Origin: Patescibacteria group bacterium | GTDB taxonomy: Bacteria; Patescibacteriota; Patescibacteriia; 2-02-FULL-49-11 | Assembly (NCBI GenBank): GCA_041645165.1 | Contig: JBAZQN010000001.1 | Coordinates: forward strand, 1-51,970 | DNA length: 51,970 nt | Direction: 5' to 3' | In this document: positions 1 through 51,970 of the stretch, one piece after another | How positions within the stretch are numbered: the first letter of the stretch is position 1 | Layout: each line of letters begins with the position of its first letter | Made by a program: the position numbers and the translations under genes | Notes under the pieces: model-generated | The model's input: only the letters and a program-made list of their open reading frames with translations | Told to the model about the DNA's origin: nothing | The model's database searches: none

Positions 1-288
1 CCGGCGCTCCCGCGCCGTTCGATCCCGATGGGATGATGGTAACATACGAGCATGGTGTTATTTAATCGTATGCTTCCATGATCTCACCGGAAGACCTAAT
101 TGTCAACCTAATTGGAAATACTCAATAATTCACAGGAAGCGATGACTACGTGAGAAGCCACCGGAAGTACCCCGCATAAGGATGCGGTGAGTTAAAAAAG
201 CCTGCCGAGAAGCTTTCTCGACACGTTCACATTTCTCTGGAAGCAGACAACGTGGGTTAAACCAGCTGGGTAGATGGGAGAGAAGTGT

Positions 289-328
289 GAGCTGTCGGAC
301 ATGTCTTTTCGACAGGCTCTTTATTTTT
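289..328 (+). terminator. Terminator-like hairpin (GAGCTGTCG...CGACAGGCTC) followed by TTTATTTTT
   Basis: Imperfect 9-10 bp inverted repeat with a T-rich tail. It closes a hairpin-dense, non-coding-looking stretch (about 100-330) that I could not assign to a known RNA family. Confidence 0.35.
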
Positions 329-496
329 AAAAAAATTTTTCCAAACACCCCTCGCCTAGCCCGCATGCCATAGTGGCCTCCTCGGAGGCTTGTATATCGG
401 ATGCTAAATAGTACGCACTCACTTGACCCCCTCTCGCTCCCCCTTCTAAAGGGGGAGATAATTGTCAAAGGGGTAAATCGGTGATATACTCGAAAC

Positions 497-691
497 ATGA
501 AAGATACCTATCTCTATCCCATCATCATTGAATCCTGCGAGGAAGGAGGATTTTTTACCTCGTGTCCCGTAGTGCAGGGCGCGCATGCGGAAGGAGAAAC
601 ATACGCGGAGACCGTTGAAAATTTGGAGAGCGTGATGAAACACATTTTTCAGCTGGTACCGCATTTCTCTGTACACACCTATAGCAGATAA
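497..691 (+). CDS. hicB: HicB-like antitoxin (UPF0150 family), 64 aa
   Basis: N-terminus YLYPIIIESCEEGGFFTSCPVVQGAHAEGETYAETVENLESV matches the UPF0150/HicB pattern (xxEEGGYxxxxPxLxGCxxxGeTxeEAxxN). Confidence 0.75.
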   Translation: MKDTYLYPIIIESCEEGGFFTSCPVVQGAHAEGETYAETVENLESVMKHIFQLVPHFSVHTYSR

Positions 692-708
692 CGTCAGTTT
701 TTTAATAA

Positions 709-828
709 CGTCATTCCAGACTTGATCTGGAATCCAGAAAAATAAACAAACAAATAAATCGATTTTCCTTTTGGTTTCTGGATTCCCGCTGGAGCCTGCC
801 CCGTACCACGATACGGGGCGGGAATGAC
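709..828. mobile_element. MITE-like palindromic element, family A (CGTCATTCC...GGAATGAC termini)
   Basis: Termini are inverted (GTCATTCC / GGAATGAC). Internal hairpins are CCAGA..TCTGG and CCCCGTA..TACGGGG. The reverse complement is highly similar along its length to 32526-32644. Confidence 0.75.
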
Positions 829-861
829 AATGAGGCGTTAAAGAATTTTTATTACTTACTA

Positions 862-1062
862 TATCATGACCTTTCAAAACTTGCCCGCGAACGCGGGTTT
901 GTGTTTTGGTGCGCAGGCAAAGGGAGCCATGAAGTATGGGTGCGGCAGTCCGATAATCGGCGCACGGTCATCCCAAATCACGGCAGCACGCCGCTCAAAC
1001 GAAAAACCGTCAAGAGCGTGCTTGATGATCTGGAAATAGATCTACAGACATTTATGGATTAA
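862..1062 (+). pseudogene. hicA: HicA-like toxin reading frame without a usable start codon
   Basis: The frame translates to YHDLSKLARERGFVFWCAGKGSHEVWVRQSDNRRTVIPNHGSTPLKRKTVKSVLDDLEIDLQTFMD. This matches the HicA/YcfA pattern (GSH, PxH, GTLxSIL-like). The frame is open back to 709 through the family A element, but the first ATG/GTG/TTG is GTG at 901, inside the conserved core. Confidence 0.6.
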
Positions 1063-1067
1063 TAAGT

Positions 1068-1595
1068 ATGGTGCTTCACGGTGCCAAAGTGATATTGCGG
1101 CCAGTGGTGATGGCGGATGCGGAGCGGTATGCGCGCTGGCTTTCTGATCCTGCGGTGCATCAGTTTATCATGCGCAGGCGCGTCACGCTTAGGGAAGAGC
1201 GGCAGTGGATCCGGAATATCCCTTTGAGGAAGAATGACCGCATCTTTGCCATAGACACGCTGGAAGGAGTGCATATTGGTACCGTGGATTTGCACGTAAT
1301 CAACCAGATGGATCGCTGTGCGGTCTTGGGCATATTCATCGGCGATAAGCGTTATTGGAACCAGGGCTATGGCACGGATGCGATGCGGACGATCCTGCGC
1401 TACGGGTTCCAGAAATTGAAGCTACATCGCATCGAGCTTGGGGTCTATGCGTATAATCCGCGGGCGATACGCGTGTACGAAAAGTTGGGATTCACGCACG
1501 AGGGCAGGCAGAGGCGCGCCATTCGCTGGCGCAATAATTATTACGATCGTTTGATTATGGGGATTTTGAGGGAAGAGTGGCTGAAGCGCGAATAA
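1068..1595 (+). CDS. GNAT family N-acetyltransferase (RimJ/RimL-like)
   Basis: LRPVVMADAERYARWLSDP... and the acetyl-CoA motif QGYGTDAMRTILRYGF, plus HRIELGVYAYNPRAIRVYEKLGFTHEG. Confidence 0.85.
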   Translation: MVLHGAKVILRPVVMADAERYARWLSDPAVHQFIMRRRVTLREERQWIRNIPLRKNDRIFAIDTLEGVHIGTVDLHVINQMDRCAVLGIFIGDKRYWNQGYGTDAMRTILRYGFQKLKLHRIELGVYAYNPRAIRVYEKLGFTHEGRQRRAIRWRNNYYDRLIMGILREEWLKRE

Positions 1596-1701
1596 GGGCG
1601 CCAGAAAAAATAACTTGTAGGATCGTTTTGATGCGTAATGCCATTATTTCAGGCAATGCAGTTAATCAAAGTGTGAAGTTATTTTTGCAGGGCGCCTAAG
1701 G
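1594..1701. mobile_element. MITE-like element, family C (GGCGCC-A-rich-ATAAC terminal inverted repeats, TAAGG on both flanks)
   Basis: Left end is TAAGG|GCGCCAGAAAAAATAAC and right end is GTTATTTTTGCAGGGCGCC|TAAGG. The same ends and flanks occur at 21998-22106. Confidence 0.7.
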
Positions 1702-1756
1702 ATGAGGTGCGAGTAGGATAGAACGAGCGAATCAAGCAACCATTATAATGCGAAAA

Positions 1757-1786
1757 CCCTGTGGCTTATGCTCAACAGGGCTTTTT
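1757..1786. terminator. Bidirectional terminator-like hairpin (CCCTGT..ACAGGG) with A-run before and T-run after
   Basis: AAAACCCTGTGGCTTATGCTCAACAGGGCTTTTT. It lies downstream of the minus-strand small ORF ending at 1875. Confidence 0.5.
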
Positions 1787-1874
1787 ATAAGTGTCTCATG
1801 TGAGACCTCCTTTCAAAAACGAAATCAGAGTACGCGACTATCTCGCGCCCGGCCAATCCGGGAATTATATAGAA

Positions 1875-2051
1875 TTAATTTTCATCCCATTTTTCCCTGT
1901 TGGGCCGCTGGGATTTTTGACCACCCATCTCTTTCAGAACTTTAGAGATGTTATATGCTGAAGATTTTTTTTCAGCTGAAGCTGGATGGTCATCAAAGCT
2001 TTTTGGAAGTCCCTGCTTTGGTCGCCGGGACTCCTGGTCATCATACACCAT
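1875..2051 (-). CDS. Hypothetical small hydrophilic protein (58 aa)
   Basis: The ATG at 2051 has a GGAGG 8 nt upstream, and a terminator hairpin lies downstream. I recognised no family. Confidence 0.4.
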   Translation of the reverse strand: MVYDDQESRRPKQGLPKSFDDHPASAEKKSSAYNISKVLKEMGGQKSQRPNREKWDEN

Positions 2052-2268
2052 CGGTCTCACCTCCTTTCTATTTGGGATTCTGAAGTCTATTTTTCAAACA
2101 AGTGTATTCCTTGTATACTAATGTTGTCAAGGCGATGCACTTATCTGTTTGCGGCAAACAAGCAGTGAGGAATAGTGATAATCATAGGGACCTATTAAAA
2201 TATGGGATAGGATAGATAGGTCGAATAATAAGACTAATAAGTCTGATAAATTTGATTGTTTATAACTT

Positions 2269-2691
2269 ATGTGGCTCCTGTTTGCATTTTTGTCTGCGGT
2301 GACGGCCGCCGCAGTGGCAATTTTTGGGAAACTGGGTTTGAAAAACCTTGATTCCACGCTCGCGACCACGATCCGTTCCATGGTCATGGCGCTCTTCCTG
2401 CTTTTAGTGAGTTTCAGTTTGGGCAAATGGCGGCAGTTTTCCGCCGGAAGCATCGCAGGCAAAGATTGGCTCTTAATTGTATTATCAGGCGTGGCCGGTG
2501 CGCTGTCGTGGCTGTTCTACTTTTTCGCGCTAAAAAGCGGCGACGCCTCCAAGGTCGTGGCGATTGACCGGTTAAGCATCCTGTTCGTGATCGTATTTGC
2601 CGTGATTTTCCTGGGGGAAACCCTTGGCTGGAAACAAGCGCTCGGGGCGATTCTCATGGCGGCCGGGGCGATTTTGATAACGATGCGGTAG
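2269..2691 (+). CDS. Small EamA/DMT-superfamily membrane transporter (single EamA domain)
   Basis: 140 aa with multiple TM segments. The FGKLGLK...ALSWLFYFFALKSGDASKVVAIDRLSILF...FLGE pattern is typical of EamA domains. Confidence 0.7.
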   Translation: MWLLFAFLSAVTAAAVAIFGKLGLKNLDSTLATTIRSMVMALFLLLVSFSLGKWRQFSAGSIAGKDWLLIVLSGVAGALSWLFYFFALKSGDASKVVAIDRLSILFVIVFAVIFLGETLGWKQALGAILMAAGAILITMR

Positions 2692-2756
2692 GGGTGGACA
2701 ATTGAACGGTGTCGTGATATGTTTTAATAGTCCTTATTAAGCTAACTTATAAATAT

Positions 2757-3056
2757 ATGGCACAAATTATTGGAGCAAGAGAAGGAGCGGGTGATGCAAT
2801 GAGGAATATGGGAGGTTCAATGTTTGCACGGGATAATACAACTCCAAAAGGTGAAATTAAAAATTATCAGTTGATTTTACAAAGGTTACAAGGAAGGTTG
2901 AATGACCAAGATGCAGCGGTTGTAAAGAGTGATTTTGATGCACAAGTGAAAGCGAAAGCGGATATGTCAGATCAGGCAAAGGTTGAGTTGATTCAAGGCT
3001 TATTAGTACAGCACAATGTCCCAGAGATAAAGGAAGAGGTCAAAGAGGCGGCATGA
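2757..3056 (+). CDS. Hypothetical protein (99 aa, charged, helical-looking)
   Basis: The ORF sits in a visibly AT-richer stretch and is followed by a clean terminator. I recognised no family. Confidence 0.45.
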   Translation: MAQIIGAREGAGDAMRNMGGSMFARDNTTPKGEIKNYQLILQRLQGRLNDQDAAVVKSDFDAQVKAKADMSDQAKVELIQGLLVQHNVPEIKEEVKEAA

Positions 3057-3074
3057 ACAAAAATTTGAAAAATG

Positions 3075-3100
3075 AAAAGCGCGGATTCCCGCGCTTTTTT
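3075..3100 (+). terminator. Rho-independent terminator
   Basis: AAAAGCGCGG ATTC CCGCGCTTTTTT directly after the 2757-3056 ORF. Confidence 0.8.
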
Positions 3101-3155
3101 CGTGGCTGAGCCGTTAGTTAGAAGTCAGCGTTTTCCAAAAAGAGCCAAATGAAAC

Positions 3156-3199
3156 CGCCCCTCAATGTCCCCTCCTTAGTAAGGAGGGGATGGGGAGGT
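3156..3199. repeat. G/C-run palindromic repeat, family B (short copy)
   Basis: TCCCCTCCTTAGTAAGGAGGGGA hairpin with flanking CCGCCCCTC / GGGGAGG runs. Confidence 0.55.
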
Positions 3200-3297
3200 C
3201 TCCTTTGGGGAAATGTGAATAGGTTACAGCTGTTATCATGGTCGTTTTTTGAAGAATATGATAAAATATCTCCGCTTACTCACTAACCTTATCCCCT

Positions 3298-4020
3298 ATG
3301 GAGTACTTTAAATCCCCCAAATTCGCGCTTTCTGTATTGGGAATAGCCGCCGTCACCGCGATCGTCATCATGGCCTTGGTGCAAAAGCCCTTCTCTAATC
3401 CTCCTCAGCAATTTAATGTCTCGGGCGAGGGCAAAGTGGAGGTAGCACCTGATATTGCGCTGGTGCGCGTGGGCGTGGCAACCACGCCGAAAGCATCGGC
3501 GGGGGAAGCAGTAAAAGAAAATACGTTCATCATGAACCGCGTCATGAAGGTGGTATCTGACGCGGGCATTGCGCGCGAAGACATAAAGACCATGAATTAT
3601 ACTCTGAATCCCCAGTATGAATTTCCCGACGGGAAGCAGAGATTATTGGGGTACGTGGTGTCGCAGGACGTACAATTGAAGATTCGCGATCTCACGAAGG
3701 TCGGCGATATCATCGGCGCGGCGACGTCGGCGGGCGCTAATCAGGTGAATGACATCCAGTTCACACTCGAGAATCCGGAAAGCGCGAAGGCAGACGCGCG
3801 CGCCAAGGCGATCGAAGCAGCAAAATTAAAAGCAGCCGTGATTGCGGATGCCGCAGGGTTGGATTTGAAAAAATTAATAAACTTCTACGAAGTGGAGTCT
3901 CCCATTCCCACGCCGTACTATGACGGCAAGGGCGGCGGCGGCACGGATATGTCGGTGCCGGTGTCGCAGGGGATGTACGAGGTGGTGGTGCAGGTGAATT
4001 TGGTTTATGAGGTCAGATAA
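3298..4020 (+). CDS. SIMPL/DUF541 (BP26-like) periplasmic protein, paralog 1
   Basis: N-terminal TM anchor, then FNVSGEGKVEVAPDIALVRVGV. The C-terminal pattern QG...VVVQVNLVYEV is typical of SIMPL domains. Confidence 0.8.
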   Translation: MEYFKSPKFALSVLGIAAVTAIVIMALVQKPFSNPPQQFNVSGEGKVEVAPDIALVRVGVATTPKASAGEAVKENTFIMNRVMKVVSDAGIAREDIKTMNYTLNPQYEFPDGKQRLLGYVVSQDVQLKIRDLTKVGDIIGAATSAGANQVNDIQFTLENPESAKADARAKAIEAAKLKAAVIADAAGLDLKKLINFYEVESPIPTPYYDGKGGGGTDMSVPVSQGMYEVVVQVNLVYEVR

Positions 4021-4254
4021 TGATACGAACAGTTTGCAAGAAGAGGCTTTTTGTTTCTATTAAGTATTCATCATCGTTTTTCCTTTACTCAGGAATACAC
4101 AATTTTTTTGCGGACGCGACCTAGCAGCTTGATACGCCTAAATCCTCGAAAAATTGGTATTCCTTCGCTCTAAATTCATGATTAATTCACCTGCGAGTGG
4201 GAGAGAAGGGAAAGGATACCCATTTAACAATTTAGCAATTTAACCATTTTCATT

Positions 4255-5013
4255 ATGTCTTCATTACAAAAATTTATACTTTCATTAATAGGCGTGTTGG
4301 TGGTGGGCGGGGTGCTCGTGGTGGGCGCGGCGAGGATGGGGAAAGGGCCGTCGCGCATTGAGGTGTCTACGGCAGAACCGCAGGACCACTTTTCCATATC
4401 CGCGGAGGGCAAGGTGAGCGCAAAGCCGGACATTGCGGTGATGACTTTCGGCGTGGTGACGGAGAAACCCACGGTCGCGCAAGCCACCAAAGAGAATACC
4501 GACAAAATGAATGCAGTTATTAAGTCGGTAAAAGCGAATAGGGTAGCGGAGAAGGATATCAAGACTTCGCAGTACCAGCTCAATCCCGTGTACGAATACC
4601 CGCCCAACGGCAGGCCTTATATCCGCGGCTACTCCTTAAACCAGCAGATTGAGGTGAAGGTGCGCGATTTTGACACGATCGGCGATGTCATCGCGGCGGC
4701 GACCGGCGCAGGCGCCAATGAAGTGGGTTCGCTCCAATTTACCATTGATGAGCCTGATGCGTTAAAAACACAAGCGCGCAACGAAGCGATTGGAAAGGCG
4801 CGGGACAAGGCGCGCCAGATTGCGGACGAAGCAGGATTGAAGCTCGGGCGGCTTATTAATGTGAGCGAGTCAGGTGGTTATACGCCGCCGGTGCCGATGT
4901 ACGACCGCGCGTACATGCTGGAAGCGAAATCAGTTGGCTCTGTGGCGCCGGAAATTCAAGCAGGGGAGCAGGAGATTACGGTGACGGTGACGTTGGTGTA
5001 CGAAGTGGAGTAA
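4255..5013 (+). CDS. SIMPL/DUF541 (BP26-like) periplasmic protein, paralog 2
   Basis: FSISAEGKVSAKPDIAVMTFGV...QEITVTVTLVYEVE. Collinear with the upstream paralog. Confidence 0.8.
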   Translation: MSSLQKFILSLIGVLVVGGVLVVGAARMGKGPSRIEVSTAEPQDHFSISAEGKVSAKPDIAVMTFGVVTEKPTVAQATKENTDKMNAVIKSVKANRVAEKDIKTSQYQLNPVYEYPPNGRPYIRGYSLNQQIEVKVRDFDTIGDVIAAATGAGANEVGSLQFTIDEPDALKTQARNEAIGKARDKARQIADEAGLKLGRLINVSESGGYTPPVPMYDRAYMLEAKSVGSVAPEIQAGEQEITVTVTLVYEVE

Positions 5014-5029
5014 GTGCGAGGCATGTCTG

Positions 5030-5163
5030 TATAAAAAGACGCGGTTGTCCCGCCCTGCGAGCGGGACACCGCTCGGCTCTCGGGTTCGCTCCTCCGACGT
5101 GGCGTCGGAGACCGTGCCCGCTCACCCTCCGAGACGCTTTTTATTGCAGCCACTCCTCGCTTG
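5030..5163 (+). repeat. Structured direct repeat, family D, copy 1
   Basis: ATAAAAAGACGCGGTTGTCCCGCCCTGCGAGCGGGACACCGCTCGGCTCTCGGGTTCGCTC...GAGACGCTTTTTATTGCAGCCACTCCTCGCTTG. Nearly identical to 5607-5735 except for the central hairpin. Confidence 0.85.
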
Positions 5164-5302
5164 GGGGGATATAGGAAATCGGTTTCGTGACGGTCTGGAA
5201 AAGACATTACTTCGTATACTAAAAAGTAGGGGGAGAGAAGGTAGGTAACCATTTAGCAATTTAATGTAAAGGTCCATTGTAAAATAATTATTCTCATTAT
5301 GT

Positions 5303-5584
5303 ATGAATACCTTAAGTTATAAAGTTACCGGTTGGACCGTGTCAGTGTTTTCAGTGTTGAGCTATGCCTTATGTTTCCTCTGGGCGTATACGCTGGCGGG
5401 CGATTTGAGAGAAATGCATGTGAATTGGCTGCGGATGGCGTATTTGAAATTTGCCGGACTTGATGTGATGAGTTTTTTGTCAGGACTTGTGCAGACGTTT
5501 GTGTGGGCATGGATTGCGGTGATCGCGTTTGTCTGGTTGTGGAACAGGTTTTACCATAAGTTCGAGAAGACGGGGACAGCATAG
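5303..5584 (+). CDS. Small integral membrane protein (93 aa, about 3 TM)
   Basis: Hydrophobic segments VSVFSVLSYALCFLWAY, FLSGLVQTFVWAWIAVIAFVWLW. The gene is flanked by the two family D repeats. Confidence 0.55.
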   Translation: MNTLSYKVTGWTVSVFSVLSYALCFLWAYTLAGDLREMHVNWLRMAYLKFAGLDVMSFLSGLVQTFVWAWIAVIAFVWLWNRFYHKFEKTGTA

Positions 5585-5606
5585 GAGAGGCGCTCGGAGT
5601 GTTTGC

Positions 5607-5735
5607 ATAAAAAGACGCGGTTGTCCCGCCCTGCGAGCGGGACACCGCTCGGCTCTCGGGTTCGCTCTCCCGCTTCGCGGGATCCGTGCCCGCTCACCCT
5701 CCGAGACGCTTTTTATTGCACCCACTCCTCGCTTG
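5607..5735 (+). repeat. Structured direct repeat, family D, copy 2
   Basis: Same 5' and 3' blocks as 5030-5163. The central hairpin is TCCCGC-TTC-GCGGGA instead of CTCCGACG-TGG-CGTCGGAG. Confidence 0.85.
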
Positions 5736-5753
5736 AGGTTAAGAGTTGAAGCT

Positions 5754-5786
5754 GCGAGGGTGTTCACGAACGCACATCCTCGCTTG
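5754..5786 (+). repeat. Hairpin repeat, family E, copy 1
   Basis: GCGAGGGTGTTCACGAACGCACATCCTCGCTTG, identical to 5871-5903. Confidence 0.8.
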
Positions 5787-5870
5787 GGAAAATTAGGAAG
5801 ATCCATACCCGCGGAATCTCCGAGACACTTTCCTTCACAGGCAATCCTCACTTGGGGGGAGTAAAGAGTT

Positions 5871-5903
5871 GCGAGGGTGTTCACGAACGCACATCCTCGC
5901 TTG
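5871..5903 (+). repeat. Hairpin repeat, family E, copy 2
   Basis: Identical 33-mer to 5754-5786. The stem is GCGAGG/CCTCGC. Confidence 0.8.
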
Positions 5904-5971
5904 TGGGGAGGAGGTTTTGTATTATAAAAACCGCCTGTGGAGGGCGGTTTTCATTATGATTTAATCAGAAA

Positions 5972-6328
5972 CTATGATTGCGGATCCTTTTCATTCTGTT
6001 CATCCTCCTTATTTTCTTTTGGCGTGTCTGGTTTGCTCTTCATCTCCTCCACCGTTTTCTTGATTTCATGGACGACGGTTTCCGCTTTCTCCTTCATCTC
6101 CGCGCCGACTCGCGTGAAATGCGCGCGATCAAGGTTTGCGTCTGCCGCACCTTCAAGGGGCACGATAATCCAGAGGATGAGATAAGCCAGCACACCGAAT
6201 CCTTGGAAGAGCGCAAGGAGCACAAAGGCAAGGCGGACGATGGTTGGATCAATGTTGAAATATACTGCAAGCCCGGCGCACACGCCGGCGATCATTTTAT
6301 TGTTACGAGAGCGGTATAGTTTTTTCAT
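5972..6328 (-). CDS. PspC-domain membrane protein
   Basis: [54 protein letters not shown] is a textbook PspC domain. Confidence 0.85.
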
Positions 6329-6442
6329 ATAGTATTTTGCATTAATTAACGATTAGATTGTACTATAACGTGGTAAAATTGTCGAGGAAGGAATAGATAA
6401 TAGAAGATTGTAATTATAATAAATTTGTGATAGGCTCATAGC

Positions 6443-7864
6443 ATGAATAGAACTATTGTGAGTGAAACTACGGGTGCCATTGGCGCCACGGTGCTCCTGA
6501 AGGGATGGGTGCATGCGCGCCGGAATCTCGGAAAGATCGTATTTTTTGACGTGCGCGACCGGTCTGGCATCGTTCAGGCGGTGTGCGTGCCGAAAGAATT
6601 GGATCCCGCATCGGTGGACGCAGTGACCAAGATACGCCCGGAGTGGGTGGTGGAAATTGAAGGCGCGGTGCAGATGAGGCAGGAGAAGGACGTGAATCCG
6701 CTCATCCCCACCGGCAAGATAGAGGTCCTCGCAAAGCGCGTGGCGGTCCTCAATGAGGCGAAGACGCCACCGTTTGAAATCGACAAAGACACGAAAGGGA
6801 TTTCCGAAGAGTTGCGCCTGAAGTACCGCTACCTTGATTTGCGCAGCGACCGGATGCGGCGGAACATGCTCATGCGCTCCAAGATGATGCACTATGTGCG
6901 GAGTTACTTGCGCGAGAGGGGATTTACCGAAATCCATACGCCCATGCTTTCCAAATCAACGCCGGAAGGAGCGCGCGACTATCTCGTGCCTTCGCGCAAA
7001 TACCACGGCAAGTTTTTTGCGCTCCCGCAATCTCCCCAGCAATACAAGCAGATGCTCATGGTGGCGGGATTTGAGCGGTATTTCCAGATCGCGCCCTGTT
7101 TCCGCGACGAGGACGCGCGCGCGGACCGCAGTCCCGGAGAATTCTACCAAGTGGACATGGAGATGAGCTTCGTGACGCAGGACGAGATCCTTGCGCTCAC
7201 CGAGCACATGTTCACCGCGATGGTGAAAGAGCTATGGCCTGAAAAACATTTCATGCAAGAGCCGTGGCCGCGGCTGAAGTACCAGGAGGTGATGGTGAAG
7301 TATGGCACGGACAAGCCTGATTTGCGCCGGAATAAAGAGGATATGAGTGAGCTCGCATTCGCATGGGTGCTTGATTTCCCTCTCTTCATGCGGCAGAGCA
7401 AAGAAGACTTCTTCTTCGGCGCAGGCAAGGTATGGGCGCCGTCCCATCATATGTTCACGGCACCCAAGGAAGAGGATGTGCCGCTTCTTGATACTGATCC
7501 CGGGAAGGCGAGGTCTTACCAGCATGATTTGGTCTTGAATGGGATTGAAGTGGGAGGCGGCAGCGTGCGGATTCACAGCGCCGCGCTCCAGGAGAAAATA
7601 TTTGACCTCATCGGATTTACTGCGGAGGACAAGAAGAAATTCGAACATCTTTTGCGCGCGTTTGAGTTCGGGGTGCCGCCCCACGGCGGCATTGCGCCGG
7701 GGTTTGACCGTCTGCTTGCTATCCTGCAGGGAGAAAAATCAATCCGCGAGGTGATTGCGTTCCCCTTGACCGCCGATGCCCGCGATCCGCTCATGGATTC
7801 GCCGAGTGAAGTGACGAGCGAGCAGTTGGAAGAATTGGGGATTAAGGTGGTTGAGGAAGCTTGA
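6443..7864 (+). CDS. aspS: Aspartate--tRNA ligase, bacterial type but lacking the GAD insertion domain (473 aa)
   Basis: OB-fold N-terminus (LKGWVHARRNLGKIVFFDVRDRSG), LRLKYRYLDLR, and motif 2 FRDEDARADRSPGEFYQVDMEMSF. GTDKPDLR is followed almost directly by WVLDFPLF. Motif 3 is GGIAPGFDRL. Confidence 0.9.
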   Translation: MNRTIVSETTGAIGATVLLKGWVHARRNLGKIVFFDVRDRSGIVQAVCVPKELDPASVDAVTKIRPEWVVEIEGAVQMRQEKDVNPLIPTGKIEVLAKRVAVLNEAKTPPFEIDKDTKGISEELRLKYRYLDLRSDRMRRNMLMRSKMMHYVRSYLRERGFTEIHTPMLSKSTPEGARDYLVPSRKYHGKFFALPQSPQQYKQMLMVAGFERYFQIAPCFRDEDARADRSPGEFYQVDMEMSFVTQDEILALTEHMFTAMVKELWPEKHFMQEPWPRLKYQEVMVKYGTDKPDLRRNKEDMSELAFAWVLDFPLFMRQSKEDFFFGAGKVWAPSHHMFTAPKEEDVPLLDTDPGKARSYQHDLVLNGIEVGGGSVRIHSAALQEKIFDLIGFTAEDKKKFEHLLRAFEFGVPPHGGIAPGFDRLLAILQGEKSIREVIAFPLTADARDPLMDSPSEVTSEQLEELGIKVVEEA

Positions 7865-7865
7865 A

Positions 7866-7976
7866 TCTAGTGCCGTGACAATTAAGTTTTGCCACATGGC
7901 ATGTATGAATTACCCAATATCCACGGGCATAAAACACACTGATGATATTCCATAATTAAATTGTCACGGTACTAGA
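7866..7976. repeat. 111-bp element bounded by an 18-bp inverted repeat
   Basis: TCTAGTGCCGTGACAATT (7866-7883) and AATTGTCACGGTACTAGA (7959-7976) are complementary at 17 of 18 positions. The element starts 2 nt after the aspS stop. Confidence 0.7.
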
Positions 7977-8072
7977 ATATAGAAGCTGGAATCTAGAAGT
8001 ATGTGGGTGGGAATGCAAGAAAAAAAGTCGTTTGGAGTATTCAGAGGGAATATTGTATAATGAAGGCGTGTG

Positions 8073-8438
8073 ATGCGCCTTTCTTTGTTGCAGAAATACA
8101 TACTTCGCATGGTGTATGAGGGCCGTCTGAAGCGGTTCCCGAGGGATCGGTTTGTGCAATATTACGCGGAAGAACGCGGAACGTCACGCGTGGCAATAAC
8201 GCGGAAACACGCGGAAGGCGATGATGCGGTGAATGCGATTACAAAGAGTATTGAGCGTTTAATTGACAAAGAGCTTATGGTGGGGTATGGCGTGCGCACG
8301 CCGCATAAGTGGTATATCCACGAGGTAAAGCTGACTGCGAAGGGAAAGAAAATTGCTAAGAGACTGAGGGGAGAACAACAAGTATTACCCTTAAAAACAC
8401 CAAACACTAAGAAACAAACATCAAATAATACCCAATAA
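8073..8438 (+). CDS. Hypothetical winged-helix-like DNA-binding protein with basic tail
   Basis: LLQKYILRMVYEG...ITKSIERLIDKELMVGYGVRTPHKWYIHEVKLTAKGKKIAKRL resembles a wHTH recognition helix plus wing. A TATAAT lies at 8056-8061, just upstream. Confidence 0.5.
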   Translation: MRLSLLQKYILRMVYEGRLKRFPRDRFVQYYAEERGTSRVAITRKHAEGDDAVNAITKSIERLIDKELMVGYGVRTPHKWYIHEVKLTAKGKKIAKRLRGEQQVLPLKTPNTKKQTSNNTQ

Positions 8439-8497
8439 CCAAGTAGCAATGATCAATATTGGTTATTGGATCTTGTATCTTGATTATTTATATTACT

Positions 8498-9043
8498 ATG
8501 TCTATTCCAAAAAAACTCCTTAATTATTTACAGCAGAAAAAGGCGAAGTATGAGGTGGTCGAGCATAAGACCGTGTTTACCGCGTGGGACTTGGCGCAGA
8601 CGCTGCATAAGAAGCCGAAAGAGATCATGAAGACCGTGGTGGTGAAGCTCAACGGTAAAGAGCCGGTGCTCGTCCTGCTCACCGCGGACCAGATGCTTGA
8701 TAAGAAAAAATTCCTGAATGTAGTGAATGCATGGATCACGGCGCCGCGCGCACCGGAGGTCGCCGTGGCGCTAAGAGTTAAGCTCCATGGCAAAGCGCGC
8801 TCCCTTGTATTTGCTGAAGAGCGCTGGCTGCGCGAGAAAGTGCTGGGCAAGCCCGGCGCCACGCCGCCGTTTGGCGAAGTGGTGAAAATGCCGGTGTTCG
8901 CCGATCGGCAGGCCATGGCGTCCAAAATGCTGCTGCTTAATTCCGGAAGCTATGAAGCGTCGCTGCAAATGGCAAAGGAGCATTATGAAAAATTGCAGCC
9001 GGTGGTGAGGGGAAGATACGGTGTACTTCGTAAGCTCAAATAA
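8498..9043 (+). CDS. YbaK/aminoacyl-tRNA-deacylase-domain-like protein
   Basis: KLLNYLQQKKAKYEVVEHKTVFTAWDLAQTL...KTVVVKLNGKEPVLVLLTADQMLDKKK and GATPPFG resemble the YbaK/ProX editing domain. I chose the start at the internal ATG (MSIPKK). Confidence 0.5.
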   Translation: MSIPKKLLNYLQQKKAKYEVVEHKTVFTAWDLAQTLHKKPKEIMKTVVVKLNGKEPVLVLLTADQMLDKKKFLNVVNAWITAPRAPEVAVALRVKLHGKARSLVFAEERWLREKVLGKPGATPPFGEVVKMPVFADRQAMASKMLLLNSGSYEASLQMAKEHYEKLQPVVRGRYGVLRKLK

Positions 9044-9097
9044 CAAAGTTCAAAGTTCAAATGAAGATCAAATAACAAAGTTTAAAAGAATGACAAC

Positions 9098-9170
9098 CCT
9101 TCGACTTAGGCTCTCGGGTGACACGTCTTATTTGTCATGGTGAGCAATGTCATAGTGAGCCGAGTCGAAC
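9098..9170. repeat. Imperfect palindromic repeat (TTCGACTTAGGCTCTCGGGTGACA ... TGTCATAGTGAGCCGAGTCGAA)
   Basis: The inverted arms are separated by about 20 nt. This explains the artificial N-terminal extension of the 9137 ORF. Confidence 0.55.
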
Positions 9171-9271
9171 TACTGTCGAACCAAGGCATTTGTCCCGCTC
9201 CTTTATTCCTTATTCTCAAGGTAAGCGGGATCCCGTTGAGGCGGGAAATTTTGAGCTTTGAACTTTTATTT

Positions 9272-10039
9272 ATGGCAGCGTTTGAAGGAAGCAAGGCAAA
9301 CTTTACTATTAGTTTAGAGAAATTCGACGGTCCCTTGGACCTTCTCTTAAAATTGATAGAGCAGGATAAGCTCGCCATCACTGAGGTAGCGATTGCGCAC
9401 GTGACGGAACAATACCTGAAGGTCATACGGGAGACGGAAGGAGGGATGCATCCTGAATTGCTGGCTGATTTTCTCGTGGTCGCGGCAAAGCTCCTTTTTT
9501 ACAAGTCGCGCGCGCTGTTTCCCCAGTTAAACGTCGCAGAGGAAGAAGGGGAAAGTTTGGAATATCAATTAAGGCTCTATCAGAAATTCGTGGAGGCGTC
9601 CAAAGCGATTGAGAAACTTTTTCACCGGCGGCATTATGCGTTTGCGCGCGAGCGCCTCGGCGGGTTTGTCTCGCCGGAACACGGTGAAGGCGGGCAGACG
9701 GAAACCGTATTTGCGCCGCCATCGCATTTGAAGTCTGACCGGATGTATACGATCATGCTCCAGGTGCTGAAAAGCCTTGAGCCGATAGTGAAAGTGCCGA
9801 AGACGATCATTAGAAGGATGTTTTCCTTGCGCGATACCATACGCAGGATTGAGGAATTGCTGTGTGGACAGGAACAGATGCGGTTCGGATCGCTCTTGAA
9901 CGGCGCGCAGAATCGCACGGAAATCGTGGTGACGTTCTTGGCGCTTCTGGAGCTGGTAAAACAGCGCACGGTGGTGGTCACGCAGGCGGGGATGTTTGAG
10001 GAAATGACCGTGGTGAAAATCCTAAACCCTAAACCCTAA
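9272..10039 (+). CDS. scpA: Segregation and condensation protein A
   Basis: FTISLEKFDGPLDLLLKLIEQDKLAITEVAIAHVTEQYL is the ScpA N-terminal signature. The C-terminal winged helix is VVTFLALLELVKQ. Start moved to the ATG at 9272. Confidence 0.9.
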   Translation: MAAFEGSKANFTISLEKFDGPLDLLLKLIEQDKLAITEVAIAHVTEQYLKVIRETEGGMHPELLADFLVVAAKLLFYKSRALFPQLNVAEEEGESLEYQLRLYQKFVEASKAIEKLFHRRHYAFARERLGGFVSPEHGEGGQTETVFAPPSHLKSDRMYTIMLQVLKSLEPIVKVPKTIIRRMFSLRDTIRRIEELLCGQEQMRFGSLLNGAQNRTEIVVTFLALLELVKQRTVVVTQAGMFEEMTVVKILNPKP

Positions 10040-10175
10040 ATACTAAACAAATCCAAATATCCAAAATCAAAACAATTTGAAACATTGGCTATTGGAATTT
10101 TGAATTTTCCGCCGAAGGCGGATCCGCCTTTGGCGTGAGTTTAGAGTTTAGAAATTAGTGCTTAGAGTTTATCAA
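10016..10175. repeat. AT-rich long palindromic element, family G (CTAAAC/GTTTAG arms)
   Basis: The left arm CCTAAACCCTAAACCCTAAATACTAAAC overlaps the scpA stop. The right arm is GTTTAGAGTTTAGAAATTAGTGCTTAGAG. The core is related to 15716-15842. Confidence 0.7.
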
Positions 10176-10180
10176 TAGTT

Positions 10181-10762
10181 ATGTCCTTAGTATCCCAAAT
10201 TGAATCCCTCCTCTTTATTTCCAACCGGCCGCTGACGGTGCGTAAGTTGGCGGAATTGGTGGAAGCGAAACCGGATGAAGTCGCGGCGGCGCTTGAAGCG
10301 TTACGGGAGGCCACGAACAGCGAAGGGAGAGGAGTGGCGCTGGTAAAGGCGGGAGAATCCTACCAATTCGCCACGCGCGGCGAGCACGCGAAATTGGTTG
10401 CGGCGTTCGTGAAGGACGAACTGGTCGGCGAAATGACGCGTCCTCAGCTGGAAACGCTCACCATCATCGCGTATCGCGGGCCGGTTGCGAAATCGGAGTT
10501 AGAGCGCATCCGCGGAGTAAATTGCAGCCTGATATTGAGAAATTTAATGATACGAGGATTAGTAGAAGAGGCAGAAACGGGAAATGGGGGAGAGAGGGGA
10601 AACGAGGGACTGGATGCCCTGCTGCGGAAATACCACGTGACCCATGAATTTTTAAGATTCCTCGGGCTCACTTCGGTTGAGCAATTGCCCTCGTATGCGG
10701 AGCTTTCAAAACACGAATACCTCGAAGCTATGAAGAGCCAAGAAGAGCAACAGGCGGTATAA
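10181..10762 (+). CDS. scpB: Segregation and condensation protein B
   Basis: IESLLFISNRPLTVRKLAELV... LETLTIIAYRGPVAKSELERIRGVNCSLILRNLMIRGLV (tandem wHTH of ScpB). Confidence 0.9.
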   Translation: MSLVSQIESLLFISNRPLTVRKLAELVEAKPDEVAAALEALREATNSEGRGVALVKAGESYQFATRGEHAKLVAAFVKDELVGEMTRPQLETLTIIAYRGPVAKSELERIRGVNCSLILRNLMIRGLVEEAETGNGGERGNEGLDALLRKYHVTHEFLRFLGLTSVEQLPSYAELSKHEYLEAMKSQEEQQAV

Positions 10763-10905
10763 AGTTTAGGGGTTATCAATTAGGATTTATAATTTAGAGT
10801 TTATCTGGCTACGTCATAGCTTCGCTAGATCTGGCGCAGCCAGACCAGATCTCGTCGTAGCTTCGCTAGATCCCGCGTAGCGGGACGTAGCGAGAGAATT
10901 ATTCA
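10763..10905. repeat. Composite repeat region: family G fragment plus tandem 20-mers and GC hairpins
   Basis: CGTCATAGCTTCGCTAGATC (10812-10831) and CGTCGTAGCTTCGCTAGATC (10853-10872). Hairpin GATCCCGCGTAGCGGGAC. Confidence 0.6.
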
Positions 10906-10912
10906 TTACGTT

Positions 10913-11863
10913 ATGTCTCCTGCCATTTCATTCATTCTCTTCCTCACCACCTTTATCCCTTCGCTTCTGCATTCGAGCCCCGCGGTAACGAACGAACGGA
11001 TCGCGTCTCTTGCGCGCGGCAATGAGCCTGGAGAAGTGCAGGAGGAAGGCGACCGCCTCACGGTGCCGGTATGGCGCCCTGAGGACAAGAAAATACCGCA
11101 GCGCGTTCCCGGCGTGGCAGGCCCAAGTTTAAGCGCAAAGAGCGCACTGGTCGTGGATACCGATACCGGCAAAGTGCTTTATGCGAAAAACAGGGATGTC
11201 GTGCGGCCGCTCGCTTCCCTTACTAAGCTCATGACGGCGCTCGTGGCGGTTGACCTGCTGCCTGACCGCACCAAGAAGGTTACTATCATCAAGGCGGATG
11301 AAGCGGGAGGCGGACGGCTCTTAATCCGGCAAGGCGATGAAGTGACCGTAGAGGACCTGTTTTATTTGGCCTTGGTAAGCTCCTCGAATGACGCGGCGCT
11401 CGCGCTCGCGCGCGCCACAGGGAAGAGCCGGGCAGTATTCGTGAGCGCGATGAATGCGCGGGCGCGCCGCATCGGCCTCACGCGCGCGCGGTTCACCGAT
11501 CCCACCGGATTGGATGCGGGAAATGTCGCAACCGCAAAAGAAGTGGTACCATTATTGCAGGCGGTCGTGAGCAATCCTTTCCTCCAGCGGGTGGTCACCA
11601 CTAAAGAGTACCGCCTCGCGCTGGGCGAGGGAAAGATGAGCACCGTGCAAACCACCAATAAATTATTAGGGAACAGGTCCTTGCATGTGTTGGGCGGTAA
11701 GACCGGTTACATTGACGAGTCAGGATACAATTTTGCCATCCACGTGCAGGGGACCAAGGGCGAGACTCTCACGATCGTACTGCTTGGCAACCAGCAGGAT
11801 ACGGACCGTTTCACCCAGGCAAAAGCCCTGCTTGAGTGGGCGGAGAAAGCATGGAAGTTTTAG
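10913..11863 (+). CDS. D-alanyl-D-alanine carboxypeptidase (S11, PBP5/6-like)
   Basis: Signal-like N-terminus, then SxxK (ASLTK), SxN (SSSND) and KTG (GKTGY) motifs in the correct order. Confidence 0.85.
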   Translation: MSPAISFILFLTTFIPSLLHSSPAVTNERIASLARGNEPGEVQEEGDRLTVPVWRPEDKKIPQRVPGVAGPSLSAKSALVVDTDTGKVLYAKNRDVVRPLASLTKLMTALVAVDLLPDRTKKVTIIKADEAGGGRLLIRQGDEVTVEDLFYLALVSSSNDAALALARATGKSRAVFVSAMNARARRIGLTRARFTDPTGLDAGNVATAKEVVPLLQAVVSNPFLQRVVTTKEYRLALGEGKMSTVQTTNKLLGNRSLHVLGGKTGYIDESGYNFAIHVQGTKGETLTIVLLGNQQDTDRFTQAKALLEWAEKAWKF

Positions 11864-11974
11864 TCTTCATCACTGTAGCGTAAAGTTGCATTTATCGTGG
11901 CAAAAAGTTGCTTCTATTCTCGAAGATAGAAGCCAGTTAACGCCTTGTATTACGCCACAAAACGCCATTTGAGT

Positions 11975-12745
11975 ATGACAAAAAAGTATTTAGTCGCTAA
12001 TTGGAAAATGAAGCTCACCATTGCCGAAAGCATGGCGTTGGCGCGTGCGGTGTGCGAATTTGCGGAGCGGCATGATGCGTCTGATTTTCATATTGCGCTC
12101 TGCCCTTCGCACGCGGCATTAAGCGAAGTGGGAAAAATACTTTCCAGCAGCAATATCGCCTTGGGAGCGCAGGACGCCGCGCACGTGGACCGCGCGTCAT
12201 TGACCGGCGCGACTTCGCCCCTGCACTTGGCGGAGCTAGGCGTTCAAGAAGTGATTATCGGCCATTCGGAGCGCCGTGCCTTTTTTGGCGAGACCGACGA
12301 ATTGGTTCACCATAAGGCGAAGGCGGCGATCGCCCATGGGTTAACCGCAATCATATGCGTGGGAGAGCGCAAGGAAGAGCGCGAAGGGGGAGAAGCGGAA
12401 GCGGTCGTGCGCCGCCAGGTGCGCGCCGCGGTTGACGCGGGGACGCCGTGGGAAAAATTATGTATCGCATATGAGCCAGTGTGGGCGATAGGCACGGGGA
12501 CACCTGTGAGCCGTGAAGACGCGGTGGCGCAGACGAATGCGATCCGCGATGAGCTGGGGAAGGCTTTGGGCAATAAGGACGCGAGTGCGCGCATACCGGT
12601 GCTCTACGGCGGAAGCGTGGACGGGGACAATGTGCGCCTCTTTACTCAAGCGCCGCTTGATGGTACGCTCGTCGGCATGGCAAGCCAGTCGAAGGAGGGG
12701 ATGTACGCGCTCCTTTTGGCCTTGCAAACCCCGCCTCAAGAATAA
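11975..12745 (+). CDS. tpiA: Triose-phosphate isomerase
   Basis: VANWKM, IIGHSERR, YEPVWAIGTG, LYGGSV. Start set at MTKKY. Confidence 0.92.
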   Translation: MTKKYLVANWKMKLTIAESMALARAVCEFAERHDASDFHIALCPSHAALSEVGKILSSSNIALGAQDAAHVDRASLTGATSPLHLAELGVQEVIIGHSERRAFFGETDELVHHKAKAAIAHGLTAIICVGERKEEREGGEAEAVVRRQVRAAVDAGTPWEKLCIAYEPVWAIGTGTPVSREDAVAQTNAIRDELGKALGNKDASARIPVLYGGSVDGDNVRLFTQAPLDGTLVGMASQSKEGMYALLLALQTPPQE

Positions 12746-12755
12746 CTACACTTCC

Positions 12756-13559
12756 ATGCTGCTCCTCATCATATCCATTTTCGTATTTTTAGCCGCCATG
12801 GGGGGGCTGGTGCTGCTCGTGGTGAGAAAATTTCCGGTATTGTCGCTGTTGAATGTGCATGACGTGAAAGAGGAAGCGGAGCGCCGCGTGAAGCGCACGA
12901 TCCTTGAGCAGCGCATGTACCGGAAATTGGGCCACACGATCCGTACTTCTCTGCAAAAAATACGCCCGTTTCTCCTTTGGGCGCGGCAGAAGCTCGGGTC
13001 CGTCAAAGAATGGGCGCGCGCGCTCGAAGCGCGCTACCAACAGACGCTGGAAGAGGAGCGGCAAAGGGTCGTGCCCCAGATGCCGCAGTCGGTAGATGAG
13101 CTCATTGAAGAGGGGAAGAAACAGCGGGAGCGCGGGGATGATGCGGGAGCGGAGCAGACGATCCTGCGGGCGATCGCGTTGGACACGCGGTCGGTAGCCG
13201 CCTATAAAGCGCTCGCGCGGCTGTACGCGTCGCGTCGCGAGTATGACCATGTGAGAGAGCTCGATGAATTTATTTTAAAATTGGATCCGCATCAGGCAGA
13301 CGTGTATGCAGATCTCGGCGCTGCCCTCACCGCGTTGGGAGAATCCGCGCTTGCGCTCGATGCGCTTGAAAAGGCGGTGATGATAGAGGAAGAGAACCCC
13401 AAGTACCTTGATCAACTGCTGGAACTTGCTATACTGCGTAAGAAAAAGAGCCTGGCAAAAGAAACATTGGTAAGATTGCAGGAAGTAAATCCCGAAAACG
13501 AGAAAATACCCGTCCTTGTGGGGCGGGTGCAGGAATTGCCTGAAAAAGAAAGCAGTTAG
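12756..13559 (+). CDS. Membrane-anchored TPR-repeat protein
   Basis: TM segment MLLLIISIFVFLAAMGGLVLLVV, then TPR-like repeats (AYKALARLYASRREYDHV, ADVYADLGAALTALGESALALDALEKAV). The upstream part of ORF 12513 overlaps tpiA in another frame, so I discarded it. Confidence 0.7.
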   Translation: MLLLIISIFVFLAAMGGLVLLVVRKFPVLSLLNVHDVKEEAERRVKRTILEQRMYRKLGHTIRTSLQKIRPFLLWARQKLGSVKEWARALEARYQQTLEEERQRVVPQMPQSVDELIEEGKKQRERGDDAGAEQTILRAIALDTRSVAAYKALARLYASRREYDHVRELDEFILKLDPHQADVYADLGAALTALGESALALDALEKAVMIEEENPKYLDQLLELAILRKKKSLAKETLVRLQEVNPENEKIPVLVGRVQELPEKESS

Positions 13560-13733
13560 TGTCTAGTTGGTCAGTTGTTCAGTTGTTCAGTTTTTCAGTT
13601 TATCGGTTTGCATTTGTTATTTTTTTATTTTTAGGTTAGTCTGTGTGAAGCACGCGCCGTGTCATGAACGTTATTTGAAATCATTGAAGGGCGGTAAACA
13701 GCTCGATATAGAAATCGAGACAATGAAGAGTAA

Positions 13734-13802
13734 TGCCGTTGTAGCTCCACCGCTGGAGCGGGGCAGGCAGTTGGTACCCCGCAAATGCGGGGCATGGTAA
13801 GG
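13734..13802 (+). other. tRNA-Thr 5'-half-like fragment interrupted by GC hairpins
   Basis: GCCGTTGTAGCTC[caccgctggagcggggcaggc]AGTTGGTA[ccccgcaaatgcgggg]CATGGTAAGGA. The capitals are identical to the 13934-14009 tRNA. Confidence 0.6.
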
Positions 13803-13933
13803 ATGTGGTCTAGGAAAAACGTCATTTTGAAGCTAGGATTAGCCAAGGTGAAAAAAATGATGACCACTTCCTTGGGGTACATGGTCGCGGGCTAATGGGA
13901 AGACGAACGCAATTTTACAACCAAAAATCATAT

Positions 13934-14009
13934 GCCGTTGTAGCTCAGTTGGTAGAGCAACTCCATGGTAAGGAGTAGGTCGTCGGTTCAATTCCGACCA
14001 ACGGCTCCA
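13934..14009 (+). tRNA. tRNA-Thr (anticodon GGT), CCA encoded
   Basis: Acceptor GCCGTTG/CAACGGC, anticodon stem ACTCC/GGAGT with loop ATGGTAA, and T arm GTCGG-TTCAATT-CCGAC. Confidence 0.9.
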
Positions 14010-14030
14010 GATTTTTTCAGAGCTGCAAAG

Positions 14031-14197
14031 GCAGCTCCACCGCTGGAGCGGGGCAGGCAGGCATGGTAAGTCCCGCCGCACAATATTTATTGTAAAAATA
14101 ATGAAGGCGGGATCCCGCCAAGGCGGGAGAAGTAGGTCCCCCGCACAATGCGGGGCAACGGCTCCAGATTTTTTCAGAGCTGCAAAGACAGCTCCAC
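14031..14197 (+). other. tRNA-Thr-derived mosaic, with a 42-bp direct repeat of the tRNA 3' end and trailer
   Basis: AGCTC[same insert]..CATGGTAAG[60-nt insert]AGTAGGTC[ccccgcacaatgcgggg replacing the T arm]CAACGGCTCCA. The stretch 13999-14040 is repeated at 14156-14197 with one mismatch. Confidence 0.65.
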
Positions 14198-14237
14198 TTT
14201 TATTTAATCTGGCATAACCATTTATAGAGAGATTCCT

Positions 14238-14996
14238 ATGGCATCATCTCATCATGTTGCCCTGATCACCGGCGCAAGCTCCGGGTTCGGCCGCGCCACC
14301 GCCGCATTACTTGCCGCACACGGCTACGCCCTCGTCCTTATCGCGCGGAGGGAAGAACGGCTGCACGCATTGCAGAAAGAGCTCTCGGTTCCCGTCTATG
14401 TGAAGAGCCTGGATATCAGAAACCGAAATGAAGTAGAAGCGTTTTTCCAAACGCTCCCCGACGCGTTTTCTCCCATAGATGTGCTTGTTAATAATGCAGG
14501 CCTCGCGCTCGGCCTGACGCCCGCGCAGGATGCGCAACTGGATGACTGGGAAGGGATGGTGGATACGAATGTCAAAGGGCTTTTGTATGTCACGAGATGC
14601 GTGCTGGAAAAAATGAAACAGCAGAACCGCGGCATTATCATCAATATCGGTTCGGTCACGGGAGAAGTGCCGTACAAGGGCGGGAATGTCTATGGCGCCA
14701 CCAAGGCGTTCGTGAGCCAATTCTCGCGCAATCTGCGCACTGATTTATTCGGCACCAACATTAAGGTCACCAATCTCGAACCGGGAGCGGCGGAAACCGA
14801 GTTTTCCTTGGTGCGGTTCAAAGGGGATGCGGCGCGGGCGAAAAGCGTTTATGAACGCTCCACGCCGCTGACTGCGCAAGATATCGCCGAGACGATACTT
14901 TGGATAATCCAGCGGCCCGGGCACGTCAACATCGATTCGATACGCATCATGCCCCTTGACCAGACATGGAACGGCCTCGTGATGAATAAGAAATAA
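14238..14996 (+). CDS. Short-chain dehydrogenase/reductase (YdfG-like, NADP-dependent)
   Basis: TGASSGFG, NNAG, catalytic YGATK, and an overall length of 252 aa. Confidence 0.85.
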   Translation: MASSHHVALITGASSGFGRATAALLAAHGYALVLIARREERLHALQKELSVPVYVKSLDIRNRNEVEAFFQTLPDAFSPIDVLVNNAGLALGLTPAQDAQLDDWEGMVDTNVKGLLYVTRCVLEKMKQQNRGIIINIGSVTGEVPYKGGNVYGATKAFVSQFSRNLRTDLFGTNIKVTNLEPGAAETEFSLVRFKGDAARAKSVYERSTPLTAQDIAETILWIIQRPGHVNIDSIRIMPLDQTWNGLVMNKK

Positions 14997-15133
14997 GACG
15001 TAAGGCAGGGCGCAAAGGGCGCCGATTGATAATTTGGAACAATTATGTTAGTTTAAGAATGGCCGGACGCTGCAGAACGCATGTATTCGAGCCTTTCATA
15101 AGCGAGATGGCGACATTTAAAAAGAGAGGATGT

Positions 15134-15217
15134 GGGCAGGTGGCGGAGTGGTCAAACGCACCAGACTGTAAATCTGGCGCCCTTGTGGCTACGTAGGTTC
15201 GAACCCTACCCTGCCCA
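15134..15217 (+). tRNA. tRNA-Tyr (anticodon GTA), long variable arm
   Basis: Acceptor GGGCAGG/CCTGCCC, anticodon stem CCAGA/TCTGG with loop CTGTAAA, and T arm GTAGG-TTCGAAC-CCTAC. Confidence 0.9.
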
Positions 15218-15219
15218 AT

Positions 15220-15295
15220 GCCACCTTAGCTCAGCTGGCAGAGCAACACTTTTGTAAAGTGAAGGTCCTCGGTTCGAATCCGAGAGGTGGCTCCA
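15220..15295 (+). tRNA. tRNA-Thr (anticodon TGT), CCA encoded
   Basis: Acceptor GCCACCT/AGGTGGC, anticodon loop TTTGTAA, and T arm CTCGG-TTCGAAT-CCGAG. Confidence 0.9.
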
Positions 15296-15335
15296 GTATT
15301 CTTAATTCATTATTCCTAATTCTTTTGAAAGTATG

Positions 15336-15556
15336 CCCAGCAATACAACATCCAAGAGGGAGGCAAGACCTTATGCACATTTGAAGATAGATTGTAGGAG
15401 AGGCTTTATTAAGTAGAATGTTTTTTTCTTCGCCTCCCTCACGACTCGCCAAACGTTAAGAATAATGACAGAAAAAATTTATTCACTATGGTCGTATTAT
15501 TACATGATAATCATTCAGCAACAGCGCCGTTTGGCGTTGGATGTTGATATACTGGG
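15336..15556 (+). mobile_element. Structured 221-bp element, family H, copy 1, abutting the rpmG start codon
   Basis: Terminal inverted repeats are CCCAGCAATACAACATCCAA / TTGGATGTTGATATACTGGG. The internal stem is GAGGGAGGC/GCCTCCCTC. TATG lies on both flanks (15332-15335 and 15557-15560). A homologous copy lies at 37499-37721. Confidence 0.75.
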
Positions 15557-15557
15557 T

Positions 15558-15713
15558 ATGCCCTCACAAGATAATCTCATCAAAATGGAGTGCACGGATT
15601 GCCATCGCGTAGGATACTATACTTACAAGAACAAGCGGGTGAAAGTGCGCTTGGAACTCAAGAAGCACTGCAAGTTCTGCAAGAAACACACGATGCATAA
15701 GGAGACCAAATGA
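15558..15713 (+). CDS. rpmG: 50S ribosomal protein L33
   Basis: MPSQDNLIKMECTDCHRVGYYTYKNKRVKVRLELKKHCKFCKKHTMHKETK. It has the CxxC...CxxC zinc ribbon and the LELKKxCxxCxKHTxHKE signature. Confidence 0.9.
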   Translation: MPSQDNLIKMECTDCHRVGYYTYKNKRVKVRLELKKHCKFCKKHTMHKETK

Positions 15714-15715
15714 GA

Positions 15716-15842
15716 AATCCTAAACTCTAAGCACTAAATTCTAAACAAAATTCCAATGGCCGAAATTCAAAACGTATTTTTGGACATTTGGATTTCGAAT
15801 TTAGTATTTGTTTAGGGTTTCGGATTTAGGATTTAGAATTTT
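15716..15842. repeat. AT-rich long palindromic element, family G
   Basis: AATCCTAAACTCTAAGCACTAAATTCTAAAC ... GTTTAGGGTTTCGGATTTAGGATTTAGAATT fills the whole rpmG-to-next-gene spacer. Confidence 0.7.
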
Positions 15843-16226
15843 ATGGTCGCAAAGTCATCGTTATATGGTTTTAGTTCCGGCATTGCGATTCTCATCGTAA
15901 TGGTGTTGGTGTTGGGCGCTATTGTTTGGGGTTTGTGGCCTCGGGGGAAGACCTTTGAGCAGGTGACCGGATGGAGACTGCCGTGGGATAAGGCCAGCTC
16001 GGAAACCGGACCCTCATCCGAGGACTCGTCCGGAGATTTTGTGAATATTCAGGAGCGATTACAGATCGAGGAATGGATTACCAAAAACAGACTCAACCAG
16101 TACGGCGATCCCGCGGATACGCTTTATGAAGGAGGCTCTCCCTTAATGGATGAAGCGACTGGAAAGCTCATGACGCGGTACGAGTATCTCTTTAAAAAAC
16201 ATCCCACGAGGCCGTGGAGGCAATAA
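15843..16226 (+). CDS. Hypothetical membrane-anchored protein (127 aa)
   Basis: One N-terminal TM segment (GIAILIVMVLVLGAIVWGLW). I recognised no family. The stop codon abuts tRNA-Trp. Confidence 0.5.
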   Translation: MVAKSSLYGFSSGIAILIVMVLVLGAIVWGLWPRGKTFEQVTGWRLPWDKASSETGPSSEDSSGDFVNIQERLQIEEWITKNRLNQYGDPADTLYEGGSPLMDEATGKLMTRYEYLFKKHPTRPWRQ

Positions 16227-16297
16227 GGGGGGTTCGTATAACGGTAGTACAATGGTCTCCAAAACCATTAGCGAGGGTCCGACTCCTTCACCCCCTG
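16227..16297 (+). tRNA. tRNA-Trp (anticodon CCA)
   Basis: Anticodon stem ATGGT/ACCAT with loop CTCCAAA, and T arm GAGGG-TCCGACT-CCTTC. Acceptor GGGGGGT/ACCCCCT has a G-T pair at 1-72. The discriminator is G. Confidence 0.8.
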
Positions 16298-16315
16298 AAT
16301 TTACATAGCAATAAC

Positions 16316-16339
16316 CCAGAGGTAATCCCTCTGGTTTTT
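16316..16339 (+). terminator. Rho-independent terminator after tRNA-Trp
   Basis: CCAGAGG-TAATC-CCTCTGG-TTTTT. Confidence 0.75.
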
Positions 16340-16376
16340 GATTTATTTAAGTATTATTATGGTATAATTTATTTGT

Positions 16377-18497
16377 ATGCACAGACATGGTATCTTGTTT
16401 TCTAAACCGACTATTATTTCCTTTTTAGCAATTTTAAGCATTGCTGGTATCGCAGTTTATGTGATCCAAACAAAAGAGCAGGGCCAAGTTGCCGGCGTCT
16501 GTTCCGCAAAATCAGTAACTTCCACCAGCTTCATCAAAACTTTTCACTTGCTTGATTTAACTGACGGTTTTGACATTTCATTCACTAAAGATGGCGGATA
16601 TTTGCTGACCGGCGACATTCTTCCGGCCTCTGGCATGGGAGCGCCAAAACCTTATATTATCCAAACCGATACTAAGGGGAATCCACTATGGAGCAGGCAG
16701 TTTAGCAGTAAAAGCATGGCTCTTGGGCTGATGTCGTCCCGGCGGATCGGGCGTCTCGCTCTAGAGACGATTGACGGCAATATTGTCACGGCCATCGATG
16801 TACTGGATTTTGTTGATGAAAACGTGAAAGAACTCTATGGCGATATTTTGGTGACCAAAATTAGTAAAAAGGGAACGCAGCTCTGGTCATTGATGCTTGG
16901 CGATTATAGTATAGATCGTCCGCAAAAAATATGGGCTTTATCGGATGGCGGTGTGTTGCTCCTTGCCCGTTTCATGCAAACCGGTTATGGCACTGATGTA
17001 GGCGATACTGATGCAGTGCCCAAGTATAGCGTTTTAATAAAAATTGATAAAAACGGGAAAGTGCAATTTGCAAAAAAATTGAATTGGGAAGCAGAGGATG
17101 TGCAATATTTAGCTGATGGCAGTTTTATCGCCTTGGCCAATATTGTTGTTCCAAAAACTGAACAGCCAGAAAATATTTTGGGGCAGGAGTTGGTTCCGCA
17201 CGCCTTGCCGACCGTTATAAAACTGGACAGTGATTTTAAAGTGGCGTGGGCGAAGAGCCTTGAGATGATTCCGTCGGAGATAAATGCTCCCACCAGTTAT
17301 TCTGGCAGCAGTTTTACCATGGGAAAAACCGCTATCCGCATGCCGGGCGGTGACTTTAGGGCGGTTCAGCCTGTGCCCGACGGCGGTTTTATTGCGTTCG
17401 GTTTTGGCGATTTAAGTCTAATTTCGGGGCTGATGACGGGATCAGCCAATACTATCAATAGTTTTTCCGCGCGATCATTGATCGCGGTCAAGGTCGATAA
17501 GGTAGGGAATTACAAATGGGCAAAAAAATTAACTGTAAATATGACCTCTAGCCCATCAAGTAATGATTTTCAGGTGATAAAAACTTTGGACGATTATTTT
17601 GTGATTATGCAGGATGTGGTGCGCGAGAGCGCAAAGGTGCAAGCGGCTGATTTTAATTTATCGCCAGAGGCATTGGCCTCAAATATTGAATTGATTAAAA
17701 CTGATGTCGATTTTAATCCGATGTGGGTGAAAAAAATTAATGCGGAACGGGATTTGTCAGGCTATGGCATCGCGCCGACAGCCGATAAGGGAGTTGTGAT
17801 TGCCAGCAGTATGCTCACCACTAAACAGCATATAGTAATGATGAGTCTGGAACCATATAAGGAGGCGGCTTTGATAAAAGTTGATGTCAATGGCGAGGTG
17901 CGCGGATGTCCCGGAGTAACGGATTACCGCGGGGCAACGGTGGAAGACCAAAGCAGCTATTTGGTGATGCAAAGTATGCAGGTCGATGGGGCTGAAAATA
18001 TGACGTTGCCTATTAATAAAAAGGTAAAAGAAAAGGTTTTCCTCATAAAAAATACGGCGCGAGACATTTGTAAATATCAAAAAAGTAGCGTAGCGCCAAA
18101 TTGTTCCGTTTCCCTACCGCTGACGTCAGGTCAGACAGTCACGCCGCCCACGCCCAAAACCTGGGCGCTGATCGGCTATGGAAACACCAAAGAAGTCGCA
18201 GTAGACGGCGAGAAGAACCAGGCTGTTCATAAAGAATTACTGCCAATACTTAACCAAATTTTCAATAACCAGGTGAAATTAAAAGATAGCATGAAAAGCA
18301 TGTGGCTCACCTATGTGTTCCCACGTCAGGTGACGCGCTCGGACGTGGAAGTCGTGCAGAAAAAATATGAGGAACTGGGCTACAAGATTGACCAGTCAGA
18401 AGGAGGCGTGCTGTGGGTTTCCAAGATTGGACTGACATTGCATCTGATTTTCTCTATTCAAAATTCCATGGTTGGAAAATTAGAAGTGTTATTTTAA
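16377..18497 (+). CDS. Large anchored/secreted repeat protein, beta-propeller-like (706 aa)
   Basis: N-terminal TM segment. Then recurring units of about 50-60 aa with DGG[YVF]-type strands and G-x3-W-x-K/R-x-L motifs (NPLWSRQF, TQLWSLML, KVQFAKKL, KVAWAKSL, YKWAKKL, NPMWVKKI). Visibly AT-richer than the flanks. Confidence 0.65.
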   Translation: MHRHGILFSKPTIISFLAILSIAGIAVYVIQTKEQGQVAGVCSAKSVTSTSFIKTFHLLDLTDGFDISFTKDGGYLLTGDILPASGMGAPKPYIIQTDTKGNPLWSRQFSSKSMALGLMSSRRIGRLALETIDGNIVTAIDVLDFVDENVKELYGDILVTKISKKGTQLWSLMLGDYSIDRPQKIWALSDGGVLLLARFMQTGYGTDVGDTDAVPKYSVLIKIDKNGKVQFAKKLNWEAEDVQYLADGSFIALANIVVPKTEQPENILGQELVPHALPTVIKLDSDFKVAWAKSLEMIPSEINAPTSYSGSSFTMGKTAIRMPGGDFRAVQPVPDGGFIAFGFGDLSLISGLMTGSANTINSFSARSLIAVKVDKVGNYKWAKKLTVNMTSSPSSNDFQVIKTLDDYFVIMQDVVRESAKVQAADFNLSPEALASNIELIKTDVDFNPMWVKKINAERDLSGYGIAPTADKGVVIASSMLTTKQHIVMMSLEPYKEAALIKVDVNGEVRGCPGVTDYRGATVEDQSSYLVMQSMQVDGAENMTLPINKKVKEKVFLIKNTARDICKYQKSSVAPNCSVSLPLTSGQTVTPPTPKTWALIGYGNTKEVAVDGEKNQAVHKELLPILNQIFNNQVKLKDSMKSMWLTYVFPRQVTRSDVEVVQKKYEELGYKIDQSEGGVLWVSKIGLTLHLIFSIQNSMVGKLEVLF

Positions 18498-18572
18498 CCT
18501 GACCCATCCCCGCAACAAAAATATTTTAACCTTAGTCAAAATTAGGTAGATATATATACCCTCGCCACTCCC

Positions 18573-18643
18573 GAATTCCAGTTCTAACATCGTCCACGAT
18601 GCCCTGAATTTACATGGCAATAACCCAGAGGTAACGTCTCTGG
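18573..18643 (+). repeat. tRNA-Trp 3'-end-derived repeat R1 (att-like) with hairpin
   Basis: 18602-18634 matches 16293-16325 (tRNA-Trp 3' end plus trailer) at 32 of 33 positions. 18573-18606 is identical to 19159-19192. Confidence 0.8.
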
Positions 18644-18734
18644 TTATTAGTTGATAAAATGATATAATGAATATGTACATATTTAGGTCGATCCCAAACA
18701 TCAAATTGAATCTTAATTTATTAACTTAAATACT

Positions 18735-19076
18735 ATGCATAAAACTAAAATTATTTCCGGATTTTTGATTTTTGAATTAATTTACACACTCATCAACATA
18801 TTACCAGAGCTATTAGTCACATTTGATCCTTCACAACTTATTTATTATGCACGTCTTTTCTTTATCCTAGCACTTTTATTGAGCGCCATAGGGATATATT
18901 TTCAAAAAAAATGGGCAGTTATCTCTCTTTGGATATATATACTTCATCCATTATTGATAGGATACTCGTTATATGTTGGCTTTGGTGGGTATTATTATAT
19001 AGTTGTTATCAATACAGCCATTGTCACATATTTGTCAGTTACTTGGAATTTATTTAGTAAAAAAGGTAATGTTTAA
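18735..19076 (+). CDS. Small polytopic membrane protein (113 aa), very AT-rich
   Basis: Three to four hydrophobic segments. I recognised no family. Confidence 0.5.
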   Translation: MHKTKIISGFLIFELIYTLINILPELLVTFDPSQLIYYARLFFILALLLSAIGIYFQKKWAVISLWIYILHPLLIGYSLYVGFGGYYYIVVINTAIVTYLSVTWNLFSKKGNV

Positions 19077-19158
19077 CAAACATGTACAATGATTAATATT
19101 TATAAATCTTATATGTATTGTATAGCTAAATTTGGTATATATAATTTTACTGATTGTT

Positions 19159-19223
19159 GAATTCCAGTTCTAACATCGTCCACGATGCCCTGCCATATTT
19201 CACCCCGATTCTTGGGGTGTTTT
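19159..19223 (+). repeat. tRNA-Trp 3'-end-derived repeat R2 plus terminator-like hairpin
   Basis: GAATTCCAGTTCTAACATCGTCCACGATGCCCTG is identical to R1. It is followed by CACCCC-GATTCTT-GGGGTG-TTTT. Confidence 0.75.
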
Positions 19224-19329
19224 GTGATAAGGGGAAAGGACTTGAAAGAGTATGCTGAGTGAAGCCACCAGGGCTTCGAATCGGAGTGAACAGGATTCCT
19301 CCCGTGCTCGTGTCTAAAGGGCGATTTGC

Positions 19330-19338
19330 TGGTATAAT
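19330..19338 (+). promoter_or_regulatory. Extended -10 promoter element TGGTATAAT
   Basis: It ends 9 nt before the ATG at 19348, implying a very short or absent leader. Confidence 0.4.
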
Positions 19339-19347
19339 GCAAAGACA

Positions 19348-21174
19348 ATGTCATTAATCGAACGACGTATGAAAAATGTTAAACCGACGACGCGCATACT
19401 AGCGGCATTTTTTATTATACTTGGCATAGCAGGGATGATTGCCTTACGGTATGCGATAAAAGTGTCGAACGATAAAAAAACAAATACCGATAGCCTCACC
19501 ATCAGTTTCAATAATCAAGGGTTGGTTCCTTTCGATACCATGGTAATCGAGGGCAAGAACCTTGATCCCCATGCTGCCACCTCCGTTATTTTTGATACGT
19601 ATACCAAGCAGACGCTCACTATACCGGCATTGAACGTGACGCCGACGACCGTGACCGTCGCGGTGCCGCCGCTCGCATTTAATAAAAATTCCGGCAAGTT
19701 CGGCCTTGATGTCGTGTCGTTCAGAGTTATTCAGGCAAAAAAAGATGGCGATACGTTGGCTGTCAAGTCCTCAAACACAGTGTCGGGCATTCAAGTGCTG
19801 GCCCCGGCGGTCCCGCGTGCCGTACAGATGGCACGCGCACAAGATCTGCCACCAGGCACGATCACGCGGGCATTTGCCGCCATGGCGCTCAAGAGCATTG
19901 ATTCATTGGCAGACCAGGCGCCGGTAGAAAACAAAGCATTAACTGCGTCGCTTGCCAACGCCCGCACGGAGATGGAACGCTTGCGTTCAGGCCTGGATGC
20001 ATTTATAAAAAATCCCCACACTACAGTTCGCCTTCAAACAGCCACAGGATCAACGGTAGCATTAAGCGCGGCGCAGATTGCCTGGCTCGACGCATTTTAT
20101 TCCGGCTTCCTTGGATCAATTGAGAAAAGCCAGCTGCAGGGGGAAGAAAAGAATTCGTTTTCTTTGAGTCCCGCCGCCATGGCGGCAGAGACAGATTGCT
20201 GGAGTCTTGGGGAGTCGGAACATGTTACCGCCGCGACGATCACCCGTCAGCTGGATTGCCTCTATAAAAAAACGTTCATCGATCAGGCCGGAAAAACAGA
20301 CGAAGAGATAACGACCGAAGCAAATGAATTGATGAAAAAACATCTGATACTGTTGGGGAGTATTAGTCTTGCCCTGGCCACGGGCGGGTTGAGTCTTGAG
20401 GCGCAGATTGCATATGGCATTACGTATTCCCTGGTGATGGAGTACCTGGTGAACAACAAGAATCCCGGTGTAAATTCCATTCCCGATGTCGGGGCAACCG
20501 TTATCGACACGATTCTAAAAACGCCCGCGGTGTTTCCCATCACCGGACTTTTCGTCGGCGTGTTAACCGCGTGCGATGAAGAATGCAAAAAAAATCCAAA
20601 GGCATGTTATACGTCCGATATTCTTATTACGGACCCTTTGAATCTGCGGGATTTATTATTTATAAAATATGGCACCCTTGACCATGACGTAGACCGATTC
20701 AAAACTCCGGAGGAATTTGAATCGTATTTGTATGGTGACAAAGGGATTGATAGCGGCGGCTATGAAACGGTGATCCCTCCGGCTCCGGTGCCGACTCCCT
20801 CTCCTACGCCGACGCCAACACCTGCCCCGGAACCTACACCACAACCAACGCCATCGCCGGCTCCCATAACCCCGGAACCGATCATCGATATAGTTCCCAC
20901 CCCTGCACCGACACCCACGCCGGTGCCGCCAGGCCCGAAATGTTCCCAACTGAAACAAACTGCGTATGATCAATGTGTTGCCGGCTGTGGCAATTCACAA
21001 GATTGCTACAGTGCCTATAGCGACTGCACGCCTGGGTGTGAGGGCACGGGAAATCTTTTTACCAAATCAGACTGTATAAACTCCTGTCTCGGGACGTTAT
21101 CAAAATGCACCGGAGCGGTATCAAAATGCAATGCTGATTGTTTGAAAGCCGAATATGCGTACACCTGTCCTTAA
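19348..21174 (+). CDS. Anchored surface protein with Pro/Thr linker and C-terminal Cys-rich module (608 aa)
   Basis: N-terminal TM segment, then an Ig/IPT-like stretch (MVIEGKNLDPHAATSVIFD...TVTVAVPP). The PT-rich linker is PPAPVPTPSPTPTPTPAPEPTPQPTPSPAP. The last 78 aa carry 12 Cys, including four CxxxC motifs. Confidence 0.65.
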   Translation: MSLIERRMKNVKPTTRILAAFFIILGIAGMIALRYAIKVSNDKKTNTDSLTISFNNQGLVPFDTMVIEGKNLDPHAATSVIFDTYTKQTLTIPALNVTPTTVTVAVPPLAFNKNSGKFGLDVVSFRVIQAKKDGDTLAVKSSNTVSGIQVLAPAVPRAVQMARAQDLPPGTITRAFAAMALKSIDSLADQAPVENKALTASLANARTEMERLRSGLDAFIKNPHTTVRLQTATGSTVALSAAQIAWLDAFYSGFLGSIEKSQLQGEEKNSFSLSPAAMAAETDCWSLGESEHVTAATITRQLDCLYKKTFIDQAGKTDEEITTEANELMKKHLILLGSISLALATGGLSLEAQIAYGITYSLVMEYLVNNKNPGVNSIPDVGATVIDTILKTPAVFPITGLFVGVLTACDEECKKNPKACYTSDILITDPLNLRDLLFIKYGTLDHDVDRFKTPEEFESYLYGDKGIDSGGYETVIPPAPVPTPSPTPTPTPAPEPTPQPTPSPAPITPEPIIDIVPTPAPTPTPVPPGPKCSQLKQTAYDQCVAGCGNSQDCYSAYSDCTPGCEGTGNLFTKSDCINSCLGTLSKCTGAVSKCNADCLKAEYAYTCP

Positions 21175-21200
21175 TTGTCCAGATATGAATGCATGACCTT

Positions 21201-21232
21201 AGTTCTCACATCCTTCACGATTCCCTGCCATA
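21201..21232 (+). repeat. tRNA-Trp 3'-end-derived repeat R3 (degenerate)
   Basis: AGTTCTCACATCCTTCACGATTCCCTGCCATA versus R2 AGTTCTAACATCGTCCACGATGCCCTGCCATA (28 of 32). ACATCCTTCAC..CCCTG resembles tRNA-Trp GACTCCTTCACCCCCTG. Confidence 0.6.
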
Positions 21233-21249
21233 CGATTATGGAAAATTAG

Positions 21250-21861
21250 GTGGATATGCTGCTCAACAAGATCGAATTCGCGGCCATGAATAATCCGGTG
21301 TGGGGCGCATTGCAGCGTTTGCTTGTGAGCAGCCGATGGCTTCCGCATTCTTCTCTTGTGCGCGCGCATCCCCGCATTTTGGAAATCGGATGCGGCAGCG
21401 GACGCGGCACACACGCGCTGTGGAAATTCTATTCACCGCGTGAAATATACGGCATTGATTTAGATGAACAGATGATTCAGAACGCGAAAAGATTCGAGAA
21501 GGAGAATGTTCATTTCGAAATAGGTAACGCCAGCCAATTGGAATTCCCCGACAATTCTTTTGATGCCGTATTCGATTCCGGCGTACTCCATCATTTGTCC
21601 GATTGGCGGGATTGCGTGCGAGAGTGCTATCGGGTCCTGAATCCGGGCGGCGTAATGTACATCATGGATTTTTCCATAGAGACTTTCACGTCTCCTGTCG
21701 GCAATATTCTTAAGCATTTTTCCGTGCACCCGTATCGCGAAATGTACCATGCACAGGAATTAGTTGAATATTTTAAGCAGGTTGGATTTGAAATTAGTCA
21801 TTATACACGACACAACTCTCTGCATCTACTGAAAAATTTCACGTTAATCGCAAAGAAATGA
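21250..21861 (+). CDS. Class I SAM-dependent methyltransferase (Methyltransf_11/25-like)
   Basis: Motif I is ILEIGCGSGRGT. The post-I motif is IYGIDLDEQM. Further on come FDAVFDSGVLHHL and LNPGGVMYIMDF. Confidence 0.8.
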   Translation: MDMLLNKIEFAAMNNPVWGALQRLLVSSRWLPHSSLVRAHPRILEIGCGSGRGTHALWKFYSPREIYGIDLDEQMIQNAKRFEKENVHFEIGNASQLEFPDNSFDAVFDSGVLHHLSDWRDCVRECYRVLNPGGVMYIMDFSIETFTSPVGNILKHFSVHPYREMYHAQELVEYFKQVGFEISHYTRHNSLHLLKNFTLIAKK

Positions 21862-21933
21862 ATGGGAGGGGAAAGCGAAACCAAGTCTTCCTAAAATCCT
21901 GGGTTTTCCGCCCGGGTTTTGATTATTTGCGCC

Positions 21934-22205
21934 GTACGCGCTCACTGGGGGCATCGCCATCCTCGCGGTTTAAACCCCCCTCTTGATCTCCCCCCTGATA
22001 AGGGCGCTTAAAAAAATAACATTTCACTTGTCCCATAGGTTTGTCCTTATTTTGTTGACGTACGGCGTAGATGGCGGGATATGTTATTTTTTTACGGCGC
22101 CTAAGGGGGAGACCACACGCCTTGTCCTCCCCCTATGGCTTCGCCATATCTTGATGATATAAAGGGGGAGGTTTGGGGGGGTGTTGATGGACAGTGAGCG
22201 CGTAC
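21934..22205. repeat. Nested palindromic element, family B (long copy carrying an inserted family C element)
   Basis: Outer 14-bp perfect inverted repeat GTACGCGCTCACTG / CAGTGAGCGCGTAC. Inner ACCCCCC...GGGGGGT. Hairpin 1 is TCTCCCCCC..GGGGGAGA and hairpin 2 is CCTCCCCCT..AGGGGGAGG. Confidence 0.85.
21998..22106. mobile_element. MITE-like element, family C, inserted in the loop of hairpin 1 of the family B element
   Basis: TAAGG|GCGCTTAAAAAAATAAC ... GTTATTTTTTTACGGCGCC|TAAGG. Removing it together with one TAAGG restores the hairpin TCTCCCCCCTGATAAGGGGGAGA, as seen in the other family B copies. Confidence 0.75.
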
Positions 22206-22325
22206 TTTTCGCCATGTTGCATCGCGGGGTAAAAAGTGGGAGAATTGAGGTAATAAGTAAATAGATGGTAATAGTGAGAAATTAGATTTTTAGAAATAAT
22301 TTAATTATAATTAATTATCACGTCC

Positions 22326-23264
22326 ATGCCTTTATTCCAGAAAAAACAAAGTAAGCTTATAAGGGTGAAGAGCGTGCTTTTTAAGAAGGAGTTAGAATTA
22401 CAAAAGCTCACTGAACAGAATCTTGACGTGATTTATGGTCTTAAGTTTGTACGCACTGAATTTCCCATCAAGGATTTGTCTATTGACACGCTCGCGTTTG
22501 ATGAGGAAACAAAAACCTTTGTCATCATTGAGTACAAAAAAAACGAAAGTTTTTCCGTCATTGATCAGGGTTTCGCCTATTTATCGCTCATGCTTGATAA
22601 CAAGGCGGCGTTTGTCCTTGAATATAATGAACGGTTCAATAAGAACATGCGTCGTGAAGATATTGACTGGTCTCAGGCGCGTGTTATGTTCATTTCCCCG
22701 AGTTTCACACGTCATCAGATCGAAGCGGTGAATTTCAGGGATTTGCCCTTGGAATTATGGGAAGTTGAGCAATATGACAACGGCTCGATACTATACCGCC
22801 AGGTACGTGCGGCAGGGAAGGGGGCATCTATTACAAAATTAGGTGGCAGTAAGGTAATCGAGGAGGTGAGTAGGCAAGTTAAAGTATTTACGATAGAGGA
22901 TCATCTCAAGGGTAAGCCGGAGAAGATTAAAGAATTGTTTAATGAATTAGTGGACGGATTGAGGAAAGTTGATTTGACGTTTGAACTCCATCCTGTGCGG
23001 AGTTATGTAAGTTTTCATAAAAACGGCTGGAATCTCATAACCATATCTGTGCAGCAGGGTAAAATTTCATTTTCACTTTTGCGTGTAACTCCGAAGGATT
23101 TGAAGGACCCGGAAAAGAAAATGCACTATATGAAAAACAGCGTGAAATATTACAATCAACACATTTCCTCGTTGGATATTAAGAATATGGAGGATGTGGC
23201 GTATGCGCTCATGCTCACGCGGCAGTTGTATGAAAAGTATAGTGACACGATCAGTAAGTGGTAG
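22326..23264 (+). CDS. PD-(D/E)xK-nuclease-like N-terminal domain fused to a DUF5655-like C-terminal domain (312 aa)
   Basis: IDTLAFDEETKTFVIIEYKK...VIDQGFAYL fits the D...E-x-K core seen in NucS/DUF91-type nucleases. The C-terminal part (VRSYVSFHKNGWNLITISVQQGKISFSL...DPEKKM) resembles DUF5655. The gene is low in GC. Confidence 0.55.
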   Translation: MPLFQKKQSKLIRVKSVLFKKELELQKLTEQNLDVIYGLKFVRTEFPIKDLSIDTLAFDEETKTFVIIEYKKNESFSVIDQGFAYLSLMLDNKAAFVLEYNERFNKNMRREDIDWSQARVMFISPSFTRHQIEAVNFRDLPLELWEVEQYDNGSILYRQVRAAGKGASITKLGGSKVIEEVSRQVKVFTIEDHLKGKPEKIKELFNELVDGLRKVDLTFELHPVRSYVSFHKNGWNLITISVQQGKISFSLLRVTPKDLKDPEKKMHYMKNSVKYYNQHISSLDIKNMEDVAYALMLTRQLYEKYSDTISKW

Positions 23265-23329
23265 TTCTAGGCTTATTCTCTAATTCGCGCGAATAGGCGA
23301 ATAGTATACATTAATTAATTTAAAAGGAT

Positions 23330-23911
23330 ATGAGCGATGACATTGTGCAACCTGTGAGCGTTGAGGTTGAACAAGAGAGTGCGTCTGATGCGCCGGTGCC
23401 TGTTGTTCCTGCGATTGAAAACAGTGAGCCTGTGGCACCGACGGAGGATGCTGACGTGTTAGAATCTGCGCCGGTTGGCAAGGAGGAAGATTCTTTTGCG
23501 CCTGTTGCAGAACCCGCGCCAACGCCAGCCGTAGATGCTGCGCCAAATGAGCATTCTGCCGAATCTGTATCGGTGGCGCCAACGCCGGAACCCCAAGTGC
23601 GGGAGGTGATTATAGAAAAGGAAAAGCCGCTCACTGAAGCTGACAAGGACGCCATTTTTAAAAACAAGTTAAAAGATAATTTAACCAGTGCGAATACGCG
23701 CAAACAACAGAAACACGAGGCGCATTTGAAGGAGATCATTGATTTTATTAGGAAGAAGGGGACTTTGGTCACCAATCAGGACATCGAGGAGGTGTTGCAG
23801 ATTCCTGATACCACCGTTACCGACCGCTTAAACGAACTTATCCAACGAGGCAAAGTACAGCGATTAGGCGATCGTCGTAATGCCAAATATCGTCTTGTAG
23901 GTGCTGTATGA
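23330..23911 (+). CDS. Acidic protein with C-terminal winged-helix DNA-binding domain
   Basis: The N-terminal 95 aa are rich in D/E/P/A/V. The C-terminus GTLVTNQDIEEVLQIPDTTVTDRLNELIQRGKVQRLGDRRNAKYRLV is wHTH-like. Confidence 0.55.
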   Translation: MSDDIVQPVSVEVEQESASDAPVPVVPAIENSEPVAPTEDADVLESAPVGKEEDSFAPVAEPAPTPAVDAAPNEHSAESVSVAPTPEPQVREVIIEKEKPLTEADKDAIFKNKLKDNLTSANTRKQQKHEAHLKEIIDFIRKKGTLVTNQDIEEVLQIPDTTVTDRLNELIQRGKVQRLGDRRNAKYRLVGAV

Positions 23912-23958
23912 CCAATTGGCCGAAATGCAGCATTTCGGCCATATTTTCTCCATAAGGT

Positions 23959-24948
23959 ATGGTTCTTAAGGGTGGGCACGTTTTATCAAAGAAATGGCGG
24001 ATCGCGGGAGCGGTCCTTATTATTGCCGCAGGCGCGGCATGGTTTGGTTACCATAGAATCTTCGGCGCGCCGCAAAGGCAGGCGGAGCGCGTGCAGTTCA
24101 CCATCCCTTTTGGAGAAAGTGGCGTGGAGGTGAGGCTTGAGGAAGAGGGATTTGTCAGAAGCGCGTGGGTATTCCATTATGCGCTGCAGCGCACGCGCGG
24201 GAGCATTAAGCCGGGCGGGTATGAGATTTCCAAAGCCATGGACGTGTGGGAAATCGCGCGCACCCTCACTCGCGCCCCTGCGTTGGTGTGGGTCACCATC
24301 CCCGAAGGGCTGCGCAAAGAAGAGACCGCGGAGATTCTCGCCGCCGCGCTTGGCTGGAGTGAAGAGGAAAAGGAAAAATGGGTGAGCACGTATACTGCCA
24401 TGAAGTATGAGTATGTCGAGGGCGTGTATTTTCCCGACACCTACCTTATTCCCATCGCGGAAAAGCCTTTTGACGTGGCGGAACGCTTTAGAAAAAATTT
24501 TGAAACGAAATTTGCGCCCTTTGCAGAGGAAGCGCTGCGGCAGAACATTAAATGGGATACTGTCGTGAAAATCGCTTCTCTCCTGGAGCGGGAAGCGGCA
24601 GGCAGCCATGACATGCCGCTCATTGCGGGAATTATCTGGAACCGGCTGCTTCAAGGCATGAGGCTTGAAATCGACGCGACGCTCCAATACGCGAGAGGGG
24701 ATACGGGCAGGGGTTGGTGGGCGCCGATTACGCCACAGGATAAGCAGATTTATTCGCCCTACAACACCTACAAATACAAAGGGCTTCCGCCGCACCCGAT
24801 CGCCAACCCCGGCCTTGCCGCCATAAACGCCGTCCTTCATCCGGAAGAAACCGACTGCCTTTTCTACCTGCACGACCGGCAAAAGGTTATTCACTGCGCG
24901 AAGACGTATGAGGGACACAAGGAGAATATTGAGACGTATTTGCGCTAA
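23959..24948 (+). CDS. mltG: Endolytic murein transglycosylase MltG (YceG-like)
   Basis: N-terminal TM segment. ASLLEREA, IWNRLLQGMRLEIDATLQY, SPYNTYKYKGLPPHPIANPG... matches the YceG signature. Confidence 0.88.
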   Translation: MVLKGGHVLSKKWRIAGAVLIIAAGAAWFGYHRIFGAPQRQAERVQFTIPFGESGVEVRLEEEGFVRSAWVFHYALQRTRGSIKPGGYEISKAMDVWEIARTLTRAPALVWVTIPEGLRKEETAEILAAALGWSEEEKEKWVSTYTAMKYEYVEGVYFPDTYLIPIAEKPFDVAERFRKNFETKFAPFAEEALRQNIKWDTVVKIASLLEREAAGSHDMPLIAGIIWNRLLQGMRLEIDATLQYARGDTGRGWWAPITPQDKQIYSPYNTYKYKGLPPHPIANPGLAAINAVLHPEETDCLFYLHDRQKVIHCAKTYEGHKENIETYLR

Positions 24949-24994
24949 TTTAGGGATAAGAGGAGGGTTCTTATGGCAGCGGTGGAATCGTAAG

Positions 24995-25135
24995 GTAACT
25001 GCTCACTGGGACATTCTCCAATCCCGCAGTGGAACCCCCTCTTTTGCATCTCCCCCTGACAGGGGAGAACAACGATTGTCCTCCCCCTAAAAGGGGGAGG
25101 TATGGTGGGGGTGTCGATGGTCAGTGAGCAGTTAC
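24995..25135. repeat. Nested palindromic element, family B (compact copy)
   Basis: Outer 14-bp perfect inverted repeat GTAACTGCTCACTG / CAGTGAGCAGTTAC. Inner ACCCCCTC...GGGGGTG. Hairpins are TCTCCCC-CTGAC-AGGGGAGA and CCTCCCCCT-AAA-AGGGGGAGG. Confidence 0.85.
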
Positions 25136-25239
25136 ATCGTAAGCGCTTCACAAACGGGATTAAGCCGAGTAAAATAAAGACAGTAATTATCCTTTTTAAT
25201 GCGTCCGGGTGCGCATAGTGCGCCCGTGACCCTCTATCT

Positions 25240-28200
25240 ATGTTCAACAAAATATCTACATGGTGGTCAGGAGGACCGGTGAAGCGAGCCGTACTCGTCG
25301 GCGGAACGCTCTTGGTCGTGGGGGTTGCTGCGGCATCCCTTTTTTATTCCTCTTCTCGTCTGATCGCGCCCGGCGATGTCTTCACTCGCGACACCAGGGA
25401 TCTCTTTGAAGGATTCACCCGGCTCGTATTGTCAGGGGCAAACGCGCAGGACAACTTTGAGCTCAAGGCAATTGCATCGGACAGCCTGGGGGTGGAGCCT
25501 TCCTCCGCCTATCTGCTTACCAGCAAGGAAGATATTGAGACAGCGGACGTGGGGGAAAGCATCCGGGTGACACCTGATGCGAAGTTTTTTTTGACTAAGA
25601 GAGCGGCGAAAGAATGGCTCCTCGCCTTAACAGAGCCGCTGTCGCCCAATACACTGTTCAAGGTGGCGCTCGCCGCATCATATCAGGACGCGGGAGGGGA
25701 GGACCAGACGCGGGATTATGAATGGGCGTTTCAGGTGAAGGATTCCTTCAAGGTGCTCCACAGCATTCCGCGCGACGCGGCAACGAGCGTCCCTTTGAAT
25801 TCCGGCATTGAAGTGACCTTCAGCCATGACAATTTTATTGACTATGAGCGGTTCGTCACGATCACGCCGCGGGCAACCGGCAAGTTTGAAAAACACGGCC
25901 GCACGCTGGTCTTTGTGCCGGAGGCTCTCTCTCCCGCCCAGGTGTATACGGTGACCGTAAAAAAAGGGCTGCCGCTGCAAGGGAGCGGTGAAACGCTTGC
26001 CGAGGACTACTCGTTTGCGTTTGAAACGCAAGTTACCGCAGACTCATTCTCGCCCGACGCGCCCTGGTTCAGGATTTACCAGAAACTCCAGGATGTGAGC
26101 ACTACTGAACCTCCTCTGATACAGCTCTCCGCGAGGAACATGAAGGATAATGCGGTTGAAGTGGCCGTCTATCCTTTAAGCAGTGAAGCAGAATACCTGC
26201 AAATGCTCGACCGCCGCGACCAGCTGCCGTGGTGGGCGTATTCAAAGGATTATTATTTGGATGATACGTCGAGCCGAAAGGCGCTCACCTCATTTAAAGC
26301 GCCAATCCAGGAAGAGGAAAATGTGCAGTTTGTGCGTTTCACGGGGAGCCTGCCGCCGGGATACTTTTTGGCAGAACTTAAGAACGGCGACCTGCGCGAT
26401 CAGGTATGGATTCAAGTGACTGACGCTGCTGCGTACGTGAATGTGGCGAAAAACCAAACCGTCGTCTGGGCAATAGATTTGGCCGCGAAGCGGCCTGTGG
26501 CAGGCGCCCGGGTGGAGCTCATCGGCACGGGCAAGGCATTTTCCGCCAATAGCCAAGGAGTTGCGGTGTTTGCCACGCCGCGAGAATTGGTGGACGCTTC
26601 ATCCCGTCAGCAGGAGCGCAAGCGCTATTATTTTAAGGTGAGCTTTGCCGACAAGGAGCTGATTATCCCCGCGACGTATCTTTCCCGCAGCTATGGCTAC
26701 TGGAATGACAGCGGCGCGGTTGAATACTGGAAATACCTCTATACCGACCGTCCCCTGTACCAGCCGACGGATACGATAAAATTTTGGGGGCTTCTGAAGC
26801 GGCGCGACGAGGGACGCGTTGCTGATAATGTTACGTTGACGTTGTATAAAGAGGGATACGTTGATTACTATTATCGGCCAGTGGTGATTAAAGAACAGGC
26901 GCTTGAGATAGATAATCTCGGCGCTTTTACCGGGGAAATAGCTATCAAGGATTTGCGCGCCGATTCTTATTCATTGGAGCTTAAAGTCGGCGATGAAGTC
27001 ATTGAGCAAAAATATATACAGATCAGGCCGTACGATAAGCCCGCGTATCAGCTCAGCCTTATTCCAAGCAAGAAAGTTGAATTTGCGGGCAATGCCATCA
27101 CGCTGGAAGCGCAGGCTTCGTTCTTTGAAGGTACCGCAGTGCCTGATTTATCCCTGGTGTTTGAAACGCCGGAAGGCAAAAAAACGGTCGTCACGGACGC
27201 GGAGGGGAAAGTGAAGCTCACCTACACCAAGGATTATCATGAGTGCAAGAGCGATTACCGCTGCTGGCCGGAATATGCATGGTTGAAAATCAGTCCCGAG
27301 CTTTCTGAAATCGCGGAAATCGAGGCAAGTGCCAATCTTTATTTTTACGGGCCTAAAGCGTACGCCACCAGCAAGGTTAGTTATCCCGCCAAGGGGCGCG
27401 GCAAGGTGGAAGTGGCGGTGAGTTCGATTGATTTGGACAAAGCCGAAGACGGATATTGGCGCCTCGATGACGAAAAAGAGAGAGCGCCGAGCGCCGGTAC
27501 GAAAATAGAAGGCGAGATTATAAAAATTACGCATAGCAGTACGGAAATAGGCACGGGGTATGATTTTATCAACAAGCGCACATATAAGAAATATTCATAT
27601 TCCACACATGAAGAAAAGGTGGATTCCTTCAGCGGTGTCACGGACGGCTTTGGCAAATATGTATACGAACGTAATATTGAGCCGGAAACATCGTATCAGG
27701 TCAAACTGAAATATTATGACGCCAACGGCAGGCATGATATCCAATCTGCGTATTTATACTACTATGACGGCGCGCATTTGAATCGCTACGGAGGGGCTGG
27801 TTATAATTTTTACCACCTTCAGATCCCGGAGGATAATGCGTTTTCCATGGGGGAGCAGGTCGTGGTTGATTTCGCCAATAACGACGAGAGCTTGCCGGAT
27901 AACGGGAATAATTACTACCTTTATCTGCAGTATCAAAACGGTTTTCAGGAATATGCAACTTCCCAGACTTCCGAATATTCGTTTCCTTTTGAAGCGCGGG
28001 ACATTCCCAATGTGAACCTGTCGGGAGTGTATTTCAATGGAGAAACGTTTATCGTGGCGGGAACAGGATGGGTCGGCAATTCCATCCAGTATGACACTGA
28101 TGATAAAACCCTGCAGATTGAAATCGTGCCGGATAAGAACCAGTACAAACCGGGCGAGGAAGTAGCGCTCAAGGTCACCACGCGCGACGCGCGCGGCCAG

Positions 28201-30651
28201 CCTGTGTCGGCGGCGGTCAATCTGAATCTGATTGATGAGGCGTTTTACGCCGTCATGGACAGCCAAGCGAGCCCCATAGATTCGATTTACGAAGGCTTGT
28301 GGTCAGGATCCGTATTTTCTGCCTATTCACACCGCCGTCCCGAGAACCAGTTCGGCGGCGCGGAGAAAGGCGGTTGTTTCTTGGCAGGCACACAGATTTT
28401 GATGGCTGATGAGAGCCTTAAAAATATTGAAGACGTCGAGGCGGGCGATGAAATACTCACGCTCGAGGATCCGCGCACGAATAAAAAAGTGAGCAGCACC
28501 GTGACTGAGCTCTATTATCACGTGGTCAGCCACTACCTTGTCATTAATCACGAGTTAAAGGTGACGCCGGAGCATTTGGTATATGCGAATCTGGGATTTA
28601 CGCCTGCGGGTGATTTAAAAGAGGGAGACTGGATGCTTAAAGAGGACGGGGAGCATGTGTTTGTCACTTCTCTTGAAGCGGTGCGAGAGGTGGTGCCGGT
28701 CTATAATTTAAAGGTAGAACCGCAGCATACGTATTTCGCGGACGGATATTTTGTCCATAATGAGAAAGGCGGCGGCCCGAGGGAATTTTTTACCGATGCC
28801 GCGCTCTTTAAAACCGTCGCCACGGACGGCCGCGGCCAGGCGCGCATGTCGTTTACCCTGCCTGACAATATCACCTCGTGGCGCGTGACCGCCCAAGGGT
28901 TAAGCTCCGGCCTTGACGTCGGGGTGAGCGTGTCCAAGATTCCCGTTTCATTGCCAGTCTTTATCGAAGCGACCATAGGAAAGGAATATTTAGCAGGCGA
29001 TGAACCAGTGGCGCGCCTGCGTTCATTCGGCGACTCCCTGATGCGAGGCGATCCCGTCACTTTGAGCCTGACGGCGCCGGAATTGGGCATTGCCGATCCG
29101 CAGGTGAAACAGTCACAAGCCTTTGTCCCGGAATTCTTCCCATTGCCGAAATTGACGCGCGGCACGTACGTGGTGACCTATTCGCTCGATGCAGCAAGCA
29201 AAGGCAAAGATGCGGTGAAGCTGCCTTTGGAAGCGGTTGGCTCAAGACTTACGGTGCAGTCGGTGCAGACCCAGGATGCCACGGAGGGCTTTGTGTTATC
29301 AAATACGACCAGCCATCCCATGGCCATTATTTTTAGCGATAAGCAACGCAGTGCGGTCTTTAGTACGTTACAATGGCTATCCTGGTCATGGGGCGATAGA
29401 ATAGACCAAGGCCTGGCCCGCACGATCGCCCCGAAGATGCTCAATGAAACGTTCGGCGTAAACAGGAGCGTACCGGAGTTTGCCGCTTCGCAGTACCAAG
29501 TCTCAAGCGGGGGATTGACGTTGCTGCCCTACAGCAGCGAAGACTTGGAGCTCTCCGCACGTGTTGCTGACTTGCACGTTTCAGGATTTGATGAAAATTC
29601 TCTGACCCAATATTTCTTCCGCAAGCTTGAGAATAATAAAAGCAATAAAGAAGAGGTAACGCTTGCGCTCTATGGGTTAGCCGCCCTGCAGCAGCCGGTG
29701 TTGCCGAGGCTCCGGGCGTGGCTCGAGCGGGATGATTTGACGGTACGGGAGAGGTTGTATGCAGCCCTTGCGGCCTATGCGCTCGGTGACGGAGAACAAG
29801 CCAGGTCCCTTTACCGCGATATAATGAATCAGTACGGACAAATCAAAGAGCCGCATATCATTATCAAGGCCGGAGATTCAGATGATGAAATATTAAATAA
29901 TACGGCCTTGACTGCAGTGCTCGCGTCCTATTTGAACGAACCGCAGCAGTACGGCTTGTGGGGTTACCTGCGCTTCAATCGTCCTCAAGAGATATTGCTG
30001 TATTTGGAAGAGTTAAATTTTGTCAAAGCCAATCTGGCGCGTTTGGTAAACAAACCGGCGAGTGTCGAATTTCAAGTGAACCAAGACGCGGTGACCGCCG
30101 CGCTTGACCGCCCGCGTTTTAGCTATGCGTTCGAAATGCAACCCGGTGATGCGCTGAAGGTGATAAAGTCTGCGCCTGACATGGTTATCACTGCGAATAC
30201 CCCGCTCCCTTTGGCAGAAAGCGGATTGGAAGCAGATTCTGACATCAGTATCCGTCGGGAGTATTATGTGAATGGGCAAAAGACCACTACCTTCAACGAG
30301 AATGACTTAGTGGAGGTTCGGTTGATGCCGGAGTTTAAAGGCGGGGCGCTTGACGGCAATTACCAAATAACCGATATTCTGCCCTCGGGATTGCTGCCGG
30401 TCACCAAGCTGTACCGCGGCGGCGGTGGCTCTGATTGCCATTATTGGTACCCTTACCATCGTGAAGGGCAAAAGGTTAAATACATGATTAATAAGAACTG
30501 GCGCAGCACATACTGCGGCGGATCCTACATTATATATTACGCCAGAGTGAAGACGAAGGGCTCGTATCTCGCGGAACCCGCAGTCATCCAGTCGGTGCTC
30601 AATCCTGATTTTATGAACTTTACCGGCGAGGATAAAGTAATGATTAAGTAA
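25240..30651 (+). CDS. Membrane-anchored alpha-2-macroglobulin-family protein (thioester-less) with embedded Hint domain, 1803 aa
   Basis: - N-terminal TM segment and a bacterial Ig-like (SbsA/Big_5-like) domain.
- MG2-type motif YTDRPLYQPTDTIKFWG.
- A2M_N_2-like motif IVPDKNQYKPGEEVALKV...NLIDEAFY.
- A2M-domain motif REFFTDAALFKTVATD...LPDNITSWRVTA.
- No CxEQ motif anywhere downstream. Confidence 0.8.
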   Translation: MFNKISTWWSGGPVKRAVLVGGTLLVVGVAAASLFYSSSRLIAPGDVFTRDTRDLFEGFTRLVLSGANAQDNFELKAIASDSLGVEPSSAYLLTSKEDIETADVGESIRVTPDAKFFLTKRAAKEWLLALTEPLSPNTLFKVALAASYQDAGGEDQTRDYEWAFQVKDSFKVLHSIPRDAATSVPLNSGIEVTFSHDNFIDYERFVTITPRATGKFEKHGRTLVFVPEALSPAQVYTVTVKKGLPLQGSGETLAEDYSFAFETQVTADSFSPDAPWFRIYQKLQDVSTTEPPLIQLSARNMKDNAVEVAVYPLSSEAEYLQMLDRRDQLPWWAYSKDYYLDDTSSRKALTSFKAPIQEEENVQFVRFTGSLPPGYFLAELKNGDLRDQVWIQVTDAAAYVNVAKNQTVVWAIDLAAKRPVAGARVELIGTGKAFSANSQGVAVFATPRELVDASSRQQERKRYYFKVSFADKELIIPATYLSRSYGYWNDSGAVEYWKYLYTDRPLYQPTDTIKFWGLLKRRDEGRVADNVTLTLYKEGYVDYYYRPVVIKEQALEIDNLGAFTGEIAIKDLRADSYSLELKVGDEVIEQKYIQIRPYDKPAYQLSLIPSKKVEFAGNAITLEAQASFFEGTAVPDLSLVFETPEGKKTVVTDAEGKVKLTYTKDYHECKSDYRCWPEYAWLKISPELSEIAEIEASANLYFYGPKAYATSKVSYPAKGRGKVEVAVSSIDLDKAEDGYWRLDDEKERAPSAGTKIEGEIIKITHSSTEIGTGYDFINKRTYKKYSYSTHEEKVDSFSGVTDGFGKYVYERNIEPETSYQVKLKYYDANGRHDIQSAYLYYYDGAHLNRYGGAGYNFYHLQIPEDNAFSMGEQVVVDFANNDESLPDNGNNYYLYLQYQNGFQEYATSQTSEYSFPFEARDIPNVNLSGVYFNGETFIVAGTGWVGNSIQYDTDDKTLQIEIVPDKNQYKPGEEVALKVTTRDARGQPVSAAVNLNLIDEAFYAVMDSQASPIDSIYEGLWSGSVFSAYSHRRPENQFGGAEKGGCFLAGTQILMADESLKNIEDVEAGDEILTLEDPRTNKKVSSTVTELYYHVVSHYLVINHELKVTPEHLVYANLGFTPAGDLKEGDWMLKEDGEHVFVTSLEAVREVVPVYNLKVEPQHTYFADGYFVHNEKGGGPREFFTDAALFKTVATDGRGQARMSFTLPDNITSWRVTAQGLSSGLDVGVSVSKIPVSLPVFIEATIGKEYLAGDEPVARLRSFGDSLMRGDPVTLSLTAPELGIADPQVKQSQAFVPEFFPLPKLTRGTYVVTYSLDAASKGKDAVKLPLEAVGSRLTVQSVQTQDATEGFVLSNTTSHPMAIIFSDKQRSAVFSTLQWLSWSWGDRIDQGLARTIAPKMLNETFGVNRSVPEFAASQYQVSSGGLTLLPYSSEDLELSARVADLHVSGFDENSLTQYFFRKLENNKSNKEEVTLALYGLAALQQPVLPRLRAWLERDDLTVRERLYAALAAYALGDGEQARSLYRDIMNQYGQIKEPHIIIKAGDSDDEILNNTALTAVLASYLNEPQQYGLWGYLRFNRPQEILLYLEELNFVKANLARLVNKPASVEFQVNQDAVTAALDRPRFSYAFEMQPGDALKVIKSAPDMVITANTPLPLAESGLEADSDISIRREYYVNGQKTTTFNENDLVEVRLMPEFKGGALDGNYQITDILPSGLLPVTKLYRGGGGSDCHYWYPYHREGQKVKYMINKNWRSTYCGGSYIIYYARVKTKGSYLAEPAVIQSVLNPDFMNFTGEDKVMIK
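28375..28761 (+). other. Hint / bacterial-intein-like (PT-HINT-like) autoprocessing domain within the A2M-like CDS (aa 1046-1174)
   Basis: Block A is CFLAGTQILM (Cys1). Block B is TPEH. Blocks F/G are VYNLKVEPQHTYFADGYFVHN. The next residue is Glu, not Cys/Ser/Thr. There is no endonuclease domain. GAGAAAGGCGG occurs at 28363-28373 and 28762-28772. Confidence 0.8.
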
Positions 30652-30653
30652 TC

Positions 30654-32426
30654 ATGCGCAAACGTTGGGTCATAATAATATTGTTCGTTTTGGCGGGGGC
30701 GCTGCTTTTGAGCGCCCTCGCAATGTTCAGCGGCCGGAAGCGTCCGGAGGTGAGCGCTGTGGATCTGAAGTCTGCGTTGCCTGTCATCGCCTCACAGCCG
30801 ATGTTTTTCGAGTTTGATAATTTTCAAAACGCCCTCGCGCGCGCTCAAGCAATTGCCCCGCGTGCGGATATACACGCGGTGGTCGTCCCGCAGCATTTAC
30901 TCGCGTCCTCATTGATTGCAGCACAAATAAAACGGGCAAGCGGCAGGCGTATCACCTCCGTGGCCATTATCGGCCCCAATCATTTCAACGCAGGGGTGGA
31001 GCGCATCGCCTCCGCTGCGGCTGTGTGGCAGACCGAATTCGGGGAGGCAACGTCAGACTCGGCGCTTACCTCAAAATTCATCAGTGATTTTGGGTTGCTG
31101 GGCGATGCGGAGGTTTTTGCGAATGAGCACGCCATAGGGGCAGTAGTCCCGTTTGTGAAATACTATCTTCCGGAAGCAAAAATCCTGCCAATTGTATTTA
31201 ATTCCTACGCCACGCTGCAGGATGCGGAAAAGGTGAGCGCCTGGCTTGCGGATAACCTTCCCCGTGACAGCTTGGTCATCTACTCGATTGACTTTTCACA
31301 TTACCTGCCCAGAGAAGAGGCGGATCTGAAAGATATTGAAACCAGAGCGTTCATCGAAGGCGCGCAGGTAAGCCGGATTATGGCGCTGGGCAATGACCAT
31401 CTTGACTCACCGGCCAGTTTGGCTGCCGCGCTCCTGTATGCCGATAAGAAGAACCTGCGCGCCGATATCGTCGCGACAAAAAATTCCGATGACTTCAGCA
31501 TTGAGCGTACACAGGAAACGACCAGTTATTTTATCATCACCTTTTCTCCCGATGATGCGCCTGAAAAACGCAAGGCGGCGACTTTGTTATTCGCGGGGGA
31601 TGTCATGCTTTCGCGCGCCGTCGGAGACGCCATGATCCTCCGGAAGGATTGGTGCTGGCCCTTCAGGCTCTCATCCGCATATACTCGCAAAGCGGATATT
31701 TTTTTCGGCAATTTGGAGGGCCCCATTTCAGCGAGAGGCAAGAGCGTCGGCAGCCCTTACCCCTTCAGAGCCGACCCCAAGGCGGCGGAAGGGCTCTCGT
31801 GCGCCGGGTTTGACGTGATGTCGGTGGCGAATAATCACATCGGGGATTGGAGCAGGGCTGCCGCAGAGGACACGTTCCGCATATTACAAGAAAATAATAT
31901 CGCGTATGCCGGGGGCGGATTTGATGTGTCAGAGGCGCATGCCGCGAAAGTAATAGAAGCGAATGGCGCCAAGTTTGGTTTCCTGGCGTATACGCCTTAT
32001 GCCCCCCGATCGATAATTGCATCTGAACACGAATCGGGGGTGGCCGCATTTTCCGTCACCGGCATGGTTGATGACATAAAAGCCGCGAAAATAGCATCCG
32101 ATGCGGTTATTGTTTCTTTGCATTTCGGCGACGAGTACGCGCGAGCAGAAAATGCAAATCAGCGCAATTGGGCCCATGCAGCCATAGACGCAGGAGCGAA
32201 ACTGGTCATTGGCCATCATCCGCACGTGGTACAGCGCGTGGAACAATACAAAGACGGGTACATCGCCTATAGCCTCGGTAATTTTGTGTTTGACCAGACA
32301 TTTTCTTCCCATGTCATGGAAGGGCTCCTGCTCAAAGTGGTATTTGAGCGCGGCGAGATTGCGAGCATCGCGCAGATTAAGGTGGAAATATCGAATAGTT
32401 TTCAGGCGATAATTGCGCAGGAATGA
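30654..32426 (+). CDS. Membrane-anchored fusion: Memo/AmrB-like domain plus CapA-type (PGA_cap) metallophosphoesterase domain
   Basis: The N-terminal half has VVPQH, IIGPNHF, NEHAIGAVVPFV and SIDFSHYL (Memo-like order of motifs). The C-terminal half has LLFAGDVML, FGNLEGP, SVANNHIGD, LHFGDEY, GHHPHVVQ and YSLGNFVFDQ (CapA-like). The start lies 3 nt after the A2M-like stop. Confidence 0.75.
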   Translation: MRKRWVIIILFVLAGALLLSALAMFSGRKRPEVSAVDLKSALPVIASQPMFFEFDNFQNALARAQAIAPRADIHAVVVPQHLLASSLIAAQIKRASGRRITSVAIIGPNHFNAGVERIASAAAVWQTEFGEATSDSALTSKFISDFGLLGDAEVFANEHAIGAVVPFVKYYLPEAKILPIVFNSYATLQDAEKVSAWLADNLPRDSLVIYSIDFSHYLPREEADLKDIETRAFIEGAQVSRIMALGNDHLDSPASLAAALLYADKKNLRADIVATKNSDDFSIERTQETTSYFIITFSPDDAPEKRKAATLLFAGDVMLSRAVGDAMILRKDWCWPFRLSSAYTRKADIFFGNLEGPISARGKSVGSPYPFRADPKAAEGLSCAGFDVMSVANNHIGDWSRAAAEDTFRILQENNIAYAGGGFDVSEAHAAKVIEANGAKFGFLAYTPYAPRSIIASEHESGVAAFSVTGMVDDIKAAKIASDAVIVSLHFGDEYARAENANQRNWAHAAIDAGAKLVIGHHPHVVQRVEQYKDGYIAYSLGNFVFDQTFSSHVMEGLLLKVVFERGEIASIAQIKVEISNSFQAIIAQE

Positions 32427-32455
32427 AATTGAATCTCTTTTTATAATTCTGCCGT

Positions 32456-32488
32456 GTGGCACATTTGCAGCAAATGTGCCACTTTTTT
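32456..32488 (+). terminator. Strong Rho-independent terminator
   Basis: GTGGCACATTTGC-A-GCAAATGTGCCAC followed by TTTTTT. Confidence 0.85.
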
Positions 32489-32525
32489 GTATATAGTGCA
32501 TTGCTATTCAGATTCCGATTTTCAA

Positions 32526-32644
32526 CGTCATTCCCGCCCCGTATCAAGGTACGGGGTAAACTCCGGCGGGAATCCAGAAACCAAAAGAAAACACCGATTT
32601 TTATTTATTTTTTGTCTGGATTCCTGATCTCGGTCAGGAATGAC
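32526..32644. mobile_element. MITE-like palindromic element, family A (second copy, opposite orientation)
   Basis: CGTCATTCCCGCCCCGTATCAAGGTACGGGG...GGAATCCAGAAACCAAAAG...TCTGGATTCCTGATCTCGGTCAGGAATGAC. It matches the reverse complement of 709-828. Confidence 0.75.
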
Positions 32645-32789
32645 ATTATCGGAATTAGGTTAGCAATCTAGTATATTTCCCTCTGTAATAAATTACGCTA
32701 TACTGTGTAGTACTTATTAGAAGCGCCAAGGTTAATCCTTAAGCGCTTTTCATAACACCGTCGCATTATCCATTTAAATTCACAAAACT

Positions 32790-33368
32790 ATGGACCAGCC
32801 AGTCCCTACCCAAACCCCTGCGCCCGGCGCGCAAAGCAGCCCAAAGAAAGGCGTTACGGCTTCTCTTATTGCCGTGATCGCAGTCGCGGCGATCGGCACC
32901 GTGTACGCGTTTTTTTCGAAAAAGCAAGCGCCCGTAGGTCCGCAGCCCTCATCAGGCGCAGGCGCGCTTCCGCCGCAAAATGAGCCGACCCCAGAGGCAC
33001 CTCTGCCGTCAACGCTCGCGCCAACGCCAACGCCGTCAGTGCCGGTTACCCAAGCCCCTGCGCAAGATGAGTATAAAGACGGCACCTATACTGCGGTAGG
33101 CAATTACGTGTCACCGGGAGGACCAGAGGAAGTAGGCATCACGCTCACACTTAAAGATGATACCATTGTTGACACCTCATTTGAGATGAAAGCGTTCCGT
33201 CCCAAGTCTATAGAAATGCAAACTGCGTTTGCGGAAAATTACAAGCAATTTGTGGTTGGCAAAAACATTGACGAAGTGAATCTTTCCAAAGTCTCGTCCT
33301 CATCACTCACGCCGAAAGGGTTCAATGATGCTTTGGAGAAAATTAAACAACAGGCTACCCAATCGTAG
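32790..33368 (+). CDS. Membrane-anchored FMN-binding-domain-like protein
   Basis: TM segment, Pro-rich linker, then YKDGTYTAVGNYVSPGG...ITLTLKDDTIVD...VSSSSLTPKGFNDAL. This aligns by eye with the FMN_bind pattern (YxDGxYxG...vSGATxTSkav). Confidence 0.6.
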   Translation: MDQPVPTQTPAPGAQSSPKKGVTASLIAVIAVAAIGTVYAFFSKKQAPVGPQPSSGAGALPPQNEPTPEAPLPSTLAPTPTPSVPVTQAPAQDEYKDGTYTAVGNYVSPGGPEEVGITLTLKDDTIVDTSFEMKAFRPKSIEMQTAFAENYKQFVVGKNIDEVNLSKVSSSSLTPKGFNDALEKIKQQATQS

Positions 33369-33372
33369 CAGT

Positions 33373-34264
33373 ATGGCCATATCGCGCACCGGAGATCAGA
33401 TTTCATTTGAAGCGATTGGCACACATTGGCAAATTGATGTTTACGATAAGCGCGCTCAAAAAATTGAGCGCGCTGCGCTGTTCAAAGAGATAAGGGAACG
33501 GATTGAAGAATTTGACCGCACCTATTCGCGGTTCCGCGACGACACTTTGGTTTCTGCAATGGCGCGCGCTGCCGGGACTTACACGCTTCCGTTTGACGCC
33601 CAGCCGCTCATGGATTTGTATCTATCGCTCTATCAAGCAACCGGCGGCGCGTTTACGCCTCTCATCGGCGATACGCTCGCGGAAGCAGGGTATGATGCGC
33701 AGTATAGCCTGCCGCCCGGGAGCGCTCCACACGCCGCGTGCGTGGGATGAGGCGCTTAAATACCATTTTCCTTTCTTAAGGATAATAAAACCTGCGGTGC
33801 TCGACTTTGGCGCGGCGGGAAAAGGATATTGCATAGATCTCATTGGCGCGCTGCTGCAGGCGCATGGCATTGCCACGTATGCAATAGACGCGGGCGGGGA
33901 CATGCTTTACCGGAATAGTGCAAGCACTTTGAGAGTAGGGTTAGAACATCCTGAAAATCCAAGGCAGGTAATCGGGATATATGCGCTCGCAGGTGGAAGT
34001 ATCTGCTGTTCCGCGGGAAACAGGAGAGCCTGGCAGGGGTTTCATCACATCATCGATCCGCGCACGCTGCAGTCGCCGCGGGACATCCTCTCGGTCTGGG
34101 TGACTGCGGAGACTGCACTGCTGGCGGACGCAATGGCCACCGCGCTTTTTCTCGTCCCTGCAGCGCGCCTTGCTCCCAAATTTTCATTTGAGTATCTTCT
34201 CATGCGGCCTAATGCGTCCATTGAGCGCTCATCAGGTTTCCACGCGGAGCTTTTTACCGCATAA
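33373..34264 (+). pseudogene. apbE: ApbE-family FAD:protein FMN transferase interrupted by a +1 frameshift near 33715-33720
   Basis: Frame 1 reads FEAIGTHWQIDVY...TGGAFTPLIGDTLAEAGYD up to the stop at 33750. Frame 2 continues WDEAL...LDFGAAGKGYCIDL...AIDAGGDM...HHIIDPRT...ADAMATALF. The two frames join if one base is removed from the CCCGGG run. Confidence 0.75.
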
Positions 34265-34280
34265 ATATTTTAAAGTAAAA

Positions 34281-34362
34281 ACCCCCTCTTCGTGTCTCCC
34301 CCTTTCAGGGGGAGAACAGCCATATTTGTCCTCCCCTTATAAGGGGGAGGTTGGGAGGGGGT
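34281..34362. repeat. Nested palindromic element, family B
   Basis: ACCCCCTCTTCGTG-TCTCCCCCTTTCAGGGGGAGA-ACAGCCATATT-TGTCCTCCCCTTATAAGGGGGAGG-TTGGGAGGGGGT. Confidence 0.8.
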
Positions 34363-34441
34363 ATAGATCATTCATGAGGTATAACAGAAGTCATGTTTCA
34401 GCTGAATGGTATTTATGGTAAAATAAAGCTAATTATTATAT

Positions 34442-34547
34442 GCCCGCCTAAGTTTTACGGGCAAGAATGAGGTAAAATTCGACAGGTCGAGTCGTTGTCA
34501 TGGAGTAGTTAAGCGCATCAGACTGATGCAAAATTTAGGCGGGTATG
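34442..34547 (+). promoter_or_regulatory. Candidate structured 5' leader with alternative pairings masking the cbiM ribosome-binding region
   Basis: CCCGCCTAA (34443-34451) can pair with the local CGGGC (34458-34462). It can also pair perfectly with TTAGGCGGG (34535-34543), which ends 1 nt before the ATG. An internal perfect hairpin is GCATCAG-A-CTGATGC. Confidence 0.4.
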
Positions 34548-35294
34548 CACATTCCCGATGGGTTCTTAAATCATAGTGTATCTCTGTTTTCGGCAAGCGC
34601 CGCGCTTACCGCAGTGGGGTTTGCGATGAGAAAGGCGCGCCAAGGATTCCTTGAGAAGGTTCCTGTCTTTAAGGCGCGATTTGCCACTTTTCCTCCATCA
34701 GGCAATGCAGATGTTCAAGGCTGGCAGTACCATGTATCGAAGTGGGGGCAGCAAAAAATGTGGCGCATGGCGGGTGTGGGCTCGCTTATTTTTGCAGCAC
34801 AGATGGTGAATTTCCCCATAGCGGGCGGGACATCAGGGCATTTGCTCGGCGGTGTGCTGGCGGCGCTCATACTCGGGCCGTATGAGGCGTTGTTGGTGAT
34901 CAGCGCCGTGCTTCTCGTGCAGGCATTCGCCTTTGGCGACGGCGGGATTGCGGCGCTTGGCGCGAATATATTCAATATGGGCCTTATCGGCACGCTCGGA
35001 GGCTATTGGTGTTTTGTTCTTTTGCGGAATAAATTGAAACGTTATAAACTTGGGATGTGGGCAAGCGCATGGGGTGCGGCGTGGCTCTCGGTCACTGCTG
35101 CTGCGGCGTGCGCCTCGGCGGAGCTCGCGCTCTCCGGCACCGCGCCTTTCATGCGCGTGCTTTCCGCCATGCTTGAGTATCATGCGGTGATCGGATTGGG
35201 CGAGGCAGTGATCACTGTGGTGATTTTGCGCACACTGGCGCGGCGCAATTTTCCTCTTGCACTTTTTTCGGGAGAAACGTCAAAATCCATATGA
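34545..35294 (+). CDS. cbiM: CbiM-family ECF substrate-capture component (Co/Ni uptake)
   Basis: MHIPDGFL start, QMVNFPIAGGTSGHLLGG, AFGDGGIAALGANIFNMG. Confidence 0.85.
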   Translation: MHIPDGFLNHSVSLFSASAALTAVGFAMRKARQGFLEKVPVFKARFATFPPSGNADVQGWQYHVSKWGQQKMWRMAGVGSLIFAAQMVNFPIAGGTSGHLLGGVLAALILGPYEALLVISAVLLVQAFAFGDGGIAALGANIFNMGLIGTLGGYWCFVLLRNKLKRYKLGMWASAWGAAWLSVTAAAACASAELALSGTAPFMRVLSAMLEYHAVIGLGEAVITVVILRTLARRNFPLALFSGETSKSI

Positions 35295-35698
35295 ATTTAT
35301 ACACATCCCAACCGTCGAATGAGAATATTAAGAATGCACTTCAGGAGACCTCCCCTCACATCCCCTCCTTCATAAGGACTGCACTGCCAGTCAAGGGCAG
35401 CGCAGGGGGTGGTCTCATTTGTGTACTTCTGGGAGCGCTCCTCATCGGCGGGTTTTTGTCGCTCTTTGCCTCCGCATCGCCGGACGGTTTGGAAAAAGTG
35501 GCCGAGGAGCAAAGTTTCCTGTCGCAGGGAATTGCATTTTATAAGGGCGTTATGCAGGACTATGCGTTTCCGTGGATAGCGGATGAACGGATCGCCGCGT
35601 CATTCGCGGGGATCGCGGGGACGCTGCTGGTGTTTGCGGTATTGGCAGGAGCGGGGCGTGCGCTTTTTAGATTAAAAAGTCCTCGTGAAGATCAATAA
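35291..35698 (+). CDS. PDGLE-domain membrane protein (CbiN/NikN-like partner)
   Basis: SASPDGLEKVAEE motif between two TM segments. The start overlaps the cbiM stop (ATGA). Confidence 0.75.
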   Translation: MNLYTSQPSNENIKNALQETSPHIPSFIRTALPVKGSAGGGLICVLLGALLIGGFLSLFASASPDGLEKVAEEQSFLSQGIAFYKGVMQDYAFPWIADERIAASFAGIAGTLLVFAVLAGAGRALFRLKSPREDQ

Positions 35699-35727
35699 TT
35701 ATTTTACTTATTATTAATGTATTCACT

Positions 35728-36789
35728 ATGCCGATCTTCGACAATTTCAATTTCACAAGATCAAATATCCTCAAAATCACCGGCATCGCGTTCGTGGCGA
35801 TCGTACTAATTGCGCTTCTCATCCGCCTGATCGGGTCATCGGTTGGCACGTTGGTTAACAAGAGCCGGGTAAGCACCATGCAGGCGCCTCTCACTGGTTC
35901 GGTGTCGTACGGATTAGGAGGGAAATACACCGAAGACGCCGCGTATGGCGTAGCAGGCGGCGCGCCTGAATTGTCCGTGAGAAATATTGCGCCCATTCCT
36001 CCTGACAGCGGAGGCACCACGGGAAGCGACGCGGAGGCCTACGAAGTGACCGACTACCGCGGCACCATTGAGACCCGTAGCAAGGATGAGACGTGCCGCA
36101 CGTTATTTGATTTAAAAGCAAAAGAATACGTTATCTTTGAAAATGCGAACACCTATGACAGGGGCTGCAATTTCACGTTTAAGGTCGCGCGCGACCATGT
36201 GGAGGAAATAGTGGCGGCCGTGAAGGCGCTCAAACCGAAAGAGCTCGTGGAGAACACCCATACCATCAAGAAGCAGGTGGAAGATTTTACAAGCGAAATT
36301 GACATATTGCAGAGGAAGCAGGCAGTGATCGAGGATACCTTAAACAAGGCAATGGCCGCGTATGACGAAATTACCGCGCTTGCGACGCAGACGCGGGATG
36401 CGGAGAGTCTGGCGCGTATTATTAACAGCAAAATACAGACCATTGAGCGCCTCACGCAGGAGAGGCTGAACGTCAGCACCCAGCTCGATCGCCTCGCGCG
36501 CGCGAAGGCAGAGCAGCTCGACAAGCTTGAGTATACTTATTTCTACCTCACGGTGGTGGAAAATAAATTTGTCGACGCGAAAAATTTGAAAGATTCCTGG
36601 AAAGCGGCGATCAAGGCATTTGTCCGCGACGTGAACACGGTGGCGCAGGACGTGAGCGTCAACCTCGTCACGCTCTTACTCAAAGTGCTCCAATACCTGC
36701 TCTACGCATTCATCATCCTCATCATCGCCAAGTACGCATGGAATTTAGCAAAGCGCATCTGGAAAGGGCAATCCCCGCCACAGGCATAA
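35728..36789 (+). CDS. DUF4349-like membrane protein with central coiled coil
   Basis: N-terminal TM segment, then a beta-rich segment ending in FTFKVARDHVEEIV. A long heptad-like region follows (IKKQVEDFTSEIDILQRKQAVIEDTL...) and then C-terminal TM segments. Confidence 0.55.
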   Translation: MPIFDNFNFTRSNILKITGIAFVAIVLIALLIRLIGSSVGTLVNKSRVSTMQAPLTGSVSYGLGGKYTEDAAYGVAGGAPELSVRNIAPIPPDSGGTTGSDAEAYEVTDYRGTIETRSKDETCRTLFDLKAKEYVIFENANTYDRGCNFTFKVARDHVEEIVAAVKALKPKELVENTHTIKKQVEDFTSEIDILQRKQAVIEDTLNKAMAAYDEITALATQTRDAESLARIINSKIQTIERLTQERLNVSTQLDRLARAKAEQLDKLEYTYFYLTVVENKFVDAKNLKDSWKAAIKAFVRDVNTVAQDVSVNLVTLLLKVLQYLLYAFIILIIAKYAWNLAKRIWKGQSPPQA

Positions 36790-36806
36790 TGCGTCAAACC
36801 CATAAC

Positions 36807-36850
36807 TCCCCTCCGCCAGCGGGCGGATCCCCTCTTACCTTAAGAGGGGA
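36807..36850. repeat. G/C-run palindromic repeat, family B (short copy)
   Basis: CTCCCCTCCGCCAGCGGGCGGATCCCCTCTTACCTTAAGAGGGG, between convergent genes. Confidence 0.55.
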
Positions 36851-36907
36851 AGTCGGTATGCGCTTGAATCCCAAGAGGGCCCACACTAATGTCTGAAGAG
36901 CCATTTA

Positions 36908-37375
36908 TCATCCTTTGAGCTGAGTCGCGAGCTGGTGCGCCCACGCATCGATCGCGGCGTCTTGGGTTTGGGGAAATGAATCAATGCGGAGCGAAGGCAC
37001 AAGCAGGTTTCCCTCCGCTTCTTTCACGAAACGTTCAAGATGATCAGCCGCCGCGCAGAAGCGCATGTAGTTGGCGTCGCCAAGCCCGAAGACGGCGAAT
37101 TTTTTGTTATCAAATTTCCTGCCTTTTAGCGCGTCCACTAATTTCTGCATCTGGTCCTGAAGCTGGCCCTCTTCGAATTTGGCGGTGGCAGTATGCCTGT
37201 TCCACGTGCAGGAGCCGAGGACCACCGCATCGAATTCAGTGAAGATATCCGGCGCGGCGTCTCCTGCGGAGACCATATCAAGCGCCACGCCGTCCTGTCG
37301 CAGGGCGCTTGCGATGCGCTCGGCGACATAATAGGTATTGCCCGAGTTTGTGGCATAAAGCAATAGGATTTTCAT
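36908..37375 (-). CDS. Flavodoxin
   Basis: MKILLLYATNSGNTYYVAERI (phosphate-binding loop), VLGSCTWN, FGLGDANY. Confidence 0.85.
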   Translation of the reverse strand: MKILLLYATNSGNTYYVAERIASALRQDGVALDMVSAGDAAPDIFTEFDAVVLGSCTWNRHTATAKFEEGQLQDQMQKLVDALKGRKFDNKKFAVFGLGDANYMRFCAAADHLERFVKEAEGNLLVPSLRIDSFPQTQDAAIDAWAHQLATQLKG

Positions 37376-37460
37376 ATGATGATAGTTTTAGTCTTGCACG
37401 TGCCATCATTATAACGTTTCTGAAGAGGCTGGACAATTAGCTGCGCAGGGTATTATTTCG

Positions 37461-37489
37461 TTGTGAGAGCGTGTTATGAGTGCTATAAT
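37461..37489 (+). promoter_or_regulatory. Sigma-70-type promoter: TTGTGA, 17-nt spacer containing an extended-10 TG, then TATAAT
   Basis: The -35 is at 37461-37466 and the -10 at 37484-37489. The predicted start site falls on or next to the A of the ATG at 37496, the left flank of the family H element. Confidence 0.5.
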
Positions 37490-37498
37490 TGCACTATG

Positions 37499-37721
37499 CC
37501 CCGCAATACAACATCCAAGAGGGAGGCGGGAACTTAAGAGTGGAGAATGGATGAACTTGAGGGAGTCTGGGCGTGCGCATTAAGAGATAGTTTCATTGCC
37601 TCCCTCATTATATCGCCACACTCGCTTTTAATCATATTTTAGACTATGCTACTATAGTCGTTTTATTCATCAAAACTATCTCACGCCATTTATGTGTGGC
37701 GTTGGATGTTGTTATACGGGG
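37499..37721 (+). mobile_element. Structured 223-bp element, family H, copy 2, abutting the start codon of a tiny basic ORF
   Basis: Terminal inverted repeats are CCCCGCAATACAACATCCAA / TTGGATGTTGTTATACGGGG. The internal stem is GAGGGAGGC/GCCTCCCTC. TATG lies on both flanks (37495-37498 and 37722-37725). Confidence 0.75.
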
Positions 37722-37722
37722 T

Positions 37723-37803
37723 ATGAACAAGAAGCGAAAAATAGCGCAAAAGAAACACCGCAAGAAGTCAGGGAAGAAAATTGGTGCGGTGAGGAATAGA
37801 TAA
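37723..37803 (+). CDS. 26-aa Lys/Arg-rich peptide, resembling very small ribosomal proteins (bS22/bL37 style)
   Basis: MNKKRKIAQKKHRKKSGKKIGAVRNR is below the ORF-track cutoff. Its position relative to the family H element is the same as for rpmG. Confidence 0.45.
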   Translation: MNKKRKIAQKKHRKKSGKKIGAVRNR

Positions 37804-37809
37804 TGCGGT

Positions 37810-39297
37810 ATGCGGAATAGCGCCTTGATGCGCATGAATGCACTTCTGCGCCGTTTCAGGGAGTATGCCGTGCCCGCGGGGCTTGTGTGTGCCACTGCGG
37901 TTTTTTTTAGTTGGCAGCTGGGCGCGGTGCCGCTCGTTGATTACGACGAGGCGACGTACGCGCAGGTTGCCATGGAAACGCGGGAGAACGGCGACCTTGC
38001 GCATCTAGTACGTTTGGGGCGTCCGTGGCTTGATAAGCCTCCGCTCTATTTCTGGCTTGCCATGGGGTCGGTGCGCTTGTTTGGCGAACAGGAATGGTCG
38101 TTTCGCATCCCCTCGGTGCTTGCGGCAATGGCGACGGTGTGGTGCGTGTATGCGCTCATGGCGAGACTTACCCGAATGCGCGCGGTGGCCGCGGCAGCAA
38201 GCGGTATCCTCATGGCGTCGCCCATTTACTTTATGTACGCGCGTGAAGCGCGCCTTGATGCGGGAGTAACGCTTGCGCTCGTGGCGGCGCTGTACTTTAC
38301 CGTGAGAGGATGGAAGAATCCTGTTTTTTTATTGGGGATTTTGCCTGCCCTTGCGATGGGATTTTACATGAAAAGTTTTGTGGTATTTCTTGCCTTGCCG
38401 GTGCTTCTTGTGTACAGCGCGGCGTACCATCATTGGGAGTGGATTAAATCAAAGTATTTATGGTTTGGGGGATTGGCGGCCGCGGCGCTGCTGTTTCCTT
38501 GGCATTATCTTCAATATATAAAGTTCGGGCATGAATTCATCCAGACCTATTTTATTTTTCAGGTCCTTGCCCGGTCAGTGACGACCCTGACAGGCACCAG
38601 CCATATCTTAAGTTACGCGGCAAACCTCTGGATATACCATCAGCCTTGGACCGCAGGGCTTCTCGTGGCTATGGGAGCGCTAATCTGCGTTCGTGCATTG
38701 AGCCGATCTCACAGGAAAATCAGTCCGCATGTGTTAGCGCCATTTCTTTCTGCCGTTATCATCGTCGGCTTATTTACCCTCATGCGCACTCATTTGTCGT
38801 CCTATCTTGTGCCGTCGTTTCCTTTTTTGGCGATGGCAGGAGCCATGTGCGCCTGGGAGGTTAGCGCCACGTTGATTCGACGCCGATTTGCCTACGTAGG
38901 TATTATGATAATCCTGCTTGCGTTCGGTTTTTTTGAAACATGGCAATTGAGGTATAACCTGGTTTTCCCCTATCACTTTGAAGAACGCGCCGCAGGCATG
39001 CGCATACAACAGGACAACCGAGGCCAAGCGCCGGTCTATATCGTCAATTGGCCGTACCATGAGACTATCCGCTATTACGGGAGCACCGATATAGTGCCGC
39101 TCAATTTGCAGGATTCAGGCGGCCGGCACTTGAAAGCCCCTTTTTATTTTTTGGTAAATACTCAAGCGGCGTCATTTCTCAACGACACCGCAGGGAATCC
39201 GCCTACGGCATATCCGGGCGTGCAAGAGCTTTATCGGGGCGAGTACCTGTGGCTGTTGAAATCAACCATCGATTTTACCCTGCCGACTTTTCAATAA
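37810..39297 (+). CDS. ArnT/PMT-like glycosyltransferase (GT39/GT83 family, polytopic membrane)
   Basis: VPLVDYDEATYAQVAMETRENGD...LDKPPLYFWLAMGSVRLFG is the typical first-loop DE motif region. About 11-12 TM segments follow. Confidence 0.8.
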   Translation: MRNSALMRMNALLRRFREYAVPAGLVCATAVFFSWQLGAVPLVDYDEATYAQVAMETRENGDLAHLVRLGRPWLDKPPLYFWLAMGSVRLFGEQEWSFRIPSVLAAMATVWCVYALMARLTRMRAVAAAASGILMASPIYFMYAREARLDAGVTLALVAALYFTVRGWKNPVFLLGILPALAMGFYMKSFVVFLALPVLLVYSAAYHHWEWIKSKYLWFGGLAAAALLFPWHYLQYIKFGHEFIQTYFIFQVLARSVTTLTGTSHILSYAANLWIYHQPWTAGLLVAMGALICVRALSRSHRKISPHVLAPFLSAVIIVGLFTLMRTHLSSYLVPSFPFLAMAGAMCAWEVSATLIRRRFAYVGIMIILLAFGFFETWQLRYNLVFPYHFEERAAGMRIQQDNRGQAPVYIVNWPYHETIRYYGSTDIVPLNLQDSGGRHLKAPFYFLVNTQAASFLNDTAGNPPTAYPGVQELYRGEYLWLLKSTIDFTLPTFQ

Positions 39298-39321
39298 ATT
39301 TTATTAAATGATTTCAATCAT

Positions 39322-39401
39322 ATGCGTAGTAATGCGTTGTGGATGCGTAGAGATGCGAAATAAAAACTTGGGTATCGCATCCAGACGCACTTACTACGCA
39401 T
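39322..39401. repeat. Nested palindrome (ATGCGTAGTAATGCGT...ACGCACTTACTACGCAT with inner TGGATGCG...CGCATCCA)
   Basis: Two concentric inverted repeats fill the spacer upstream of greA. Confidence 0.65.
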
Positions 39402-39435
39402 TTAAACGCAGGTGAGAAATAGTGTTTATTTATAT

Positions 39436-39948
39436 ATGCGCGTGCCAAAGAGAAAATCGGAAGAATTCAGGAAATATAACAGGCCTGACAGCACGCCTGT
39501 GTTTGTCACGCAAGAGGGATTAGAGAGGCTCCAGAGCCAGCTTGCGCGCCTTGAGAAGGAGCTTCCCGACCTTATTGCCGAAGTGCAGAGGACAGGCGCT
39601 TTTGGCGATTTTTCGGAAAATGCGGAGTATCAGGCGGCAAAATACCTGCTGCGGCGCACGCATGGGAGGATTGCGTCTTTGAAAGATCGTCTTAATAGGA
39701 TTGAAATCATTACCGCGCGCGGCAAACATTCAGATACCGTGCAGATCGGCTCAACGGTCGTGCTGGAAAGCAAGGGGAAACAATTTATCTATCAAATTCT
39801 TGGTTCATACGAATCAGATCCTGCCAAGGGCCGCATTTCCCACAAATCTCCTCTGGGGGAAGCGCTCCTTCACCATCGCGCGGGCGACCATATTATCATT
39901 GATACACCTAAGGGAGTAATAGGTTATCAAATTCTGAAAATACAGTAA
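39436..39948 (+). CDS. greA: Transcription elongation factor GreA
   Basis: VTQEGLERLQSQLARLEK...GDFSENAEYQAAK...ISHKSPLGEALLHHRAGD. The alternative GTG start at 39412 cannot be excluded. Confidence 0.85.
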   Translation: MRVPKRKSEEFRKYNRPDSTPVFVTQEGLERLQSQLARLEKELPDLIAEVQRTGAFGDFSENAEYQAAKYLLRRTHGRIASLKDRLNRIEIITARGKHSDTVQIGSTVVLESKGKQFIYQILGSYESDPAKGRISHKSPLGEALLHHRAGDHIIIDTPKGVIGYQILKIQ

Positions 39949-39973
39949 GATTTTTTACTCTCATAATGAACAA

Positions 39974-40004
39974 GCCAGCATGAAGTTCAATTCATGCCGG
40001 CTTT
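39974..40004. terminator. Bidirectional terminator-like hairpin between convergent genes
   Basis: GCCAGCATGAA-GTTCAA-TTCATGCCGGC followed by TTTAAAAAA. Confidence 0.5.
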
Positions 40005-40500
40005 AAAAAATCGCATACCAGAGCCATTCAATGGCTCTGACAAAAGTGGCGGAAAAGGGAATCCGTAATGTATTGCCTATGAGATAGGCAATGAGGAGCC
40101 TTCTGTCGCCTGTCCTGCCTATTAATACTAGAGTGGGAACATGAACTGCCCACCCGAATAAAATTGTTGGCCAAGCGGCGACTATACAAACAGCCACGGG
40201 GAGACCAAATTTCCCCGCAATTCTTGTAAAGAGTCGCTTTTTGGTGAGGTACGCCGAAGCGCGTACCTTTCTATGAATGTGCCAATTCTGGTTCCTGTTT
40301 TTTCTTCCCCTCGTTTTTTTCTTTCTTCTAATCATCCCCCCGAGGCGAAAGTATATGGTACTGGAGACGGTCGAGATGATTATCGCGACTACCATAGCCC
40401 ACTTGTAGGTGAGACCGATGGTAAATCTCCACCAAAAAATTGAACTGTCAGCGTTAAAGACAGTCCATCCCACTGTCAACAACAACTTAATCCAGTTCAT
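40003..40500 (-). CDS. Hypothetical polytopic membrane protein with a Lys/Arg-rich cytoplasmic loop
   Basis: Four hydrophobic segments and the loop RRKKKTRGRKNRNQ. I recognised no family. Confidence 0.45.
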   Translation of the reverse strand: MNWIKLLLTVGWTVFNADSSIFWWRFTIGLTYKWAMVVAIIISTVSSTIYFRLGGMIRRKKKTRGRKNRNQNWHIHRKVRASAYLTKKRLFTRIAGKFGLPVAVCIVAAWPTILFGWAVHVPTLVLIGRTGDRRLLIAYLIGNTLRIPFSATFVRAIEWLWYAIF

Positions 40501-40588
40501 TTTTACTTTCCTTTCTTTTATTTGTTTGTTTTTATCTTTTATATCTTATGGGAGAAAAGATTTTTTGTCCATTGGACGAGTGCAAAGA

Positions 40589-40617
40589 TTGACATAAGAG
40601 TTACATTCCACTATTAT
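40589..40617 (+). promoter_or_regulatory. Near-consensus sigma-70 promoter (TTGACA, 17-nt spacer, TATTAT)
   Basis: The -35 is at 40589-40594 and the -10 at 40612-40617. Confidence 0.55.
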
Positions 40618-40645
40618 TAAGACATGCATTAGGGTTCACTTTTTT

Positions 40646-40665
40646 ATCCCTTGAGGGATTTTTTT
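40646..40665 (+). terminator. Short hairpin plus T-tract about 25 nt downstream of the predicted start site
   Basis: ATCCC-TTGA-GGGAT-TTTTTT. Confidence 0.35.
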
Positions 40666-40810
40666 AATATAAACGTGGAATAATTTGGTAGTCAAGTTAT
40701 CACGCAGATGAACGCAGTAGCCTCTTTGGCTACTCGCCGATGAGGCGAGATGATCGCCCGCACCACATTATGACGTAATTTTTGTACCTCATCCGTTTAA
40801 TTCTTGCAGT

Positions 40811-40857
40811 CACCCCCTTTGCCTTCCCCCCTAGAAGGGGGGAAACATAGGGGGGTG
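40811..40857. repeat. G/C-run palindromic repeat, family B (short copy)
   Basis: CACCCCC-TTTGCC-TTCCCCCCTAGAAGGGGGGAA-ACATAG-GGGGGTG directly upstream of typA. Confidence 0.65.
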
Positions 40858-40870
40858 TATAATTTCAATT

Positions 40871-42685
40871 ATGAAAAGTTTGCGAAACGTTGCGATTATC
40901 GCTCACGTCGACCACGGGAAAACGACGCTCGTGGACGCTTTGCTGCGGCAATCGAAGGCGAAGCTGAATAAAGACATGGCCGAGAGAGATCTCATCATGG
41001 ATTCGAATGATATTGAGCGCGAGCGCGGCATCACCATTTTTTCCAAGAACGCCTCGGTGAATTGGGAAGGCACGAAAATAAATATCATCGATACGCCCGG
41101 GCATGCGGATTTCGGCGGGGAAGTGGAGCGCGTGTTGACCATGGCGGACGGATGCCTTTTGCTTGTGGATGCGCAGGAGGGGCCTATGCCCCAGACCCGT
41201 TTTGTCCTGAAGCAGGCGCTGAAAATGAAATTGAGGATTATCGTGGTCATTAACAAGATAGACAAACCAGCAGCGCGCGTTAATCATGCACTCAATAAAA
41301 CGTTCGACCTTTTCGTCGAACTGGGCGCGGATGACAAAACGCTTGATTTTCCCGTGCTCTATGCGGCCGCGCGCGAAGGCAAGGCCGGATTAACTCCGGA
41401 CCTTGGCGCCATGACGAGCATAGCGCCGATTTTCGAAGCAATCATTAAATGCATTCCTCCGCCTGCAGGAAACGCCGACGAACCATTACAGCTATTCATC
41501 ACCACGTTAAGCAGCGATACGTTCCGTGGCCGCATCGCCACGGGGCGCGTGTATCAAGGGAAGGTGCGCGCGGGGCAGGATGTCGTGCACATAAACCGCA
41601 AAGGTGAACAAAAGACCCTGCGGCTCACCTCTTTAATGACATTCGAAGGCTTGGATCGCGTTGATGCGCAGGAAGCGATCGCAGGCGATATTATTGCAAT
41701 CTCGGGCGTCCCTGAAGTTACCATCGGCGAAACCATTGCTGATTCCTCAAACCCCATTGCGCTGCCGGTAATGGCGATTGAGGAGCCGACGGTGAGGGTT
41801 GACATCCGTGTGAATGATTCGCCTTTTGCCGGCATGGAGGGAACCTTCAGCACCTCGCGCCAGGTGCGGGAGCGGCTGTATAAGGAATTGGAGACTGATA
41901 TGGCGCTTCGCGTGGAAGACGAGCCGGATGGCACCTGGAAAGTTTCCGGTAGAGGGGAGCTCCATCTCGCGATTCTCATTGAGCGCCTGCGCCGGGAAGG
42001 CTTTGAGTTTCAGGTGTCGCAACCGCAGGTGATCACCAAAGAAGTAGACGGCACAGTGGTAACGCCGTATGAGCTCGTTTTTATCGAAGTGCCGGAGATG
42101 CATGCGGGCGTCGTCATCCAAAAATTGGGCATACGCGGGGGAGAGTTAAAAGAGATGAAAGTGGAGAACGCGATAGCCCACATGGAATTTTCCGTTCCCA
42201 CGCGGGGCCTCTTCGGTTTTCGCACGGAATTTTTGACCAATACGCGGGGATTGGGAATTCTCAATACCATATTTGACCAATATAAGCCGGAGCACGGCAG
42301 TGTCCGGGAGCGCGAACAAGGATCACTGGTCGCGAGCGAGAGCGGGACCACGAATCTCTACGGCCTGATCAATGTGCAGGATCGCGGCGTGTTATTTATC
42401 GGGCCCGGTACAGAGGTGTATAGGGGGCAAGTGGTGGGGCAAAATGCGCGTCGCGACGATATCCGCGTCAATGCGTGCAAGACGAAACGGCTGTCCAATA
42501 TGCGCTCGAAAGGCGAGGGAAGCCAAGAGCATTTTAATACTCCCCACGACATGGACAATGTAGAATATGCCTTGGAATATATTGGCGCGGATGAATTGGT
42601 GGAGGTGACGCCAAAGCACATCCGTATCCGCAAGGTGGTGTTGGACGAGAATGAAGCAAAGCGCAAGGAAAAGATAAAAGGGTGA
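40871..42685 (+). CDS. typA: Translational GTPase TypA/BipA
   Basis: NVAIIAHVDHGKTTLVD, DTPGHADFGGEVER, NKID, and a collinear C-terminal BipA-specific region. 604 aa. Confidence 0.93.
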   Translation: MKSLRNVAIIAHVDHGKTTLVDALLRQSKAKLNKDMAERDLIMDSNDIERERGITIFSKNASVNWEGTKINIIDTPGHADFGGEVERVLTMADGCLLLVDAQEGPMPQTRFVLKQALKMKLRIIVVINKIDKPAARVNHALNKTFDLFVELGADDKTLDFPVLYAAAREGKAGLTPDLGAMTSIAPIFEAIIKCIPPPAGNADEPLQLFITTLSSDTFRGRIATGRVYQGKVRAGQDVVHINRKGEQKTLRLTSLMTFEGLDRVDAQEAIAGDIIAISGVPEVTIGETIADSSNPIALPVMAIEEPTVRVDIRVNDSPFAGMEGTFSTSRQVRERLYKELETDMALRVEDEPDGTWKVSGRGELHLAILIERLRREGFEFQVSQPQVITKEVDGTVVTPYELVFIEVPEMHAGVVIQKLGIRGGELKEMKVENAIAHMEFSVPTRGLFGFRTEFLTNTRGLGILNTIFDQYKPEHGSVREREQGSLVASESGTTNLYGLINVQDRGVLFIGPGTEVYRGQVVGQNARRDDIRVNACKTKRLSNMRSKGEGSQEHFNTPHDMDNVEYALEYIGADELVEVTPKHIRIRKVVLDENEAKRKEKIKG

Positions 42686-42802
42686 TCTCTCGTAATGCCG
42701 CAAGAATAATAAAAACATCCAGGCGTGGATGTTTTTATTTGGCCCTTCAGACATTTATGCGGCAATGCATAACGGTTTTTGGAATGTAAAGCTTACATCG
42801 AG

Positions 42803-42933
42803 TCCCCCTCTTAAGATAAGAGGGGTTAGGGGAGTTATGAGTTTGGTGCAAAAAGGGCTTAGGTTCGCCAGACCAGGGCATGCGCGCTCCATTCATAACT
42901 CACCCCCACCCTCCCTTATCTTAAGGGAGGGTG
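42803..42933. repeat. Nested palindromic element related to family B
   Basis: CCCCCTCTTAAGATAAGAGGGG, GGGGAGTTATGA ... TCATAACTCACCCCC, and CCCTCCCTTATCTTAAGGGAGGG. Confidence 0.65.
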
Positions 42934-43011
42934 TCGAAAGCCGCCCATGGTGTTTGTTTAGAAAAGTCAGAAGAACCTTTTATTCGGGTATGTGCATGGT
43001 ATAATACGCCT

Positions 43012-43824
43012 ATGCCATATCACAAAGAACACGCAGCCATTTCGCGTATCGCCCAGGAGGTGTTACGGTTGACGAAGAAACATTTCGGCACGATTTTGCA
43101 GGTCGCCACCAAGACGGACGTGCGCGATATTTCGTCGTTTCTGGATCATGCTATTGACCGCGTGATTCGAAAACGAATTTCCGCGGCATTCCCCGCAGAC
43201 ATTCTTATCACCGAAGAATTTTCACCGCACCTCGATCCCGCGCATGGGCGCGCATGGGTGGTTGACCCCTTGTGCGGGTCCATGAATGTGGCGCGCGGGG
43301 TGAAATTTTTTGCCACCAATATCGCGCTGGTGGAAGGGGGGAAGGTGGTGGCGGCATGGGTTATAGACCATGCGCGCGAAGAGCTTATCTGGGGATTGGG
43401 GGATAAGAAAGTGTTTCAAAGCGCGAAAGCGGTGAGACGGTTGAAATATAGTTCCGTGATGAGCGTCGTTGAGATTGAACAAGCATACTATTATAAACTT
43501 CCAATAGTGGTGCAAGAACGCATCGCCAGATTCACGGCAGACGCATTGCTCCAGAAAAATATTACCTGTTACAACTATGGCAGTTCGCTTGGTTTCGCAT
43601 ATGTCGCCACAGGCCAGTTGCAAGCGGCTGTGACAGTGAATATTTATCCTTGGGATTTTATTGCGGCGTGTTTTCTCATAGAGCAGAACGGCGGCATTGT
43701 GACCAATTTCAACGGCACGCCGTGGAACATACGCTCAAAAAGCATTGTCATGGCAGGGGACAAAAATATTCACCGCACCTTATTGAGACTTTTGAAGAAA
43801 AATAAACTCGATAACCTTACGTAA
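43012..43824 (+). CDS. Inositol-monophosphatase-family protein (divergent motif A)
   Basis: ITEEF, WVVDPLCGSMNV (the usual motif is DPIDGT), and YPWDFIAACFLIEQNGG (motif B). Start set at MPYHKEH. Confidence 0.7.
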   Translation: MPYHKEHAAISRIAQEVLRLTKKHFGTILQVATKTDVRDISSFLDHAIDRVIRKRISAAFPADILITEEFSPHLDPAHGRAWVVDPLCGSMNVARGVKFFATNIALVEGGKVVAAWVIDHAREELIWGLGDKKVFQSAKAVRRLKYSSVMSVVEIEQAYYYKLPIVVQERIARFTADALLQKNITCYNYGSSLGFAYVATGQLQAAVTVNIYPWDFIAACFLIEQNGGIVTNFNGTPWNIRSKSIVMAGDKNIHRTLLRLLKKNKLDNLT

Positions 43825-43844
43825 ATGCAGACCTATTAAACCAA

Positions 43845-43909
43845 GTAGCGTGGCCCCGCCTGGGCGGGGCCACACGATCGGTTGAGTCGGAGATAAACTC
43901 CGACGCTAC
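43845..43909 (+). repeat. Y-shaped structured repeat, family F, copy 1
   Basis: GTAGCG-[GTGGCCCCGCC-TG-GGCGGGGCCAC]-..-[GTCGGAG-ATAAA-CTCCGAC]-GCTAC. Confidence 0.7.
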
Positions 43910-43949
43910 AGAGTTGATAAAAGCCGAGGATTATTTACAAATAGATGAT

Positions 43950-44972
43950 ATGCGGGAAGCGGTGCTTTACAAAAAATTAGATAAAGGGGGAGTACAGTGT
44001 CTTGCCTGCGCGTGGCGCTGTACCATCGCGGAAGGGAAGAGGGGCGTATGCGGCGTGCGGAAAAACGTTGATGGCGAACTCCAGCTTTTGGTGCACAGTT
44101 TCCCCGTAAGCGTGAATCTTGATCCAGTGGAGAAGAAACCGCTCTACCATTTCCTCCCGGGCACGAAGATATTTTCCCTTGGGACGGTGGGGTGCAATTT
44201 TGCGTGCGAGTTTTGCCAAAATTTCGACATATCACAGGTTACGAAGACAGGGTGGAATGTGGCTGAAGTTGAAGAGGGGCAGGAATATACCCCGGAAACG
44301 ATCGTGCAGTATTGCCGTGACCATCACATTCCTTCAATCGCCTTTACTTATAACGAGCCTACTATTTTTAGCGAATATGCCGTGGATGTAATGAAATTGG
44401 CGAAACCTCACGGTATCAGTGGTGTATATGTTTCAAATGGCTATGAGACGAAGGAGGCGCTCGATTTTCTTGAGGGCTTTATCGATGCGTATAATATAGA
44501 TTTGAAATCATTCCGCAAAGATTTTTACCAGAAGGTCTGCCATGCGCGCTTGGCTCCTGTGCTTGAGACGATTAAGGCGCTGCACCGGAGAAGCAAATGG
44601 TTGGAAATAACAACGCTGTTAATTCCGGGGAAAAATGACCATGCGGAAGAGATCGCACAAATAGCAGAATTTATAAAGGATGTATCGCCTGACATTCCTT
44701 GGCACATTTCCGCGTTCCATCCGGAGTACAAAATGACGGAGATTGGCATCACGCCAAGCGAGAAACTTTTTGAAGCGTACGAGATTGGGAAAAAATCCGG
44801 GCTTAAATATATTTATACCGGCAATATCGCGGACAAAAGGCACAGCAACACCAATTGTCCGCAATGCGGCTCGGTCCTCATTGAGCGGGACGGCATGTAT
44901 CATACCAAAGTTATTGCAGAAAAAGGAATCTGCCCGAAGTGCCAGACAAAGATTCCGGGGGTATGGGAATAA
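43950..44972 (+). CDS. amrS: AmmeMemoRadiSam system radical SAM enzyme
   Basis: The N-terminal CxxCxxxC-type cluster region is VQCLACAWRC. The radical SAM motif is CNFACEFCQN. The C-terminal CPQCG...CPKC is typical of the family. A TTG start at 43914 is also possible. Confidence 0.85.
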   Translation: MREAVLYKKLDKGGVQCLACAWRCTIAEGKRGVCGVRKNVDGELQLLVHSFPVSVNLDPVEKKPLYHFLPGTKIFSLGTVGCNFACEFCQNFDISQVTKTGWNVAEVEEGQEYTPETIVQYCRDHHIPSIAFTYNEPTIFSEYAVDVMKLAKPHGISGVYVSNGYETKEALDFLEGFIDAYNIDLKSFRKDFYQKVCHARLAPVLETIKALHRRSKWLEITTLLIPGKNDHAEEIAQIAEFIKDVSPDIPWHISAFHPEYKMTEIGITPSEKLFEAYEIGKKSGLKYIYTGNIADKRHSNTNCPQCGSVLIERDGMYHTKVIAEKGICPKCQTKIPGVWE

Positions 44973-45053
44973 AAGATTATTGATACCATACAACGAAATG
45001 GTTCATCGCCTCGCTTAAGATTTGTCTGTGCAGAGGCATATAAACGATACATT

Positions 45054-45108
45054 GTAGCGTGGCAGTTCATCTGCCACCCAAGATGTCGGAGACAAGCTCT
45101 GACGCTAC
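45054..45108 (+). repeat. Y-shaped structured repeat, family F, copy 2
   Basis: GTAGCG-[TGGCAG-TTCA-TCTGCCA]-..-[GTCGGAG-ACAAG-CTCTGAC]-GCTAC. The architecture matches copy 1, but the first hairpin has a different sequence. Confidence 0.7.
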
Positions 45109-45135
45109 AAATGAATAATAACGAATTATTTTAAT

Positions 45136-45924
45136 ATGGTCAGAAAACCAAACGTCGCAGGGAGTTTCTACCCCGCAGACAAAGGTGAGTTATCTGCGGA
45201 GCTTGAGCGGTGTTTTCGGGATGCCGCGGTTACACCTTCTGAAGTGCAAGGCAAGGGCATAAAGGCCATCATCGCGCCTCACGCAGGATACATATACAGC
45301 GGCGCTACCGCGGCAAGCGCGTATCAATTGCTAAAGCGACCTTATCACCGCATCGTACTGTTGGGGCCTTCGCATTATGTAGGATTTAATTCAGTGGCGC
45401 TTGATGAGGCTCAAGGGTGGCGCACGCCGTTGGGAGAAGTTGCGCTTGATCAAAAGGCGCTATCTATATTATCACGCAGCGAATATTTTAAAGTGTTGCC
45501 GGAAGCGTTTGCGCGCGAACATTCGCTGGAAGTGCAAGTTCCTTTCTTGCAGAAACAATTAAAGTCGTTCAAATTGGTTCCGTTGTGCTGCGGGCAAGAG
45601 CTTGCGTCTCTGCCAATCGCGCTGGAATTGAATAATATTATTGATAACGATACGCTGGTGGCGGTGAGTTCAGATTTGTCTCATTATCAACCTCAACAAA
45701 TTGCGGAAAAGATAGACCATAAAACCATTGATGCTATTTTATCCCGTGATCAAGAAAGGATAAAAATGGATTTAGACGCTTGTGGCAGAGAAGGAATCGT
45801 AATTATTAACGAATTAGCAAAGTTAAATAATTGGCAACCGCAGCTGGTTGATTACCGCACGAGCGCCGAGGCATCGGGGGATGAGAGTGCGGTCGTGGGG
45901 TATGTGGGAATGGTTTATTATTAA
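45136..45924 (+). CDS. amrB: AmmeMemoRadiSam system protein B (Memo-like)
   Basis: VAGSFYP, IIAPHAGYIYSG, LLGPSH, EHSLEVQVPFLQ, SSDLSHY. Confidence 0.88.
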   Translation: MVRKPNVAGSFYPADKGELSAELERCFRDAAVTPSEVQGKGIKAIIAPHAGYIYSGATAASAYQLLKRPYHRIVLLGPSHYVGFNSVALDEAQGWRTPLGEVALDQKALSILSRSEYFKVLPEAFAREHSLEVQVPFLQKQLKSFKLVPLCCGQELASLPIALELNNIIDNDTLVAVSSDLSHYQPQQIAEKIDHKTIDAILSRDQERIKMDLDACGREGIVIINELAKLNNWQPQLVDYRTSAEASGDESAVVGYVGMVYY

Positions 45925-45932
45925 TAGACCAG

Positions 45933-46088
45933 AGCGGAGGGTTATTCGCTCGGGAAGGTCGTCGGCAGACACGCGTCGATCCCGCCAGCGCGGGATCGCG
46001 CTCCGCCTCGCCCGAACGATCCGCCTCGGGCGGAACCATGCTCGTTCGGGCTGCGGAGGGTCTGCCCGACGACCACTCCTTCGCTGAT
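45933..46088. repeat. GC-rich multiply nested palindrome
   Basis: GGTCGTCGGCAGAC...GTCTGCCCGACGACC encloses GATCCCGC-CAGC-GCGGGATC. It also encloses GCCCGAACGA..TCGTTCGGGC, whose loop contains TCCGCC-TCG-GGCGGA. Confidence 0.7.
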
Positions 46089-46099
46089 ATTTTTTCTAT

Positions 46100-46675
46100 A
46101 TGGGAGAAATTCATAAACAATTGAGCATGGGGGAGAGGAGGAAATTGCTGGAATTGGCGCGGGAGGCGATTGGGAGCAGGTTGCGGGGGGAAGAATTCTC
46201 TTGTGATGAAGCGGCGCTTGATTCTGTATTGAAAGAAAAACGGGCTTGTTTTGTAACACTTAACGAAGGGGGCCGGTTGCGCGGATGCATTGGCCATGTG
46301 CTCCCTGTGCAAGAGCTATATTTGGATGTTATTGAAAATGCGCAATCAGCAGCGTTTGAAGATCCGCGCTTTGCGCCTCTTGCACTTTCGGAGTTTCCAT
46401 TCCTTGAGATTGAAATATCTGTGCTTTCGGTCCCAGAACCGTTTTCCTATAACACCACGGAAGAATTAATAGAATATCTCGCGGCGCAAAAGCCCGGGGT
46501 CATCCTGAAGAAGAATGGTCGCCAGGCGACATTTTTGCCCCAGGTGTGGGAACAGATTGTGCAGCCTGAAGAATTTCTCACAGAATTGTGCATGAAAGCA
46601 GGTCTTGCGCCTGATGAATGGAAGAAACAGGTAATGATTCAAATTTATTATGCTGAACATTTTACGCTATCTTAA
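46100..46675 (+). CDS. amrA: AmmeMemoRadiSam system protein A (AMMECR1 domain)
   Basis: ACFVTLNEGGRLRGCIGHVLP, AAFEDPRF, GVILKKNGRQATFLPQVW. Confidence 0.88.
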   Translation: MGEIHKQLSMGERRKLLELAREAIGSRLRGEEFSCDEAALDSVLKEKRACFVTLNEGGRLRGCIGHVLPVQELYLDVIENAQSAAFEDPRFAPLALSEFPFLEIEISVLSVPEPFSYNTTEELIEYLAAQKPGVILKKNGRQATFLPQVWEQIVQPEEFLTELCMKAGLAPDEWKKQVMIQIYYAEHFTLS

Positions 46676-46783
46676 ATATGAGCTCATCGCATTGTTGGTG
46701 TGCGCTGTCGCGGGCGGGGTGGGGTATTACGCATATTCACAGCTGGCTGCGGTAGACGGAAACCAGCGTGATCTCGCGAAAAA

Positions 46784-47617
46784 GTGTCCCAATTGCAAAA
46801 AGAACTTGGCAACGCGCAAGGCGATATTGCTTCGCTCACCAAAGCGCTGGCTGACGTGCAGGGGAAACCTGTAGAGGTAGTGCGGCAGGAAATTATAAAA
46901 GAAAAGACGCAGGATGAAGTGCTCATTGCCGCCGTGGCTAAAGTCGCGCCCGCAGTGGTATCCCTCGTGGTGACAAAAGACGTGCCGCAGCTGGAAGTGG
47001 TGTATGTGAATCCTTTTGGCGATGACCCATTTTTCAAAGATTTCGGATTCAGGATCCCTCAATACCGGCAGAAAGGGACAGAAGAGAAGAAGGTGGGTGC
47101 GGGCACGGGCTTTATCATCCGCAGCGACGGCTATATTCTTACGAATCGCCATGTGGTGGAAGATCGCGAGGCGCGCTTTACTGCGCTGCTTTCCAACGGC
47201 GTGCAGGAGCTTGCAGACGTAGTGTATAGGGATGAGGAGAATGATATCGCCATATTAAAAATAGCGCGCAAAGGGCTTACCGCAGTTTTTTTCGGCGATT
47301 CAGAATCTTTAAAGCTCGGGCAGTCGGTATTTGCCGTCGGGAACGCTCTGGGCGAATACAATAATTCCGTGTCGGTCGGCGTCATCTCCGGCCTCAAACG
47401 CACGATTCAGGCATCAAGCAGTTCCGGCAGCGAGACGCTCGAAAATGTCATTCAGACGGATGCCGCGATCAATCCGGGCAATTCCGGCGGGCCATTGTCT
47501 AACTTTGACGGGAAAGTCGTGGGCGTAAACGTCGCCACCGTAATAGGGTCTGAAAATATCAGCTTCGCCATCCCCGCCAATATCGTGAAGTCCATCATCG
47601 CGTCGGTGTTGAAGTAA
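46784..47617 (+). CDS. Trypsin-like (S1C/HtrA-type) serine protease without a PDZ domain; its membrane anchor appears to lie in another frame (46650-46783)
   Basis: The catalytic triad context is TNRHVV, NDIAILK and GNSGGPL. The upstream overlapping ORF encodes a TM helix and joins in-frame if one A is added to the A5 run at 46779-46783. Confidence 0.8.
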   Translation: MSQLQKELGNAQGDIASLTKALADVQGKPVEVVRQEIIKEKTQDEVLIAAVAKVAPAVVSLVVTKDVPQLEVVYVNPFGDDPFFKDFGFRIPQYRQKGTEEKKVGAGTGFIIRSDGYILTNRHVVEDREARFTALLSNGVQELADVVYRDEENDIAILKIARKGLTAVFFGDSESLKLGQSVFAVGNALGEYNNSVSVGVISGLKRTIQASSSSGSETLENVIQTDAAINPGNSGGPLSNFDGKVVGVNVATVIGSENISFAIPANIVKSIIASVLK

Positions 47618-47692
47618 AATACCCGTATCATGCGCTGACTTACGCAGACTAGACGCAGACATACGCGGACAGGATAGATTATAAATGAGGAA

Positions 47693-47721
47693 GGCAGCAA
47701 GTAGAATTGCTGCCCTTTTTT
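47693..47721 (+). terminator. Rho-independent terminator
   Basis: GGCAGCAA-GTAGAA-TTGCTGCC-C-TTTTTT. Confidence 0.8.
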
Positions 47722-47723
47722 GT

Positions 47724-47796
47724 GAAGCCGAGCGGATTCGAACCGCCGATCTCTCCTTTAATATGGAGCGCTCTACCACAGACCTCTGGCGACCTC
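47724..47796 (-). pseudogene. tRNA-like sequence with canonical T arm but aberrant D arm and an 8-nt anticodon loop
   Basis: The minus-strand read is GAGGTCG..GGTAGAGC.GCTCC-ATATTAAA-GGAG..GGCGG-TTCGAAT-CCGCT-CGGCTTC-A. The acceptor pairs with two G-T pairs. No D stem can be drawn, and the loop is not 7 nt. Confidence 0.35.
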
Positions 47797-47947
47797 GCGA
47801 CTAATCGCCCTAGGATCATACTGAGCTACGGCCTCAATATATGTAGTGGAGAGGATAGCAAGGGGAAAAAATTTGGTCAAGCGCTCTACTTTCATTTATA
47901 GCATTGTTTCTTTATGGTACATTGAATAGGCGGATAATCCGCTGTTT

Positions 47948-50608
47948 ATGAATGAAGAATTTACCCCGTTACCAGAACGCTACGGTCGTAAGACTATGGA
48001 TGAATGTTTATCAACCCCAAAGGGGAATGATGACCAATATCATGGCCGTAAGCCCATAGTAACGGGGTTTACCTTTCAAGGTCTCACGGAGCAAGAAGCG
48101 CGTGAAAGGCTGAGACAAGAGGGATACAATGAAATTCCTTCCGAGAAACGGCAGGGGATTTTGGCGCTCTTTTTCAAGGTGCTGCGGGAACCCATGCTCC
48201 TCATGCTGCTCATCGCGGGCACTATTTACTTATTCCTCGGAGATGCACGGGAGGCGCTCATGCTGCTCACCTTTATTGCGGTAGTGATTGGCATTACTTT
48301 TCTCCAAGAGCGTAAAACGGAAAAGGCAGTCGAAGCCTTGCGCAACCTGTCGAGCCCGCGCGCGCTCGTGATCCGCGACGGCAAGGAAATGAGGATCTCG
48401 GGACGCGAGGTGGTAAGGGGCGATCTGGTGGTAGTGAGGGAGGGGGATCGGGTGCCTGCGGATGCCATGGTGCTCTCGTGCGAACATTTGTCGGTGGACG
48501 AGTCGTTGCTTACCGGCGAATCGCAAGCAGTCAGAAAATCAGAAGGGAAGGAGAATCATCTTGCGGTCGCGCGTCCGGGAGGGGATGATCTTCCGTTCGT
48601 GTATTCGGGCACCATGGTAGTACAGGGACGGGGCATCACAAGAGTAGCCGCCACGGGTGCGCATACCCAGATGGGCAAGATTGGGAAATCGCTCGCCGCG
48701 ATCCGTGAAGAAGACACGCTTCTCAAGAAGGAAACAAACAAAATCATCCGCGTCGTTGTGGCCATAGGCGCGTTCCTCTGCATCATCGTTGTGTTGCTCA
48801 TCGGTTTGAGCCGCGGCAACTGGCTCGAAGGATTCCTTGCAGGATTGACCTTGAGTATGGCAATGCTGCCGGAAGAATTTTCAGTGGTCCTTATCGTATT
48901 CCTCACGCTCGGTGCGTGGCGTATTTCCAAAAGGAACGTGTTGGCGCGGCATATGCCCGCCATTGAGACGCTCGGCGCGGCGACGGTCTTGTGTGTAGAC
49001 AAGACAGGCACGCTTACCAAAAATCAAATGACCTTGAAAGAACTCTCAAGCAACGGAATGTATGAGGAAATTACCTCTAAAGACGGACAAGCTCTTCCTG
49101 AGCAATTTCATGAGCTCATAGAGTACGGCATGCTCGCGAGCCAGACAGAACCCTTTGATCCGCTTGAAAAGGAGCTCCTGCGTTTGGGATCCATTTTATT
49201 AAGCCAGACTGAGCATATCCATAAGGATTGGGAATTAGTAAAAGAATATCCGCTTTCAAAGGAGTTGCTCGCGCTCTCGCACGTGTGGAAGTCTCCTGAT
49301 GGGGAACAATATGTCATTGCGGTAAAAGGATCGCCTGAAGCGATCACGGATCTCTGCCACAGTACTCCGCAGCAGATAGGAGAAATTGAGAGGCAGGTGG
49401 AAGCAATGTCACGGAAGGGATTGAGGATATTGGGAGTGGCAAAAGCGATATTTAAAAAAGTCCATCTGCCCACCACGCAGCATGTCTTTGCATTTGAATT
49501 CGTGGGGCTTTTAGGTTTTGCTGATCCTTTGCGTTCCTCCGTGCCTGAGGCGGTAAATGATGCACAACGGGCGGGCATGCGCATTATCATGGTGAGCGGG
49601 GATTATCCCGGCACCGCGCAGGCGATCGCGCGGGAAGCAGGGCTCCGCAGCCCTGAATATTTCCTCACCGGTCCGGAACTCGAAACGATGGATGAAGCGG
49701 CGCTGCGCGAGAAAGTCAAAACAGTGAATATATTCGCGCGGATAATGCCGGAACAAAAGTTGGCGCTTGTGGAAGCGCTGAAAGCGAACGGCGAAATTGT
49801 GGCCATGACAGGCGATGGGGTGAACGACGCGCCCGCGCTCAAGTCCGCACACATCGGCATAGCTATGGGAGCGCGGGGGACTGATGTCGCGCGCGAGGCG
49901 TCCGATCTTGTGCTTCTTGACGACGATTTTTCATCTATTGTGAGTGCCGTGCGGCTCGGCAGGAGAATTTTTGACAACCTGAAGAAAGCGATGGGTTACA
50001 TCGTTGCGGTGCACGTCCCCATCGCGGGCATGTCGCTTCTGCCTGTGGCGCTGCATCTCCCTCTCGCGCTGTTGCCTGCGCATATTGCGTTTCTCGAGCT
50101 CATCATTGATCCCGCCTGTTCCGTGGTATTTGAGGCAGAACCGGAAGAGCGCGACGTGATGGAGCGCCCGCCCCGCAATCTCAAAAAGCCATTGTTAAGC
50201 AGGATGACGGTGGGGGTAAGCCTCCTGCAAGGATTGAGCGTCCTCGCTGTGGTATTCGCGATGTTTCAAATCGCCCTCATGATGGGGAAGGGGGAGGCTG
50301 ATGCGCGGACCTTGGCATTTTCCACGCTGGTGTTTGCTAATATCTTCCTCATCATTACGAATCTTTCATCTACACAAGGATTAGTGCGCACGCTCCGCAC
50401 GGGCAACAAGACTTTGCACTGGATTGCGGCAGGAACCCTTCTCGCTCTTTTAATCGTGCTCTATACGCCTCCTTTGCGGAATTTGTTCCATTTCAGCGTG
50501 TTTCATGTGAGCGACCTCATCGTCACGTTTATCGCGGGGATCGCGAGCCTCCTGTGGTTTGAAGGGTTTAAGATAATACGAAGGATATTCGTCTCATCAC
50601 GTGTTTAG
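47948..50608 (+). CDS. P-type cation-transporting ATPase (type II, Ca2+/Mg2+-ATPase-like)
   Basis: N-terminal GLTEQEARERLRQEGYNEI, TGES, DKTGTLT, MVSGDYPGTA, TGDGVNDAPAL, and 10-TM-type topology. Confidence 0.9.
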   Translation: MNEEFTPLPERYGRKTMDECLSTPKGNDDQYHGRKPIVTGFTFQGLTEQEARERLRQEGYNEIPSEKRQGILALFFKVLREPMLLMLLIAGTIYLFLGDAREALMLLTFIAVVIGITFLQERKTEKAVEALRNLSSPRALVIRDGKEMRISGREVVRGDLVVVREGDRVPADAMVLSCEHLSVDESLLTGESQAVRKSEGKENHLAVARPGGDDLPFVYSGTMVVQGRGITRVAATGAHTQMGKIGKSLAAIREEDTLLKKETNKIIRVVVAIGAFLCIIVVLLIGLSRGNWLEGFLAGLTLSMAMLPEEFSVVLIVFLTLGAWRISKRNVLARHMPAIETLGAATVLCVDKTGTLTKNQMTLKELSSNGMYEEITSKDGQALPEQFHELIEYGMLASQTEPFDPLEKELLRLGSILLSQTEHIHKDWELVKEYPLSKELLALSHVWKSPDGEQYVIAVKGSPEAITDLCHSTPQQIGEIERQVEAMSRKGLRILGVAKAIFKKVHLPTTQHVFAFEFVGLLGFADPLRSSVPEAVNDAQRAGMRIIMVSGDYPGTAQAIAREAGLRSPEYFLTGPELETMDEAALREKVKTVNIFARIMPEQKLALVEALKANGEIVAMTGDGVNDAPALKSAHIGIAMGARGTDVAREASDLVLLDDDFSSIVSAVRLGRRIFDNLKKAMGYIVAVHVPIAGMSLLPVALHLPLALLPAHIAFLELIIDPACSVVFEAEPEERDVMERPPRNLKKPLLSRMTVGVSLLQGLSVLAVVFAMFQIALMMGKGEADARTLAFSTLVFANIFLIITNLSSTQGLVRTLRTGNKTLHWIAAGTLLALLIVLYTPPLRNLFHFSVFHVSDLIVTFIAGIASLLWFEGFKIIRRIFVSSRV

Positions 50609-50616
50609 CCCATGAT

Positions 50617-51327
50617 ATGGATTTATCCATTATTGTACCGGTGTATAATGAAGAAGTAATTATGGAGGAGAAAGTGCGCGCGATTGTTGATTTTTTCTCG
50701 ACGCGAAGATTGACGTGGGAATTTATCATCGTGGATGACGGATCAGGAGACGGGACAAGGAGGCTGCTTGAAGCGTGCAAGGAAAAGTACCCGCAGCTTA
50801 ATGTGATTTCGATAACACACAGAGGGAAGGGTGCTGCGGTGCGGGAAGGGTTTTTGAGAGGCACGGGAGACTGGTTGCTGTTTTTCGATGTTGATTTATC
50901 TACGCCGCTCATCATGTTTGACGCTTTTTGGGCAAAGCGCAATGAGAGGAAGGTGCTTATAGGATCGCGGGCACTGCCTGATGCGCACGTGAAAACGCAT
51001 CAATGGTGGCTGAAGGAACGGGTGGGGAAATTCGGCAATACGCTGACCCGTATACTGCTTCCCATACCTTTCCGCGACACGCAGTGCGGGTTTAAGATGT
51101 ACCCGGGCTCATTCCGGCAGCTTCTGCCTTTAAGCGTTACCAATGGCGCGGCGTTTGACATCGAATGGCTTCTCATTGCGGCAAATAATGGGTATGATGT
51201 AGAAGAGATTCCGGTGGAGTGGACGAATCGTGTTGAGAGCAAATTTGGTATGGGAGAATATTTGAAGGCAATCTATGAGCTAGGAAAGGTTGTGGCGATG
51301 CAGAGAAAAGGAAAGTATATTAAATAA
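50617..51327 (+). CDS. Family 2 glycosyltransferase (polyprenyl-phosphate sugar synthase-like)
   Basis: LSIIVPVYNEE, IIVDDGSGDGT, DVDLSTP, RDTQCGFK. Confidence 0.85.
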   Translation: MDLSIIVPVYNEEVIMEEKVRAIVDFFSTRRLTWEFIIVDDGSGDGTRRLLEACKEKYPQLNVISITHRGKGAAVREGFLRGTGDWLLFFDVDLSTPLIMFDAFWAKRNERKVLIGSRALPDAHVKTHQWWLKERVGKFGNTLTRILLPIPFRDTQCGFKMYPGSFRQLLPLSVTNGAAFDIEWLLIAANNGYDVEEIPVEWTNRVESKFGMGEYLKAIYELGKVVAMQRKGKYIK

Positions 51328-51332
51328 TAAGA

Positions 51333-51356
51333 CGTCACAAGGTGGGAGCTGTGACG
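51333..51356. terminator. Hairpin between convergent genes
   Basis: CGTCACA-AGGTGGGAGC-TGTGACG, with only weak T-runs. Confidence 0.35.
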
Positions 51357-51376
51357 CCTTTCCCCGGGAGGTAGGA

Positions 51377-51505
51377 TTATTTCTTACCAGCGTTTTTGCC
51401 AGATTTATGGTACGGCATATTATGACGCTTATTGGTGTGTCGGCCACCACCCTGGTGACCGTCTGCTGGTTTCACCTGCCTTCCCCTTCTCTTCTTCTTT
51501 TTCAC
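51377..51505 (-). CDS. 42-aa highly basic protein (below the ORF-track cutoff)
   Basis: VKKKKRRGRQVKPADGHQGGGRHTNKRHNMPYHKSGKNAGKK. A GTG start has a GGAGGA 3-4 nt upstream, and a hairpin lies downstream. Confidence 0.4.
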   Translation of the reverse strand: MKKKKRRGRQVKPADGHQGGGRHTNKRHNMPYHKSGKNAGKK

Positions 51506-51601
51506 ATATCCTCCATCATTTAAAGGTTAGATATGACGGTGACCTAAACGTAAGAATTAATTTAACAACTGTCAAGTATATTATTGACTTTATTGGTATT
51601 T

Positions 51602-51970
51602 ATGATTATAAACAAAGCCTGGATCGTCGCCGTGGACATGGGCTACGGGCATCAACGGGCGGCGTATCCTTTGAAGCAATACGCGTATGGCGGTGAGATA
51701 GTGAATGCGAATCGCTACCCCGGCATACCCCAGAAAGACAAAAAAATATGGCAGCAGGGCCAGGAAGTGTACGAGTTCATGTCGCGGTTCAAAAAGGTGC
51801 CTGTCATCGGCGAAGCGGCATGGGATCTCTATGACCAGTTCCAGGAGATTGACCCTTTCTATCCGAAACGCGACCTTTCAAGGCCCTCGCTCCAGCTCAA
51901 GAGCACGTATTCTCTCATCCGGAAAAAGCGATGGGGAGAACATTTTATCAAGCGTTTGGCGAAAAATCCT
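51602..51970 (+). CDS. Hypothetical protein, 5' partial view (runs off the window), possibly glycosyltransferase-like
   Basis: The frame stays open from the ATG to the window end: MIINKAWIVAVDMGYGHQRAAYPL. The G-x-GH motif is reminiscent of GT-B lipid glycosyltransferases, but this is a weak call. Confidence 0.4.
   Translation, partial: MIINKAWIVAVDMGYGHQRAAYPLKQYAYGGEIVNANRYPGIPQKDKKIWQQGQEVYEFMSRFKKVPVIGEAAWDLYDQFQEIDPFYPKRDLSRPSLQLKSTYSLIRKKRWGEHFIKRLAKNP

Follow-up and report, generated by a model that had tools for sequence, protein, structure and literature searches.

A New MITE-Like Element Family Found at TATG Start Codons in Patescibacteria

Introduction

Rickettsia palindromic elements insert in frame and are translated within the protein, and the Correia elements of Neisseria (CREE/NEMIS) are about 100–155 bp long, duplicate TA, and carry an IHF site and promoter halves. 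Correia elements give rise to long-duplex transcripts that RNase III can cut, and they alter the expression of adjacent genes (PMC2649163). More generally, MITEs are defined by terminal inverted repeats (TIRs), target duplications, the lack of a transposase and folding into a stem-loop (PMC3184786). The REP2 repeats of Neisseria and the upstream repeats of Borrelia lie immediately 5′ of genes, and contain internal stem-loops and a repeat-associated ATG (PMC3184786).

Here, we analyze an element of 221–230 bp that occurs twice in a stretch of 51,970 nucleotides from a Patescibacteria group bacterium (GenBank assembly GCA_041645165.1, contig JBAZQN010000001.1, positions 1 to 51,970 of the forward strand), hereafter referred to as the window. 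Patescibacteria have tiny, densely packed genomes that are thought to carry little mobile DNA, and our full-text literature search found no such element described in this group. Based on the analyses below, the element represents a new MITE-like family.

The element shares with bacterial MITEs its short length, the lack of a transposase, TIRs, direct repeats, several copies and a long stem-loop, as well as the fusion of element ORFs with neighboring genes by gene callers (PMC3184786). Unlike published MITEs, however, it shows an apparent duplication of TATG, its surviving TATG copies stand exactly on start codons in a fixed orientation, and it folds not into a simple hairpin but into a conserved three-way junction round two free loops of fixed length. 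Also unlike other MITEs, its hosts are Patescibacteria, and no parent IS was found. Like CREE, it is a MITE-like repeat adjoining genes, and CREE provide a model for the possible processing of its terminal stem, P1. However, the two have no sequence similarity, CREE are not tied to start codons, and the −10-like TATACT that some copies of the element have at the 3′ end is replaced by TATACG in three of seven independent loci, and is hence not conserved. Whereas the REP2 and Borrelia repeats supply a promoter, an RBS and an ATG, the ATG of this element would be the duplicated start of the host gene, and the element has neither an RBS nor a conserved promoter. As with the Rickettsia elements, a palindromic mobile repeat is tolerated touching coding sequence in a reduced genome, but here the repeat forms no part of the protein, and its own ORFs lack conservation. 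Finally, palindrome-associated elements derived from IS200/IS605 likewise have a tetranucleotide at the left flank, a fixed orientation and subterminal hairpins. However, they have neither TIRs nor a target duplication, whereas the termini of the present element pair over 18 bp, and its off-target flanks are CAAG on both sides.

Two Copies in the Window

Both window copies, at the positions that a sequence-only reading had reported, have 20-nt inverted termini with TATG on each side. The features of the two copies are as follows.

15332–15335, + strand: left target copy TATG of copy 1 (putative); relatives have a single TATG at the same site
15333–15335, + strand: left ATG of copy 1, with the original upstream context retained
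15333–15416, + strand: 27-codon non-conserved ORF, MPSNTTSKREARPYAHLKIDCRRGFIK followed by a stop codon, opened by the left ATG of copy 1
15336–15556: element copy 1
15336–15355, + strand: left terminal inverted repeat, the 5′ arm of P1, CCCAGCAATACAACATCCAA; 18 pairs with the right arm
15356–15364, + strand: 5′ strand of stem P2, GAGGGAGGC; 9 pairs
15365–15431, + strand: variable loop L2, 67 nt (67–74 nt across copies; 37% identity)
15432–15455, + strand: conserved central block, comprising the P2 3′ strand GCCTCCCTC, the junction ACGACT and the P3 5′ strand CGCCAAACG
15456–15527, + strand: loop L3, with a semi-conserved GTCGC..CAT motif (70–72 nt by alignment columns; 50% identity)
15528–15536, + strand: P3 3′ strand, CGTTTGGCG; changes on both sides at 3 P3 pairs
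15537–15556, + strand: right terminal inverted repeat, the 3′ arm of P1, TTGGATGTTGATATACTGGG
15557–15560, + strand: right target copy TATG (putative), whose ATG (15558–15560) is the rpmG start
15558–15713, + strand: rpmG, ribosomal protein L33, 51 aa, frame intact
37461–37489, + strand: promoter-like TTGTGA-17-TATAAT with an upstream TG, ending 6 nt before the left ATG of copy 2
37495–37498, + strand: left TATG of copy 2
37499–37721, + strand: element copy 2, 223 bp
37722–37725, + strand: right TATG of copy 2, whose ATG opens a 26-aa basic ORF (37723–37803)
37810–39297: PMT_2/ArnT-like glycosyltransferase, 3′ of the 26-aa basic ORF

End blocks of 25 nt and 15 nt are identical between the two copies, each occurring twice in the window and in none of 100 shuffles, and the interiors are essentially unalignable. 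Both copies fold more stably than shuffled sequence (z = −4.6 for copy 1 and −4.1 for copy 2).

That the right ATG of copy 1 is the start of L33 was borne out by profile matches of the protein read from 15558 (Pfam PF00471, 1.9e-15; TIGR01023, 4e-15), which begin at residue 6–7, and most of the listed related Patescibacteria L33 proteins are likewise 51 aa long. The left ATG does open a short ORF, and copy 2 has the same geometry in front of a tiny basic ORF, both as had been read from the letters. Upstream of copy 2, the promoter-like site has the geometry that would be expected of a leaderless mRNA.

The 26-aa basic ORF after copy 2 has no family match in Pfam, NCBIfam or PDB. Ribosomal protein bS22, which the ORF resembles, was considered as a candidate and rejected on the same searches. 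Within the region 37723–37812, the terminal TAATG of this ORF overlaps a 5-codon ORF with a well-placed GAGGA, and that short ORF itself overlaps the glycosyltransferase ATG. An 88% identical relative (L037) retains the six final codons of the 26-aa ORF, with one synonymous change.

Further Copies and Evidence for Insertion

In total, the family comprises seven independent loci and two orthologous strain variants (L036 of L001, and L039 of the rpmG copy in the window), all in Patescibacteria. The flanks and positions of the independent loci are listed below.

Window copy 1: TATG/TATG, at the rpmG start
Window copy 2: TATG/TATG, at the start of the 26-aa ORF
L021: TATG/TATG, at the start of an 82-aa membrane ORF, after ruvB
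L045: TATG/TATG, at the murC start, after murG
L046: TATG/TATG, at the start of a GspM-like gene
L001 (with L036): CAAG/CAAG, intergenic, antisense to its neighbors
L033: CATG/TATA, with ATA in frame in place of the expected ATG, before a putative 63-aa ORF

Exact 18-mer scans of genome and metagenome collections gave mostly chance matches, and the true copies among them were L001 (identical to L030; Candidatus Uhrbacteria), L021 and L033, the latter two on two contigs of one metagenome. Among the genomes of 185,579 species there was one true match to the 18-mer, which covers 8 nt beyond the terminal repeat. L036 was recovered with a profile built from ORFs of the element, a composite profile of such ORFs found two proteins only, and a full HMMER scan with the same type of profile added three more ORFs, two of which led to the DNA of L045 and L046. 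L039 was found through a search for L33 and is a strain variant with the element at the same rpmG site. Neither phages, plasmids nor viral contigs yielded copies or a parent element, and nhmmer over 301 kb of DNA gave no additional copies. The element family is rare in databases. A Logan assembly from the same organism as the window is interrupted within the 5′ end of the element, as expected for a repeat.

Evidence for insertion comes from the rpmG locus. In three relatives (L040, L041 and L042), tRNA-Thr is followed by a 43–51 nt spacer and a single TATG-rpmG without the element, whereas in the window and L039, which are otherwise arranged alike, TATG-element-TATG takes the place of the single TATG. 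These empty sites come from related genera, with L33 76–78% identical, rather than from strains; two of them (L041 and L042) are Magasanikbacteria-type with L33 78% identical, and L042 also shares the tpiA-TPR-tRNA-rpmG gene order of the window. The presence of empty sites in three relatives indicates that the element is an insertion and not an ancestral leader. At copy 2, the only close relative (L037, 88% identical) is a 1.6-kb contig with 28 nt upstream, and it yielded no empty site.

Matching 4-bp direct repeats flank the element at six of the seven independent loci (TATG at five, CAAG at one), and those of L033 are imperfect. These flanks fit a 4-bp target-site duplication. In particular, the matching but off-consensus CAAG flanks are what a 4-bp duplication predicts, and argue against a terminal TATG supplied by the element itself. 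Furthermore, the copies stand in differing gene contexts at the seven loci, and their targets are unrelated.

Conserved Structure of the Element

A three-way junction, closed by the terminal stem P1, carries P2 (GAGGGAGGC/GCCTCCCTC) and P3 (CGCCAMACG/CGTKTGGCG, a long-range helix), giving a Y-shaped core. In an alignment of nine sequences, 98.8% of positions in the 37 pairs are paired, 30 of the 37 pairs are invariant, and in four (one in P1, three in P3) both partners have changed. All 18 pairs of P1 are present in all nine sequences, 17 of them invariant. The remaining one carries the compensatory change CCCAG/CTGGG versus CCCCG/CGGGG that had been noticed between the window copies; it is real, and recurs in L033 and L045. 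Seven of the nine P2 pairs are invariant and the other two are a G-U wobble and a mismatch, and without a compensatory change P2 yields no evidence of covariation. P2 is nevertheless conserved round unrelated L2 loops, as had been proposed; by contrast, the labeling of its strands as SD and anti-SD is unsupported, since the genome barely uses SD sequences. A 3′ hairpin CGCC..GGCG, also proposed, can form, but it competes with P3, whose three covarying pairs carry the compensatory changes.

Core columns are about 90% identical between independent copies, compared with 37% for L2 and 50% for L3, and the loop lengths are nonetheless near-constant. The predicted structure has a folding energy of about −65 to −80 kcal/mol and lies directly 5′ of genes such as rpmG and murC. 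That the stems are kept in sequence, beyond what pairing needs, points to a constraint at the level of the element.

A second CGCC(A) motif is found on the 3′ side of L3, just 5′ of the P3 3′ strand (e.g., at 15524–15536 and 37682–37701). The local hairpin formed from it, which is the one proposed from the sequence alone, is present in six of the seven independent copies and excludes P3, and two folds are possible.

Rfam searches, whether with gathering thresholds or relaxed to E ≤ 10, returned only noise, with no family matching the element, and group I, group II and ribozyme models gave no match. Forward and reverse strands fold equally well, and hence nothing marks a strand-specific RNA. 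Element-derived ORFs contain no Pfam domain. A small protein encoded by the element was considered, as an ORF ending in GVGC and a stop codon is open in several copies and has database matches, and was rejected on the lack of codon-position bias (substitutions of 130/101/110 by codon position); one closer pair was suggestive of coding but not significant (p = 0.09). Programming by a guide or bridge RNA was rejected as well, as the interiors match their own flanks over 6–8 nt versus 5–10 nt for the flanks of other copies. An outward 3′ promoter was likewise set aside: TGnTATACT is present in some copies, with TATACG instead in window copy 2, L033 and L045. An internal GATAAT/CATAAT box is found in window copy 1 and L021 only.

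Placement on Start Codons

All five TATG copies stand exactly on a start codon and in the orientation of the gene. At L045, the left ATG follows the murG stop by 9 nt, and the right ATG opens an ORF that matches the murC profile from residue 13 onward; at L046, the GspM-like gene is called from the right ATG. The neighbors of L001 are comF and tRNA-Ser, and this copy is antisense to each of them. None of the seven loci is intragenic.

The host context accounts for part of this placement, as these hosts are rich in T-ATG starts and poor in SD sequences. About three quarters of the ATG starts in the window (26 of 35) are T-ATG, a habit also seen in the called genes of the related Patescibacteria loci, and SD sequences are almost absent in the window. 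TATAAT or a −10-like box often lies 6–11 nt upstream of the ATG (for example at 16377, 19348, 40871 and 37461–37498). The sequence suggests that mRNAs with no leader or a very short one may be the norm in the window. However, of the 385 TATG sites in the window, 299 fall at least partly outside intergenic sequence, mostly within ORFs, and start codons make up only 26 of the 112 TATG sites that are intergenic or on a start (~23%, the other ~77% being intergenic). Five of five copies on starts against an expected 23% corresponds to 0.23^5, or ~6e-4, a value that is indicative only, given the small number and two copies that were found through ORF calls.

Consequences for the Downstream Genes

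The reading frames after the element are intact (e.g., rpmG and murC). Between the window and L039, both of which carry the insertion, rpmG differs by four synonymous and no non-synonymous changes, while the element differs at 21 positions. The synonymous-only changes indicate that L33 is kept under purifying selection with the element in place.

In our computations, opening the region from −12 to +12 at the right ATG costs 12–27 kcal/mol with the element, compared with 4–9 kcal/mol in the reconstructed empty sites, and the left ATG is likewise buried once P1 forms. The sequence-only reading had suggested that this helix might either bring the native upstream context next to the genuine start or hide that start; by the present model, strong occlusion of both ATGs is to be expected. 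Every start-codon copy has an intact left ATG, and the ORF that it opens traverses the P1 5′ arm and P2 and stops after 13–71 codons; at L045, it ends at a TGA 10 nt before the murC ATG. During transcription, the left ATG would emerge about 200 nt ahead of its pairing partner. Ribosomes starting there would occupy the P1 5′ arm, leave the helix open and free the right ATG, a coupling by unmasking of structure. Cleavage of the long P1 duplex by RNase III might provide an alternative route. For the continued translation of the downstream genes, unmasking by ribosomes from the left ATG may be the most economical explanation.

Public gene calls run into the 3′ arm of the element, where the over-extended calls read ...ALDVDILG-M. 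L33 is called with 69 aa instead of 51 at L039 (1442–1651, protein P0043), and MurC with 13 extra residues at L045 (6188–7633).

What the Element Is

We consider it probable, at roughly 0.75, that the element, 221–230 bp long with 20-nt imperfect TIRs and no gene of its own, is a MITE-type non-autonomous transposable element. It is short and lacks a transposase gene, it has TIRs and flanking direct repeats, and it is found at unrelated loci and at an occupied site that is empty in relatives. This agrees with one of the two interpretations originally offered, namely a MITE that lands on TATG starts and regenerates them, which the empty sites, the direct repeats at six of seven loci and the five of seven copies on unrelated starts uphold. 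A transposase would presumably act in trans, making a 4-bp staggered cut with a preference for TATG (loosely YAWG), an enzyme class that we infer. Since most starts in these SD-poor hosts are T-ATG, insertion at a start codon leaves two copies of the ATG. That on the left would then stay with the native promoter or coupling context and open a short meaningless ORF, and the right copy would again head an intact gene. Start-codon copies might moreover be over-represented among the survivors, as imprecise deletion there could kill the gene.

Several observations count against the MITE reading. P2 and P3 pair repeat-adjacent sequence with a central block, which double-strand cut-and-paste does not need, and the loop lengths are oddly constant. 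The same orientation of all five copies relative to the non-palindromic TATG argues against a symmetric transposase, and the occupation of starts in five of five cases, when about 77% of the tolerable TATG sites are intergenic, argues against a plain MITE. In addition, L033 lacks a clean duplication. An autonomous partner with the same termini was not found in the 18-mer scans (with the 18-mer reaching 8 nt beyond the repeat) or among phages, plasmids and viral contigs, which also counts against this reading, and no transposase was found among the ten larger ORFs of the window.

The fixed orientation to TATG in five of five copies and the presence of a hairpin (P2, P3) 20 nt in from each end would suit an IS200/IS605-like or other single-strand element, inserted 3′ of TATG and carrying its own terminal TATG, in which the flanking repeat would be target plus element end, and P2 and P3 would be subterminal hairpins read by the enzyme. 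The CATG/TATA flanks of L033 would also need fewer ad hoc changes. However, we regard this as improbable, given that L001 and L036 have CAAG on both sides and yet match the TATG copies in the sequences at the feet of P2 and P3, which indicates duplication and not guide-based recognition. Moreover, the 20-nt termini are complementary to each other, a feature absent from the IS200/IS605 family, P2 and P3 are unrelated in sequence and enclose loops of ~70 nt, and both strands fold equally well. Removal of the element at the RNA level, either as a self-splicing intron or through ribosome bypass from the left to the right ATG, would make sense of two identical ATGs at the base of one helix and of the intact rpmG and murC frames. 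It is nevertheless very unlikely, as no group I, group II or ribozyme model matched, the termini, as read from the sequence, misfit the splice-site rules of group I and II introns, both strands fold alike, and none of the seven copies lies within a coding region, although the majority of TATG sites in the window (299 of 385) are not wholly intergenic, and most of these lie inside ORFs.

The other alternatives give the element a function for the host. The second original interpretation, a cis-regulatory leader RNA common to very small ribosomal-protein genes, drew on the tiny basic ORFs (L33 and the 26-aa ORF) that follow both window copies and on the highly structured RNA. It can practically be dismissed: the element is absent 5′ of rpmG in three relatives, it also precedes murC, the GspM-like gene and the membrane ORF and occurs antisense in an intergenic region, the 26-aa ORF matches nothing ribosomal, and there is no Rfam match. 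Rather improbable, in our view, is that the element, once inserted, was retained and selected as a structured leader, in which the three-way junction couples or tunes initiation at the regenerated ATG. Stems and arm lengths would in that case be preserved by selection at the level of the host, which would also explain the start-codon copies. This would be consistent with a core 90% identical against loops of 37–50%, with an L3 of always 70–72 nt, and with the high computed cost of opening the start despite synonymous-only change in rpmG and intact frames. It would also fit the left ATG kept in all start-codon copies, with an ORF that always runs through the P1 5′ arm. Between orthologous pairs, the stems changed less (4/149) than the loops (21/306), but the difference is not significant (Fisher p = 0.08). 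On the other hand, the invariance of 30 of 37 pairs is conservation of sequence, folding shows no strand asymmetry, the intergenic antisense copies L001 and L036 have the same core, and relatives have the same genes without the element.

For the MITE-like family favored here, a more far-reaching version is that the element is start-codon-specific or addictive, in that its machinery recognizes regions of translation or transcription start, beyond TATG itself, or that the junction has become part of initiation in SD-less, near-leaderless hosts. We hold this to be unlikely. If the junction did become part of initiation, ribosomes starting at the original ATG would open the helix so that initiation could pass to the regenerated one, and the element would be a mobile translational-coupling cassette that the host could lose only by exact excision. 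More generally, a transposon family would survive at the one position where its target duplication repairs the damage, and strong structure before rpmG and murC in hosts nearly without SD sequences offers a natural experiment on start-codon choice. There are practical consequences as well, as annotated L33 and MurC reach into the element and assembly is interrupted there.

Other Repeats in the Window

Directly 3′ of rpmG, at 15714–15842, lies a member of a palindromic AT-rich repeat family (TAAACTCTAAGCACTAAATTCTAAAC...), with inverted matches at 10076–10171. Its 96% complementary partners are ~5.5 kb away, and the repeat is also present in L039. In L039 (1128–1200, compared with 15220–15260 of the window), the 5′ half of the tRNA-Thr(tgt) that precedes the element is replaced by unrelated sequence, and the 3′ half and the spacer are identical to those of the window, reflecting either a rearrangement or an assembly chimera in this 1.8-kb contig.

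The region 5024–5903 contains GC-rich direct repeats, with 73-nt and 55-nt units spaced ~575 nt apart and 37-nt units at 117 nt, and only a dubious antisense ORF is called in this block. The 3′ part of tRNA-Thr(ggt) is duplicated together with downstream sequence (13971–14040 versus 14128–14197, 84% identical, within the region 13743–14197), and a 28-nt exact repeat occurs at 13743 and 14033. This partial duplication of the tRNA is of the kind that integrating elements leave. Finally, hairpin-containing repeats at 16293–16346 and 18602–18655 (85% identical), and at 18573–18606 and 19159–19192 (100%), follow tRNA-Trp and flank small ORFs, and look like a further small repeat family.

Follow-up and report, generated by a model that had tools for sequence, protein, structure and literature searches.

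The stretch of DNA analysed here (the window, 51,970 nt from an ultra-small Patescibacteria bacterium) raises the question of how an island of three single-gene cassettes separated by repeats (16298-21230) came to lie 3' of a tRNA-Trp gene, and which kind of enzyme put it there. A sequence-only reading had suggested serial site-specific integration at the tRNA 3' end, or a cassette array, and had taken the repeats for degenerate copies of the tRNA 3' end. The first suggestion is supported by comparative data (seven loci, breakpoints at CCCTG). The second had to be replaced, as the repeat (hereafter the box) is instead the left attachment-site arm of a large serine recombinase (LSR), coinciding with the last ~25 codons of the LSR gene. 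We consider it probable, though well short of certain, that the island grew by accretion, as an array of three single-gene cassettes, each without a recombinase, that inserted behind tRNA-Trp at its 3' end. The box repeat would then mark successive docking points of mobile DNA behind tRNA-Trp.

Layout and composition of the island

The features of the island, with the evidence for each in brackets, were as follows.

16227-16297, + strand: tRNA-Trp(CCA), anchor of the array (ARAGORN; Rfam tRNA, 55.5 bits; sequence)
16298-16368, + strand: head of cassette 1, with trailer, terminator-like hairpin (16316-16334) and extended -10 promoter TGGTATAAT (16360-16368) (hairpin, promoter pattern, repeat alignment)
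16377-18497, + strand: cargo gene 1, 706 aa, membrane-anchored (ORF, domain and membrane-helix prediction, homologues)
18535-18606, - strand: box copy 1, attP left arm, reverse strand QGIVDDVRTGIREWRGYIYLPNFD and stop (nhmmer E 1.5e-14; LSR-tail profile E 1.6e-8)
18607-18668, + strand: head of cassette 2, with copy of the tRNA trailer, hairpin (18625-18643) and promoter TGATATAAT (18660-18668) (repeat alignment, hairpin, promoter pattern)
18735-19076, + strand: cargo gene 2, 113 aa, polytopic membrane protein (ORF, GC, membrane-helix prediction)
19112-19195, - strand: box copy 2, reverse strand WQGIVDDVRTGIQQSVKLYIPNLAIQYI and stop, with the 34-nt block at 19159-19192, then CCA (nhmmer E 2.9e-14; LSR-tail profile E 9.7e-5)
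19193-19338, + strand: head of cassette 3, with CCATA, terminator-like hairpin (19201-19219) and promoter TGGTATAAT (19330-19338) (alignment, hairpin, promoter pattern)
19348-21174, + strand: cargo gene 3, 608 aa, membrane-anchored, with Pro/Thr stalk and Cys-rich end (ORF, domains, GC)
21174-21230, - strand: box copy 3, degenerate, outermost scar, reverse strand WQGIVKDVRTKVMHSYLDN and stop, with core at 21201-21227, then CCATA (nhmmer E 1.2e-9; LSR-tail profile E 1.4e-3; core match 23/27)

A cassette unit would consist of a head with a terminator, a TGnTATAAT promoter of its own, a single gene for an envelope protein, and a box. The hairpins noticed earlier after the tRNA and two of the repeat copies were found again and are terminator-like (16316-16334, 18625-18643, and 19201-19219). 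The promoter-like pattern TGNTATAAT had five matches in the window, three of them at cassette heads.

The three open reading frames of 706, 113, and 608 aa were present as first described. All three products have membrane helices, either N-terminal or multiple, and none matched a Pfam or NCBIfam family. Against the mean GC of the window genes (0.509, sd 0.055), GC was 0.447 for the 706-aa gene (z -1.1), 0.289 for the 113-aa gene (z -4.0), and 0.504 for the 608-aa gene (z -0.1). The earlier statement that all three are AT-richer was borne out only in part, as the 113-aa gene alone, with its foreign composition, is clearly AT-rich. The 706-aa protein has more than 100 homologues and belongs to a widespread Patescibacteria family; in two other lineages its orthologues (65-68% identity) lie beside secA with no nearby tRNA. 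The position of these orthologues and the foreign composition of the 113-aa gene indicate that the cargo is displaced.

The repeat copies are hybrid sites with a common CCCTG

The end of tRNA-Trp and its trailer recur at 18602, as had been reported, with a single mismatch within the first 33 nt. Positions 16293-16346 (the last 5 nt of the tRNA and the first 49 nt of head 1) were 85% identical to 18602-18655 over 54 nt, with an alignment score of 69 (highest score among shuffles, 24). The 34-mer GAATTCCAGTTCTAACATCGTCCACGATGCCCTG was present in identical copies at 18573-18606, where it forms the identical block of box copy 1 with CCCTG at its end, and at 19159-19192. The degenerate third copy also exists, but at 21194-21227 and not at 21201-21232, and its 27-nt core matched the other cores at 23 of 27 positions. 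CCATA directly followed both the second and the third copy, and the 20-nt core pattern of the sequence-only reading had three matches in the window against 0.01 expected.

Formal alignment of the four copies, a check which that reading had recommended, showed that the repeats are real and that the sites are hybrids. The tRNA-Trp end and the box-1 junction have a common right side, the box-1 and box-2 junctions a common left side, and the box-2 and box-3 junctions a common left side plus CCATA. CCCTG was the sole stretch found in all four sites (tRNA end and three box junctions); it forms the end of each box and is the final five bases of tRNA-Trp (16293-16297), whose gene does not encode the CCA end. 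The core had also been proposed to resemble the T-arm and acceptor of the tRNA, given a 3-nt insertion, but this likeness did not score above chance (local score 16; mean of shuffles, 15). The string TCCTTCAC, common to core and tRNA, is no more than the box variant with a Lys codon, and was also present in genomes whose tRNA-Trp is without that string. The conserved GTTC motif is spaced differently in the two, its distance from the core being 5 nt greater in the box than in the T-loop of the tRNA. This spacing recalls the attP half-sites of LI integrase, which Rutherford and colleagues in 2013 reportedly described as 5 bp longer.

The box reads as the coding tail of a large serine recombinase

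On the opposite strand all three boxes (18535-18606, 19112-19195, and 21174-21230) read (W)QGIV[DEK]DVRT..YIYIPDL followed by a stop. Across 8 box copies from 7 genomes, this reverse-strand frame showed 117 synonymous and 91 non-synonymous single-base codon differences and no stops, while the other five frames showed 20-83 synonymous differences and 6-16 stops. Since change across distant genomes is mostly synonymous, the box derives from recombinase genes that were functional, rather than from a local repeat.

A box profile run against 1.84 billion proteins matched 180, and in the longer matches the peptide lay at the extreme C-terminus, behind an LSR C-terminal region; one match (P0074) also has a Resolvase domain (1e-10). 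The region before the tail matched 75 proteins (E down to 7e-37), most of them full-length at ~490-520 aa with Resolvase, Recombinase, and Zn_ribbon_recom domains. An LSR-tail profile built from 13 full-length-type proteins only, with no window or locus sequence included, ranked window boxes 1, 2, and 3 first, second, and third of 1888 six-frame segments. Judged by these matches, the box peptide is the extreme C-terminal tail of Patescibacteria LSRs. The comparisons likewise show the box to be the left (P) arm of attP, coinciding with the last ~25 codons of the LSR gene on the strand opposite the tRNA. As an LSR tail and attachment-site arm, it places the enzyme in the serine and not the tyrosine class.

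A classical tyrosine-integrase island, with the repeats as decayed tRNA-Trp 3'-end direct repeats (attL/attR) of phage-type integrases, would explain the location at a tRNA 3' end and the exact 16-20-nt copies of the tRNA-Trp 3' end that lie between tRNA and first box at loci L005 and L007. However, only CCCTG is common to the tRNA in the window, with wider likeness at chance level; conservation between genomes is higher for the box, which encodes a serine-recombinase tail, than for the tRNA-Trp genes of those genomes; and no Phage_integrase domain was found in the window. We hold this explanation to be very improbable, and the coding nature of the box already contradicts it.

Integration would exchange the recombinase tail at tRNA genes

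The full-length LSRs end at W-L-R, and antisense tRNA follows (QGSNLRPIA, SDSNRRPIG and similar). Two full-size elements of ~8-10 kb with this LSR family lie at tRNA genes (L029 and L031); in both, the LSR stop codon falls within tRNA-Asn and the W codon is the CCA of the tRNA. The two codons ahead of the tail differ by class (LR, RG, GR, QG), and QG is the antisense of CCCTG from tRNA-Trp. With attP inside the last codons of the enzyme, integration exchanges the tail of the protein. These junctions show, by sequence comparison at tRNA-Asn, where all the integrated full-length examples read are located and the only site at which tail replacement was demonstrated, that integration swaps the LSR's own C-terminal tail for antisense tRNA and leaves the displaced tail stranded at the distal end of the inserted DNA.

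We suggest that cassettes entered by a similar exchange of tRNA-Trp...CCCTG with box...CCCTG, the crossover lying either within CCCTG(CCA) or just left of CCCTG. The newest insert would adjoin the tRNA and older inserts would be pushed outward, so 21174-21230 would be the oldest scar. The statement that the window holds no integrase was borne out by domain searches, which found no recombinase gene in the window. In the right flanks of the boxes no second half-site could be recognised, and any likeness to coding sequence of recombinases was below significance. The recombinase may act in trans, encoded elsewhere in the genome or supplied by a passing element, or may since have been lost.

Canonical serine integrases carry out only attP x attB recombination. 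Repeat insertion at a site with a replaced right half is not textbook serine-integrase behaviour, a point against the array model. Our literature search found no published description of such an array.

Cassette arrays in other genomes

A 21-base box pattern was searched in two public contig collections, with ~0.3 chance matches expected in each (estimated from pattern length and collection size). It was found in 18 stretches, 6 from genomes and 12 from metagenomes, and all six that carried an organism title were Patescibacteria. tRNA-Trp was present in seven distinct box loci, with the box downstream on the tRNA strand in all seven; in one genome (L019) a Trp-type box lay 1.3 kb behind tRNA-Arg, not tRNA-Trp. 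One-gene cassettes often stood in arrays: locus L007 has five consecutive ones with a box at the end of each, the most in any genome, and L014, L009, and L018 have two cassettes each. Relatives at ~92% identity have the same tRNA-cassette-1 junction.

Comparison of the tRNA-Trp locus between related genomes, also recommended earlier, revealed one cassette with differing right neighbours. This 145-aa cassette (95-99% identical) occurs in L008, L012, L017, and L018 with four or five unrelated right neighbours, and identity stops no more than 1 nt from CCCTG. L018 has two tandem copies of it, an exact head-to-box duplication, and in copy 1 the box adjoins the head that L008 has after tRNA-Trp. 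In contigs from the source sample the depth was even (20.6-25) and the array showed no excision joints, and thus no sign of current mobility here.

The island could instead be debris of three full-size serine-recombinase elements or prophages that entered serially at tRNA-Trp and then lost the recombinase and most cargo, with no small cassette ever moving. The boxes are certainly tails of recombinase genes, full-size elements of this LSR family are known at tRNA genes, and integrated elements commonly decay, as in tycheposon islands with fragmented integrases and partial tRNAs (10.1101/2020.12.28.424599). However, the same minimal layout, with only the tail of the recombinase remaining, occurs three times in the window, five times in L007, and also in both L014 and L018, so this reading would need many independent deletions with near-identical end points. 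No recombinase fragments beyond the tail were found in these minimal cassettes (window, L007, L014, and L018), and the tandem duplication in L018 runs exactly from head to box. We rate debris as unlikely, while giving it some weight.

Local spread of a terminator-containing intergenic module (box and hairpin) by unequal homologous recombination or gene conversion, with no site-specific recombination, seems a good deal less likely still; the array would then amount to ordinary chromosomal genes with a repeated insulator between them. The 34-nt block, 100% identical in two copies with differing flanks, could be gene conversion; the terminator-like hairpins behind the boxes (18625-18643 and 19201-19219), the ordinary composition of cassette 3, and the wide occurrence of the 706-aa family also fit. 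It is opposed by the mostly synonymous change of a box kept across distant genomes, the anchoring at tRNA-Trp in a single orientation at seven distinct loci, the breakpoints at CCCTG, and the poor quality of 27-54-nt repeats at 71-85% identity as substrates for homologous recombination.

An integron-type array, with boxes as attC, the tRNA end as attI, and an IntI-like tyrosine recombinase, would match the one gene per cassette, the distal recombination site, and insertion beside a fixed anchor. But the box has no conserved RNA structure (8 predicted pairs, no covariation) and is a serine-recombinase tail, each cassette has its own promoter, genes lie in either orientation within other arrays, and no IntI gene was found beside the array. 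We give this reading hardly any credence; it is already contradicted on three defining features.

Comparison with known systems

The proposed accretion array is related to the serine integrases (phiC31, Bxb1, A118/LI, and SPbeta SprA), as the relatives of the box enzyme have the same Resolvase, Recombinase, and Zn_ribbon_recom architecture and exchange leaves hybrid sites with only a very short common core. It differs in its target, which is a tRNA gene tip, in the position of attP within the enzyme's own last codons, and in its arrays of recombinase-less one-gene units; these arrays imply reuse of a site with a changed right half, which canonical attP x attB recombination forbids.

In SCC/SCCmec, serine recombinases (CcrAB/CcrC) likewise insert cassettes at one fixed chromosomal site and several cassettes stack in tandem. 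A three-element composite island includes a psi-SCC unit without recombinase genes (10.1101/336396), and the integration site is rlmH (PMC13739063). However, the SCC target is the 3' end of this protein-coding gene and not a tRNA, the units are tens of kb with many genes and not single genes, the SCC att repeat does not coincide with the coding end of its recombinase, and the host phylum (staphylococcal) differs from Patescibacteria.

Prochlorococcus tycheposons form tRNA-anchored islands in which serial integrations push older elements outward, with fragmented integrases and partial tRNAs, and 27 of 937 have a large serine recombinase (10.1101/2020.12.28.424599). The array resembles them in its tRNA anchor and in the presumed outward displacement of older elements by successive integrations. 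Most tycheposons, in contrast, have tyrosine recombinases and replication modules, and their flanking repeats are partial tRNAs, whereas in the window each unit is a single gene and the tail of a recombinase gene serves as the repeat.

Streptococcal CIMEs are att-flanked units without integrase; an incoming element related to them can mobilise them, and they may stand in tandem with it. The cassettes resemble them as att-flanked units without their own integrase, although the direct repeats of CIMEs are true ones and their origin lies in tyrosine-integrase ICEs. Integron cassettes are also single genes that carry a recombination site at one end and line up next to a fixed anchor, but they use another enzyme class and a folded attC, a fold the box is without. 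Unlike those of integrons, the cassettes described here each have their own promoter, and in other arrays of this kind the genes lie in either orientation.

Repeats and junctions behind tRNA-Trp

The window derives from a groundwater population of Patescibacteria (CPR), and its best-matching holders were groundwater metagenome runs; one ENA and one Logan assembly contain contigs identical to it. Locally, the genes run in the order tRNA-Thr, tRNA-Tyr, tRNA-Thr, rpmG, a 127-aa ORF, tRNA-Trp(CCA), the island and a class I methyltransferase. Neither secE, whose product is normally shorter than 150 aa, nor nusG was seen among ORFs of 150 aa or more in the window. The 127-aa ORF ends at 16226 and directly abuts the tRNA (16227-16297), whose T-loop is unusual (TCCGACT instead of TTCGAAT/TTCAAAT). 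Its first acceptor pair is G-T, and the gene does not encode the CCA end.

The sequence-only reading had divided the island (16298-21230) into three cassettes by repeats of the tRNA 3' end. Both the cassettes and the repeats hold, the latter exceeding chance by a wide margin. The terminal five bases of tRNA-Trp together with 49 nt of trailer (16293-16346) occur again at 18602-18655 with 85% identity, and a 34-mer ending in CCCTG at 18573-18606 is identical to 19159-19192. The third copy is present, seven bases to the left of where it had been placed, at 21194-21227, with 23 of 27 positions of a 27-nt core matching. We call the repeat on the cassette ends the box (18535-18606, 19112-19195 and 21174-21230). 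Every site is built as a left side, CCCTG and a right side.

The four CCCTG junctions in the window (site, position, left side, right side)
Site A, tRNA end, 16297: left, tRNA-Trp; right, trailer AATTTACAT...
Site B, 18606: left, box; right, trailer AATTTACAT...
Site C, 19192: left, box; right, CCATA...
Site D, 21227: left, degenerate box; right, CCATA...

Sites A and B have the right side in common, B and C the left side, and C and D the left side plus CCATA. CCCTG is the sole stretch present in all four, so that the hybrid sites share a short core only. Terminator-like hairpins follow sites A, B and C, as had been read. Five TGNTATAAT extended -10 boxes were found in the window, three of which sit 9-67 nt before the start codons of the three cargo genes (706, 113 and 608 aa). 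Each cargo gene is thus a self-contained transcription unit. The claim that all three cassettes are AT-richer survived in part: the 113-aa gene is foreign in composition (GC 0.289, z -4) and the 706-aa gene mildly low (z -1.1), but the 608-aa gene is ordinary.

No further box copies were found elsewhere in the 52-kb window, either with up to 12 mismatches or by nhmmer. To the right of the outermost box, at 21240-21262, the reverse strand reads ...AYPPNFP*, and 16 of 20 bases match the distal end of the box (YLPNFD*) at 18535-18560. This segment, which nhmmer did not flag as a box, may perhaps be the stump of a fourth one, overlapping the methyltransferase gene start.

Serine-recombinase origin of the box

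The proposed likeness of the repeat core to the T-arm and acceptor strand of the tRNA did not stand, with local alignment of tRNA and box at chance level. A box descended from a decayed tRNA-Trp 3' half was likewise rejected, only 5 nt being common to the two; TCCTTCAC, which occurs in both, is a codon variant of the box and is present also where the tRNA differs. A structured RNA or tRNA-like gene was rejected as well: Rfam (E up to 1) returned true tRNAs only, and RNAalifold on 10 boxes gave no conserved secondary structure (-2.2 kcal/mol, 8 pairs, no compensatory change).

In the box, the reverse strand varies at every third base; it encodes the peptide (W)QGIV[EDKN]DVRT.I..Q..YIYIPDL followed by a stop. 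In this frame, single-base codon differences among eight copies were 117 synonymous and 91 non-synonymous with zero stops, while the remaining five frames showed 20-83 synonymous changes and 6-16 stops. The synonymous bias and the absence of stops indicate that the ancestor of the box was constrained to code for protein. Most copies are interrupted by a stop codon no more than a few codons upstream of the box frame; what survives in them today is a stranded 3' end and not a gene.

A profile of the peptide run against 1.84 billion representative proteins gave 180 matches, mostly orphan ORFs of 24-90 aa. In a dozen matches of 120-195 aa the motif stood at the extreme C-terminus, behind a C-terminal region of the large serine recombinase (LSR) type, and one public protein (P0074) carries the tail, contiguous with the LSR C-terminal region, together with a Resolvase catalytic domain. 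A search with the pre-tail region, padded with X to admit longer proteins past the length filter and scored on its real residues alone, returned 75 proteins with E-values down to 7e-37. Most were full-length (490-520 aa), and these carry Resolvase, Recombinase and Zn_ribbon_recom domains. With a profile built from thirteen database proteins only, the window boxes ranked 1, 2 and 3 among 1,888 six-frame window segments (E = 1.6e-8, 9.7e-5 and 1.4e-3). By homology, we show that the box corresponds to the 3' coding end of a gene for a serine recombinase, joined to the core of tRNA-Trp.

A direct search for full-length proteins bearing the tail gave 3 candidates only (208-661 aa), which is consistent with the tail being parted from its gene in integrated copies. 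Two IMG/VR scans for a viral origin, run with aligned LSR C-terminal regions plus tails, gave pattern matches, none of which was confirmed as a relative.

Replacement of the tail by antisense tRNA sequence

The C-termini of full-length LSRs reach W-L-R and then stop or read QGSNLRPIA, SDSNRRPIG, VGIEPTT and similar; endings of this kind are well known from T-arms of tRNAs read antisense. In a few genes, full-length or remnant, the sequence carries on past W-x-x with an [IL].[DN].[VF]RT tail. In two genomes (L029 and L031) the W codon of the LSR coincides with the CCA end of a tRNA-Asn on the other strand, the codons behind W are the antisense of the last bases of the tRNA, and the last LSR codons are the antisense of its acceptor stem. 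As read at tRNA-Asn, integrated genes of this LSR family are thereby shown to lose their coding end to antisense tRNA sequence. The two codons separating W from the tail vary by class (LR, RG, GR, RD and QG); the class QG corresponds to the antisense of CCCTG, with which tRNA-Trp ends. These residue classes probably name the tRNA targeted.

Boxes and arrays in other genomes

Scanning one genome per species for the exact pattern gave six stretches, all in Patescibacteria MAGs, where about 0.3 matches were expected by chance, as estimated from pattern length and collection size. A metagenome collection added twelve more stretches. Among seven distinct loci with tRNA-Trp, the window included, the box lies downstream on the same strand in all seven. 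A profile built from the box copies picked up weaker copies and so exposed arrays: in L007, rpmG and tRNA-Trp are followed by five units of one gene, each with a box at its end, and L014, L009 and L018 have two boxes apiece. Genes of the units lie on either strand (opposite-strand genes occur in the L005, L007 and L009 arrays), but the box keeps the direction of the tRNA throughout. In L019 (1-1450) a Trp-type box (…CCCTGCCA) stands 1.3 kb behind tRNA-Arg(TCT), a tRNA with the 3' end GAGGGCACCA.

Several smaller elements were seen at these loci. The two units between tRNA-Arg and box in L019 open with another repeated motif, AATAGTGAGTAGC. Exact copies of 16-20 nt of the tRNA-Trp 3' end lie between the tRNA and the first cassette in L005 (1312-1436) and L007 (6185-6371), where they flank gene-less inserts of 120-170 nt; the L007 insert additionally holds an inverted tRNA-end-like piece (GGCGGAGGTAGGAATCGAAGGG). 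Three unrelated genomes (L009 542-600, L014 ~6160-6200 and L016 ~4850-4920) have a palindromic element, ...ACGTCGTTCGCGAACGACGTGGCCTGCC..., in common after the box, which resembles a small mobile hairpin element that has inserted beside the core.

Cassette breakpoints and cargo

One cassette with a 145-aa gene was found in L008, L012, L017 and L018 at 95-99% identity, with four or five unrelated sequences behind it, and identity between the genomes stops within one base of CCCTG. We take these breakpoints as evidence of exchange at the core. In L018 (1-590) this cassette occurs twice head to tail, and the box of the first copy is joined to a head (the trailer, hairpin and promoter stretch that opens each cassette) found behind tRNA-Trp in L008. 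The box of the second copy has CACGAGCCCCCTG in place of CACGATACCCTG, which breaks the tail reading frame.

After-tRNA and after-box sequences were near-identical in L007 and L011. In L011, 570-630 behind tRNA-Trp and 6935-6995 (= L006) behind the box 6.3 kb downstream are near-identical save for a flipped 7-nt hairpin loop (CAAGCA-TGTAAAC-TGCTTG vs CAAGCA-GTTTACA-TGCTTG).

The 706-aa cargo (16377-18497) belongs to a family of more than 100 Patescibacteria members without a Pfam domain. Its orthologues in two other lineages (65-68%; L032 7001-9106 and L034 118-2247) are divergent from secA with no tRNA nearby, so the place of this gene behind tRNA-Trp is derived. They are followed by a 214-aa gene and a MamF_MmsF-like 110-aa gene. 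Conserved synteny of this kind behind cassettes 1 and 2 was rejected, as the 113-aa and 608-aa proteins are unlike the neighbours there.

Probable mechanism of stacking

The attP of the mobile element would span the last ~25 recombinase codons. Exchange with the tRNA tip would then leave the order tRNA, core, element at one border and the order tail box, core, old flank at the other. Repeat exchange at the tRNA-proximal site would stack units, with the newest adjoining the tRNA. Such stacking predicts both the pattern of common sides in the window and the near-identity after tRNA and first box in L007 and L011. The earlier reading of serial integration, or a cassette array, is supported and sharpened, and the window adds one more array without a recombinase.

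The ORFs of 150 aa or longer in the window include no recombinase, tblastn gave no match beyond the tails, and no Phage_integrase domain was present among the window ORFs scanned. The heads were tried as remnants of the LSR pre-tail coding region and rejected, a profile of 58 LSR C-terminal regions giving no significant match (best E 0.14). Arrays of this kind could have arisen by many parallel deletions of recombinase-bearing elements, or by mobilisation of small units in trans. The minimal layout of head, promoter, one gene and box recurs, never with a recombinase fragment past the tail. This makes parallel deletions rather improbable and favours mobilisation in trans, which we consider the probable course.

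By inspection, the right flanks in the window showed no inverted partner of the left arm. A bolder proposal, possible though doubtful, is that Patescibacteria LSRs capture gene cassettes, with the tips of tRNA-Trp and other tRNAs acting like attI and the last recombinase codons like attC. Essentially the left arms alone would be read, and recombinase-less, self-expressed cassettes would be inserted, excised and reshuffled in trans repeatedly at the same tRNA. Textbook serine integrases recombine attP with attB only, and cassette capture would fall outside this accepted rule.

There was no sign of present activity: the contigs assembled from the source run have even depth and contain no joints. 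In Logan the contigs break at the 34-nt repeat, and the relatives are covered too thinly to reveal excision joints or strain variants. Relatives at ~92% identity have the same junction between tRNA and cassette 1.

Implications and comparison with known systems

Patescibacteria have tiny genomes, and to our knowledge few mobile elements are recognised in them and no route to surface-protein genes is known. Stacking of self-expressed single-gene cassettes behind a tRNA by serine recombinases would be such a route, and all three cargo genes in the window encode envelope proteins. The arrangement departs from textbook serine integrases in that the attachment site would lie inside the enzyme's own coding end, so that the protein tail changes on integration, and in the apparent reuse of a single site. 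One-sided site recognition, if real, could serve genome engineering. For annotation, stranded recombinase tails account for hundreds of orphan ORFs of 25-90 aa among public CPR gene calls (180 representatives of clusters). A limited literature search gave no account of tRNA tips as targets of serine recombinases in CPR bacteria, and the array family seems to be undescribed.

Among known systems, LSR scars match in the homology of the box to an LSR coding end and in hybrid sites with a short core only; the recombinase gene expected with them (Resolvase, Recombinase and Zn ribbon) is absent from the window's ORFs of 150 aa and above. Integrons are alike in outline. However, no IntI-type tyrosine recombinase is present in the window, and attC sites are imperfect palindromes that fold single-stranded, whereas the box has no such structure. 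Integron cassettes are also promoterless and co-oriented, whereas here TGNTATAAT stands at each head and other arrays have genes on both strands. In tRNA islands of tyrosine integrases the direct repeats are the 3' part of the tRNA, at least ~15 nt, whereas the window boxes share 5 nt. A MITE or generic repeat would have terminal inverted repeats, a target-site duplication and copies dispersed around the genome; the box has no further copy in the 52-kb window, and its copies all point one way and lie behind a tRNA.

Accretion at tRNAs is similar in tycheposons (10.1101/2020.12.28.424599). SCC composite islands are alike in their serine recombinases, fixed site and tandem units, some of them recombinase-less (10.1101/336396; PMC13739063). 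They differ in using Ccr and the rlmH of staphylococci, as against tRNA-Trp in another phylum, and the resemblance is one of mechanism only.

Follow-up and report, generated by a model that had tools for sequence, protein, structure and literature searches.

The window analysed, 51,970 nucleotides of a Patescibacteria group bacterium contig, carries an open reading frame at 25240..30651 that encodes a thioester-less A2M-like surface protein of 1803 aa; all features given here are on the + strand. Pfam matches in this protein are Big_5, MG2, A2M_BRD, PT-HINT, A2M and bMG10. Homology to type I bacterial A2M runs along its length; with the family profile, E was 2e-26 for E. coli ECAM and 6e-21 for Salmonella A2M. 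Its translation has an N-terminal hydrophobic signal-anchor at about aa 15-37 (VKRAVLVGGTLLVVGVAAASLFY; 25282..25350), and the rest of the protein is predicted to be extracytoplasmic. The A2M_BRD segment (PF07703, 44.5 bits; aa 863-1004; 27826..28251), which holds the last MG-type strands ahead of the bait loop, was aligned to ECAM 854-909 and consists of beta-strands with a pLDDT of around 90 in the AF2 model. The start of the A2M domain (PF00207; aa 1188-1246; 28801..28977) was aligned to human A2M 731-808 and ECAM 975-1037, and it is preceded by Arg1181 and Asp1186, which do not vary among homologs with or without the Hint domain. A helical region resembling the thioester domain follows at about aa 1368-1599 (29341..30036); in the AF2 model of aa 1176-1803 (pLDDT 91.7) the helices occupy model residues 193-424, and the top Foldseek matches of this C-terminal half are ECAM and Salmonella A2M. 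The C-terminal MG10-like domain (aa 1669-1790; 30244..30609) was matched by Pfam bMG10 with 23.5 bits, under the cut-off of 26.2 bits, and the family profile aligned this end to ECAM 1265-1607.

The protein contains cysteines only at positions 669, 675, 1046, 1733 and 1759; none occurs between aa 1047 and 1732, the thioester-like domain included. The motif CxEQ (C[GLA]EQ) was absent near the thioester-domain position in all of the homologs P0001-P0094, and the whole A2M-like family is without the CxEQ thioester. The array of MG domains, the bait-region domain, the thioester-like domain and the C-terminal MG domain place the protein in the A2M / thioester-protein superfamily; the CXEQ motif of type I A2M is lacking, and a bait region without thioester is found, as in type II A2M (MagD/YfaS). 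The host protein belongs to a family of A2M-like surface proteins that are membrane-anchored, lack a thioester and occur throughout Patescibacteria, and the Hint-bearing form is present in hundreds of these ultra-small bacteria. Directly downstream lies a partner gene (30654..32426) for a 590-aa protein with an N-terminal TM segment, in which a Memo-like domain is fused to PGA_cap (CapA) according to the Pfam matches Memo and PGA_cap. A Memo-like gene is directly downstream in 52/83 related loci, the Hint-less locus L003 included. The upstream neighbour is MltG/YceG, and with these neighbours the six-gene mag operon is absent.

Between A2M_BRD and A2M lies a segment of 129 aa, from Cys1046 to Asn1174 (28375..28761), which reads CFLAGTQILM...TPEH...VYNLKVEPQHTYFADGYFVHN and is followed by EKGGGPREFF. 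A preliminary description had assigned it to the Hint fold, BIL type, from three hallmarks, all of which were found where it had placed them: Cys1046 (codon 28375..28377), which is Hint residue 1 and the predicted nucleophile of the N-to-S acyl shift; the block B TPEH, Thr1109 to His1112 (28564..28575); and the terminal His1173-Asn1174 (28756..28761), the predicted succinimide-forming C-junction. The assignment itself is backed by profile and structure. PT-HINT (PF07591; Pfam cut-off 27.7 bits) matched aa 1058-1174 at 48.6 bits when the whole protein was searched and at 54.3 bits for the segment alone, between the matches to A2M_BRD (863-1004) and A2M (1188-1246). The best PDB sequence match of the entire 1803-aa protein was the C. 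thermocellum BIL 2LWY (E 1e-11), and the second-ranked matches were Tetrahymena BIL2 6Y75/6TMM (E 2e-8). In the AF2 model the pLDDT is above 90 across the Hint domain, and Foldseek comparison gave TM 0.84, rmsd 2.3 and 34% identity against 2LWY and TM 0.77-0.81 against 6Y75 (BIL2); profile score and fold together place the segment in the Hint superfamily. The flanks of the Hint domain are of low confidence in the AF2 model. The Pfam search of the 1803-aa protein matched no endonuclease family, and there is no room for a homing endonuclease because the Hint domain has just 129 aa, in line with the earlier observation that none is present.

The N-terminal Cys nucleophile, the block-B TxxH, the C-terminal His-Asn, which is as in intein block G (PMC4031507), and a non-nucleophilic +1 residue are those of a type-A BIL. 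The location of type-A BILs in hypervariable regions of non-conserved proteins is not shared: the loop itself is variable, but both the host family and the insertion site are conserved across Patescibacteria. The arrangement is not that of a polymorphic toxin, in which a C-terminal toxin domain comes behind the PT-HINT and an immunity gene lies alongside, as here the Hint domain is followed by the A2M, thioester-like and MG10 domains and the next gene is Memo/CapA, nor that of a Hedgehog-type Hog protein, which has a sterol-recognition region behind the Hint and no cleavage at a C-terminal Asn, as the Hint domain ends in His-Asn with the A2M domain directly after it. By its residues, the segment is a predicted catalytically intact type-A BIL domain (Pfam PT-HINT).

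Alignments to human A2M and ECAM bear out the proposal that the domain occupies the bait-equivalent position. It is preceded by an irregular, bait-like linker at aa 1017-1045 (28288..28374), which ends in GGAEKGG with Gly1045 as the -1 residue, has no regular secondary structure and falls under a pLDDT of 50 at aa 1031-1042 in the AF2 model. This linker corresponds to about residues 910-955 of ECAM, which contain the disordered bait 923-942 (Arg923-Leu942; PMC4498604). The flanks of the Hint domain were aligned to ECAM 854-909 and 975-1037, which bracket the bait; residue 1180 was aligned to human A2M residue 731, and the Hint domain ends seven residues ahead of the invariant Arg1181, which opens the next MG domain. 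By these alignments, the Hint domain, with A2M_BRD before it and A2M after it, sits at the C-terminal margin of the bait loop. In the literature searched, no paper pairs 'macroglobulin' with 'HINT domain' or 'bacterial intein-like', and the earlier statement that no A2M of such architecture is known to have been described holds for that search.

Conservation was analysed in three overlapping homolog sets from across Patescibacteria: 63 proteins, 35 cluster representatives and 79 species genomes. The Hint domain lies at the same site in all three sets, and its length is 129 aa in 60/63, 35/35 and 70/80 homologs. Residue 1 is Cys in 63/63, 35/35 and 80/80; the block-B His is present in 63/63, with Thr in 61 and Ser in 2; and HN is terminal in 63/63, 35/35 and 79/79 informative homologs. 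The catalytic residues are invariant over roughly 175 sequences that span about 30-100% host identity. The Hint dN/dS is 0.19, and the mean pairwise identity of the Hint domain (51%) exceeds that of the host (43%), the two being correlated (r = 0.77). In the tree, 59/63 Hint-bearing proteins form one clade with zero Hint-less members inside. Insert-free alleles, which the preliminary description had proposed to seek, were not found among homologs from 100% down to about 35% identity, all of which carry the domain. By these comparisons the Hint domain is old, vertically inherited, integral and more conserved than its host, and its distribution is not the sporadic one of canonical inteins.

Analysis of the flanking residues revealed preferences on both sides. 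The +1 residue is Glu1175, a non-nucleophile as had been described, and E/D/Q dominate this position (56/63, 30/34 and 71/80 homologs); Ser or Thr was counted in 3/63, 3/34 and 4/80, and no homolog of these three sets has Cys there. With Glu, Asp or Gln at +1 the Hint domain is therefore not a canonical intein, and a non-nucleophilic +1 leaves cleavage or BIL-type nucleophile-independent ligation as the sole options. The -1 residue is Gly in 62/63, 34/34 and 77/80 homologs. A conserved Lys is found at the EKGGG position, here Lys1176 at +2 (codon 28765..28767): it occurs at +2, +3 or +6 in 62/63 homologs (at +6 in two) and at +2 or +3 in 34/34 and 79/79, and the corresponding Lys is missing from 29/31 Hint-less homologs. 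Lys at +2/+3 and Gly at -1 accompany the Hint domain in almost every homolog, an association that is new here. In the nearest Hint domains outside A2M-like proteins, those of tandem-Hint proteins, +1 is Lys in 145/209 and -1 is Gly in 102/209, and the pattern GG/C...HN/K (slashes at the Hint borders) is the mark of a large Hint clade.

Because the Hint domain is fully intact, self-cutting or re-joining is probable, and the domain is very likely an active autoprocessing BIL. The reading that we favour, at a probability of about 0.45, is that this type-A BIL removes itself by way of a thioester at Gly1045 and cyclisation of Asn1174 and that the two halves are re-joined. After export and folding, Cys1046 would attack the Gly1045 carbonyl, and the N-to-S acyl shift, helped by Thr1109/His1112, would yield a Gly-Gly thioester; Asn1174, helped by His1173, would form a succinimide and the Asn1174-Glu1175 bond would be cut. 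The thioester could then be resolved in cis by an amine, either the epsilon-amine of Lys1176, giving an isopeptide as in Tetrahymena BIL2, or the alpha-amine newly exposed on Glu1175, the route proposed for type-A BILs; a 14-kDa Hint would be freed and aa 1-1045 and 1175-1803 re-joined across the bait loop. BIL2 is preceded by an RGG motif, and the isopeptide that it makes links a Lys epsilon-amine to the C-terminus (PMC8616854, section 2.4; PMC9200820). In type-A BIL splicing the freed amino group is reported to attack the thioester, with cleavage products dominant (PMC4031507); reviews describe predominantly cleaved products of BILs (PMC7664689), and one holds that A-type BILs are unable to ligate their flanks (PMC7765530). 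Given an active BIL, cis re-ligation would have somewhat less than an even chance, hydrolysis to a two-chain form would be less probable though still a serious prospect, and transfer to a foreign nucleophile would be an improbable outcome. The role of the Lys could also be catalytic or electrostatic rather than that of a nucleophile. Hint-less homologs have a plain Gly-rich loop instead, which suffices without the Hint domain; re-ligation would therefore do no more than bring back the ancestral state and would leave the strong conservation of the domain without explanation.

Cleavage without re-joining would turn the protein into a self-made two-chain macroglobulin, which we consider less likely. 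The thioester would be hydrolysed, Asn1174 cyclised and the Hint domain released, leaving a membrane-anchored N-terminal chain that ends at Gly1045 and, held to it non-covalently, a C-terminal chain that begins at Glu1175, in analogy to the cut that furin makes in C3/C4/C5 in topologically the same place; the alignment of the family profile spans the C5 beta/alpha junction. This is the 'self-triggered' idea of the preliminary description: the Arg1181 segment would be untethered, and the A2M conformational change would thereby be triggered or pre-set without a protease. It accords with the mainly cleaved products of BILs (PMC7664689, PMC4031507) and with ECAM, in which bait cleavage releases a segment containing Arg956, Gly958 and Asn963, whose binding to the C-terminal MG domain drives activation (PMC4498604); extending the alignment without gaps pairs these residues with Asn1174, Lys1176 and Arg1181. 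The bait-cleaved fragments of the thioester-less MagD likewise remain associated (PMC5764988). The model of the C-terminal half is nearer to protease-activated ECAM (TMq 0.61 for 4ZIQ and 0.59 for 4RTD) than to native forms (0.31-0.32), a likeness that may be an artefact of half-protein AF2 modelling. However, a single cut would already separate the two chains, and yet the chemistry at both junctions is invariant; the Hint-linked Lys and Gly -1 are left without explanation, and a trap that is triggered constitutively would seem of no use for inhibiting proteases.

More doubtful still is a thioester hand-off in trans, in which the Hint domain would supply the warhead that this thioester-less family is missing. 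A Lys amine or hydroxyl of another molecule, such as a bait-entering protease, a host-cell surface protein or the cell wall, would attack the Gly1045 thioester, and the N-terminal half would become covalently linked to its target, in the manner of Hedgehog Hint with cholesterol and of BIL2 with ubiquitin-like domains. The family without CxEQ and its thioester-like domain without Cys are consistent with such a need, the N-side flank ends in Gly-Gly like ubiquitin-like donors, and BIL2 needs no ATP to join ubl4 to different substrates (PMC8616854). Members of the same Hint clade are also found in pilin-like, PKD, cadherin-like and other surface proteins, and giant A2M-like surface proteins of Patescibacteria have been tied to host interaction (PMC9793634). 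The idea is inferential throughout, however. With a conserved Lys close by in the same chain, a backbone thioester would most likely react in cis; nothing points to a shielding mechanism resembling that of the thioester domain, and the invariant Asn129 would be unneeded for pure hand-off. A catalytically inactive Hint fold, retained in the bait loop for a structural or binding role, is very improbable: adjacent Hint termini make an insertion in a loop tolerable, but loss of Cys1, the block-B Thr/His and His-Asn would then be expected, and these are invariant in the roughly 175 sequences.

That the segment is a selfish canonical mini-intein, recently inserted with a target-site duplication, spliced by the standard four steps and without host function, is scarcely credible and is contradicted by the +1 statistics. 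There are weak matches to the intein models Hom_end_hint, Intein_splicing and TIGR01443 (the last with 17.7 bits against a cut-off of 15.6 for the isolated segment), the Hint-less proteins P0061 and P0063 lie near Hint-bearing proteins on the tree, and a low-dS tract of about 1 kb surrounds the Hint domain in comparison with P0002. The preliminary description had drawn attention to an 11-bp direct repeat, GAGAAAGGCGG, which is indeed present just twice, at 28363 and 28762 with a spacing of 399 nt: the upstream copy (28363..28373) provides the codons E-K-G-G of the N-side flank and the downstream copy (28762..28772) those of E1175-K1176-G-G. This is no more than chance expectation, as the codon-shuffled gene has a mean of 1.14 such 11-mer pairs within 600 nt and at least one in 59%. 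The repeat is there because EKGG peptides flank the Hint domain on both sides, and given these peptides the probability of identical codons is about 0.08. Its host part, AE[KR]GG, is also found in Hint-less homologs, and its other part, HN/K-G-G, is a hallmark of the Hint clade; in homolog loci the DNA common to both flanks decays to 8 nt (L001) and 4 nt (L002). The insert had also been described as AT-richer: its GC of 0.475 is a little under the 0.523 of the remaining gene, a marginal difference at the 14th percentile of same-size windows within the gene. With the repeat derived from peptide motifs, ordinary composition and an old domain, the hints of a recent or mobile insertion fall away. 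Against a mini-intein there are further the lack of an endonuclease, a site in a variable loop rather than a conserved catalytic site, and the presence of the domain at the same site in most Patescibacteria lineages sampled. A recent insertion was rejected on the occurrence of the Hint domain at one site in all three homolog sets.

Comparison with known systems sets the favoured self-excising BIL apart from canonical mini-inteins. The Mtu RecA mini-intein has the same fold with blocks A, B and G (E about 3e-4), whereas here there is no +1 Cys/Ser/Thr, and site (non-catalytic, variable) and distribution (non-sporadic) differ. RecA-type inteins have the block-F Asp at the position of Asn1156 (VYN), which is invariant in this Hint family; 2LWY likewise has Asn.

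Among macroglobulins, MagD/YfaS (type II A2M) shares the MG architecture, the bait region and the thioester-like domain without CXEQ, and MagD, whose bait-cleaved fragments remain together, traps the protease non-covalently (PMC5764988). In contrast to MagD/YfaS, the present protein, in a Patescibacteria-type cell, has an N-terminal TM anchor, a Hint domain and a Memo-like (and CapA-like) partner gene instead of the six-gene mag operon. In ECAM/YfhM, Salmonella A2M and eukaryotic A2M/C3/C4/C5 the point of Hint insertion corresponds to the bait region, which is also the location of the anaphylatoxin domain and furin site of C3/C4/C5. Unlike type I A2M, the protein has no CxEQ thioester, lipoprotein signal or pbpC partner, and a predicted self-processing domain at the end of the bait replaces or supplements the protease-cut loop.

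BIL2 (Tetrahymena thermophila BUBL, 6Y75/6TMM) has an N-side flank that ends in (R)GG, comparable to the GG before Cys1046 (PMC8616854, PMC9200820). Its acceptor is a Lys amine, a role that the nearby invariant Lys may play here; BIL2 is eukaryotic and cytoplasmic with ubiquitin-like flanks, whereas the flanks here are A2M-like halves, and identity is 26%. The closest system is the type-A BIL of C. thermocellum (BIL4, 2LWY), the best sequence match and one of the best structural matches, which shares Cys1, the block-B TxxH, the C-terminal His-Asn and the non-nucleophilic +1 and is likewise about 130 aa long, endonuclease-free and located in secreted/surface proteins. The BILs described so far belong to proteins that are hypervariable and not conserved, or precede toxin domains (PMC7765530); in contrast, the Hint domain reported here is followed by no toxin domain, is inherited vertically, is more conserved than its host and is found at one fixed site in an A2M-like multi-domain family that is itself conserved.

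The A2M-like gene is a single long ORF on the forward strand (25240-30651, 1803 aa). The Hint domain occupies 28375-28761 of the same strand (aa 1046-1174), reading CFLAGTQILM...TPEH...VYNLKVEPQHTYFADGYFVHN and then EKGGGPREFF. Pfam analysis revealed the domain order A2M_BRD (863-1004), PT-HINT (1058-1174) and A2M (1188-1246). PT-HINT scored 48.6 bits in the whole protein and 54.3 bits in the isolated segment (cut-off 27.7); weaker matches to Hom_end_hint, Intein_splicing, Hint and Vint fell on the same residues, and the NCBIfam intein C-terminal model was barely over its cut-off with the isolated segment. A PDB sequence search with all 1803 aa gave as top match 2LWY, a bacterial intein-like domain (BIL) of C. 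thermocellum (E 1e-11, aa 1046-1168), followed by the Tetrahymena BUBL-locus BIL2 (6Y75/6TMM, E 2e-8) and then by RecA mini-inteins. The AF2 model for aa 850-1300, for which 54 homologs were used (mean pLDDT 83), has pLDDT above 90 in the Hint domain and below 50 in both linkers (aa 1031-1042 and 1177-1185). Foldseek matched the Hint part to 2LWY (TM 0.84, rmsd 2.3, 34% identity) and 6Y75 (TM 0.77-0.81), and its flanks to human A2M, A2ML1, C3, C5, CD109 and ECAM (E. coli A2M, yfhM). The segment is a Hint fold of the BIL kind, and its 129 aa leave no room for an endonuclease. The preliminary description was correct in all the sequence features that it gave for residues 1046-1174, and its Hint fold, its domain borders and the absence of a homing endonuclease were likewise borne out.

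Alignment with known macroglobulins also agreed with the bait-equivalent position first proposed. Residues 731-808 of human A2M (6TAV) align with aa 1180-1256 of the window protein and, because the human bait is 690-728 (UniProt P01023), the Hint domain ends a few residues ahead of the post-bait motif. When E. coli yfhM was aligned to the family profile of the Hint region, ECAM 854-909 matched the pre-Hint strand and the post-Hint alignment began at Val1193 (Val975 of ECAM). The disordered bait of ECAM is Arg923-Leu942, and in cleaved ECAM Arg956, Gly958 and Asn963 dock on the C-terminal MG domain (PMC4498604); with the alignment extended ungapped, Asn1174, Lys1176 and Arg1181 stand opposite these three residues. 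The human A2M and ECAM alignments therefore place the Hint domain at the C-terminal edge of the bait region, and a disordered stretch of about 30 residues still precedes it. The junction of Hint-less homologs reads GGAE[KRG]GG-[ED]G[GE][GS]-xRxDF, and the Hint site therefore lies inside a conserved Gly-rich host loop.

The family profile matched ECAM (E 2e-26), Salmonella A2M (6e-21), TEP1, human A2M, C5 and CD109. An AF2 model of aa 1176-1803 (pLDDT 91.7) contains MG domains, a helical thioester-like domain and a C-terminal MG domain, with ECAM and Salmonella A2M as its best Foldseek matches. In global superposition this model (28765-30648) fits protease-activated ECAM (4ZIQ, TMq 0.61; 4RTD, 0.59) much better than it fits ECAM or Salmonella A2M in the native form (0.31-0.32), a likeness that may have arisen because the N-terminal half was left out of the model. 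CxEQ near the thioester-domain position was found in none of 94 family members, and the window protein has no cysteine in aa 1047-1732. A classical thioester is therefore excluded and the protein is a thioester-less A2M in the 'Type II' sense (PMC5764988). A hydrophobic N-terminal anchor suggests that the bulk of the protein lies outside the cell. Directly downstream on the forward strand (30654-32426) is a Memo-like gene fused to a PGA_cap/CapA-like domain. A Memo partner was found by tblastn in 52 of 83 related loci, among them a Gracilibacteria locus without the Hint, and the A2M-like and Memo genes look like a conserved two-gene module. The Memo-family gene lies on the same strand within about 90 nt of the A2M-like gene or overlaps it; such genes occur at the related loci L001 (11414-12310), L002 (10635-11543), L003 (9871-10890) and L085 (5931-7721), the last being the locus of an 85% identical homolog. 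The fusion is present in the window and at L085, and L002 has a CapA gene two genes upstream. Upstream in the window, two large ORFs (16377-18497, 706 aa; 19348-21174, 608 aa) matched no Pfam family at E <= 0.001.

Flanking 11-bp repeats and an AT-richer insert had been noted, features that could suggest a recent insertion. The repeat GAGAAAGGCGG is indeed present at 28363 and 28762, with no other copy in the window, but it has no value as an insertion clue, since codon-shuffled versions of the gene averaged 1.14 exact 11-mer pairs no more than 600 nt apart (at least one pair in 59%). It encodes E-K-G-G on both sides, and identical codons are expected by chance at about 0.08 under the gene's codon usage. 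In homologous loci whose flanks encode the same or similar peptides, the DNA in common is down to 8 nt at L001 (66% identical protein) and to 4 nt at L002. A recent insertion with target-site duplication is ruled out by the shuffle test, the codon probabilities and the homolog DNA. The Hint is AT-richer as described (GC 0.475 against 0.523 in the remaining gene) but not anomalous: it stands at the 14th percentile of equal-size windows in the gene, which rules out a compositional anomaly, and other segments of the gene have lower GC. The EKGG...EKGG peptide repeat behind the DNA repeat derives in part from the host loop and in part from the hallmark of the Hint clade.

Other repeats were observed in the window. 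Intergenic direct repeats at 5024-5903 are built on a unit of about 145 nt, split into two blocks (5024-5096 and 5112-5166), that is found again with 95-96% identity at 5600-5672 and 5684-5738; a third, weaker copy occupies 5803-5857, and a repeat of 37 nt is present at 5750/5867. The 3' part of tRNA-Thr(ggt) (13934-14009) and the sequence downstream of it are repeated at 14128-14197 (70 nt, 84% identity), and a 28-nt exact repeat occurs at 13743 and 14033; the region (13743-14197) may be an attachment-site-like remnant beside the Thr/Tyr/Thr/Trp tRNA cluster. A 34-nt exact direct repeat (18573-18606 and 19159-19192) lies on both sides of a small ORF at 18735-19076.

The hints of recent insertion are further contradicted by distribution and inheritance. 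The Hint domain was found at the same site in 63 of 63 homologs spanning 100% to about 31% identity. A search for insert-free homologs had been recommended; 31 were found, about 130 aa shorter and for the most part more distant. A scan with one genome per species gave at least 454 relatives among the first 600 candidate stretches, and all of the best 80 loci carry the Hint. Record titles of these 80 include Magasanik-, Uhr-, Falkow-, Peregrini-, Peri-, Gracili-, Collier-, Nomura-, Dojka-, Kerfeld-, Doudna-, Portnoy-, Specht-, Moran- and Saccharibacteria. Some loci, the window's closest relatives included (L004, L005, L011, L014, L020 and others), are titled 'uncultured Gammaproteobacteria' or 'Pseudomonadales bacterium', and genome record titles look unreliable as taxonomy. 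Across three overlapping sets (proteins, cluster representatives and species genomes) the Hint is 129 aa long in 60/63, 35/35 and 70/80 sequences, and no informative sequence deviates at Cys1, the block-B His or the terminal His-Asn. Locus L023, considered as a decayed Hint, merely holds a run of N.

Mean pairwise identity is 51% for the Hint and 43% for the host, with a correlation of r = 0.77, and dN/dS against the 85% identical homolog is 0.19 and 0.14, respectively. Against the same locus (L085), dS is 0.19-0.37 over about 1 kb centred on the Hint (about 28078-29110, aa 947-1290) and 0.4-1.2 in the rest of the A2M-like gene; this tract may reflect recent recombination or an added constraint on the nucleotide sequence. 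In a host-only NJ tree, with the crown clade resolved and the deep backbone not, 59 of the 63 Hint-bearing proteins form one clade without a Hint-less member, and three to four deep Hint-bearing lineages are interleaved with Hint-less ones. The history may comprise a single gain and a few precise losses, or a few independent gains. The picture is of an ancient acquisition followed by vertical inheritance under purifying selection. Judged by these comparisons, the Hint in the A2M-like protein is real, old, widespread and under selection.

Analysis of the junctions (positions numbered outward from the Hint) revealed at +1, Glu1175 in the window, E29, D16, Q11, T2, A2, G2 and S1 in the first set, D24, E4, Q2, S2, A1 and T1 in 34 cluster representatives, and E31, D31, Q9, S4, A3 and N2 in 80 genomes. 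These counts exclude the canonical intein mechanism; together with the distribution, the +1 residue rules out a canonical intein. Glycine occurs at -1 of the Hint in 62/63, 34/34 and 77/80 sequences. A lysine follows the Hint in 34/34 and 79/79 sequences (at +2 or +3) and in 62/63 (at the EKGGG position, +2, +3 or +6); it is absent from that post-Hint position in 29 of 31 Hint-less homologs. An exhaustive Hint profile search gave 41,873 representatives at E <= 1e-3, of which 773 reached E <= 1e-30. Among the best 150, those single-copy matches that were examined with Pfam were all A2M-type, and the other 109 newly retrieved matches each have at least two Hint domains, with junctions of the form ...GGGG|CF...VHN|KGG|CF...VHN|KGGG|CF... 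and with Lys at +1 in 145 and Gly at -1 in 102 of 209 domains. The junction statistics of both kinds of protein thus make 'GG|C...HN|K' the hallmark of this Hint clade, which has thousands of members, including tandem arrays with K-G-G linkers alone between Hints.

In one such family (proteins P0124, P0136, P0139, P0148 and P0153) a signal peptide ending ...ARGGGG is followed by three to five tandem Hints with nothing but K-G, K-G-G or K-G-G-G as linkers. Next come a stretch rich in Gly, a TM helix and a long C-terminal region, which in P0124 has two Tim44-like domain matches (Pfam). Spacers made of lysine and glycines alone are difficult to explain if ordinary splicing yields a functional host protein. 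Proteins P0123 and P0127 combine a type-IV-pilin-like N-terminus (FTxxE and a hydrophobic helix) with two to three same-clade Hints at the C-terminus, and other clade members pair the Hint with PKD or cadherin-like/Big_9 domains.

BILs are without a +1 nucleophile. Type-A BILs end in His-Asn, and in them splicing is possible through a thioester, Asn cyclisation and attack by the freed amino group, the output being mainly cleavage products (PMC4031507, PMC7664689). BIL2, which lies behind an RGG motif, makes its isopeptide bond with the epsilon-amine of a Lys and is able to conjugate its N-side flank to different substrates (PMC8616854, PMC9200820). Because of this literature we propose three steps. 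Gly1045 would form a thioester on Cys1046, Asn1174 would convert to a succinimide, and a cis amine, either Lys1176 or the new Glu1175 N-terminus, would resolve the thioester, such that the Hint is excised and the halves are re-joined. More generally, the Hint may do more than cut: it may make a backbone thioester at the Gly-Gly and hand it on to a Lys epsilon-amine, either of the invariant post-Hint Lys or of a foreign protein, a reading to which we give about one chance in four. The Lys and Gly-Gly signature, taken with the precedent of BIL2, leads to a specific prediction that is easy to test. The main rival is plain hydrolysis, which would yield a two-chain protein paralleling C3/C4/C5 maturation at the same topological site and would release the Arg1181 segment, in ECAM the driver of activation. 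MagD fragments remain together once the bait is cut (PMC5764988), and the modelled C-terminal half is closer to activated than to native ECAM (TMq about 0.6 against about 0.3), possibly as a modelling artefact. If the Hint cuts, this would be the first self-activating macroglobulin. As a third reading, thioester transfer to a foreign nucleophile might serve as a substitute warhead for a thioester-less family. In sequence, re-joining, hydrolysis and foreign transfer are indistinguishable.

A protease-cut bait and a buried thioester are the hallmarks of the A2M family, intein-like domains are usually viewed as selfish elements or toxin-releasing devices, and Patescibacteria are attached to other microbes, with giant surface proteins thought to mediate contact. 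In public records these proteins go by the names 'polymorphic toxin-type HINT domain-containing protein' or 'Alpha-2-macroglobulin domain protein', so the sequences are already in databases. In open-access full text, no paper was found with 'macroglobulin' plus 'HINT domain' or 'bacterial intein-like', which fits the preliminary remark that no described A2M with this architecture was known; work on Patescibacteria mentions A2M-like giant surface proteins and not the Hint feature (PMC9793634). The present analysis points to a predicted catalytically intact BIL that has been retained Patescibacteria-wide at the bait of an A2M-like surface protein lacking the thioester. The signature of Gly-Gly and a Hint-linked Lys is the most useful new lead and offers a simple sequence rule for finding related reactive modules. 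Ligation via lysine would be a new bacterial post-translational cross-link and a possible ATP-free conjugation tool; with an intramolecular acceptor Lys it would amount to an 'isopeptide splice'.

Comparison with known systems revealed that the window Hint has the sequence and fold of a type-A BIL or PT-HINT. It does not qualify as a Hog domain, and neither a toxin domain nor an immunity gene was found at the window locus, which rejects a polymorphic toxin. The host protein belongs to the A2M superfamily; it differs from Type I A2M in having no CXEQ and fits Type II partly, being thioester-less yet outside any mag operon. If the Lys-transfer reading is true, an intein-derived warhead would have replaced the classical Cys-Gln one in a Patescibacteria-wide family of thioester-less macroglobulins, and the GG|C...HN|K clade would be a prokaryotic, extracellular counterpart of Tetrahymena BUBL conjugation.

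Follow-up and report, generated by a model that had tools for sequence, protein, structure and literature searches.

Leaderless mRNAs that encode unannotated small proteins have been mapped in mycobacteria (Shell et al. 2015, PMC4633059). In these genes an AUG or GUG about 7 nt past the -10 box serves both as transcription start and as start codon, and there is no Shine-Dalgarno (SD) sequence. The locus described here lies on the plus strand of a 51,970-nt stretch of DNA from a Patescibacteria group bacterium (GCA_041645165.1, JBAZQN010000001.1:1-51970), referred to below as the window. It resembles the mycobacterial leaderless genes in this geometry, in the presence of a very short open reading frame (ORF) that annotation has missed, and in that the architecture recurs in the same genome. 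However, in contrast to the mycobacterial case, it is recognized from comparative sequence alone, it belongs to an uncultured (Uhrbacteria-like) lineage of Patescibacteria, and a mobile element separates the gene from its promoter. We consider it likely that this 26-codon ORF is a real, unannotated leaderless micro-gene which has been hit by a recent insertion of a non-coding mobile element (MITE), and that it forms the first cistron of a small transcription unit (37461-37803). A leaderless gene moved 227 nt downstream by a structured element with a decoy 5' start codon is a new configuration of known kinds, and the sequence libraries searched contain no counterpart of the gene itself.

The inserted element, named family H, is most similar in its general properties to the Correia MITEs of Neisseria (PMC2649163; reviewed in PMC10969869), which are also short and non-coding, have terminal inverted repeats (TIRs) and a target duplication, occur in many copies and are polymorphic between strains. 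Correia elements fold in mRNA as a long structure and can alter expression of the adjacent gene, and a long structure is likewise predicted for family H, though as a three-way junction instead of the simple hairpin of the Correia elements. A further difference is that family H duplicates TATG, repeatedly exactly on start codons and in one fixed orientation. Correia elements duplicate TA and are not known to be associated with start codons.

The encoded peptide recalls the polybasic ribosomal micro-proteins of the bS22/mS38/eL41 type, which are 24-33 residues long, contain 50-60% Lys/Arg, are frequently left out of annotations and show strong conservation inside a lineage (PMC10618245). It has been reported that bS22-type proteins are easily missed by annotation and are probably present in more bacteria (PMC10618245).

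Contigs of two close relatives, L012 (GCA_040960375.1) and L013 (GCA_040960315.1), were found via the 90%-identity clusters of the glycosyltransferase encoded in the window and of its closest relative P0002. Together with contigs of metagenome runs (X numbers) and with L006, they allow the locus to be divided into the following parts.

37461-37466, plus strand: -35 hexamer TTGTGA, read from the sequence and the same in L012 and L013, where 4 of the 17 spacer bases differ
37481-37489, plus strand: extended -10 box TGcTATAAT, with TG at 37481-37482 and TATAAT at 37484-37489; TGCTATAAT in L012, L013 and X7, TGGTATAAT in X9
37490-37495, plus strand: 6-nt discriminator tgcact, whose length is kept and whose sequence is variable (AATGCA, GACCAC and AACCGC in relatives)
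37495-37498, plus strand: left copy of the target duplication, TATG; its ATG (37496-37498) is the ancestral start codon and predicted transcription start, corresponding to the single ATG at the empty sites of relatives
37499-37721, plus strand: family-H non-coding mobile element (MITE), copy 2, 223 bp, recognized by its repeats, fold, alignment and absence from relatives
37722-37725, plus strand: right copy of the target duplication, TATG; its ATG (37723-37725) is the present start codon of the micro-gene
37723-37803, plus strand: 26-codon gene for the polybasic peptide MNKKRKIAQKKHRKKSGKKIGAVRNR, supported by substitutions in relatives; 13 of the 26 residues are K or R
37810-39297, plus strand: GT39/PMT_2 glycosyltransferase; its true start may be the ATG at 37828

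The spacer between TTGTGA and TATAAT is 17 nt long, with the TG near its 3' end, and the A of the ATG at 37496 is the seventh base past the -10 box, six nucleotides lying between the two. Sigma-70-type promoters usually start transcription about 7 nt past the -10 hexamer. A preliminary description of this DNA had proposed that the promoter places the start at or next to this A, and the proposal is supported; all the coordinates it gave for the locus also proved correct, both by reading of the sequence and by a computed check. The distance from the -10 box to the A leaves no room for a 5' UTR or an SD sequence.

A consensus promoter scan reports the site at 37461-37489 with 10 matches out of 12 in addition to the TG; over the 600-nt region scanned, four sites were found, versus 1.4 +/- 1.3 in shuffled sequences. 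Taken alone, the consensus match is weak evidence for a promoter, and it is the conservation in relatives that gives it weight. L012 has the same -35 hexamer, TG and -10 hexamer as the window but differs at 4 of the 17 spacer bases and over most of the discriminator, the length of the latter still being 6 nt. The arrangement TGnTATAAT-N6-ATG occurs both in the window and in the element-free L012, L013, X7 and X9, and the four different N6 sequences observed are every one 6 nt long. The neighbour upstream of the promoter is an ABC-transporter operon in L012 and L013 and a divergent flavodoxin gene in the window, and the promoter thus moves together with the ORF. From this geometry and its conservation we infer that ancestral transcription should begin with the A of the ATG, which would give a leaderless mRNA.

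Initiation signals elsewhere in the window are in line with such a reading. An SD-like tetramer at the right distance is present in only 5 of its 35 long ORFs, and further genes, at 497, 16377, 19348, 40871 (typA) and 43012, start 6-9 nt past a TATAAT-type box. As judged from the sequence, it therefore seems ordinary for this organism to initiate without an SD and on leaderless or near-leaderless mRNAs, and the recurrence of leaderless-type starts, with few SD sequences, makes the promoter reading more credible. Leaderless, SD-free initiation would thus be a recurrent architecture in this genome.

The ancestral form of the locus is seen in relatives. In L012 and L013 the element is absent and there is a single ATG; TTGTGA, a 17-nt spacer, TATAAT and AATGCA are followed directly by ATGAACAAG; the ORF start after AATGCA reads ATGAACAAGAAG. 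Upstream of TTGTGA both contigs have the stop codon of a 151-codon gene and then a terminator-like hairpin, AAACCCTGC-TCCTATG-GCAGGGTTTTA. A TTG-extended frame of 52 codons in L012 was rejected as the coding frame, since both the terminator and the promoter fall within it. The junction of L012 is found again in contigs of X2 and X4, from one study, in which 37490-37722 is skipped and AATGCA lies between. In contigs from another study, also without the element, the junction reads TGCTATAAT-GACCAC-ATG (X7) and TGGTATAAT-AACCGC-ATG (X9). The four lineages thus share the extended -10 box, exactly six variable bases and the ATG of the ORF. The earlier expectation that the ATG would read directly into the 26-codon ORF if the element were removed is therefore seen at natural empty sites, and the proposed search for orthologues sitting directly behind a -10 box without the element is positive in L012, L013, X2/X4, X7 and X9. 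No empty-site contig was seen among the metagenome contigs of run X1, which holds the window, Logan contigs being of a kind that drops rare variants.

Comparison of the filled and empty sites shows that a family-H MITE has inserted at a TATG containing the start codon and duplicated those 4 bp. The insertion is evidently young, judging from the several close relatives that keep the empty site.

The pattern of substitutions argues that the 26-codon ORF is protein-coding. Four substitutions are present in it across the relatives, namely 37743 A>T (Ile7, in L012 and L013), 37755 A>G (Lys11, in X6 and X7), 37785 T>C (Gly21, in X7) and 37800 A>G (Arg26, in L006). All four are synonymous third-position changes in the frame of the ORF and would be non-synonymous in either of the other frames. 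As 20% (0.204) of the possible substitutions in the ORF are synonymous (32% of the transitions), the chance of four out of four being synonymous is 0.204^4, or about 0.002, for what is a small sample from a shallow clade. The TAA stop codon of the ORF is kept in L006, L012 and L013. The preliminary description had made its reading depend on conservation of the 26-residue frame in relatives, and the frame is indeed kept, with synonymous changes only.

The downstream GT39 gene provides a measure of the divergence over which this conservation is maintained. Between the window and L012, 178 of 1470 nt of GT39 differ (12%), with pS 0.32 and pN 0.059, and 11% of the residues are changed. Applied to the ORF, these rates predict about 3.5 non-synonymous and 4.9 synonymous changes, versus the single synonymous change observed (1 of 81 nt, with no amino-acid change). 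From these comparisons we conclude that, in a clade which is itself shallow (GT39 at least 88% identical), purifying selection acts strongly on the peptide sequence. The synonymous sites are unusually conserved too, and hence a function or an added constraint at the RNA level may also be present.

We considered whether the ORF could be a cut-off N-terminus of GT39, joined to it by stop read-through. The spacer past the ORF stop varies freely. In L006, 7 of the 22 bases there differ, one difference being a 1-nt indel by which the next ATG is shifted out of frame. As this breaks the frame with GT39, it rules out that the ORF is a GT39 N-terminus joined to it by read-through; in addition, the N-termini of GT39 homologues are of normal length. 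GT39 itself starts 6-24 nt past the ORF stop and has no SD sequence. The linkage between the two is kept in all close relatives, and GT39 is probably on the same mRNA as the micro-gene.

This close association raises the possibility that conservation of the 81-nt sequence chiefly reflects control of GT39, by a translated leader (uORF) or an RNA element, and not a free-standing peptide. Consistent with such a role, every relative that has the ORF carries it immediately in front of GT39, GT39 starts shortly after the ORF stop without an SD, synonymous sites have changed less in the ORF than in GT39, and in the minimum free energy fold part of the ORF is paired with sequence around the start of GT39. 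However, all four changes are at third positions with the amino acid kept, and a uORF that acts purely through coupling needs no invariant sequence of 26 residues. A local hairpin between 37756-62 and 37785-91 was rejected as a conserved feature, the 37785 T>C change being seen on inspection to disrupt one of its predicted A-U pairs without compensation, which also speaks against an RNA element. Moreover, GT39 homologues at 38-43% identity lack such a leader: in the contigs fetched there is no small ORF upstream of them, its place being taken by GT2 or Nramp genes or by an uncharacterised ORF of 104 residues. A role confined to the control of GT39 thus appears unlikely, and we continue to treat the ORF as a peptide-coding micro-gene.

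The element that separates this micro-gene from its promoter has a second copy in the window. The parts of copy 2 and the position of copy 1 are given below.

37499-37518 and 37702-37721, plus strand: TIRs of the element, 20 nt each, CCCCGCAATACAACATCCAA and TTGGATGTTGTTATACGGGG
37519-27 pairing with 37598-606, plus strand: element helix P2, from the predicted fold and the five-copy alignment
37614-21 pairing with 37694-701, plus strand: element helix P3, from the predicted fold and the five-copy alignment
15336-15556, plus strand: family-H copy 1, bordered by TATG and located on the start codon of rpmG (L33)

Scans of public collections with 20-mer patterns returned few loci, among which were three further distinct copies (L001, L003 and L005). 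The L003 copy is bordered by TATG and sits on the start of a membrane-protein ORF. The L001 copy, at the same locus as L004, is intergenic in a Candidatus Uhrbacteria contig and is bordered by CAAG. L005 has an imperfect duplication, with CATG on the left and TATA on the right, and an open frame after it. An additional hit in an Anaerolineae contig (L002) was a chance 20-mer match and not a copy of family H. With copy 2, which has TATG at each end, the 4-bp duplication among the five copies is TATG three times (copies 1, 2 and L003), CAAG once and imperfect in L005. At 221-230 bp, the element has no ORF of transposase size, the longest internal one having about 35 codons.

The abundance of family H can be estimated from the metagenome run X1. 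The summed contig depth at the element ends is 890-1180, versus 22.4 in the single-copy flank, a ratio of about 40-50, and at least seven separate contigs at 16-24x bear the right end of the element. Family H thus has dozens of copies in the source sample. By every structural criterion tested (TIRs, duplication, dispersed copies and an exact empty site), the element is a MITE. It is an unusual one, as it duplicates TATG and sits on start codons; three copies do so, copy 1 on rpmG, copy 2 on the micro-gene and L003 on the membrane-protein ORF.

All five copies share a predicted three-way junction, in which the closing helix is formed by the inverted repeats and the two other helices are GAGGGAGGC/GCCUCCCUC and CGCCAMAC/GUKUGGCG. 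The element fold has z-scores of -4.8 for copy 2 and -4.6, and the five-copy alignment contains four base pairs with compensatory changes, the loop sequences being unrelated. No Rfam covariance model matches the element; across the window only tRNAs reach the gathering score, and the best match in 37400-37900 is snoZ188 at 17 bits (E = 0.82). A group I intron was also considered and rejected, given that on inspection no placement relative to TATG satisfies the U / terminal-G splice-site rule and that there is no Rfam match.

The insertion has created a new small ORF at the start of the transcript.

37496-37537, plus strand: 13-codon ORF MPRNTTSKREAGT-stop, made by the insertion from the host ATG and the left end of the element

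As the preliminary description noted, this peptide is nearly identical to that of copy 1 over 11 codons; 10 of the 11 residues of MPRNTTSKREAGT match MPSNTTSKREA. The sequence of MPRNTTSKREAGT is simply dictated by the conserved element end, and shows no sign of coding selection. The true ORF begins 227 nt downstream of 37496, where the closing helix has its 3' foot. For a transcript beginning at 37496, the predicted equilibrium structure has the 5'-terminal AUG paired, within this helix, to a UAU that overlaps the downstream AUG. The 5' AUG has a predicted probability of 0.07 of being unpaired; at AUG 37723 the value is 0.04 for the A and 0.16 for the U, and the A-rich codons past AUG 37723 are mostly open (0.64). 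With both AUGs paired at equilibrium, expression of the ORF in the element-bearing strain may be low.

How, then, might the ORF be expressed behind the element? No RNA run was found to contain the locus. We tentatively favour read-through from the host promoter combined with translation of the 13-codon ORF, although we would hold this with less than even confidence. The host promoter would yield a transcript whose 5'-terminal AUG opens the element-derived ORF, and transcription would continue through the element. Ribosomes that load co-transcriptionally at the 5'-terminal AUG would translate the mini-ORF and occupy the left arm of the closing helix. AUG 37723, together with the unstructured A-rich codons that follow it, would thereby become free for Shine-Dalgarno-independent internal initiation, which is the mode that a nearly SD-less genome would have to use for most of its genes. 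Since SD-independent initiation appears normal here, an AUG inside the transcript should be usable without an SD sequence.

Alternatively, the insertion might have largely silenced the micro-gene, the ORF owing its intact state merely to the short time since the insertion and its loss or reduction being tolerated by the strain. The sequestration of both AUGs by the closing helix in the predicted equilibrium fold would have this effect, as would the placing of 227 nt in front of the gene, which removes the only ribosome-recruiting feature of a leaderless gene, namely its 5'-terminal AUG. The persistence of the empty site in several close relatives, which makes the insertion young, and the lack of any promoter predicted by the scan within copy 2 point in the same direction. 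However, family H is also located on the start codons of rpmG (copy 1) and of the membrane-protein ORF (L003), and these ORFs are intact, which suggests that start-codon insertions are generally compatible with expression. Furthermore, the genome is not reliant on SD sequences, and internal initiation at an AUG followed by A-rich sequence would be normal in it. We therefore regard silencing as somewhat doubtful, though it deserves to be kept in mind.

The long terminal helix predicted to close the three-way junction, with its fold z-scores and four covarying pairs, also suggests a route through RNA processing. Cleavage of this closing helix of about 24 bp, for example by RNase III, could release a fragment starting at or a few nucleotides before AUG 37723, and such a fragment would be a leaderless or near-leaderless mRNA. 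Against this, the closing helix contains internal loops, and we know of no leaderless initiation on a processed 5'-monophosphate end in this phylum. There is precedent in that the Correia MITEs of Neisseria are co-transcribed, are bound or cleaved by RNase III and affect neighbouring genes (PMC2649163), and RNase III is among the ribonucleases discussed for Patescibacteria (PMC12641178). On balance processing seems distinctly unlikely as the route.

It was also proposed in the preliminary description that a promoter inside the element might serve the ORF, on the basis of boxes at the right terminus, TATACT in copy 1 and TATACG in copy 2. The boxes are as described: the right end reads TGaTATACT in copy 1, L001 and L003 and TGtTATACG in copy 2. 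An outward promoter could use either this right-terminal TGnTATAC(T/G) or a box in the P3 loop, where copy 1 has two weak promoter-like sites, and the gene at 497 in the window starts 6 nt past a TGnTATACT, so such boxes may be used in this organism. However, only 4 nt (GGGT) separate the right-terminal hexamer from the A of the start codon, and at the usual distance transcription would start on the G of the ATG and the codon would be lost. In copy 2 the critical last position of the hexamer is a G, the scan finds no plus-strand promoter in this copy, and the -10-like box of the P3 loop is present in only two of the five copies. The right terminus thus proves to be an improbable route, chiefly for its 4-nt spacing, and we consider an element-internal promoter of either kind highly unlikely. 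Read-through from the host promoter, with unmasking of AUG 37723 by ribosomes on the mini-ORF, is the reading we retain for the element-bearing strain.

The identity of the peptide was searched for in several libraries. Pfam and NCBIfam profiles gave no match to the 26-residue peptide at E <= 1. A word-indexed protein search with a 45-residue in-frame extension of the peptide found no match among 1.84 billion representatives, and an exhaustive phmmer search with the 35-residue GTG-extended frame gave zero matches in 1.84 billion proteins, 26-codon orthologues being below the limits of gene callers. A tblastn search of the peptide against the DNA compared here returned noise only. In the PDB (177,635 sequences), the sole match was mS161 (9fi8 chain HN), which was not significant (E = 0.34); this mitoribosomal protein has the same length of 26 residues and the same MNKK start as the peptide, a similarity that we mention as a curiosity only.

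The preliminary description had likened the peptide to the tiny ribosomal proteins of the bS22/bL37 type. The likeness stands as far as composition is concerned, while homology finds no backing in the profile, PDB or exhaustive sequence searches. The KKRK...KKHRKK pattern of the peptide does resemble KKRRKR..KKKHRK of Msm bS22. However, in contrast to bS22, the C-terminal third of the peptide (SGKKIGAVRNR) is less basic, and its gene adjoins a glycosyltransferase gene instead of a ribosomal protein gene. At E <= 10 the peptide matched no bS22 chain in the PDB and no chain of bL37, a micro-protein of the mycobacterial large subunit, the latter comparison having low power for polybasic peptides of 24-26 residues. 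BLASTP gave no alignment between the peptide and bS22, and the profile of the AURKAIP1/COX24 family (PF08213) did not match it. A true bS22 would sit in the h2/h27/h44/h45 pocket of the 30S subunit.

For direct comparison, the Msm, Fjo and Bbu bS22 sequences were taken from the supplement of PMC10618245, the Msm chain being confirmed in the PDB. Smith-Waterman scores against the shuffled peptide gave z = -0.26 (Bbu), -0.91 (Fjo) and +1.46 (Msm), and genuine bS22 pairs (Bbu or Fjo against Msm) also gave z of about 0. As the shuffle test fails to link genuine bS22 proteins of different phyla, sequence cannot decide a kinship with bS22. The likeness to bS22/bL37 is compositional, a matter of common size and charge, and is a lead and nothing more.

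Nevertheless, the size, the charge and the apparent strong constraint of the peptide fit an RNA- or ribosome-binding micro-protein. It may be speculated that the peptide binds to the ribosome of Patescibacteria as a so far overlooked micro-protein, functionally analogous to bS22/eL41 and highly expressed from a leaderless mRNA, and that family H is tolerated on this and other start codons because translation of the 5' mini-ORF of the element exposes the host AUG where the closing helix has its foot. We consider this combined proposal very improbable as it stands.

A strongly constrained, unannotated micro-gene is in any case likely to be added here to a phylum whose small proteome is essentially unknown. 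The locus also offers a natural experiment, as the same gene exists in two forms, one with a 5'-terminal start codon and the other behind a structured element that, with the duplication, places 227 nt and a decoy start codon in front of it. Comparison of the two alleles would bear on how SD-independent ribosomes locate start codons. Family-H copies on TATG start codons could furthermore aid annotation as markers of true starts, including those of ORFs that are too short for gene finders. At the loose-end right flanks, the ATG frame is open across the 10 codons shown in every single-read case.

The distance between the -10 box and the ancestral ATG (37496 in the window) is the same in the window and in L012 (GCA_040960375.1), a contig from a relative with no family-H element at the gene for the 26-codon polybasic peptide. 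The discriminator, i.e. the 6 nt between the -10 box and the ATG, reads TGCACT in the window (37490–37495) while AATGCA is present in L012 (3883–3888), and this difference aligns as a 2-nt deletion and a 2-nt insertion which keep the length. Judged from the two sequences, the preserved length is what selection on the spacing between the -10 box and the ATG would be expected to produce. A second, divergent promoter-like site is also present on this side of the peptide gene:

37408–37436, minus strand: promoter-like site TTGTCC-17-TATAAT, located 5' of the flavodoxin gene
36908–37375, minus strand: flavodoxin gene, downstream of this site

The flavodoxin region has no match at a likeness of at least 80% in the runs which hold the relatives.

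On the 3' side, the stretch 37723–37852, which comprises the peptide gene, a spacer of 24 nt and ~25 nt at the start of the glycosyltransferase gene (GT39), differs from L012 at a single position, and the rest of GT39 differs by 12%. In L006, a contig from another relative, the spacer between the peptide gene and GT39 is not conserved. The near-identity to L012 over 37723–37852 may reflect a constraint at the level of RNA or translational coupling. L012 also contains a transposase gene:

L012 6437–6850: Y1 transposase of IS200/IS605 type (PF01797), 137 residues, 3' of greA

The matching position in the window is occupied by another gene, which is encoded on the opposite strand.

Throughout the window, an SD-like motif is found upstream of only five of the 35 long ORFs, and a TATAAT-type box lies 6–9 nt 5' of the start of several genes (e.g. 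497, 16377, 19348, 40871 and 43012), among them typA and the 706-codon ORF starting at 16377. Together, these features suggest that leaderless or near-leaderless mRNAs are widespread in this Patescibacteria genome. A 54-nt repeat with a hairpin (D4, 16293–16346 and 18602–18655) is located on each side of the 706-codon gene (16377–18497).

Two family-H copies, one in L005 (3068–3301, minus strand) and one on a contig of metagenome run X7, end on the right with TATA in place of TATG, followed by CCC and an open frame. The L005 copy retains the ATG on its left side. Such copies point to decay of the downstream start codon or, alternatively, to a role for the upstream ATG in those genes. Many right flanks of the family begin with ATG(A)CC, resembling the left end of the element itself. 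This resemblance hints that the preferred target extends beyond TATG.

Repeats of other kinds are also present in the window. An inverted repeat of 70 nt (764–833 and 32522–32591; 87% complementary, arms 31.7 kb apart) belongs to a family other than H. Families D1 and D2 consist of two to three direct repeats of 55–73 nt, spaced by ~575 nt within 5024–5857, and include a GC-rich hairpin. D3 (13971–14040 and 14128–14197) is a duplication of the 3' portion of a tRNA along with the sequence downstream of it.
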